Source: a virus
Lineage: Duplodnaviria; Caudoviricetes
Reading direction: 5' to 3' (one strand)
DNA length: 31,303 bases
Virus record (IMG/VR): IMGVR_UViG_3300010206_000003
Span: 1 to 31,303 of that record
The notes beneath the pieces were generated by a model. It had not been told where the DNA came from. It saw only the letters and a program-made list of their open reading frames with translations, and did no database searches. Position 1 is the first letter of the stretch. The number at the start of each line of letters is the position of its first letter. This document shows positions 1 to 31,303 of this stretch, one piece after another. The position numbers were made by a program, and so were the translations under genes.

Positions 1-2
1 CC

Positions 3-89
3 TGCGGCGAATGCGGCAACTACACGCTGGTGCGCAACGGCACCTGCATGAAGTGCAACACCTGCGGCGGTACCAGCGGCTGCAGCTGA
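3..89 (+). CDS. nrdJ: 3' end of vitamin B12-dependent (class II) ribonucleotide reductase, partial, host gene
   Basis: Translates as CGECGNYTLVRNGTCMKCNTCGGTSGCS*, the characteristic C-terminal Cys cluster of alphaproteobacterial NrdJ. Confidence 0.88.
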   Translation, partial: CGECGNYTLVRNGTCMKCNTCGGTSGCS

Positions 90-102
90 GAGATTGAGGG
101 TT

Positions 103-131
103 GGGGCGCAAAGGTTGCAGCTTTGCGCCCC
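103..131 (+). terminator. Hairpin downstream of nrdJ, probable terminator
   Basis: GGGGCGCAAAG-7 nt-CTTTGCGCCCC, perfect 11-bp stem 13 nt after the stop; only a weak U-tract follows. Confidence 0.6.
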
Positions 132-303
132 GGCTTTCCGGCGGATGGTTGACACACCGCTGGATTACCAAATCTCGGCCCTCCCGGGTCGATGGACTCG
201 GGAAAACATGGCTGAGAGACGGGATCAATGACGTGTCGGTCTATCCACAGACCTATCCCGAAGAAACTGAGGGAAGCTGTGGGCAAATCGAAAGGAGGCC
301 ACG

Positions 304-441
304 ATGGCCAAGAAGAATACGGAAGTGACGAGCGCGAAAGCGGCTTCTGCCGCCGGGAAGGTTCTGAGCAATCCGAAGTCGAGCCCGGCTGCTAAAACTG
401 CCGCGGCGTCGGCGCTCTCGCAGCGCCCTAACAAGAAGTAA
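304..441 (+). CDS. Small basic Ala/Lys/Ser-rich protein, 45 aa (host side)
   Basis: Strong SD AAAGGAGG upstream; MAKKNTEVTSAKAASAAGKVLSNPKSSPAAKTAAASALSQRPNKK*; too short for the ORF track. Confidence 0.75.
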   Translation: MAKKNTEVTSAKAASAAGKVLSNPKSSPAAKTAAASALSQRPNKK

Positions 442-494
442 AACAATTGGGGGCGGTTTTCTGCTCCCAGTTGCCGAGATTTGGAAAGTTCGCC

Positions 495-740
495 ATGCAA
501 CTGATCATCGCCACCGAAGCTTTCGAAAACGTGCCCCTGCGCCGCATCCCCGGCGGCTACGAGGCCGTTCTTGCGGGCAAGGCGCTCAAACGCCTGATCG
601 ACGCCACCTTCGAGGGCGCGTCGATCGAGGTCTGGGGCGGCGATCTGAGCGCGCATGGCCTTGACGTTACGGACATCCGCATGGCCGGCGCCACCACCAC
701 CGTCACGCTGATGGCGGCGGGCGCGAAGGCGATCCACTGA
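495..740 (+). CDS. Hypothetical protein, 81 aa (host side)
   Basis: MQLIIATEAF... with host-like GC3-rich codons, followed by a hairpin at 750-769. Confidence 0.65.
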   Translation: MQLIIATEAFENVPLRRIPGGYEAVLAGKALKRLIDATFEGASIEVWGGDLSAHGLDVTDIRMAGATTTVTLMAAGAKAIH

Positions 741-783
741 GCGAGATCGGGGGCAGGTGCGCTTGCCCCAGACGTCGAGAAGG

Positions 784-800
784 CCCAGTGTTGTTTGACA
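784..800 (+). other. Putative attL junction: 5-bp target CCCAG (784-788) followed by phage end TGTTGTTTGACA
   Basis: Mu-type elements begin with TG; CCCAG fits the Mu target consensus C-Py-S-Pu-G; lies just after the last host gene and its hairpin. Confidence 0.6.
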
Positions 801-1065
801 CGACATTCTGCAGGAAGCCGGAAGAGGCCGCCTGAAGGCGGAAGACCTTGGAAGGGTCAATAAAACAAGGGCGTTGCAGCCATCGAGCGACGTCGAGACG
901 CGCAGCGCGCCATGTCATGCAGTGCCCCTGAAAATGGCCGTTAGGGGGCGATCGAGCGTTGATCGAGGGAATGCCGTGGCCGAGGCGATGAACGCCGAGA
1001 ACGTCAATAAAAACAGGTGTTCAAAGGGTCTTTGAAGGGTGGATTGCACGCCGCCGACCTGTGCG

Positions 1066-1181
1066 GAACTGGGATGATTGCACCCCAGTTTGCGAATGGC
1101 ATCCCAGTTCGCGTTAAGTAACTGGAAATAAAGAAAATAGATGCAAGAGCTTATAGTGATCCCGTGGGCCGAACTGGGATG
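1066..1181. repeat. Cluster of 11-bp GAACTGGGATG motifs in both orientations
   Basis: Exact copies at 1066-1076 (+), 1100-1110 (-) and 1171-1181 (+); two-mismatch copy at 1081-1091 (-); AT-rich stretch at 1114-1140. Confidence 0.8.
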
Positions 1182-1192
1182 GCATTTTCATC

Positions 1193-1654
1193 TTAGGTGT
1201 CGAGCAAAGTCACTGCGGTGCCGGCGGCCACGAGGAAGAGCATGGACTTTCCGCCGCCGCTCACTTCGCTGTAGTTCAAGGATGTCCCAACGACAGCGTT
1301 TGCGCCGAGAGCGTATGCTTCTTGGCGCAGCTCCTGCAGTGCCTGATCCTTCGCCCTGCGCAGATTGTCTTGCAGGGTCTTGCTTCGCCCCCCGAAAACA
1401 TCCCGGAACGAAGTTGCGATATCCTCGAACAGGTTCATTCCGATCACGACCTCGGCGGTCACGATGCCGAAGCGTTGCACGATAGCCAAGCCGGGGGCAG
1501 TTTCGGTCGTCAGGATGATTGCTGCAAGTTGATCATGCCCCGCTGCGCGCAGCGGTGAAGCCCTTCGAGCTTGCGGAAGCTTCGCGCATTCGAAGCAAAG
1601 CCCAGTGGCGGGATCGACGTATGTATTCGCCTTGCATCGTAAACACTGGGCCAT
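1193..1654 (-). CDS. YbjQ/UPF0145-family protein with N-terminal Cys4 (zinc-ribbon-like) segment, 153 aa
   Basis: GIVTAEVVIGMNLFEDIATSFRDVFGGRS and AYALGANAVVG...AAGTAV are YbjQ signatures; N-terminal CLRC...CFEC; SD AGGAAGGG upstream of ATG 1654. Confidence 0.85.
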   Translation of the reverse strand: MAQCLRCKANTYVDPATGLCFECAKLPQARRASPLRAAGHDQLAAIILTTETAPGLAIVQRFGIVTAEVVIGMNLFEDIATSFRDVFGGRSKTLQDNLRRAKDQALQELRQEAYALGANAVVGTSLNYSEVSGGGKSMLFLVAAGTAVTLLDT

Positions 1655-1688
1655 GCCATGATCCCTTCCTGTTAAGTCTCCGGCACCG

Positions 1689-1785
1689 CTATCCACAAGA
1701 GTCGCCAGACCATACGACCTGACCGATAATCTGCAACCTGTTAGCGTGGTCGCAGGGACGAAACTCGGTGCGGAGAAGTGCGTCA
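1689..1785 (-). pseudogene. Relic 3' end of a CI/S24 repressor gene
   Basis: Reads DALLRTEFRPCDHANRLQIIGQVVWSGDSCG*, versus DAPSYQSEFRRSDEANRVSIIGQVVWSGHTW* at the end of the intact repressor. Confidence 0.8.
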
Positions 1786-1850
1786 AACAGCGGGAAATGC
1801 CAGATATCCATGCTATTAGTAGTCAATGATCTGACATCATGGGGGGCCAA

Positions 1851-2483
1851 ATGCCCGATATCTCTGCTCTTCTTCAGCTTCCCTTCGAGGTTATCTGGAT
1901 GCTTGGTATCGGCTACCTCGGTTACAAGCTGACATTTGTTGGCCGCGATGCGCATCATCAGGTTCTTGACCGCATCTTTCTGATCTTTGTTATCGGATCG
2001 GTCGCCCGTTGGGCTGCGGCGCTGGTGACCCGCTGGTGGGATGTCAGCGACATGCTGGAAGCGGGGCTCGCATTGCTGGCTGGTATCGCTGGTGCGCTGA
2101 TGTGGCGGCGCTGGGGTGGCAACTGGTTCTACGAGGCAATGTACCGGACGAATTTCATTCGTGACGACGGGCAACCCGACGTCTGGCGCAGCATGCTGGC
2201 GCGCAGCGGACTGAATGGCCCCCGGCGACTGGTGGTGCGATTGAAGAACGGTACGGAACTCATGTGCAACGAACTGGCAGATTTCAACGATGCGCCGCTT
2301 GGCCCATGCCTGTTTGGTCAGGACGGGTCGATTGCGATATATGTGACCGACGTGCGCAAACCAGGTGCAGAAGACTGGACCGAGATCGATCCGGTACCGC
2401 CGGAAGCGCCGCAATGGGGTTACGAGATGTCATTCATCCCGGCTTCGGAAATCGCGCGCGTGGATATCACCCGGCAGGCCTAG
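1851..2483 (+). CDS. Membrane protein with about 3 N-terminal TM segments and a soluble C-terminal beta-rich domain (DUF6338-like), 210 aa
   Basis: Hydrophobic stretches in residues ~5-85; C-terminal LVVRLKNG...FIPASEIARVDI pattern recalls DUF6338 proteins (from memory, unverified); alternative start 1839. Confidence 0.75.
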   Translation: MPDISALLQLPFEVIWMLGIGYLGYKLTFVGRDAHHQVLDRIFLIFVIGSVARWAAALVTRWWDVSDMLEAGLALLAGIAGALMWRRWGGNWFYEAMYRTNFIRDDGQPDVWRSMLARSGLNGPRRLVVRLKNGTELMCNELADFNDAPLGPCLFGQDGSIAIYVTDVRKPGAEDWTEIDPVPPEAPQWGYEMSFIPASEIARVDITRQA

Positions 2484-2620
2484 CCCTTTGGTTTCGGCTT
2501 TGGTGCCGGTGCGGCGCTTTTTGTCAGCTTTCCAGGCTGGTGAGACCCTTGTACGCCCGCAATGCCAGACTTGCCTGCAGGGCTCTTCTGATCAGAGGAC
2601 TTCTTCCCATCCTTGCCCAT
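2480..2620 (-). CDS. KPKPKG micro-protein P3, 46 aa
   Basis: MGKDGKKSSDQKSPAGKSGIAGVQGSHQPGKLTKSAAPAPKPKPKG*; preceded by GAAAGGCTGATC; stop overlaps the membrane gene stop in CTAG. Confidence 0.75.
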   Translation of the reverse strand: MGKDGKKSSDQKSPAGKSGIAGVQGSHQPGKLTKSAAPAPKPKPKG

Positions 2621-2622
2621 GA

Positions 2623-2778
2623 TCAGCCTTTCGGTTTTGGCTTTGCTGGCGGTGCCGCCTCAAACTTCAGCGGCGCTCGCGGCTGCTCCGAAAACAGTGC
2701 CGTGAGGGTTTGTTCTCGCGGTTGCGTCGGTTTTGCGGGCGAAGCGGCCGTACTCGGTTTCTTGCGATCGTCTGCCAT
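2623..2778 (-). CDS. KPKPKG micro-protein P2, 51 aa
   Basis: MADDRKKPSTAASPAKPTQPREQTLTALFSEQPRAPLKFEAAPPAKPKPKG*; preceded by GAAAGGGTGATC. Confidence 0.75.
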   Translation of the reverse strand: MADDRKKPSTAASPAKPTQPREQTLTALFSEQPRAPLKFEAAPPAKPKPKG

Positions 2779-2780
2779 GA

Positions 2781-2867
2781 TCACCCTTTCGGTTTCGGTT
2801 TCGTGGGTGGCGGAACAGCTTTCGTTCCCTTGGGCTGCTGGCTCTTGATCGAAATCTCTTTTGCCAT
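2781..2867 (-). CDS. KPKPKG micro-protein P1, 28 aa
   Basis: MAKEISIKSQQPKGTKAVPPPTKPKPKG*; SD GAAAGGA overlaps the repressor stop codon. Confidence 0.72.
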   Translation of the reverse strand: MAKEISIKSQQPKGTKAVPPPTKPKPKG

Positions 2868-2878
2868 CCTGCGTCCTT

Positions 2879-3544
2879 TCACCAAGTGTGACCCGACCAG
2901 ACAACCTGACCGATGATGCTCACCCTGTTGGCTTCGTCTGATCTGCGGAATTCAGATTGGTATGAGGGCGCGTCTGAGCGCAGAATAAGGCCCTCCGGCA
3001 ACAGATCGACGCGCTTCACCCTGGTCGAGCCGTCGGTGTCGGTCAGGGCGTAGACGTGGCCGTTGCGCACCTTGTTGCGGCGGCGGTCGATCAGGGCCAG
3101 ATCGCCATCGTGCAACCCGGGCGTCATGCTGTCGCCCGAGACCTGGACGAGCACAGCTTGCGTTGGATCGACGCCCATGCGGTCCAGCCAGTCGCGGCGG
3201 AAGGCCAGTTTCTCGATCACATGCACGTCTCCGTTTTCGGCCCCCGGCCCCGCCGACACCCGGGCATCGAGGCGCGGAATCGGGCTGAAATCTTCGTTCC
3301 CCAGAACAACCGTCTCGACTGGTCCAGTCGATCGAGGCGGGCCGATGTAGAACTCCAGCCCCAGCGCTTCACAGATTTGCTGCGCGCGGTTTATTCCAGT
3401 GCCCGTCTTCTTTGTCCCGCGCAGTACAGATCTTAGCGCATCGGGGGCCAGACCGTAGTCACGCTCAGCAGCAAACGTGTTCGTTGAGAGCGCCGACAAG
3501 CGCTCTCTGATCAGCTCTGCAAGCATGGTCTCCGCATCGATCAT
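2879..3544 (-). CDS. Prophage repressor, CI/LexA-like (HTH plus S24 peptidase)
   Basis: N-terminal HTH-like region, Ala-Gly cleavage site (VSAGPG), catalytic Ser (GDSM) and Lys (VKRV); divergent from a Cro-like gene. Start is 3544 or 3526. Confidence 0.9.
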   Translation of the reverse strand: MIDAETMLAELIRERLSALSTNTFAAERDYGLAPDALRSVLRGTKKTGTGINRAQQICEALGLEFYIGPPRSTGPVETVVLGNEDFSPIPRLDARVSAGPGAENGDVHVIEKLAFRRDWLDRMGVDPTQAVLVQVSGDSMTPGLHDGDLALIDRRRNKVRNGHVYALTDTDGSTRVKRVDLLPEGLILRSDAPSYQSEFRRSDEANRVSIIGQVVWSGHTW

Positions 3545-3546
3545 GA

Positions 3547-3620
3547 TCGGAGAAAATACCGAAACCAAACCTCTTGCAAGTCGGTAAATATTCCGCTTAG
3601 ATATTCGGAGAATAATCCGA
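3547..3620. promoter_or_regulatory. Three 16-bp operators (TCGG-N8-CCGA) in the divergent immunity region
   Basis: TCGGAGAAAATACCGA 3547-3562, TCGGTAAATATTCCGC 3581-3596, TCGGAGAATAATCCGA 3605-3620; candidate -35 TTGCAA at 3574-3579. Confidence 0.8.
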
Positions 3621-3626
3621 AACGGA

Positions 3627-3878
3627 ATGGCAATGAACACTCAACATCTTGTGCGTCTCGGGCAGGCATACGCAACGCACCACGGACTGGAGCTGTCGAC
3701 AGTTTCGACTTACGCGGCAGCCGATGGAAAATGGCTCAAGCGCCTGCACGAGGGCGCTAGCTGCACGCTGCGCAAAGCTGCGGCGGTGGTTCAGTGGTTC
3801 GCCGATCGTTGGCCCGCTGATCTCGAATGGCCGCGCGACATTCCCCGTCCCCCGAAGAGCAAGAAGGAGGCAGCTTGA
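3627..3878 (+). CDS. Cro/Ner-like early regulator
   Basis: Small HTH-like protein divergent from the repressor, with a WFADRWPADLEWPRDIPRP tail typical of alphaproteobacterial phage Cro-like proteins. Confidence 0.8.
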   Translation: MAMNTQHLVRLGQAYATHHGLELSTVSTYAAADGKWLKRLHEGASCTLRKAAAVVQWFADRWPADLEWPRDIPRPPKSKKEAA

Positions 3879-4036
3879 TGCGCGCCAATTTCGCCGAGTG
3901 CCGCCATGGCGTGTCGCAAGACAAGCACCGTGCGCCGGAATGGAGTTTTCCGCCCGGCTGGTGGATCGCCGCTTCGGTGCCGTTCGCGCTGATCTTCTGG
4001 ATCAGCCTTGGGCTTTGGCTCGCGGGGTGGCTGTGA
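3878..4036 (+). CDS. Small membrane protein, 52 aa
   Basis: TGATG coupling to the upstream gene; C-terminal hydrophobic helix WWIAASVPFALIFWISLGLWLAGWL. Confidence 0.65.
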   Translation: MRANFAECRHGVSQDKHRAPEWSFPPGWWIAASVPFALIFWISLGLWLAGWL

Positions 4037-4263
4037 TGACCGATTTCCCCACTGATTACCGCGCCCCCGAAGCCACCATCACTGTCGGGCGCGGCAGGCG
4101 CCGGAGCATCCTCCCCACCTTGCTCCGGCGCCTCAAGGCCTTTTTCGACTGGGTGGACGGCTGCTGGGCTGTCGATGTTCTAGGCGCAGCCACCATCCTG
4201 ATTTTCATGCTTCTGACCCCTGTTTTTCTTCCCCTGATCTTCGAGGTGTTCCATGCAAACTGA
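4036..4263 (+). CDS. Small membrane protein, 75 aa
   Basis: TGATG coupling; MTDFPTDY... with C-terminal TM segment VLGAATILIFMLLTPVFLPLIF. Confidence 0.65.
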   Translation: MTDFPTDYRAPEATITVGRGRRRSILPTLLRRLKAFFDWVDGCWAVDVLGAATILIFMLLTPVFLPLIFEVFHAN

Positions 4264-4546
4264 CGTTCTCAACGACGAAACCCACCCCGCCGCCATGCTC
4301 CCGGCGGCGCGCATGGCCGAAATCCGGCGTCTGACCGAGGCCGCGAACGAAGCGGCGGTGAGTGCCGGTCGCATCCATGCCGACGCGGACCAGATGCGGC
4401 CTGATGATCCCGCGATGCGGAACGCGCTCAACGCGGTTGATGCTCTGTGGACCGTGCATGATCAGTTGGTGACCGAGCTGCTGGAGTGCCTGCATCAGGC
4501 CGAGGCGGCTGGCGATCTGGCGGTCTGCGAAGCGGCGCTGGGGTAA
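4253..4546 (+). CDS. Hypothetical helical protein, 97 aa
   Basis: SD GAGGTG upstream; overlaps both neighbours in the operon. Confidence 0.7.
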   Translation: MQTDVLNDETHPAAMLPAARMAEIRRLTEAANEAAVSAGRIHADADQMRPDDPAMRNALNAVDALWTVHDQLVTELLECLHQAEAAGDLAVCEAALG

Positions 4547-4881
4547 TGCAGATGGTTGGCATGGCAGACTACGCCCGGCCTGACTGCTATCAGGTGCAGC
4601 TTCTGTCCGGCATTGGCTATGTGGTGCTTGCCCCCAGTGGACAGGTGATCAGGGATAGCCAGACACCCTTCAGACTTCGGGCCGAGCAGCAGCGCGATGC
4701 GTTGCAGCGCGAGGCGGACCTGAAGGCGAAGCGTTTTAACCGGCCCTGCCTGTGCTGTGGGCGCGTGTTCCATTCGGCGGGAATCCACAACCGGATGTGC
4801 GACGTTTGCCGTCGGCAATCGTTTGCGCTTGCCGACGAGTCGCGCCCGTCGCTGCCGCGTGCCCGCGGCGGGAGGTCGTGA
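4546..4881 (+). CDS. Cys4 zinc-finger phage protein
   Basis: RPCLCCGRVFHSAGIHNRMCDVCR motif; TAATG coupling. Confidence 0.75.
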   Translation: MQMVGMADYARPDCYQVQLLSGIGYVVLAPSGQVIRDSQTPFRLRAEQQRDALQREADLKAKRFNRPCLCCGRVFHSAGIHNRMCDVCRRQSFALADESRPSLPRARGGRS

Positions 4882-5759
4882 TGGCCCGTTTGACGCAGAT
4901 CGACAGCGTGCCGGTGGCGGAGGTGATCGTGCGCGACCGCCTGCGTCCGGTGACCGAGGCGGGGGTGCAGAGCCTTCTTGCCTCGATCGCCGAGACGGGG
5001 GTGATGAAGGACGCGATCCATGTGCGCAAGAAGAAGGACGGCAGCCTGCACCTGATTGCGGGTGGGCACCGGCTGGAGGCGGCGCGGCGGCTCGACTGGA
5101 AGATGATCGAGGCCAAGGTCTGGACCGACGTCACCGACGACTGGGCGCGGTTGATGGAGATCGACGACAACCTTGCGGGCGCGGAGATGAACGCGCTCGA
5201 CACAGCGGTGTTTTTGGCCACCCGCAAGGAGGTTTACGAGCGCCTGCATCCGGAGACGAAATGGGGCGTGGCCGGAGGCCTAGCGCGCCAAGGGGCAGCA
5301 ACGGAACCGAGTTCCGTTGCTAGTTTTGCCGCTTCCACCGCCGAGAAGTTCGGCCTGACGGATCGACAAATCCGCAAGATCGTTGCCGCCGGGACCAAGC
5401 TCGGCCCCGACGAGGTGGCGCGGCTGCGCGCCGCGCCGCGGGCGGTGACGCTGAAGGATCTGACCGAGATTGCGAAGATCGGCCAGGCGCCGGAGCGCTA
5501 TGACGTGGTGGCTCGACTGGCCGAAGGCCGCGCCAAATCCGCCGCGGATGCGCGCAAGGCGCTGCGTCTTGAACGGGATGGTGAAGCCCCCGTTCAAGAT
5601 CCGTCTGATCAGCAGTTCAAGGCGCTGCAGGCGGCCTGGAACCGGGCCGGGGCGAAGGCGCGCGCCAAGTTCGTCGATGCCAACGGCGTCCGCCTGATCG
5701 AGATGGCGGGCCTGCAGCTCGGCATCGAACCGCCCGCGCGCCGGGAGGCCGCAGAATGA
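4881..5759 (+). CDS. ParB/Spo0J-like N-terminal domain protein with HTH, 292 aa
   Basis: LIAGGHRLEAA (GxxRxxA) and EIDDN motifs; HTH-like TAEKFGLTDRQIRKIV; SD GGAGG. Confidence 0.88.
   Translation: MARLTQIDSVPVAEVIVRDRLRPVTEAGVQSLLASIAETGVMKDAIHVRKKKDGSLHLIAGGHRLEAARRLDWKMIEAKVWTDVTDDWARLMEIDDNLAGAEMNALDTAVFLATRKEVYERLHPETKWGVAGGLARQGAATEPSSVASFAASTAEKFGLTDRQIRKIVAAGTKLGPDEVARLRAAPRAVTLKDLTEIAKIGQAPERYDVVARLAEGRAKSAADARKALRLERDGEAPVQDPSDQQFKALQAAWNRAGAKARAKFVDANGVRLIEMAGLQLGIEPPARREAAE
5297..5321. repeat. Perfect 11-bp inverted repeat inside the ParB-like gene
   Basis: AGCAACGGAAC-CGA-GTTCCGTTGCT. Confidence 0.85.
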
Positions 5760-7876
5760 AATCAGCTACCCCCGCACGCGAATGGTGGACGGCCGAGGCT
5801 TTGGCGGCGGCTGGACTTCCCGATGTGCCGACGACAAAGCGCAACGTAAATGCAATGGCGGCGCGTCTCGACTGGATGGCGCATCCGACCTATGCCCGCC
5901 GCCGCGCTGGCCGCGGGGGTGGCTGGGAATATCACTGGAAGCTGTTGCCGGTGCGGGCGCAGGCGGCGCTGCTGAAGGCCGCCAGTGCGCCCCATCACGC
6001 CCCGGCGCCGCAGCGGGCGCGGGGCGAGGTCTGGTCCTGGTATGATGGGCTGCCGGAGACGGTGAAAGCGCAGGCGGCGGCGCGGCTGGCGGTGATCCAG
6101 AAGGTCGAAGCGTTGGAAGCCCCGATGGGAAAGGCGCTGGCCGTCGATATGGTGGCGCAAGAGACCGATGTTTCTGCCCGCACGATCTGGAACTGGTTCG
6201 AGATGATCGAGGGCGTCGATCCGGCGGATCGGCTGGCGTATCTGGCTCCGCGCCATCGCGCCGCAGATGCGAAGCGCGAGCGGGCCGATTGCAGTCAAGA
6301 GTTTCTGGATTGGCTCCGGGCGGATTACCTCCGCCTCGAAAAGCCCAGCTTCAAGAGCTGCTACGACCGGGTGGTCGAGTTGTGCAGAGCGCGCGGGCTG
6401 ACGATGCTGACCGAGCGCACGGCCCGGCGCTGGATAGAGGCGAACGTGCCGCGTGTCTCGCTGGTTCTGGCGCGCGAAGGGGAGCGCGGGCTTGCGAAGT
6501 GCTTCCCGCCGCAGATCCGCGATCGCTCGACGCTGACGGCGCTGGAGGCGGTAAACGCCGACTGCCACAAGATCGACGTTTTCGTGCAATGGCCCGGAAT
6601 CGAGCAGCCGGTGCGGCCGCAGATTGCGGCCTTCCAGGATCTCTATTCGAACAAGATGCTGGCCTATCGGGTCGATCTGGACCCGAACAAGGTCGCTGTC
6701 ATGCAGGCCTGGGGGGAGCTGGTCGAGACCTATGGCATCCCGCGCCATTGCCTCTTCGACAACGGGATGGAATTCGCCAACAAGTGGCTGACGGGCGGCA
6801 CGCCGACGCGGTTTCGCTTCAAGGTTCGGCCCGATGACGGTCTGGGCGTGCTGCCGCAGATGGGCGTGCAGATCCACTGGGCGACGCCTGCCCACGGTCA
6901 GGCCAAGCCGATCGAGCGCGGGTTCCGAGATTTCGCGGACCGGGTTGCCAAGCATCCGGCATTCGCCGGGGCCTATGTCGGGAACAACCCGCTGGCCAAG
7001 CCGGAGAACTATGCGAGCCGCGCGATTCCGCTCGCTGATTTTCTGGCTGTCCTCGATCAGGAAGTGGCCAAGCACAACGCCCGGCCCGGCCGCCTGACCG
7101 CCAACGCCAAGGGTCGCAGCTTCGACGAAACCTTTGCGGAGAGCTACGCGACGGCGCCGATCCGGAAGGCGACACCGGAGCAGCACCGGCTGTGGCTGAT
7201 GGGTCAGGAGAAGCGGAAGCTGCACCGCACCCATGGTGTGCTGACGCTGTTCAAGAACGGCTATTGGGCCGACTGGATGAACGAATTTGCAGGTGAGAAT
7301 GTTCTTTCCAGGTTCAACCCGGAAGACCTGCACGAAGGGCTCTACATCTACTCGCTCGCAGGGGAATTTCTGGGCTTCGCCGAGTGCCGCGAGAAAACCG
7401 GCTTCTTCGACCTTGTTGGCGCGAAGCTGCACGCCAAGGCGGATCGCGCGCGCAAGCGGGCGGAGAAAGAGCTGCTCAAGGCACAGCTGCCGGTGTCTCT
7501 CGATACCTATGCGGCCGAGCTGGCCAGCCTGCCGCAACCGGAAACGCCGCTGATCGAGGCCAAGGTGGTCGAGATGATGCCGGTGCGGCACCGGACACCG
7601 GTGATCGAGCGCAGCCTGCCGGTTCCTGACGCCTCGATCGAGGAACGGCTGACGGTGTTCCACGCCGATTTCAGCCAAAAGCGTTTGCCTGCCAAGGGAG
7701 AGGAAGAGAGCGCCGCCGATCGGTTTTGGCGGGCGCTCGACATCGAGCGGCGGTCCGAGGCCGGAGAGCCGGTGACCGAGGAAGAAGCGGAGTTCTACGG
7801 GCGCATGCAGCGCCTGCCGGAATACCGGGCGCAGCGGCTTGCCTACAAGGTGAACGGCGCGGCGGCGATCGGTTGA
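5756..7876 (+). CDS. muA: Mu-type DDE transposase (MuA-like), 706 aa
   Basis: N-terminal Mu DNA-binding domain (WWTAEAL..GLPDVP...GRGGGWEY); catalytic D (NADCH), D (FDNG) and E (KPIERGF). Confidence 0.95.
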   Translation: MKSATPAREWWTAEALAAAGLPDVPTTKRNVNAMAARLDWMAHPTYARRRAGRGGGWEYHWKLLPVRAQAALLKAASAPHHAPAPQRARGEVWSWYDGLPETVKAQAAARLAVIQKVEALEAPMGKALAVDMVAQETDVSARTIWNWFEMIEGVDPADRLAYLAPRHRAADAKRERADCSQEFLDWLRADYLRLEKPSFKSCYDRVVELCRARGLTMLTERTARRWIEANVPRVSLVLAREGERGLAKCFPPQIRDRSTLTALEAVNADCHKIDVFVQWPGIEQPVRPQIAAFQDLYSNKMLAYRVDLDPNKVAVMQAWGELVETYGIPRHCLFDNGMEFANKWLTGGTPTRFRFKVRPDDGLGVLPQMGVQIHWATPAHGQAKPIERGFRDFADRVAKHPAFAGAYVGNNPLAKPENYASRAIPLADFLAVLDQEVAKHNARPGRLTANAKGRSFDETFAESYATAPIRKATPEQHRLWLMGQEKRKLHRTHGVLTLFKNGYWADWMNEFAGENVLSRFNPEDLHEGLYIYSLAGEFLGFAECREKTGFFDLVGAKLHAKADRARKRAEKELLKAQLPVSLDTYAAELASLPQPETPLIEAKVVEMMPVRHRTPVIERSLPVPDASIEERLTVFHADFSQKRLPAKGEEESAADRFWRALDIERRSEAGEPVTEEEAEFYGRMQRLPEYRAQRLAYKVNGAAAIG

Positions 7877-7937
7877 AACGAAGACCGCCGGGGGCGTGCA
7901 GGCCCCACGGCGGCATGACGAGAGTGAAGGAGATACT

Positions 7938-8690
7938 ATGCTGGACGAGGCGGAAATCAAGATGACAGGCACAGCCACCGTGGCCCCGCTGCGCAACGTG
8001 ACGCTGCTAAATGCGCTCATTCAGCGCGTGCAGAGCCGCGACGAAGACCTGCCTGGGCTGGCCTGTTTCTATGGGCCGAGCGGTTACGGGAAGACCAAGG
8101 CGGCTGTCTGGAACGCGCAGCACTATGGCTGCTACTGGGTCGAGCTGAAATCGACCTGGACCGTCAAGAAGATGATGTCCGCGATCATCACCAACATGCG
8201 GATGACCCCCACGGGGACGGTCAGCGACATGGTCGATCAGGCGGCGGAAGAGCTCTCGAAATCCGGCCGACCGCTGTTGATCGATGAAGCCGACCTGCTG
8301 GCGCGGGACAGCTTCATCAAGGCGGTCAGGGACATCTACGAAAGCTCGCAGGGCACGATCATCCTGATCGGAGAGGAACCCCTGCCGCAGACGCTGCGGC
8401 GCTGGGAGCGCGTGCATAACCGGATGCTCGACTGGGTACAGGCGCAACCGGCAGACCTGCGCGAAGTGGGCTTGCTGGCCGCGTTGAAATGCCCCGGTCT
8501 TACCGTTGCGCCCGAGGTGCAGCAGCTGGTGCTGGAGAAAAGCCACGCCCGCGCCCGGCGCATCGTGGTGAACCTTAGGCAGGTGTCCGAATATGCGCTG
8601 ACGACCGGCCGCAAGGAGATCACCGTCGAGGACGCGGCGAAGATCAACTTCTTCACCGGCGATGCCCCCGCGCCGCGGAGGATCGTGTGA
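7938..8690 (+). CDS. muB: MuB-like AAA+ transposition ATPase
   Basis: Walker A GPSGYGKT, Walker B LLIDEAD; follows the transposase; SD AAGGAGA. Confidence 0.92.
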   Translation: MLDEAEIKMTGTATVAPLRNVTLLNALIQRVQSRDEDLPGLACFYGPSGYGKTKAAVWNAQHYGCYWVELKSTWTVKKMMSAIITNMRMTPTGTVSDMVDQAAEELSKSGRPLLIDEADLLARDSFIKAVRDIYESSQGTIILIGEEPLPQTLRRWERVHNRMLDWVQAQPADLREVGLLAALKCPGLTVAPEVQQLVLEKSHARARRIVVNLRQVSEYALTTGRKEITVEDAAKINFFTGDAPAPRRIV

Positions 8691-9277
8691 TGGCCATGAA
8701 GAAAGCAACTTGCCGTCTGCCTGTGCATCAGGAAGCCGACGGGCGGCAAGCAATGTGGCAGGCGATCAAAACCATGCCGCAACAGATCACAGTGCGGGCT
8801 ATCGTCGAGATGACGGGGCTGAACCGATCGTCGATCCTTCGCTACCTGAAGGCTCTGACCGCTGCTGGACACTTGGCATCGAAGGAAGTCGAATTCGGTT
8901 TTCCTGGCCTTTGGGAACTGGTGAAAGACACCGGATTTCATGCGCCGCGTGTCCGCGAGGACGGCAGCAAGGTCACCCAGGGCGAGGTCTATGAACAGCT
9001 GTGGCGCGGCATGTATATGCTGAAGAGCTTCAGCGCCCGCGACCTGATCGAACATTCGAGCATCACGATTTCCGAGGCGACGGCGCGCGATTACCTGAAG
9101 CGGCTCCTGGCGGCGGGCTATCTGCGCGTCGAGCGCAAGGCGGATCCGCACAAGGCGTTGCTCGCCAGCTATCGGCTGATCCGCAACAAGGGCCCGCGGG
9201 CGCCACAGGTGCAGCGGGTGCAGCAGATCTACGATCCGAATTCGCGAGAGGTCTTTGCGCTTGGCGGTGGCAAATGA
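8690..9277 (+). CDS. Tandem winged-helix phage protein
   Basis: Two wHTH-like repeats (SILRYLKALTAAGHL; TARDYLKRLLAAGYL); typical position after MuB. Confidence 0.8.
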   Translation: MAMKKATCRLPVHQEADGRQAMWQAIKTMPQQITVRAIVEMTGLNRSSILRYLKALTAAGHLASKEVEFGFPGLWELVKDTGFHAPRVREDGSKVTQGEVYEQLWRGMYMLKSFSARDLIEHSSITISEATARDYLKRLLAAGYLRVERKADPHKALLASYRLIRNKGPRAPQVQRVQQIYDPNSREVFALGGGK

Positions 9278-9645
9278 ATGGCCCCGTCGAAACCGCCCGG
9301 GAACACTGGGGCGCGGATATGCCGGACTGGGTTGCCTTGCTGGCTGCCCAGTGCGCGGAATCGAGCCAGAACAAGGTGGCTAAGCGGATGAACCGCTCGG
9401 CTGCGCTGGTGTCGGCAGTTTTGCGCAACCGCTACGAGGGCGACATGGGCGCTGTTGAAGAGGTCGTGCGCGGCGTCTTCGAACTGGCCACCGTGGCTTG
9501 TCCCGCTCAGGGCGAATTGCAGACCAACATCTGTCGCGACTGGCAGCTCTTGGCGCGGAAGTTCTCGAATGAAAACAGCGAGCGCTCGCGGATGTATCGC
9601 GCCTGCAATCGCTGCCCGCGCTATCGCGCCGAGGGCACGAAATGA
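9274..9645 (+). CDS. HTH regulator with C-terminal Cys cluster
   Basis: SQNKVAKRMNRSAALVSAVLRNRYEGD HTH; CP...C...ACNRCP; ATGA overlap. Confidence 0.8.
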   Translation: MNGPVETAREHWGADMPDWVALLAAQCAESSQNKVAKRMNRSAALVSAVLRNRYEGDMGAVEEVVRGVFELATVACPAQGELQTNICRDWQLLARKFSNENSERSRMYRACNRCPRYRAEGTK

Positions 9646-10124
9646 ACGAGCACATCGTCCTGCGCGCAGTCTGCGCCTTTCACAAGATCGCCCCCGCCGC
9701 GCTGCTGGAGCGCACGAAGGTGACCTCGATCGTCTGGCTTCGGCACGAGCTGATCTATCTGCTGCGCTCGCTGACCAATCTGGGCTGGATACAGATCGGC
9801 AAGTTCGTGGGCGGGCGTGATCAGGCGACCGTCAAGAACTCGGTCGAGCAGGTGACAGAGCGCATCCTGAGTGATGCCGCCTATGGGACGCATATTGAGA
9901 ACCTGTCGCGGTTCGTCCAACAGAGCGCCGAGGCCAGCCCGGAGCCTGCCCTTGCGCTGGCACGGCGGATGATCGGCACCGATGCGCTGGCCCGCGAGGA
10001 TGCCGAACGGGCGGGCATGTGCTTGCTCACCGCCGCCTCGATCCTGGGCAACTCGGACCTGTCAGATGCCGAGGCCCGGCAAGCGGCGCTGGTCGTGCTG
10101 GGGAGCCTCGCCAATGTCGCGTGA
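9642..10124 (+). CDS. Protein with a DnaA domain IV-like HTH
   Basis: RHELIYLLRSLTNLGWIQIGKFVGGRDQATV resembles the DnaA C-terminal motif around IG..FGGRDHTTV. Confidence 0.78.
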   Translation: MNEHIVLRAVCAFHKIAPAALLERTKVTSIVWLRHELIYLLRSLTNLGWIQIGKFVGGRDQATVKNSVEQVTERILSDAAYGTHIENLSRFVQQSAEASPEPALALARRMIGTDALAREDAERAGMCLLTAASILGNSDLSDAEARQAALVVLGSLANVA

Positions 10125-10335
10125 TCCCGCCCCGATGGCTGACCGCCAGATGATCGAGCTGGCCGCCCGCGCCGTCGGGCGCATCGACCGCGACGGGCTG
10201 CGCGGCGTGACGCTGGTCTCGACCGAAGAGATCTGGGCCATGGCGCTGACGCTCGTGCGCCTTGGCCTTGTGGCCGTGCAGCCCGGGGCAAAGGCCCCGG
10301 ATGTGCTGATCGTGCCGCCCCCGACCAATCCCTGA
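10114..10335 (+). CDS. Hypothetical protein, 73 aa
   Basis: MSRDPAPMADRQ...; SD GGGAG; operon position. Confidence 0.65.
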   Translation: MSRDPAPMADRQMIELAARAVGRIDRDGLRGVTLVSTEEIWAMALTLVRLGLVAVQPGAKAPDVLIVPPPTNP

Positions 10336-10350
10336 ACCAAGGAGAGCAAG

Positions 10351-10968
10351 ATGGAAGACCGCATGTGGATCAATTCCGAGGGGCACCATGTCCCCGATGG
10401 TCTGGTCAGTGACGCCGACAAGATGAAGGACGAGCTGGTGCGCCGCCTGCACGCCAAGTCCGACGGCGTTCGGGATCTGATGACCGCTCTGAAGGCCGAG
10501 TGCTTTGCCGAAATGCAGACGGCGCGCGAGCTGCTGTTCGAAAAGTATGGCGCCAAGATCGGCGGGGCCAAGGGCAACTTCAGCCTGACCAGCTTCGACG
10601 GTAAGCTGTCGATCGAGATCAAGGTCACTGATCGGATCAGCTTCGGCGCAGAACTGCAGGCGGCGAAGGCGCTGATCGACGAATTCATCGAACTGAACGC
10701 CGCCGATGCCAACGACAATATCCGCGCCCTGGTCGAGCATGCGTTCCAGGTGAACAAGGCCGGGCGGCTCGACACCGGCCGTATCCTTGGCCTGCGCAAG
10801 CTGCAGATGAAGGACCGAGACGGCAATCCGGACGCGAAATGGGCAGCCGCGATGCAGGCGATTTCCGACGCGGTGCAGGTGCATGGGTCGGCCACCTATC
10901 TGCTGTTCAAGGAGCAGGACGCGCGCGGCGCGCTGGTCACCAAGACGCTCGATTTCGCGGCGCTGTAG
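10351..10968 (+). CDS. DUF3164-family Mu-like early protein
   Basis: GGAKGNFSLTSFDG, ISFGAELQAAKALIDE, AFQVNKAG and W..AM.AI.DA motifs; SD AAGGAG. Confidence 0.85.
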   Translation: MEDRMWINSEGHHVPDGLVSDADKMKDELVRRLHAKSDGVRDLMTALKAECFAEMQTARELLFEKYGAKIGGAKGNFSLTSFDGKLSIEIKVTDRISFGAELQAAKALIDEFIELNAADANDNIRALVEHAFQVNKAGRLDTGRILGLRKLQMKDRDGNPDAKWAAAMQAISDAVQVHGSATYLLFKEQDARGALVTKTLDFAAL

Positions 10969-11057
10969 GGGGCGGTAGTGGGCCGACACTGGGCAAGCAG
11001 TAAGCGAATGGCTGAGCGTACCGGCCGCACCGATAAACTGGTGCGACCGGTGGCGCG

Positions 11058-11288
11058 TCACTTCACGCGCTCCCAATCTGAGCACGGAAGTCTGCGCCAA
11101 ATCTGCATTTTCCCGCCCTCAGTCCAATCTACGGTCGCAACCACTTGGCCGCCTGGCCGCATCTCCTCGAAGCTAGGACAGGCTTTCTGGAGCGCCTCCT
11201 CTTTGGAGGCGGCGCGAACCTCAAAGTTCTGCGGTAGAGGGCCGGAATATTGCGTCTCCGGCGAAACGGTAACTCTGAAATCGATCAC
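11058..11288 (-). CDS. Hypothetical accessory protein on the opposite strand, 76 aa
   Basis: GTG start with SD AAGGAG; hairpin at 11020-11051 just downstream; atypical codon usage. Confidence 0.6.
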   Translation of the reverse strand: MIDFRVTVSPETQYSGPLPQNFEVRAASKEEALQKACPSFEEMRPGGQVVATVDWTEGGKMQIWRRLPCSDWERVK

Positions 11289-11468
11289 GTCGACAACTCC
11301 TTTCGTTCATCGGCGGCTTGATTGCGCGTCGATCGAATCAGAACCTAGAGCGAGAAGGTTGCCAGCATCGAACGCTGCATCTGGTTTTCAGTGGTGCGGC
11401 CAGATCATCTTCGACCCTGCACACGCTAGAGACCCGCGCATTGCTCACAATACGTGGAGGTTTCCCGG

Positions 11469-11831
11469 ATGACCGAGAAATGGCGCTGCCGGTTATTCTG
11501 GGGAAATCCCTATACCTCGCCGCCGCACGGCATGCCTCGCATTGCCATGTCCGTTTTGTGCGACCGGCCCCACCCGATCCCGGACGAGGTCCTGCAGATG
11601 TCAGGACCGGGCACGGAATACGGCCCTGGCAGCGGCTGGACCATCCGCTGGGAAATGATCGAGCAGCGCCCCGTCCGCCGGTGGAGCCAGGAGGCGCGGG
11701 CCAAGGTCCGCAAGAGCAACCTTCGCAAGCGCATGGAGAAGAAGTTCCCCCTGTTTGCCGAGGATTTCATCGCGGCCGAGATCGCGCGCCGCCCCAGCTA
11801 TTTCGAGGGTTCCTATGACATCCGCCCTTAA
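11469..11831 (+). CDS. Conserved phage hypothetical protein, 120 aa
   Basis: SD TGGAGG; RRWSQEARAKVR..NLRKRMEKKFPLFA motif recognised from phage proteins. Confidence 0.75.
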   Translation: MTEKWRCRLFWGNPYTSPPHGMPRIAMSVLCDRPHPIPDEVLQMSGPGTEYGPGSGWTIRWEMIEQRPVRRWSQEARAKVRKSNLRKRMEKKFPLFAEDFIAAEIARRPSYFEGSYDIRP

Positions 11832-12288
11832 TCTTCAGCGCATGATCCATGTCGGCTGCAAGCAGCTCGGGTTGGACGAGGACACGCGGCACGATCTGCA
11901 GCTGGTTGCCACCGGCAAGGCCAGCATGGCCGAGATGACCGAGGCGGATCTTGTCCGCGTCGTCGACGCCCTGAAGGCGCGCGGGTTCAAACCCTTCGGC
12001 AAGGCCGCTTTCAAGGGCGGTAAAAGCGGCGTGAAGGGGGCCGTGAAACCGGCCGCAGCGCGGGCCGATCTGCGCTTCGTGCATGTGCTGTGGAAGAAGC
12101 TTGGCGAGGCTGGGGCAGCGAAGAAGCCGGGCCGTGACGGGCTGAACGCCTTCATCCGGTCGCGGTTCGAGGGCAAGTGGCAGTCGGTGCCGATCGATGT
12201 CGATGCGCTGCGCGACGCCGGGCAGATCAATGACGTGATCCGGGCGCTGAAGGACATGTGCAAGCGCGCCGGGGTGGTGGTGAAATGA
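11815..12288 (+). CDS. gemA: GemA (Mu gp16 / DUF1018) family protein
   Basis: IHVGCKQLGLDEDTR...TGKASMAEMTEADL..V...LKARGF signature. Confidence 0.88.
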   Translation: MTSALNLQRMIHVGCKQLGLDEDTRHDLQLVATGKASMAEMTEADLVRVVDALKARGFKPFGKAAFKGGKSGVKGAVKPAAARADLRFVHVLWKKLGEAGAAKKPGRDGLNAFIRSRFEGKWQSVPIDVDALRDAGQINDVIRALKDMCKRAGVVVK

Positions 12289-12860
12289 CCATGCTGCACA
12301 CCTTCCACGCGCTGCGGCCGGTGGGCGGGTTCGACCTGATCATGGCCGATCCGCCCTGGCACTACGAAATGCGCAGCGAAAAGGGCGAAGAGAAGAGCCC
12401 GCAAGCACATTACCGCACGATGTCGATCGATGCCATCAAGGCGCTGCCGGTTGAAGCGCTGGCCGCGCGCGATTGCCTGCTGTGGCTCTGGGCGGTTGGT
12501 CCGATGCTGCCAGAGGCGCTGGAGGTGATCACCGCCTGGGGCTTCACGTTCAAGACTCAGGGCGAGTGGGCGAAGCTGACGAAGAACGGAAAGCAGACGT
12601 TTGGCACGGGATACATCCTGCGCAATAGCGGCGAACCTTTCCTCGTTGCCACGCGCGGTGCCCCCAAGACCACGAAGGCCGTGCGCAGCGTGATCTTTGG
12701 CGTGGCGCGCGAACACAGCCGCAAGCCGATCGAGGCCTTCGCCGCCGCCGAAAAGCTGATGCCGCATGCCCAGAGGCTCGAGCTTTTCAGCCGAGAGGTC
12801 CGCCCGGGCTGGACCAGCTGGGGCGATGAGGTGGGCAAGTTCGAGGGGGCCGTGGCGTGA
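12285..12860 (+). CDS. MT-A70 family adenine methyltransferase
   Basis: FDLIMADPPW, LWLW, WGFTFK, GTGYILR..E, REHSRKP and LELFSR...GW..WG motifs. Confidence 0.92.
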   Translation: MTMLHTFHALRPVGGFDLIMADPPWHYEMRSEKGEEKSPQAHYRTMSIDAIKALPVEALAARDCLLWLWAVGPMLPEALEVITAWGFTFKTQGEWAKLTKNGKQTFGTGYILRNSGEPFLVATRGAPKTTKAVRSVIFGVAREHSRKPIEAFAAAEKLMPHAQRLELFSREVRPGWTSWGDEVGKFEGAVA

Positions 12861-13096
12861 AACTGCGAGTGTCTGATCATGCGGTGCTGCGCTACCTGGA
12901 ACGCCATGGCGGTTTCGAGATCGAGAAGCTGCGCGAGCAGATCGCCACCCGCATTGCACCGTTTGCGGCCACCGGTGCCGAGCATGTCCGCTGCGATGGT
13001 CTGGTCTTCGTGATCCGCGGAGAGCACCCGCAGCGCGTCGTGACAACGGTTGTCGAAGCGGCCCGGTTCCTGCCGAAGGATCCGCGTGATGGCTGA
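12857..13096 (+). CDS. Hypothetical protein, 79 aa
   Basis: VSDHAVLRYLER...VVTTV; GTGA overlap with the upstream stop. Confidence 0.75.
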   Translation: MKLRVSDHAVLRYLERHGGFEIEKLREQIATRIAPFAATGAEHVRCDGLVFVIRGEHPQRVVTTVVEAARFLPKDPRDG

Positions 13097-13481
13097 TCGC
13101 GATGTCCCCGCCACCCCGGCCCATGTCGAGCCCTTCGTGCGTGTCCTGGGCGAGGCCGAGGCCATCCGCTTCCTGCTGACCTTCGGCGGCGCGGAACTCT
13201 ATCTGGCCACCTCGCCCAAGGGGCGCTCGCGCTTGGCCGAGGAATTCGGCGTCGAGCGGGCAGCCGCTATCGCCCGAGCCGCGGAATATCTGCCGCGCCG
13301 GGTGCCGCTGGCAAAGGAATGGATTGCGGCGGTTTGGGCCAATCAGGGTTTGACGGATGCCGAAATTGCCCGCAGATTGCACGTGACCGATGTGACCGTG
13401 CGTGCTTGGCGCGCCAAGGCGCCATCGCGCGGTCGGCGCATCGCCAAGTCCAAAGATCCCCGACAGCTCCCCCTGATCTGA
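13089..13481 (+). CDS. Mor/C-like late transcription activator
   Basis: LG...A..FLLTFGGAELYL dimerisation-like motif plus C-terminal HTH (EIARRLHVTDVTVRAW); last gene before the lysis module. Confidence 0.8.
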   Translation: MADRDVPATPAHVEPFVRVLGEAEAIRFLLTFGGAELYLATSPKGRSRLAEEFGVERAAAIARAAEYLPRRVPLAKEWIAAVWANQGLTDAEIARRLHVTDVTVRAWRAKAPSRGRRIAKSKDPRQLPLI

Positions 13482-13483
13482 CC

Positions 13484-13530
13484 CCCGCAAGGTCTTGCGG
13501 GTGTTTTGACGGCCCCAGCCATCCGATAAC
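13484..13530 (+). promoter_or_regulatory. Late promoter 1 with palindromic activator site
   Basis: CCGCAA-GGTC-TTGCGG at 13485-13500 upstream of the endolysin; near-identical copy at 22386-22401. Confidence 0.72.
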
Positions 13531-13569
13531 GGACATGGGGCGCGTGGCCCCGTTCAGCCGGGGTCAAAC

Positions 13570-14259
13570 ATGCAAACCAGTGAACGTGGCCTGCGGTCGC
13601 TTGAGCTCGAAGAGGGCGTGGTCTTGCGCGCCTATCTTTGCCCGGCAGGTCGCTGGACGATCGGACCCGGTCTGACAGCCGCGTCTGGCGTGATCGTGCC
13701 CCATCCCGGCATGGTGATCACCCTCGAACAATCCCGCGATCTGACTGCGCAGGCGCTGGCCCGCAATTACGAGCCTGCGGTTCATGCCGCCATGCCTGGT
13801 GCCGCCCAGCATGAATTCGATGCCGCTGTGCTGTTCCATTGGAACACAGGCGCGATCCGTCGCGCGTCGTGGGTGCGATCTTGGCTCGGCGATGCGCCGC
13901 GTCCCGTGATCGAGGGGCAGTTCAAGGCCTGGAACAAGGGGGGCGGGAAGGTTCTCCCCGGGCTGGCTGCGCGGCGCGGGCGCGAGGCGCTGATCCTGTT
14001 TGATGGCATCTATCCTGTGCCTGACCTCGGTCCCGCCGCCGAGTTCGATATCCGTTGGGGGCTGCGCCTGACCGACGCCGAAAAGGCGCGTGCGCGGGCT
14101 GCCTTCGTGGCCCTTGGCTACCACGTCGACGGGCCGATGGACTTGCCGGACGCGGAACTGCGCCGGTTTCAAAAGGACAATGGCCTTTCCGCCGATGGCA
14201 TCGCCGGTCGCGCCACCCTTTCCACCTTGCAACGCCTTACCTCTAAAAGGAGCAATTGA
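13570..14259 (+). CDS. Endolysin: GH24 lysozyme plus C-terminal peptidoglycan-binding domain
   Basis: EEGVVLRAYLCPAGRWTIG catalytic motif; GGKVLPGL..RR.RE; RFQKDNGLSADGIAGRATL. Confidence 0.92.
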   Translation: MQTSERGLRSLELEEGVVLRAYLCPAGRWTIGPGLTAASGVIVPHPGMVITLEQSRDLTAQALARNYEPAVHAAMPGAAQHEFDAAVLFHWNTGAIRRASWVRSWLGDAPRPVIEGQFKAWNKGGGKVLPGLAARRGREALILFDGIYPVPDLGPAAEFDIRWGLRLTDAEKARARAAFVALGYHVDGPMDLPDAELRRFQKDNGLSADGIAGRATLSTLQRLTSKRSN

Positions 14260-14771
14260 TGTCTGCCCTGATCTCTCTGGCCGCGTCGGCCGGAATCCCG
14301 ATCGTTGAAAAGATCCTGACGAACCGCGTCGGTGATACCGCCGGTGCGCTCGCTGGCGATGTGCTGGGCGCGATCGCAACGCAGGTTGGTGTCGGCGTCG
14401 AGGATCTCGATCAGGCGGCAACCGAGAACCCAGCCGCGGTGACGCAGGCGATGCGCAAGGTCGAGGAGCGTGGCCCCGAGATGATTGCGCTTTACGCCAG
14501 GGGGATCGAGCTGCAGATGGCGCAGCTGCAGGCCGAAAAGAGCGAACCGTTGTGGATGCGCGCGTGGCGCCCCGCAGGCATGTATCTGCTGGGGCTCTTC
14601 TGGCTTTGGAACGTGATCATCCTGCACGTCATCAACGCCGTCGGAAAAAATGATCTTCTCCCGCAAATGCCCTTCGAGCAGCTTGTGCAGATCTCGGGCC
14701 TCTACATGGGGCTCTACATGGGCGGGCACACCATCAAGGACGCCGTCTCGCAGTGGGCGGGGTCGAAGTGA
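14259..14771 (+). CDS. Probable holin (3TM / GTA-type)
   Basis: WRPAGMY plus C-terminal TM segments; directly after the endolysin. Confidence 0.75.
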   Translation: MSALISLAASAGIPIVEKILTNRVGDTAGALAGDVLGAIATQVGVGVEDLDQAATENPAAVTQAMRKVEERGPEMIALYARGIELQMAQLQAEKSEPLWMRAWRPAGMYLLGLFWLWNVIILHVINAVGKNDLLPQMPFEQLVQISGLYMGLYMGGHTIKDAVSQWAGSK

Positions 14772-15136
14772 TGGAGGGGCAGCTGCTCAACATCAGTCCC
14801 GCCGTCGTCTGGGTCGTCGCGCTCGGCCAGCTGCTCACCTTCGGCTTGACCGTCTGGAACTTGCTCGCCTCCGGAAGCCGGGCCAATGCCGCGAAAATCG
14901 CCGAGCAGGGTCTCGTGCTCGATGCGCACAACCTGCGCATCACGGGCCTCGAAAACAGTCATCGCCAGCTGCCGTCGAACAAAGACCTGCACGATCTCGA
15001 AATCACGATGGAGCAGCTCAAGGGCGAGATGAAGGCCATGACAGCGGCGATGGCCGGTCAGGCCGGGATCATGGAGCGCCTCGAACAGATCGTCGCGCGC
15101 CATGAGCAGCACCTTCTGGATGGGGGCAAACGATGA
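14771..15136 (+). CDS. DUF2730-like membrane-anchored coiled-coil protein
   Basis: N-terminal TM; LPSNKDLHDLEITMEQLKGEMK; Mu-like position. Confidence 0.75.
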   Translation: MEGQLLNISPAVVWVVALGQLLTFGLTVWNLLASGSRANAAKIAEQGLVLDAHNLRITGLENSHRQLPSNKDLHDLEITMEQLKGEMKAMTAAMAGQAGIMERLEQIVARHEQHLLDGGKR

Positions 15137-15432
15137 GCGATTATCTCAAGACCATCGGGCGGCATCGGCGCCTCGCGATCCTGCGCCATCTGGAGGCGAT
15201 TCCGGAATACACCGGCAATGCCTCGATCCTGCAGGACGTGCTCAAGGGGCTCGGCCTCGCCTCGTCGCGCGACCAGATCGTGACCGAACTGGCGTGGCTG
15301 CGCGAGCAGGGCTTCGTGACCTTCGACCCCTCGGCGGATTTCGTGGTGGTGACAGCGACGGCCCGCGGTGTCGATATCGCGCGCGGCCTTGCCACCCATC
15401 CCGAAATTCAGCGCCCCAGCCCGCGGGTCTGA
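15133..15432 (+). CDS. Mu gp26-like winged-helix protein
   Basis: RRLAILRHL...SRDQIVTELAWLREQG...TARGVDIARG...P.P. Confidence 0.82.
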   Translation: MSDYLKTIGRHRRLAILRHLEAIPEYTGNASILQDVLKGLGLASSRDQIVTELAWLREQGFVTFDPSADFVVVTATARGVDIARGLATHPEIQRPSPRV

Positions 15433-15433
15433 C

Positions 15434-15973
15434 ATGCCGCCGCCCCGCAAAATCGATCTGTTGCCGCAAGAGCTGCGCGCGTGGCTGCAGGAAGAGCTGC
15501 GCGCCCGTGGCTTCGGCCAATACGAAGAGCTGGCCGAGGCGCTGAATTTTCGGCTGGAAGCAGCCGGGCTCGACCTGCGGATCCGCAAGTCGGCCATCCA
15601 TGCTTGGGGCTCCGAATATCAGGAGTTCGTCCAGCTGCAGGAACAGGCGTCCGACTGGGCCAAGGAATGGCTCGGCGACATGGGCATGCAAGACCAGGCG
15701 CAGCGCCAGAACGTGCTGTTCCAGATGCTGACCACGCTCGCATTCAAGGTCATGCAGGCCGAGGTGACGAAAGAGGGTGCCGAGATCAGCCCGCAGAACC
15801 TGCACTTCCTCGCCCGGATGATGAAGGACGTGATGTCGTCGTCTGGCATCGTTCAGGCGATGCAGGAGAAGGAGAAGAAGGCACAGGCGGCCAAGCTCGA
15901 CGCCGCCGTGACGACGGGCGACATCGACGCCGAAGCGGCCGAGAAGGCACGGCGCATTCTGGGGTTCGCGTGA
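15434..15973 (+). CDS. Mu gp27-like (DUF3486) probable terminase small subunit
   Basis: KIDLLPQELR.WL...KSAIH.WG motif; C-terminal RRILG. Confidence 0.82.
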   Translation: MPPPRKIDLLPQELRAWLQEELRARGFGQYEELAEALNFRLEAAGLDLRIRKSAIHAWGSEYQEFVQLQEQASDWAKEWLGDMGMQDQAQRQNVLFQMLTTLAFKVMQAEVTKEGAEISPQNLHFLARMMKDVMSSSGIVQAMQEKEKKAQAAKLDAAVTTGDIDAEAAEKARRILGFA

Positions 15974-16104
15974 TGTCGCTTTGGGACAATCTCTGCATCC
16001 ACGCCTGCTACCACTGGTGGAACCCGATCGGCCTCATCCTGCTCGACGACTGGGTCGATGAGGTTTGGCGCGGCCTCGGGCCGGACTATCCGGGGTGGCG
16101 ATGA
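15973..16104 (+). CDS. Trp-rich micro-protein, 43 aa
   Basis: MSLWDNLCIHACYHWWNPIGLILLDDWVDEVWRGLGPDYPGWR*; overlaps both neighbours. Confidence 0.55.
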   Translation: MSLWDNLCIHACYHWWNPIGLILLDDWVDEVWRGLGPDYPGWR

Positions 16105-16328
16105 TGGCAGGGCTCACGACGATCGCTGCGGTGCGTCGCCGGAGGAAAGAACGCGTGGTGCCCTCCCATCCGCTGGATGTGCTCGAACCGGTGCAGATCA
16201 CCTCGGAGCTGCTGAACATCGGCTACTCGCCCCGCACCGCCGCAAATGCGGCAGAGATCGCATATTCCGTCGCGGCGTCGCTGCGCACAGGGCGCGCTGT
16301 GCCGCCGCGCTGGGGTTGGGGTGACTGA
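16101..16328 (+). CDS. Hypothetical protein, 75 aa
   Basis: ATGA and TGATG overlaps with both neighbours. Confidence 0.55.
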   Translation: MMAGLTTIAAVRRRRKERVVPSHPLDVLEPVQITSELLNIGYSPRTAANAAEIAYSVAASLRTGRAVPPRWGWGD

Positions 16329-16996
16329 TGGCTGACGACGTGAAGCGCAAGATCGCCGCCCTTTTGGGAATGACCAAGGCCCGCGGTTGCTCAGAGGCCG
16401 AGGCCATGGCCGCTGCCGAGAAGGCGGCGCAGCTGATGCGAGAGCATGGGCTGACCGAAGCCGATGTCCTATTCGGAAAAGCGTCGGCGAAGTCGAAAAC
16501 GAACGGCAATGGTGCGCGTGATCTCCTTTGGGGAACGCTGGCGCGGAATACCAACACCGCGCTGATTTTCGAGTTCGGCCGCGCGACATTCGTCGGCGCC
16601 GGGCCCGGCCCAGAAATTGCGGCCTATCTCTTCACGGTGCTCGGCCGAGCCATCGACGGCGCCATTTCCGAATACAAGGGCGCGCCAAATTATCGTCGGC
16701 GCAAGTCGACAGACAGCAAGCGTCGGGCCGTCCAAGATTTCACACACGCCATGGTGCGCCGCCTGCAGGTGAAACTGGATGCGCTGTTTGTGGATGTCCG
16801 ATCGTCGGAGGCGCGCGCGCTCGCCGTGTCGGCGCGGGACCAGATGTTTCCGGGTGGGACACCGGTTAGAGGCCCTGCGCCCGCCAAATTGCGCAACAGC
16901 AAGGCGATGCTCGCGGGTATTGCAGCCGGTGAGCGGGTCGAGCTTTCGCATGGCGTTTCCGGAGAACAGGCGGAAAGGCTGCGTTTGGGACAATGA
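16328..16996 (+). CDS. DUF2786-domain protein
   Basis: N-terminal KIAALL......SEAEAMAAAEKAAQLMREHGL motif. Confidence 0.8.
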   Translation: MADDVKRKIAALLGMTKARGCSEAEAMAAAEKAAQLMREHGLTEADVLFGKASAKSKTNGNGARDLLWGTLARNTNTALIFEFGRATFVGAGPGPEIAAYLFTVLGRAIDGAISEYKGAPNYRRRKSTDSKRRAVQDFTHAMVRRLQVKLDALFVDVRSSEARALAVSARDQMFPGGTPVRGPAPAKLRNSKAMLAGIAAGERVELSHGVSGEQAERLRLGQ

Positions 16997-18417
16997 GCGC
17001 CATCAACCCGATCTCGCCCGTCGTGCAGTTCCTGCCCTACCAGCGGGCGTGGATCGCCGACGACAGCCGCTTCAAGATCGGCATGTTCTCGCGCCAGACC
17101 GGCAAGACCTTCAGCACTTGCGGCGAATGCGTCGATGATTGCTTCACCGCCTGGAAGGACGATCGCAAGACGCGTTGGGTGATCCTGTCGCGCGGCGAGC
17201 GGCAGGCGGCCGAGGCGATGACCGAGGTGATCAAGCCGTTCACGAAGGCCTTTTACGAGGTCTACAATACCCTCGTGAAAGGGGGTGAACCCCGCTTTGA
17301 AGAGGGCGAGTTTCGCGCGCCCCAGGAGCGCGGGCCGGACGCCGTCTATAAGGCGCTCGAAGTCGCTTTCCCGAACGGCTCGCGTATCACGGCACTGCCC
17401 GCGAACCCCGACACCGCCCGCGGCTTTTCCGCGAACGTGATCCTGGACGAATTCGCCTTCCACGCCAAATCGCGCGAGATCTGGGCGGCGCTCTTCCCGG
17501 TGATCTCGAAGGGGCGGCAGAAGCTGCGGGTGATTTCGACGCCGAACGGTAAGGGCAACAAGTTCTACGAGCTGATGACGGCCGAGGGCTCGGTCTGGTC
17601 GCGCCACATCGTCGATATCTACGAGGCGGTGCGGCAAGGTCTTGACCGTGACATCGACATGCTGCGCGCCGGGATGGCGGACGAGGATGCCTGGGCGCAG
17701 GAATACGAGCTGAAGTGGCTCGACGAGGCCAGCGCCTGGCTCGATTACGACCTGATCTCGGCGTGTGAAAGCGAGAGCGCGGGCATCCCCGGGCTTTACA
17801 TGGGCGGACCGTGCTTCGTTGGCGTCGATATCGCGGCGCGCAACGACCTTTTCGTGATCTGGGTGATGGAGCTGGTCGGCGATGTGCTGGTGACCCGCGA
17901 GGTGATCGCACGCCGCCGGATCTCGTTTGCCGAACAAGACGCGCTGCTCGATGACGTGATGAACCGCTATCGCGTCGTGCGCGTCCGGATGGACCAGACC
18001 GGCATGGGCGAAAAGCCGGTCGAAGATGCGAAGCGTCGCCACGGGCAGCTGCGCGTCGAAGGCATCCTGTTCTCGTCCGCGGCCAAGCTCGACATGGCGA
18101 CGGCGCTCAAGGAGAGCATGCAGGATCGCAAGACCCGCCTTCCGGCCGGGGATCCGGTGCTGCGCGCCGATCTGCATTCGGTCAAGAGCCAGGTGGGGAT
18201 CAGCGGCACACGACGGCTGGTGGCGGATGGCGAAAGCGACGGCCACGCCGACCGCTTCTGGGCGGCGGCGCTGGCCTGTTCGGCCGCGGATGGGGGAGAG
18301 CCGACTTACAGCTATCGGCCGGTGACGCAGGCCGAAACCACGGGGCAAGGGCTTGGCTTTGGCAGCGCCGAAGGCTGGCGCCGCCCGCTCGGGGCGCGTC
18401 TGCGCGGGCGGTTGTGA
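16993..18417 (+). CDS. terL: Terminase large subunit (Mu gp28-like)
   Basis: FLPYQ..W, SRQTGKT Walker A, VILDEFAF Walker B, ISTPNG, VGVDIA, DQTGMG and HADRFWA motifs. Confidence 0.95.
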   Translation: MSAINPISPVVQFLPYQRAWIADDSRFKIGMFSRQTGKTFSTCGECVDDCFTAWKDDRKTRWVILSRGERQAAEAMTEVIKPFTKAFYEVYNTLVKGGEPRFEEGEFRAPQERGPDAVYKALEVAFPNGSRITALPANPDTARGFSANVILDEFAFHAKSREIWAALFPVISKGRQKLRVISTPNGKGNKFYELMTAEGSVWSRHIVDIYEAVRQGLDRDIDMLRAGMADEDAWAQEYELKWLDEASAWLDYDLISACESESAGIPGLYMGGPCFVGVDIAARNDLFVIWVMELVGDVLVTREVIARRRISFAEQDALLDDVMNRYRVVRVRMDQTGMGEKPVEDAKRRHGQLRVEGILFSSAAKLDMATALKESMQDRKTRLPAGDPVLRADLHSVKSQVGISGTRRLVADGESDGHADRFWAAALACSAADGGEPTYSYRPVTQAETTGQGLGFGSAEGWRRPLGARLRGRL

Positions 18418-18434
18418 TGAAGGGAGAAAAGGCC

Positions 18435-20063
18435 ATGGCGCGTGTTCTGGGGCCTGACGGACAGCCCGTCGATCCGGTGAAGCTGAAGTCCGAAATCGCG
18501 GGCGCGAAGATCGCCACGGTGCGATCGCCGCTCTCGTCCTATCCGGCGGATGGGCTGGAGCCGGTGCGGCTGGCCAATATCCTGCGCGAGGCGGATGCAG
18601 GGCATCCGGTGCGGCAGCTCGAACTCTACGAGGCGATCGAGGAACGTGACCCCCATTACATCGGCGTGCTCGGCACCCGGCGCCGGTCGGTCAGCCAGAT
18701 CCCGATCACGATCGAGGCGGCCTCGGACAGCCCCGAGGACGAGGCCCGGGCGCAGATGGTGCGCGACTGGCTGGCACGGGACGAGCTGACCGAGGAGGTC
18801 TTCGACATCCTCGATTGCATCGGCAAGGGCTACAGCTTCACCGAAATCGTCTGGGACACCTCCGAGGGGCAGTGGATGCCCGCGAAGCTCGAATGGCGTG
18901 ACCCCCGCTGGTTTCGGTTTGATCGGCTCGCGCTCAAGACGCCGATGCTGATCACCGGGTCGCTGGCCGAAGAACCGCTGCCCTGGGGCAAGTTCATCTT
19001 TGCGAAGATCGCGGCCAAGTCCGGTTTGACGCTGCGCTCCGGCCTGACCCGCGTCGCGGCCTGGGGCTACATGTACAAGATGTTCACCCAGAAGGACTGG
19101 GCCATCTTCACGCAGAACTATGGCCAGCCCATCCGCGTCGGGCGGTTTTCGCCGGATGCCACCGAAGAGCAGCAAGACACGCTTTACCGGGCGGTCGCGA
19201 ATATTGCCGGGGACTGCGGCGCCATCATCCCTGAAGACATGCGGATCGACTTCATCGAATCGGGGAACCTTGGGGCAGCGGCCGGGCTCTACAAGGAGCG
19301 TGCCGACTGGCTCGACCAGCAGATCTCGAAAGCCGTGCTCGGGCAAACCGCGACGACAGATGCGGTGGTCGGCGGGCTCGGCTCGGGCAAGGAGCACCGC
19401 GCCGTTCAAAAGGACATTGAAACGGCGGATGCAAAGGCCCTGGCGGCGATCCTGAACCGCGATTTGATCCGGCCGTGGATGCAGCTCAACTTCGGGCCGC
19501 TCAAGCGCTATCCGCGTCTGAAGATCGAGCAGCCGGAACAGGAAGACCTCAAGGCGATGTCCGAGGCGATCGTGCCGCTGATCGATCGCGGGTTGGAGGT
19601 TGACCAGGCCACGATCATGGGCAAGTTCGGCCTGCCCGAACCGAAACCGGGGGCGAAACTGCTGCGGCCGCAGTCCGGTGCGCCGGTCTCGCCAGGCGGA
19701 AGCCCGCCACCAGCGCCGTTGAACGGTCAAAACGCGGTTTTTGAACGGTCTGCGCCCCCCGCGGGGATCACGGCAGCCCTGCAAGCGGAAGGCGCCTCCA
19801 CGGCGCAGCCACGCGAGGGGTCGAATGACGCCGCCTCGGCGCTTGGCGACCGGGCCGCGATCGAGGCGCAAGCGCCGATGGAAGCGATGCTGGGCCAGAT
19901 CGAGGCGATGCTTCAGGCCTCGGACAGTCTGGAGGAATTTCGGTCGATGTTGCTGGCCGCGTTCCCGAAGCTCGACAGCGGTCCGCTGGCCGGTGTGCTG
20001 GCCCAGGCGTTGACAGTAGCGAATGCGACCGGACGGGCGGATGTCGAGGCCGAGAATGGCTGA
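18435..20063 (+). CDS. Portal protein (Mu gp29 / DUF935)
   Basis: IEERDPHY..VL.TR, W..F...YGQP.R.GR and ISKAVLGQT.TT motifs. Confidence 0.92.
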   Translation: MARVLGPDGQPVDPVKLKSEIAGAKIATVRSPLSSYPADGLEPVRLANILREADAGHPVRQLELYEAIEERDPHYIGVLGTRRRSVSQIPITIEAASDSPEDEARAQMVRDWLARDELTEEVFDILDCIGKGYSFTEIVWDTSEGQWMPAKLEWRDPRWFRFDRLALKTPMLITGSLAEEPLPWGKFIFAKIAAKSGLTLRSGLTRVAAWGYMYKMFTQKDWAIFTQNYGQPIRVGRFSPDATEEQQDTLYRAVANIAGDCGAIIPEDMRIDFIESGNLGAAAGLYKERADWLDQQISKAVLGQTATTDAVVGGLGSGKEHRAVQKDIETADAKALAAILNRDLIRPWMQLNFGPLKRYPRLKIEQPEQEDLKAMSEAIVPLIDRGLEVDQATIMGKFGLPEPKPGAKLLRPQSGAPVSPGGSPPPAPLNGQNAVFERSAPPAGITAALQAEGASTAQPREGSNDAASALGDRAAIEAQAPMEAMLGQIEAMLQASDSLEEFRSMLLAAFPKLDSGPLAGVLAQALTVANATGRADVEAENG

Positions 20064-21540
20064 GGTCGGCGCCAGCTTCGGCAAGCCGTTCGATCTGCAG
20101 CTTGCCGCGCTGCGGCTGCGACTGGCCAACCAGGTCGGTACCGCCGCCTGGGACGATCTGGTGAAAGCGCAGCATGATCGCGCCTTTGTCGTGGCCGGGG
20201 CGATGAAGGCGGACTTGCTGGCGGATCTGGCAGGCGCGGTCGAGAAGTCGATCGCCCAGGGTACGACGCTGGAGGAGTTCCGGCGCGATTTTCGCAACAT
20301 CGTCGAGACGCATGGTTGGCATGGCTGGACCGGCGAGGGAAGCGCCAAGGGCGAGGCGTGGCGAACCAAGGTCATCTACCGCACCAACATGGCCACGAGC
20401 TATGCGGCTGGGCGGTGGGCTCAGCTGATGTCGATGCCCTATCTGATCTATCGCCACGGCAATGCCCGCGAGCCGCGGTTGCAGCATCTCGCCTGGGACG
20501 GTCTGGTGCTGCCGCGCGATCACCCGTTCTGGAAGACCCATGCCCCCGTCAACGATTGGGGCTGCACCTGCTATCTGTCAGGGGCCAGATCCCCGGAGGC
20601 CGCGCGGCGGCGCGGTGGTGATCCGGACAAGGCCTTGCCAGCTGGATGGGATGCGATCGATCCGCGCACCGGCGCCCCGATCGGGATCGGCAAGGGATGG
20701 GACTACGCGCCCGGGGCGTCGGTCGCGCAGGAACTGGCGGGGATTGTCGAGAAGAAAGCCACTACGCTGCCCGCGCAGATCGCGACCGACTTCAAGAACA
20801 GCGTGACCTCGATCGTGCAGGCTGGCCCCGATCCGGCAGCCCAAAGCCCGAAAACGCCGGATGAGGCGATTGCACGCGGCAAGGGTGTGCTGTCCGCGCT
20901 GGTTGCGGCATCGCCCGAAATGGAGGCCGCTTGGTCAGTTGGAAATTACGCACATGCCGCCCCGGCCTTGCAGGCGGCCGTAATGACCGAACTGCGGCGG
21001 GTGCGGTCTGTCGGACAGGCGCGCATCGCGCTTGTCCCCGGAACGCGAAAACCTGCGGCCACCGTGATGCAGGGGGTTGCCGATGTCATGCCGACGGATT
21101 GGGTAGCCGCTGCGAGCGCGGCGCCCTTGAAGGTTCGGATCTCGACGAAGCGCGGCTATTACATGCCGAGTGGCGCAGATCGGCCCGCCGAGATCGCGAC
21201 CAGTGAATCCAGTACGGCGGTGCATGAATATCTCCACCATCTGCAGGCAAAGCTGCCGGGCCTTGATGCCTTGTTTCAGGAGCTGCATCGCGTTCGCACT
21301 GCGGGCGAGCCACGGGTCTCGATCGGACATCGCGAGTGGGCGCGTGTCGATCACTATTACAACACCTATCAGGGCCGCGAATATGGCGGCGCGAATTCGG
21401 CGCTCGAAGTGCTGACGATGGCGCTGCAGCCCATCCTCGGATCTGATCTGAAAGCGCTCCGCATGCTGAAAGAAATGATGGAGCACGACCGCGAGATGCT
21501 TGAATTGGCGCTCGGAGTGCTTTTCTATTGGAAGGTGTGA
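20056..21540 (+). CDS. MuF (gp30-like) head morphogenesis protein with C-terminal HExxH extension
   Basis: AFVVAGA, IYRTNMATSYAAGRW, PR..H..WDG..LP.DHPFW..H.P.N.WGC.C and GWDYAPG; then ~270 extra residues containing HEYLH (21223-21237). Confidence 0.9.
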   Translation: MAEVGASFGKPFDLQLAALRLRLANQVGTAAWDDLVKAQHDRAFVVAGAMKADLLADLAGAVEKSIAQGTTLEEFRRDFRNIVETHGWHGWTGEGSAKGEAWRTKVIYRTNMATSYAAGRWAQLMSMPYLIYRHGNAREPRLQHLAWDGLVLPRDHPFWKTHAPVNDWGCTCYLSGARSPEAARRRGGDPDKALPAGWDAIDPRTGAPIGIGKGWDYAPGASVAQELAGIVEKKATTLPAQIATDFKNSVTSIVQAGPDPAAQSPKTPDEAIARGKGVLSALVAASPEMEAAWSVGNYAHAAPALQAAVMTELRRVRSVGQARIALVPGTRKPAATVMQGVADVMPTDWVAAASAAPLKVRISTKRGYYMPSGADRPAEIATSESSTAVHEYLHHLQAKLPGLDALFQELHRVRTAGEPRVSIGHREWARVDHYYNTYQGREYGGANSALEVLTMALQPILGSDLKALRMLKEMMEHDREMLELALGVLFYWKV

Positions 21541-21547
21541 GGATCAG

Positions 21548-21880
21548 ATGTCAAACACCCGCGTCATAGCCGTTGATGCACACCCGGGCCGCACTGGCCG
21601 GATGGAGTTTGATATCGATTTTTCGACCGGAGAGATCACAGGTTTTAATGTGGTCGGTGTCGGCGAAGGCTATTGCAGATCGATCCTGGCGGACTTCGCT
21701 GCGCATCCCGACGCCCCAGCGTCATTTCCTTGGCAACAGGACTATGACGCCCCCGATCCGTTGCGAAACCCGAAATCCTTGGCATGGCAACTGATGGCCA
21801 TCGGCTGGACGCTTGAGGGTGAGCTGGCGAAATATTCGGCGCCTGAGCCTGATCCTTTGCCCGACGGCGCGCTGTCGTGA
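21548..21880 (+). CDS. Small acidic protein, candidate immunity protein for the MuF extension, 110 aa
   Basis: SD GAGGA; lies between MuF and G where Mu has no gene; function inferred from position only. Confidence 0.7.
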   Translation: MSNTRVIAVDAHPGRTGRMEFDIDFSTGEITGFNVVGVGEGYCRSILADFAAHPDAPASFPWQQDYDAPDPLRNPKSLAWQLMAIGWTLEGELAKYSAPEPDPLPDGALS

Positions 21881-22332
21881 TCACCATCGAATTCCAGGAT
21901 GGCGCCGTGCTGGCTGGCATCGACCGGCTGCAGGAGCAGCTGGGCGACATGACCGCTTTCATGGATGACCTCGGCGAGCTGCTGGTGGCCTCGACCAAGG
22001 CGCGATTTCCTGCAGGCACGGCGCCTGATGGCACGGCTTGGGCGCAGAACTCGCCCGTTACGCTTGCGCGCAAATCCGACCACCGCCCGCTTTTTGGGAC
22101 ATCTGGCAGCTTGAACAGCCAGATCTTCGCGACGACCGGGGCTGATTTCGTGCGGGTCGGCTCGAACCGCGTGCAGGCTGCGATGATGCAGTTCGGCGGC
22201 TCGAAGTCGGTCTATGCCCACCTTTGGGGCGACATCCCGGCGCGGCCCTATCTGGGCCTCTCGGACGAGGACAAAGAAAACATCCTGGCCGAGACCAGAG
22301 ATTGGCTGTCGGGCGCGTTTTCCGGCGATTGA
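21877..22332 (+). CDS. Virion morphogenesis protein (Mu gpG-like)
   Basis: RF....APDG..W...SP.T, VGSN...AA..QFGG and IPARPYLGLS motifs. Confidence 0.9.
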   Translation: MITIEFQDGAVLAGIDRLQEQLGDMTAFMDDLGELLVASTKARFPAGTAPDGTAWAQNSPVTLARKSDHRPLFGTSGSLNSQIFATTGADFVRVGSNRVQAAMMQFGGSKSVYAHLWGDIPARPYLGLSDEDKENILAETRDWLSGAFSGD

Positions 22333-22382
22333 CAGACGCCCCCTTGCCCGCGCAGGCTGTGCGTGACCTGGCAGATCTGACT

Positions 22383-22431
22383 ACCCCGCAAGGTGTTGCG
22401 GATTATTTGCCCGCCTCGCAGCCGTCATGAT
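22383..22431 (+). promoter_or_regulatory. Late promoter 2 with palindromic activator site
   Basis: CCGCAA-GGTG-TTGCGG at 22386-22401 upstream of the protease gene, equivalent to the position of Mu PI. Confidence 0.72.
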
Positions 22432-22437
22432 GGCCCC

Positions 22438-23538
22438 ATGACGCACAAACCCTCCACCTCCCTCGCGCTCTGCGCTGCCCAGCCGCTCCCCGAAGGGGAT
22501 GCGCCGGACTGGGTGCATCTGCTGCCCTCCGCTGGCGGCACGATCGGCACCCACGATGGCCGCGGCCCGTATCGGGTCACTGACCCGGCCGCGATCATCG
22601 CCGCATCGCTGCAGGCCGATGCGCGTGACGCTGGTGGCCTGATCGTTGATGAAAACCATGCGGCAGATCTGGCTGCCCCCCTCGGCCTGCCGTCGCCTGC
22701 GCGCGGACGCATCGTCTCTATGGAGGCCCGCCCCGACGGTGTCTGGGGGCAGGTCGAATGGAGCCCGGCGGGTATCGCGCTGCTTGCCGAGCGGGCCTAT
22801 CGCGGGATCTCGCCCGTCATCATCTATGCCGCTGACGGCACGGTGCGCCGGATCGCCCGGGCCTCCCTGGTCAATTACCCCAACCTGCGCGGCCTCGTCG
22901 CGCTCAACTCGGAGTCCGACATGGATCTGACGAAACTGGCGCGTGCGCTCGGCCTGGCCGAAACCGCGACGCTCGAAGACATCATCGCGGCGGTCGAAGC
23001 CCTGACCGGGGCGAAAGGTGAGGGCGAAGGCGACATCGCCTTGCAGTCCGAGCTGGGCACGATCCTGGGCGTCGATGGCAACCGCGAGGCGCTGATCGCT
23101 GCCGCGCGCTTGGCGGTCTCGGGCAAGGACACGCTGATCGCGCTGCAGGCGCAGGTGACGGCGCAGGCGGCCGAACTGAAAGGCATCCGCGAAGCGGCGA
23201 CCCGCTCGGCGTCCGAGGCCTTCGTGGATGGTGAAATCGCCCGTAAGCGGGTCGGTCTGAACGCCGCGAACCGGGCCGAGTTCATCGCGCTGCACATGTC
23301 GCAGCCCGAGACGGCGCGCAAACTGATCGAAGGCATGCCGGTGGCGGGCGAGACCCACACCGCGCAGCTGCCGAGCGCGATCAAGACCGGCGGCGAGTTC
23401 CTGTCGCTGAACGCCGAACAGCAGGGGCGCGTGCTGCATGACAAGGCGAAAGCCTTCCAGACCGAACAGGCCGGGAAAGGCCTTTCGGTGAGCATGATCG
23501 ACGCCATCCAGCATGTGAAAAAGGAGATGCGGCTGTGA
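22438..23538 (+). CDS. Mu gpI-like prohead protease / scaffold
   Basis: DGRGPY, VDENH, PARG.I, VEW......L..R.YR.ISPV and SLVN.PNL motifs. Confidence 0.9.
   Translation: MTHKPSTSLALCAAQPLPEGDAPDWVHLLPSAGGTIGTHDGRGPYRVTDPAAIIAASLQADARDAGGLIVDENHAADLAAPLGLPSPARGRIVSMEARPDGVWGQVEWSPAGIALLAERAYRGISPVIIYAADGTVRRIARASLVNYPNLRGLVALNSESDMDLTKLARALGLAETATLEDIIAAVEALTGAKGEGEGDIALQSELGTILGVDGNREALIAAARLAVSGKDTLIALQAQVTAQAAELKGIREAATRSASEAFVDGEIARKRVGLNAANRAEFIALHMSQPETARKLIEGMPVAGETHTAQLPSAIKTGGEFLSLNAEQQGRVLHDKAKAFQTEQAGKGLSVSMIDAIQHVKKEMRL
22921..23538 (+). CDS. Probable internal in-frame scaffold protein (Mu Z-like)
   Basis: SD GGAG 6 nt before the in-frame ATG right after the protease domain; MDLTKLARALGL..A. 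Confidence 0.6.
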   Translation: MDLTKLARALGLAETATLEDIIAAVEALTGAKGEGEGDIALQSELGTILGVDGNREALIAAARLAVSGKDTLIALQAQVTAQAAELKGIREAATRSASEAFVDGEIARKRVGLNAANRAEFIALHMSQPETARKLIEGMPVAGETHTAQLPSAIKTGGEFLSLNAEQQGRVLHDKAKAFQTEQAGKGLSVSMIDAIQHVKKEMRL

Positions 23539-23918
23539 TCCCCACCTTGATCCGGGCCTATGAGGCCAGCGCCGCGATCGGCGCGTACAAGATCGCCAAG
23601 TTTTCCGACGCGGCGGCCAGCACCAAGATCGGCCCGGCCGCTGCCAATACCGATCCGGTGCTGGGCGTGACCGGCCAGTTCGGCGGTGCGGCGGGCGACA
23701 TGGTCGATGTCACGCAAAGCGGTATCGGTCAGGTCACGCTGGGCGGCACCGTCACCGCGGGCGCCGAGTTGACCGCGGATGCCAACAGCAACGCCATCGC
23801 CGCCGTGCCCACCGCCGGTGTCTTCATGTCCGTTGTCGGCAAGGCGCTCGCCCCCGGCGTTGCGGGCGACGTCATCGAAATTCTGGTCGGTCCGCGCGCG
23901 TTCTACCGCGGCGCCTGA
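23535..23918 (+). CDS. Capsid cement/decoration protein (DUF2190-like)
   Basis: Gly/Ala-rich beta protein (GDMVDV...G...V..GG.V..G..L..DA) immediately before the capsid gene. Confidence 0.8.
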   Translation: MIPTLIRAYEASAAIGAYKIAKFSDAAASTKIGPAAANTDPVLGVTGQFGGAAGDMVDVTQSGIGQVTLGGTVTAGAELTADANSNAIAAVPTAGVFMSVVGKALAPGVAGDVIEILVGPRAFYRGA

Positions 23919-23942
23919 TCCCCCAACAGTCAAGAGGTTCCC

Positions 23943-24917
23943 ATGGCCACCAGCCGCCCGTTCGTCGTCGATGCCACGCTTACCGCCGTGGCGATCGGCT
24001 TCAAGAATGGCTCCGCGATGCGGATTGCCGACAAGGTTCTGCCGCGCCTGCCGGTGTCGAACGAAAAGTTCAAATACACGGTCTACCCGATCAGCGAGGC
24101 CTTCAACACGCCCGACGCGCGTGTCGGGCGCAAGGGCGCGGTCAAGCAGCTCGAGTTCAGCGGCACCGAGGTGACCTCGGACGTGGTTGATTACGGTCTC
24201 GACAGTCCGATTCCGCAATCGGACATCGACGCTGCGAATGCCGCCAAGGCCGAAGGTCGGACGATCTATGACCCGGAAGCCCATGCGACCGAGATGCTGA
24301 CCGAGACCATCGAGAACATCCGCGAAGCGCGGGTGGCGAACATGGTCTTCAGCGCGGCCTCCTATGCGGCCAGCCGCCGGATCACGCTTTCGGGCGGGTC
24401 GCAGTTTTCGGACTATGCGAACTCGGATCCGATCGGCGTCATCGCGACCGGGATGGATGCGACCCTGGTCTATCGCCCGAACACCGTCGTGATGGGGCGT
24501 GCGGTCTGGTCGAAGGTGTCGTCGCACCCGAAGATCGTAAACGCGGTCAAGGGCAACGTCTCCAACCAGGGCCGGATCTCGATCGAGCAGTTCAAGGAGC
24601 TGCTCGCGGGCGACGGGATCACCGAGGTTCTGGTGGGCGATGCCTGGGCGAACACCGCCAAGCCGGGCCAGAACCCGGCGCTGGCGCGCACCTGGGGCAA
24701 TCACCTGGCGCTTCTGCATCTCAACCCGCTGGCCTCGGTCGAGCAGGGCGGCATCACCTTCGGCTTCACGGCGCAGCTCGGCGACCGTCTGGCCGGGCGG
24801 ATCGAGGATCCGGATATCGGCCTTCAGGGCGGTTTCCGCATCCGCGTCGGCGAGCGGGTCCGCGAGCTGATCTCGGCGCAGGACGTCGGTTACTTCGTGC
24901 AAAACGCCATCGCCTGA
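23943..24917 (+). CDS. Major capsid protein
   Basis: 324 aa after protease and cement genes; PF.VD..LT.VA.G, RE.RVA and SDP....PN..V.G motifs. Confidence 0.88.
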   Translation: MATSRPFVVDATLTAVAIGFKNGSAMRIADKVLPRLPVSNEKFKYTVYPISEAFNTPDARVGRKGAVKQLEFSGTEVTSDVVDYGLDSPIPQSDIDAANAAKAEGRTIYDPEAHATEMLTETIENIREARVANMVFSAASYAASRRITLSGGSQFSDYANSDPIGVIATGMDATLVYRPNTVVMGRAVWSKVSSHPKIVNAVKGNVSNQGRISIEQFKELLAGDGITEVLVGDAWANTAKPGQNPALARTWGNHLALLHLNPLASVEQGGITFGFTAQLGDRLAGRIEDPDIGLQGGFRIRVGERVRELISAQDVGYFVQNAIA

Positions 24918-24935
24918 TCGGCCTGATGCGACTGC

Positions 24936-24960
24936 GGCATGGCGCGCCTCGCGCCGTGCC
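24936..24960 (+). terminator. Hairpin after the capsid gene (terminator or mRNA stabiliser)
   Basis: GGCATGGCGCG-CCT-CGCGCCGTGCC, 11-bp stem with one G.U pair; no U-tract. Confidence 0.5.
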
Positions 24961-24980
24961 CCCACCCAAAGGAGAAGACC

Positions 24981-25184
24981 ATGGCCAAGAAGCCCGAACC
25001 CGCCCCCGAAACCGGCACCGTCACCGCCAATGTCATCGACGCGCTCGACCGCGACGGCGAGACCTATGGCCCCGGCGACACCGTCGAACTGCCCACCGCC
25101 GAAGCGTTCAAGCTGCGCAGCCTTGGCGTCGTCGCCTTCGACGATGAAGCGACGGCCCCCGCGGAGCCCAAGTCGGCGACCTGA
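24981..25184 (+). CDS. Small head-associated protein, 67 aa
   Basis: SD AAAGGAG; DGETYGPGDTVEL...A..L...G motif; Mu gp35 position. Confidence 0.78.
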   Translation: MAKKPEPAPETGTVTANVIDALDRDGETYGPGDTVELPTAEAFKLRSLGVVAFDDEATAPAEPKSAT

Positions 25185-25304
25185 GATTTCAGGCAGCGAG
25201 CAAACGTCCTTTCCTCAGCGTGAGGTCGCAAGGCCAAGCAACAGCGCAAAAACACGGGCGTGACAGCCGGGAGAGACCGGCACCAACCTTCAGGATCGGC
25301 ACCC

Positions 25305-25733
25305 ATGACCTATGCGACGCAACAGCAGATGATCGACCGGTACGGCACCTCGGCGCTGGTGATGCTGACCGACCGCGCCGAATTTGCCACCGGCGTGATC
25401 GATGCCGCGATGATCGATCGTGCGCTGGCCGATGCTGATGCGACGATCGACGGCTATCTGGCCCGGCACTATGCCCTGCCGCTTGCCGTTGTCCCGCCGC
25501 AACTGCCGCCGATTGCGCAGGCCCTGGCCTATTGGTCGCTGCATCTGACCGAGCCCGACGGCAAGACCAAGGCCGATTACGACACCGCCCTGCGCATGCT
25601 CAAGGACATCGCCGATGGCCGCGTGCGGCTGGCCGTGGCAGGCACTGAGCCGCAGACGACGGCGGCCAGCGGTGTGCGGATGACCGATAGTTCCAGGCCG
25701 CTGTCGGCTGGTTCCATGAAGGGCTTCATCTGA
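25305..25733 (+). CDS. Mu gp36-like (DUF1320) head-tail connector
   Basis: MTYAT......RYG, ADA.A.IDGYL...Y.LPL and Y..A...L.DIA.G motifs. Confidence 0.9.
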   Translation: MTYATQQQMIDRYGTSALVMLTDRAEFATGVIDAAMIDRALADADATIDGYLARHYALPLAVVPPQLPPIAQALAYWSLHLTEPDGKTKADYDTALRMLKDIADGRVRLAVAGTEPQTTAASGVRMTDSSRPLSAGSMKGFI

Positions 25734-26173
25734 TGGCCGACGTGGAAGACATCATCTCCCGGCTCAAGGATCGCGTGGATGGCTTGGGCGGCCGCGTCTG
25801 GGGGGCCGCCGAATTCGGCGCGCTGACCGCAACCGGGCAGCTGCCGCAGGTTACCCCCGCGGCCCATGTCATCCCGACCGGGATCAAGGGCGGTTCGCAG
25901 GCGGCACGCACCGGTGCCTACGTCCAGTCGATCGAGCGCCTCTATTCCGTGGTCCTTACCGTCAAGGCCGGGGATGCCTCTGGCGCCCGGGCGCTGCCGG
26001 TGATCGGCGATCTGATCGACGCCATCATTGCCGCGCTGTCGGGGTGGGACTGGGGCGGCCGCGTCAGCGTCATGACGTTCCGCAACTGCACTCTGAGCCG
26101 CGCCGCCGCAGGCGCCTTTGCCTACGACATTTCGTTTTCGATCACCGATCAGCTGAGGATCATCCCGTCATGA
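25733..26173 (+). CDS. Mu gp37-like tail terminator
   Basis: Position after gp36; TPAAHVIP and AL.GW motifs. Confidence 0.75.
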   Translation: MADVEDIISRLKDRVDGLGGRVWGAAEFGALTATGQLPQVTPAAHVIPTGIKGGSQAARTGAYVQSIERLYSVVLTVKAGDASGARALPVIGDLIDAIIAALSGWDWGGRVSVMTFRNCTLSRAAAGAFAYDISFSITDQLRIIPS

Positions 26174-26337
26174 GCAAGACCAAAACTGCTGCCGCGCTGC
26201 CCGCCCAGCCCTACCCTGATCGGGGCGGATCGTTCCTGCTCGATGAGGTTGCCGGAACCCTTACGCCCATCGAAACGGCAGGTGAAACCCCCGTTCAAGA
26301 CCCCGTTGAAACCACCGCTGAACAGGAGCCGCGCTGA
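26170..26337 (+). CDS. Small protein preceding the tail tube, 55 aa
   Basis: ATGA and TGATG overlaps; P..GGSF motif. Confidence 0.65.
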   Translation: MSKTKTAAALPAQPYPDRGGSFLLDEVAGTLTPIETAGETPVQDPVETTAEQEPR

Positions 26338-27302
26338 TGTCGGACCGTCTGACCCGCCGCACCGCCATCATGGCAAAACTGGAGTCAGTCTACGGCACTG
26401 CCGAAACGGCCTTCGTCGCGACCGATGCCATCTTGCTTGTCGATCAGCCCGATTTCCAGATCGAGCCGGACACCGTGCCGCGCAACCTCGTGCTGCCGTG
26501 GCTCGGCAATTCCGAAGAGCTTCCCGGGCCGCGCCGCGCGCGCTTGAAGTTCAAGGTGGAACTGGTCGGCTCGGGTGCTGCGGGCACCCCGCCCGCTTGG
26601 GGCAAGCTGTTGCGCGGCTGCGGGTTCGCCGAAACCATCACTGCAGGCTCGCGCGTCGAATATACGCCCGTCAATGCGGGTTTCGAGGGGCTTACGTTCC
26701 GGTTCTTTCGGGATGGCGTTCGATATGTCGCGCGGGGCGGCCGCGGCACGGTCAAGCTGAATCTGGCGGCCTTCACCGTGCCCACTGCCGAGTTCGACTT
26801 CATGGCGCTCGATGTCGATACGGTTGCCGCCAGCGTCCCGGCGATTGACCTGACCGCGTTCATCGGCCCGGAGGTCGTGTCAGACGTCGCTGCCGGTGTC
26901 CTCTCGATGGGCTCGACCATGGCACTGGGCGTTGTGACCGGGGGCACGGTCCTGGCCTCGAAAGGCCTTTCGATCGACGTGGGCAACAAGCTGGCCCATT
27001 CCAAGCTGCTCGGTGGCGAGTCGATCAAGATCACCGACCGCACGGTAGCGGGTCAATTGTCGGCCGATCTGGACGCTGCTGCCGAGATCGCATGGCGCGC
27101 CGACGTGAACGCCAATACCCTGACATCGATCGGCTTCCAGCACGGGTCGGCTACGGGCAAGCGCATTGGCGTTTTCGGTGGGCGGGTGCAGCGCACCACG
27201 CCGCAGGCGATCGACGCGGATGGCAGCGTGATGATCCAGACCAATCTGCGCTTCCTGCCAGGCCTGACCGGTACCCCCGAAGTCACCATCGTTGCGAGGT
27301 AA
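26337..27302 (+). CDS. Major tail tube protein (non-contractile tail)
   Basis: AK.E..YGT, VEL.GSG.AGT.P.WG.LLR.CG and G.RG.V motifs; no sheath gene nearby. Confidence 0.85.
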   Translation: MSDRLTRRTAIMAKLESVYGTAETAFVATDAILLVDQPDFQIEPDTVPRNLVLPWLGNSEELPGPRRARLKFKVELVGSGAAGTPPAWGKLLRGCGFAETITAGSRVEYTPVNAGFEGLTFRFFRDGVRYVARGGRGTVKLNLAAFTVPTAEFDFMALDVDTVAASVPAIDLTAFIGPEVVSDVAAGVLSMGSTMALGVVTGGTVLASKGLSIDVGNKLAHSKLLGGESIKITDRTVAGQLSADLDAAAEIAWRADVNANTLTSIGFQHGSATGKRIGVFGGRVQRTTPQAIDADGSVMIQTNLRFLPGLTGTPEVTIVAR

Positions 27303-27306
27303 GCCG

Positions 27307-27744
27307 ATGTCGAACTCCGAAGACCTTGAAGCACTGTTCCCGATGCGCCGCGATATCACCATCGCGGGCAACCAGGTTGCGATAGGCGCGCTGAAGGTGC
27401 GCCAGTTCGGCGCGTTTTCGAAAGTGTCGGAGCCTTTTGCCGGGCACGTCATCACCGGCGACTATCTGGCCGCGGTCGTGCAGCACCCCGATGCCGTCAT
27501 CGCGGCGCTGGAGATCGCGACCGGTCAGCACGGTGCGGTGTTTGAGGACATGCTGCCGGACGAGGTGATGCAGATCTTGGCCGAGGTGATGGAGATCAAC
27601 CTGCGTTTTTTCGGCCAATGCCTGCTTCCGATTCGGGACAGGCTGCGCGAGCGGATGCTGATGATCGCGGAGCGCTCGACTGGGCAACCGCCGTCGCCCG
27701 CCTCGTCCGCTGGGGACACGACCTTGCCGCCGTCGGAGAGCTGA
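27307..27744 (+). CDS. Tail assembly chaperone (lambda G-like)
   Basis: Lies between tail tube and tape measure; contains EINLRFF at a slippery site. Confidence 0.8.
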   Translation: MSNSEDLEALFPMRRDITIAGNQVAIGALKVRQFGAFSKVSEPFAGHVITGDYLAAVVQHPDAVIAALEIATGQHGAVFEDMLPDEVMQILAEVMEINLRFFGQCLLPIRDRLRERMLMIAERSTGQPPSPASSAGDTTLPPSES

Positions 27745-27908
27745 CGGTCGCTCAGCTCGATGTCCTGATGCGCGGTCATGCTGCGGTGGACGAGATCGAG
27801 CATCGCAATCTTATTGCGGCGTTCAAGGCCGCGCTTTCCGAAGCCCCGGAGCTCTCGGCCGCGCCAGTGCCCGGCGCTCCCATCAACGGCGATATCCGGT
27901 TCCTCTGA
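27606..27908 (+). CDS. -1 frame extension of the tail chaperone (G-T-like fusion)
   Basis: Heptamer T TTT TTC at 27606-27612; the -1 frame stays open to TGA 27908 and reads WATAVARLVRWGH....V..LT..Q. Confidence 0.7.
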   Translation, partial: FFRPMPASDSGQAARADADDRGALDWATAVARLVRWGHDLAAVGELTVAQLDVLMRGHAAVDEIEHRNLIAAFKAALSEAPELSAAPVPGAPINGDIRFL

Positions 27909-27915
27909 GGCTCAC

Positions 27916-30159
27916 ATGAACGACATGGTGGCGGCATTCGAGATCAGGGCACGGGCCGATCAGGCCAAGGCCGAGATTTCGCAGTTGCGGGGCGAACTCG
28001 ACAAGACTGGTACCGCGGCTGATCAGGCGGGGCAGAAGGGCAAGAAGCTTGGCGAGGCCTTTGGCGAGCTGCCACGTACCGTGACGCCGAAAGTTCAGGA
28101 GCTTGGCCGCGAGTTTGAAGCTCTCGGAAAATCCGCAGCATCTGGCAGCAGTCAAACGGCGCGAAATCTGGCATTTCAGTTCAGCCAAGTCCTGCAGATG
28201 GGGCAGGTAACCGGCAACTATATGCAAGCCCTCGCAATCCAGATCCCAGACATGGCGATGGGATTCGGCACTCTCGGCATTGCGGTCGGCGCCGTTGCTG
28301 GCGTCGCCCTGCCACTGCTGGTCAATTGGTTTACGTCGGCGTCGGACAGCGGCAAGGAGCTGGACAATACCCTCTCCGAAATCAACGCCGCCTTCGACGC
28401 CTACGCGAAATACGCCGAAATTGCTGCGATGGAGACCCTGAAGCTGAAGGAGAAATTCCACGGCTTCGCCAGCGAGGTGCAGGGGTTTTCCGAGTACATG
28501 AAGGGCCTCGAAACAGGCAAGGCTCTCGACGGGTTGAGTGCATCTATCGACCCCCTCAAGGGGCAGTTGCTCAGCATTCAGCAAACATTCGCAGAGCTGA
28601 CCAAGGCGCAGGCGGCGCTCGCGAACGCGCAGAAGAACCCCATGGCAAGTTCGGAGCAGGTCCTTCTCTACGCGGATAACGTGCGGATGCTTCAGGAAGA
28701 GGTCGATGCAGCCGCCGCTAAGCTCGGTATGTCCGCGGACGAGGCGCGGCAACTGGCGAGCGCTTTTGATGATCTCGGGGCGTCAAGTTCGTTCGTTGAA
28801 ATAGCTGCCTCTGCCGGTTCTGCGCTTGCCATCATCCAGCAGATCTACCCTGCTTCGGAAGCTGTTCCGGGTCCGCTCCGTGACGCGGTCACGGCCTTGG
28901 CTGAGATGCAGCGACGCGCGGCCGAAGCATCCGACAGCCTGACCGTGGCGCAGACGATGGGCGACGCCTTGATGACGGCGCTCGACTCGGCTGCAGGTGC
29001 TGCATCAATGCTGGGGGCAAGTGTGCCAGGAGCCGGTTGGCTCGATGGGGCGATCTCGGGCGCGTCGAGACTTGCGGCACAGTTGTGGGATGCGGCCCGG
29101 GCCCGGGCGGCGGCGACGGACACGGCGGCACCGATGGCAGATGATCGCCGCGAAAACATCATCGCTAATCGACGCGGCGTGCATGATGCGACGGCCATCG
29201 TGCGTGATCGCGCGAGGCAAGCCTCCCTGCGCGGCGGTGGCGGTGGTGGCGGTGGTGCCTCGGTCGATCGGGAAAGCTTCGACGCGGTGACCAAGTCTGC
29301 CGAAGATGCTTTGACGGCCATGGATACCGCGATCGCGGCGATTCACGAGAAGGTCGCGCTCGGGCTGATGTCCGTTTCTGAAGGTGAAGAGGCCATAACT
29401 CGCGCGAAGGATCGTGCGGCGACGTCGATTGCTGATCTGATCCCCAAGATGCAGGCAGCCAATGACGTGTCGGGTACGCAGGCGGTGGCGGCCGTTGAGA
29501 AATGGCGGCTGGAAGTGCGTGGGCTCGCACGAGATTACGAGGACGTTACGAACCGCATTGCAGACTCAGCCAAGAATTCTGCGCAGTCGAGTTTTGCGGA
29601 TTGGCTGAGTGGTGCCAAGTCGGGAAAGGAGGCGCTCGACGATTTCGGTCAGCATGTGTTGGCCACGTTTGCTCGCATCGCCGCGCAGCGTTTTGCCGAT
29701 GCGGTATTCAACCCGATCATCGACGGCTTGATCGGTGCATTCTTGCCCGGCAGCGTAACAGCGAATGCCAATGGGGGCGTCTACTCCGGGGCTGGAATTG
29801 GTGCTTACAGCGGCACTGTCGTCACCCGCCCGACCTTGTTCGCCTTCGCCAAGGGCACGGGTTTGATGGGCGAAGCCGGTCCTGAGGCCATCCTGCCTCT
29901 TGACCGCGACTCAAGCGGAAAACTGGGGGTTCGGGCATCCGTGTCCGCGGCTGCGGCCGCTGGCCCCGTGATCAACATCATCAACCAGTCATCCGCCCGT
30001 GTCGGCGAGGTTCAAGAGAGGAACGACACTTCGGGGCGGCGGCGCTATGACATCGTTATGTCCGACGCAGTTTCCGTAGGGTTGTCTGCGCCCGGCGGAA
30101 AAGCGCGCCGGACTCTGCGGCAAGCCTACGGCATCAACCCGGCGGGGATCATGCGATGA
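27916..30159 (+). CDS. Tape measure protein, 747 aa
   Basis: Ala-rich helical protein; C-terminal NANGGV and GLMGEAGPEAILPL motifs of lambda-like tape measures. Confidence 0.92.
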   Translation: MNDMVAAFEIRARADQAKAEISQLRGELDKTGTAADQAGQKGKKLGEAFGELPRTVTPKVQELGREFEALGKSAASGSSQTARNLAFQFSQVLQMGQVTGNYMQALAIQIPDMAMGFGTLGIAVGAVAGVALPLLVNWFTSASDSGKELDNTLSEINAAFDAYAKYAEIAAMETLKLKEKFHGFASEVQGFSEYMKGLETGKALDGLSASIDPLKGQLLSIQQTFAELTKAQAALANAQKNPMASSEQVLLYADNVRMLQEEVDAAAAKLGMSADEARQLASAFDDLGASSSFVEIAASAGSALAIIQQIYPASEAVPGPLRDAVTALAEMQRRAAEASDSLTVAQTMGDALMTALDSAAGAASMLGASVPGAGWLDGAISGASRLAAQLWDAARARAAATDTAAPMADDRRENIIANRRGVHDATAIVRDRARQASLRGGGGGGGGASVDRESFDAVTKSAEDALTAMDTAIAAIHEKVALGLMSVSEGEEAITRAKDRAATSIADLIPKMQAANDVSGTQAVAAVEKWRLEVRGLARDYEDVTNRIADSAKNSAQSSFADWLSGAKSGKEALDDFGQHVLATFARIAAQRFADAVFNPIIDGLIGAFLPGSVTANANGGVYSGAGIGAYSGTVVTRPTLFAFAKGTGLMGEAGPEAILPLDRDSSGKLGVRASVSAAAAAGPVINIINQSSARVGEVQERNDTSGRRRYDIVMSDAVSVGLSAPGGKARRTLRQAYGINPAGIMR

Positions 30160-30578
30160 GCTATCCCACTTGGCCCGCCACGCTGCCCCGGCCCGAGCGA
30201 TCAAGCTATCAGCTGCAACCGCAGGACGGTCGTCGCAAGCGCGGCTTTGAGGCCGGTCCGCCCGGGTATCGCCGCCGCTTTTCCTCCGTGGCGCAGATGG
30301 TGACGCTGGCGATCGTGTGCGATTCATACCAGCGTCAGACATTCTGGACCTTCTATGAGACCGGCTGTGCGGGCGGGGCATCACTTTTTTGGATGCCAGA
30401 TCCGACGCGGGACGGATGGCCGGTTCTTACTTCGGCTGGGGTGCCATTGCTGGATGCTGCAGGAGATCCCGTAATCGCTTCGGCGATATGGCTGTGCACC
30501 TGGGGCGATGCCCCGCCGATCGAGATGGTCGATGGTCTGGAGTTCCAGTTGCAGTTCGCTGTCGTGGTGATGCCATGA
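30156..30578 (+). CDS. Distal tail protein-like
   Basis: WP..LP.P, GP...RRRFS and F.MPDP motifs; position after the tape measure. Confidence 0.78.
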   Translation: MSYPTWPATLPRPERSSYQLQPQDGRRKRGFEAGPPGYRRRFSSVAQMVTLAIVCDSYQRQTFWTFYETGCAGGASLFWMPDPTRDGWPVLTSAGVPLLDAAGDPVIASAIWLCTWGDAPPIEMVDGLEFQLQFAVVVMP

Positions 30579-31102
30579 GCCGCCGTCTCTCTCTCAACGC
30601 GCGCCAGGCGCAGATCGATGCGGTCTCCGCCGAGATCGAGGTGGTGCTGATCGAGGTCACCCACCCGGATCTCGAAGCGCCGTTCCGGCTGAGCACCGAC
30701 AACACCGAGCGCCTCACCGAAGAGCCGCTGGTTTACGGCACCCGCTCCAGCTGGCGTGGCGCGAACCCGGCCACCGATCCCTATCTCTGGATCGTCGCCT
30801 CGGCCGTGCTGCCCGACGACGCCGACGATGCACCGGCGCAAGCGCAGATCGTGCTCGAAAACCTCGACGCGCGCATGGTCGAGGTGCTCCGCTCCTATGT
30901 CGGGCAGGCCACGGTCGCGATGGCCGTGGTCGAGGCTGGCACCCCCGATGTGATCGAGGCCGAGTGGCAGGATCTGCGCCTCACCAATGCCGAGGGCACC
31001 GCGTCCGAGATCACGCTCTCGCTTTCGCGCGACGAGATCGAGCTGGAGCATTTCCCCTCGGGCCGGATGACGCGGCAGAAATTCCCGGGGTTGTGGCGAT
31101 GA
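30575..31102 (+). CDS. Minor tail protein (DUF1833-like)
   Basis: LIEVTHPDL..P.RL, LPDD and FPGLW motifs. Confidence 0.78.
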   Translation: MSRRLSLNARQAQIDAVSAEIEVVLIEVTHPDLEAPFRLSTDNTERLTEEPLVYGTRSSWRGANPATDPYLWIVASAVLPDDADDAPAQAQIVLENLDARMVEVLRSYVGQATVAMAVVEAGTPDVIEAEWQDLRLTNAEGTASEITLSLSRDEIELEHFPSGRMTRQKFPGLWR

Positions 31103-31303
31103 ATTGGTCCAACCGCTACATTGGCATCCCCACCCTCGATCACGGCCGCACCGCCGAGGGCGCCGATTGCTGGGGCCTCGCCTGCATCATCTACCGCGAA
31201 GAGCTCGGCATCACGCTGCCCGAGTACCTCGGCTATGGCTCAGTCGATGAGCATGCCGAGATCTCGGCGCTGATCGAGGGGGCGAAAACCTCGCCGCTCT
31301 GGC
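31099..31303 (+). CDS. NlpC/P60 tail assembly protein, partial
   Basis: MNWSNRYIGIP...HGRTAEGADCWGL, the NlpC/P60 catalytic Cys motif; runs off the window. Confidence 0.88.
   Translation, partial: MNWSNRYIGIPTLDHGRTAEGADCWGLACIIYREELGITLPEYLGYGSVDEHAEISALIEGAKTSPLW

Follow-up and report, generated by a model that had tools for sequence, protein, structure and literature searches.

The question raised by the present locus is whether three very short, proline- and lysine-rich reading frames behind a phage repressor form a functional unit with the membrane protein gene that faces them, and whether such a unit has been described before. The locus belongs to the virus record IMGVR_UViG_3300010206_000003, and the window, i.e., the whole stretch of DNA analysed, is the entire record (31,303 nt, linear, 79% complete). 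The initial annotation had taken the arrangement for a candidate new system, in which peptides co-expressed with the repressor act on the membrane protein as variant ligands or antidotes. The record is that of a Mu-like transposable prophage, with a Mu transposase gene (5756-7876), a TniB/AAA ATPase gene behind it, and lysis, terminase, portal, head and tail genes further along; homologues suggest Rhodobacterales as the order of the host. The cassette is situated left of the S24-type repressor gene, which is divergent from the early operon with the transposase, in an accessory stretch near the left prophage end (Table 1).

Table 1. Features of the repressor-proximal cassette and its surroundings in the window.
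Feature	Position	Strand	Evidence
YbjQ-family gene, phrog_15412	1193-1654	-	Pfam YbjQ_1 E 1.2e-28; PHROG E 1.7e-62
Repressor 3'-end remnant, far side of cassette	1689-1790	-	direct repeat and C-terminus match
Membrane protein, 210 aa, phrog_12870	1851-2483	+	PHROG E 2.8e-36
P3, 46 aa, Pro/Lys-rich, SHQP-x11-KPKPKG	2480-2620	-	sequence
P2, 51 aa, Pro/Lys-rich, SEQP-x12-KPKPKG	2623-2778	-	sequence; ATG at 2778
P1, 28 aa, Pro/Lys-rich, SQQP-x10-KPKPKG	2781-2867	-	sequence; SD-like GAAAGGA upstream
Repressor, S24 autopeptidase domain	2879-3544	-	Pfam Peptidase_S24 E 1.1e-18; phrog_4 transcriptional repressor E 3e-38

The coordinates and motifs given for the three tandem minus-strand frames were all correct: a degenerate pattern for KPKPKG followed by a stop codon matched three times in the window, exactly at P1, P2 and P3, and in none of 100 shuffles. 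The genes are closely packed, with 11 nt between the repressor stop (2879) and the start of P1 and gaps of 2 nt between P1 and P2 and between P2 and P3, and repressor and P1-P3 are likely co-transcribed. As had been noticed initially, the stop codons of P3 and of the membrane gene overlap in CTAG (2480-2483), and P2 enters the mechanical ORF list only with a longer upstream start, as a 93-aa ORF from TTG at 2904. The N-terminal parts had been called unrelated, which does not fully hold for P2 and P3, as both share M-x-x-D-x-K-K-x-S and a 52-nt stretch over upstream tail and start is 75% identical. Differing synonymous codons in the KPKPKG tails had further been read as a mark of selection on the peptide. 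The codons do differ between P1, P2 and P3, but in many arrays those for K-G or K-R and stop double as an SD-like purine run ahead of the next ATG, as the tail codons of P1 do for the start of P2, so that tail codon choice alone is weaker evidence of peptide selection. None of the three peptides has a signal peptide.

A 63-nt direct repeat (1689-1751 vs 2876-2938, 73% identity) duplicates the repressor 3' end, and the remnant shares 16 of 23 residues with the repressor C-terminus (E 5e-10). The YbjQ-family protein beyond it has a four-cysteine stretch at its N-terminus; a YbjQ-like gene accompanies the module in one of 31 other loci scanned (L047), where it directly follows the repressor; it is a variable neighbour and no fixed component of the module. 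Remnant and gene order in L047 together suggest that the cassette was likely inserted or exchanged at the repressor 3' end, between repressor and YbjQ-like gene, the remnant being the scar. The available text of PMC4378225 deals with the accessory regions of Mu-like phages in general and has nothing on a microprotein/membrane module. A promoter and terminator scan of the window gave counts equal to those of shuffles (2 vs 1.3 and 3 vs 2.7). Further to the left, an 11-nt motif occurs three times, at 1066, 1100 (inverted) and 1171, with two partial copies, all within 1066-1186; they probably serve as binding sites for the transposase at the Mu left end, and, if so, positions 1-1000 would be host or flanking DNA. 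This part holds an open frame (1-89) whose CxxC...CxxC end we liken to the C-terminus of class II ribonucleotide reductases, then a GC-rich hairpin (103-131), a 45-aa Ala/Lys/Ser-rich ORF (304-441, plus strand) that matches phrog_5079, a small basic protein (E 2e-11), and an 81-aa ORF (495-740) which matches no family.

Whether membrane gene and peptides belong together was judged from 55 related loci (3 viral, 31 from genomes, 21 from metagenomes), which with the window's own make 56, including about ten near-copies. A strict filter, written after the peptides had been seen, found at least one convergent short motif-bearing ORF in 45 of the 56 loci vs 8 of 617 control windows of equal length drawn from the same loci. 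Eight loci missed by the filter (L003, L006, L008, L013, L017, L029, L033, L050) have a clear peptide by eye, and reading by eye all loci with downstream DNA, i.e., leaving out L028, where it is missing, gave peptides in 53 of 55. L021 offers only an uncertain longer candidate, and no adjacent peptide was found in L023, where the membrane gene nevertheless seems unbroken. Of 401 genomes sampled evenly across the order, 14 matched the membrane family, and peptides were present in 12 of 13 member genomes, a count which omits one weak non-member match and in which several members repeat loci counted before; L090 is ambiguous. Co-occurrence of peptides with membrane homologues was thus borne out, with one to five copies per locus, also among close relatives, and wherever a peptide is present, in the window or in a relative, it faces the membrane gene. 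A 16.6-kb plasmid (CP081163.1) carries the module with five peptides, none of which is in its gene table. Membrane gene and peptides are a conserved two-part mobile cassette. Fused peptide-membrane forms were absent among 8000 candidates scored, which is weak evidence, and 13 longer homologues lack an in-frame fused peptide. A scan of viral contigs for orphan peptides, of too low power to tell for or against orphan arrays, yielded at least 119 loci, mostly chance ends of unrelated ORFs, with one locus that has the membrane gene and one short locus with an array and too little flank; L105, L133 and L167 were rejected as orphan arrays, their motifs being the ends of longer genes.

Common to the peptides is the element hydrophobic-x-hydrophobic-x-x-S/N-x-Q/R-P, followed by a Pro/Lys tail, and in 64 of 96 occurrences the motif lies 17-21 residues from the C-terminus. 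In one clade the array gives way to a single peptide, rich in Gly/Ser, in which S-V-Q-P (S-x-Q-P type) is repeated several times; the motif has hence been multiplied either across genes or within one. This peptide type corresponds to one clade of the membrane-protein tree (support 100/98), and peptide type tracks that tree overall, which shows co-inheritance only, since kin share the labels of peptide types. For five paralogue slots, dN/dS was 0.23, 0.15, 0.08, 0.04 and 0.05 (n = 10, 10, 6, 8 and 9), and for the membrane gene 0.07 (7 loci), in a sample of ten loci of the four-to-five-peptide clade with segments anchored on the motif, non-independent pairs and a first slot lying partly antisense to the end of the membrane ORF. 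These ratios indicate that the peptides in relatives are under purifying selection, as the initial annotation had supposed on other grounds, and each slot is conserved across genera. Its idea that extra copies cover related phages finds no support, the slots being conserved rather than diversifying, with the largest arrays on integrative elements and the plasmid, not behind repressors, and with a single repeat-bearing peptide in one clade. Considering the SD-like sites, purifying selection in relatives and the mass-spectrometric detection of kin in Pseudomonas stutzeri treated below, P1-P3 are very likely real, translated genes.

The membrane ORF has an extra in-frame ATG at 1839, while homologues begin at 1851. 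Three transmembrane helices are predicted (residues ~12-29, ~38-62 and ~67-90), and the AF2 model (pLDDT 86, pTM 0.58) shows a small beta domain after three long helices at the N-terminus. For this C-terminal domain (~106-210), Sm/LSm proteins rank first in both Foldseek (E 0.03) and VIA (best match Z 6.9, rmsd 1.9, 60 aligned), with scores that are middling (Z under 8) yet consistent over dozens of matches; no MscS chain was among the fold matches listed by either. Residues ~110-208 are thus predicted to form an Sm/LSm-like domain. It resembles Sm, LSm and Hfq proteins in predicted fold, but is anchored by three helices and net acidic (the domain of the window protein has a charge of -4, and the family averages 10.6 K/R vs 13.5 D/E), whereas the mean net charge of the peptides is +4.7. 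The residues of the Sm RNA-binding loop are presumably not kept. The positive-inside charge pattern suggests that the N-terminus lies outside and that both the first loop and the Sm-like domain face the cytoplasm. Near-invariant positions are Gly21, Tyr22, Tyr25, Gly31, Asp40, Trp85, Arg86, Gly134, Gly156, Gly159, Gly190 and Pro197. A catalytic Cys/His/Asp triad was considered and dropped, as position 139 varies between Cys and Ser and His36/Asp40 are not kept in DUF6338; Sm folds require a small residue at the place corresponding to position 139.

No meaningful match of the membrane protein was obtained in Pfam, NCBIfam or PADLOC. With regard to DUF6338 (PF19865), the window protein has no Pfam match at E<=1 and stays below the gathering cut-off, and 3 of 24 homologues match weakly (best E 0.0099). 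An hhalign comparison with the DUF6338 alignment, however, gave a probability of 84% (E 7.4e-6, 121 columns), Atlas feature scores of 0.95 and 0.92 led to clusters with 13% and 26% DUF6338, and an Atlas structure match (TM 0.71/0.75) led to a cluster with 88% DUF6338. By these profile and model comparisons the protein is a distant DUF6338 relative below the Pfam cut-off. A profile search of 1.84 billion proteins returned 510 representatives of its family (clustered at 50% identity, E<=0.001). Among 401 Pseudomonadota genomes sampled for DUF6338 itself, 16 were above the Pfam cut-off, and in 15 of the 16 best loci a short co-directional proline-rich partner with G/S-x-Q-P is present, the sixteenth having the same start and running into a longer frame. 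Canonical DUF6338 proteins and the present clade are thus alike in three transmembrane helices, a small beta domain and a short proline-rich partner; they differ in their conserved residues, in the orientation of the partner, co-directional there and convergent here, and in arrays which reach five copies here.

A similar set of genes has been reported as ‘operon 9’ of P. stutzeri ATCC 14405, where the DUF6338 gene Pstu14405_RS12030 stands with SEP1, SEP5 and SEP2 (PMC10433244). According to the available text of that paper, the small genes lie behind the DUF6338 gene on the same strand and encode proline-rich proteins of 36, 47 and 41 aa, which were detected in cell extracts with 44-114 spectra and 98-100% coverage and are abundant in growing cells; no function is given there, and the authors regard them as not conserved beyond P. 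stutzeri. The likeness is close, a membrane protein of ~200 aa of DUF6338 type beside three proline-rich proteins of 36-47 aa with an N/S-x-R-P motif and a PPPPKK tail, in classes (NARP, NTRP, SQQP) that recur in the convergent clade. The window likewise has adjacent short proline-rich ORFs with the S/N/G-x-Q/R-P motif and a Pro/Lys tail; unlike operon 9, its small genes and those of its relatives are convergent instead of co-directional downstream members of one operon, and its membrane protein belongs to phrog_12870, below the DUF6338 cut-off. The initial remark that no described system with this layout was recognised therefore applies to the convergent form, and the pairing of microproteins with a DUF6338-type membrane protein is, as far as the published text goes, not new (PMC10433244). 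New are the convergent clade, its arrays of one to five individually conserved paralogues and the slot behind phage repressors.

Convergent 3' ends which touch or overlap throughout the clade, tail codons that double as SD-like sites and the predicted Sm/LSm fold could all be read at the level of RNA: either antisense read-through from the repressor promoter silences the membrane gene, with tails kept only as ribosome-binding sites, or an RNA-binding Sm protein is accompanied by incidental peptides. Both forms are very improbable, as dN/dS of 0.04-0.23 was found in the peptide frame, the last peptide keeps its tail with no ORF behind it, canonical DUF6338 peptides lie on the same strand as the membrane gene, the Sm-like domain carries net negative charge and the kin peptides of P. 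stutzeri are translated (PMC10433244).

A further thought is that the peptides are substrates or cargo, recognised by the membrane protein at S-x-Q-P and cut, modified or exported to give a signal or RiPP-like product, with the variable N-terminal part as the message. RiPP clusters have a conserved modifying enzyme, protease or exporter beside the precursor, whereas no shared modifying enzyme, protease or transporter was found among 147 neighbouring ORFs of 31 loci; the membrane protein itself might still act on the peptides. Moreover, the soluble domain matches Sm/LSm proteins and not an enzyme fold, His36/Asp40 are not kept in canonical DUF6338, the peptides lack signal peptides and those of P. 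stutzeri were covered to 98-100% in cell extracts (PMC10433244), which makes a cargo role unlikely.

As regards surroundings, 8 of 31 loci scanned have an S24 repressor gene on the strand of the peptides and upstream of them, so that the slot behind a phage repressor recurs; other neighbours are integrase, resolvase, BrnT, Mu or tail genes, or the module stands between housekeeping genes. PADLOC, applied to 106 hand-picked neighbouring ORFs from 24 sources, gave clear defence matches in 5 sources and none in 19, a raw count without background control: HEC-02 and type IIG restriction (L218), a UG17 reverse transcriptase with SLATT (L220), type IIG restriction and BstA (L097), type IV restriction (L098) and AbiZ (L026). 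Two of these five are probably the same kind of element. In L050, a candidate gene for a two-helix protein (1614-2261, minus strand), which we call SLATT-like by resemblance, stands behind the repressor between peptide and membrane gene; it has no PADLOC match. A near-identical four-peptide cassette lies by an integrase gene in L009, L010, L011, L012, L032 and L042, which represent five genera; a recent spread on one element is suggested. L097 (PP438431.1) is a GenBank record deposited as a Synechococcus phage, with a Rhodobacterales-type membrane gene at its very end, and its host or record type may be misassigned. L021, the locus with the uncertain peptide, encodes an Acb2/Tad1 hairpin protein, of an anti-defence sponge family, at 4152-4373 (plus strand; Pfam E 8e-18), ~500 nt from the membrane gene.

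In phage lambda, rexAB are exclusion genes behind the repressor that are expressed in the lysogen, and the slot in the window is typical of such genes. Peptides and membrane protein might accordingly cooperate, the peptides activating or assembling a non-toxic envelope complex that, e.g., blocks DNA entry of a superinfecting phage or a plasmid; the paralogue slots are each conserved in the manner of a distinct subunit, and an apparently intact membrane gene without adjacent peptide is tolerated (L023). However, convergent, separately promoted genes would be an odd arrangement for subunits of one complex, copy number varies from one to five among close relatives, and a phenotype is known for no member; a cooperative pair is judged to be about as unlikely as the cargo role.

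In two draft assemblies, the membrane gene is broken beside intact peptides, by a nonsense codon at the conserved Trp in L020, with five peptides, and by a frameshift in L067. This asymmetry is expected if the membrane protein is harmful. It speaks against the reverse polarity, in which the cationic proline-rich peptides would be antibacterial or ribosome-binding agents and the membrane protein their immunity protein or receptor. Toxin and immunity genes of pore-forming colicins are convergent, as is the layout here, and the composition recalls proline-rich antimicrobial peptides, a parallel also raised in PMC10433244. Yet the peptides are Lys-rich rather than Arg-rich, have neither an export signal nor a dedicated exporter nearby, and occur in quantity in growing cells of P. 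stutzeri (PMC10433244), so that this polarity is improbable, albeit less so than a role of RNA alone.

Prophage membrane-effector modules such as lambda RexAB and P22 SieB/Esc, and type II toxin-antitoxin pairs, resemble the cassette in combining a multi-helix membrane protein with a small partner in a small accessory module placed behind a repressor, but the partner here is an array of disordered microproteins, and the module has no sequence or profile match to them in PADLOC, NCBIfam or Pfam. In PADLOC the window protein is unmatched, with two stray matches at E 0.03 among 24 members of its family, and none of 12 canonical DUF6338 members matches a model. A mechanism for either the convergent or the co-directional module was not found in the literature searched, where defence-screen tables with DUF6338-like genes could be missed; among the matches listed, no relevant follow-up work on the P. 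stutzeri operon and nothing relevant on Sm-like anti-phage proteins, proline-rich antitoxins or Hfq-like pores appeared. The feature represents a new, convergent form of a module, DUF6338 with proline-rich microproteins, which has been described without a function, and it is not to be filed as DUF6338 proper or as a known defence or toxin-antitoxin system.

Our tentative preference, held with less than even confidence, is that the peptides restrain the membrane protein, as the antidote in a module of toxin-antidote or abortive-infection type. The cationic microproteins would be made from the repressor transcript during lysogeny, bind the predicted cytoplasmic Sm-like domain via S-x-Q-P and keep the membrane protein inactive; if their supply were lost, through host shut-off by an invading phage, element loss or induction, the membrane protein would be released. 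Sm-like domains usually form rings through edge-strand pairing, and if the subunits of such a ring are anchored in the membrane, they could damage it or act as its gate. A short stretch of beta-strand character precedes the motif (V/I-x-I/V-x-x-S-Q-Q-P) and might cap an edge strand or bind at several positions of an oligomer; this would account for the multiplication of the motif, as genes or as repeats in one peptide. That the whole amounts to a membrane-anchored Sm-like ring, a pore or clamp gated by disordered microprotein arrays with the brake supplied from the prophage repressor transcript, is doubtful, and less probable than restraint as such.

Restraint by peptides is favoured by the near-obligate pairing (45 of 56 loci by the strict filter, 53 of 55 by eye, 12 of 13 order-wide, 15 of 16 for DUF6338), by the charge complementarity of an acidic, predicted cytoplasmic domain with cationic peptides devoid of signals, by the multivalent motif, mostly 17-21 residues from the C-terminus, by the broken membrane genes beside intact peptides, by the mobile and often conflict-related context (S24 repressors, BrnT, PADLOC neighbours, the SLATT-like gene) and by the abundance of kin peptides in growing P. 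stutzeri (PMC10433244). Against it stand that toxicity, pore formation or a defence phenotype is known for no member and PADLOC has no match, that L023 has an apparently intact membrane gene and no adjacent peptide while L021 and L090 are ambiguous, that housekeeping genes flank many loci, no defence gene being near (19 of 24 sources gave no clear defence match), that the fold scores are middling and that five paralogues under purifying selection exceed the need of a simple antidote. No significant advantage in SD strength was seen for peptide genes over membrane genes (42 vs 65 starts, p=0.12), which leaves an antidote excess unsupported. Complex prediction of the membrane protein with P3 gave scores of 0.02 and 0.04 (mark 0.32; controls were not folded), which weigh neither for nor against binding, and the best score of an Atlas search with P3, 0.80, is a lead only.

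With 510 representatives, and matches in 14 of the 401 genomes sampled from the order, the membrane family is widespread; most of its microprotein partners escape annotation. The literature searched offered no mechanism for a conserved short motif that is repeated, within one peptide or across arrayed genes, beside a putative membrane-anchored Sm-like domain; as the convergent halves are separately promoted, toxicity, rescue and paralogue specificity are directly testable. If the antidote model is true, a new class of membrane effectors in prophage defence would be at hand, and if it is false, the module still defines a large unannotated family of microproteins. A peptide-gated Sm ring, if true, would provide a mechanism for the whole DUF6338-like superfamily and its microprotein partners and would represent a new class of mobile conflict systems.
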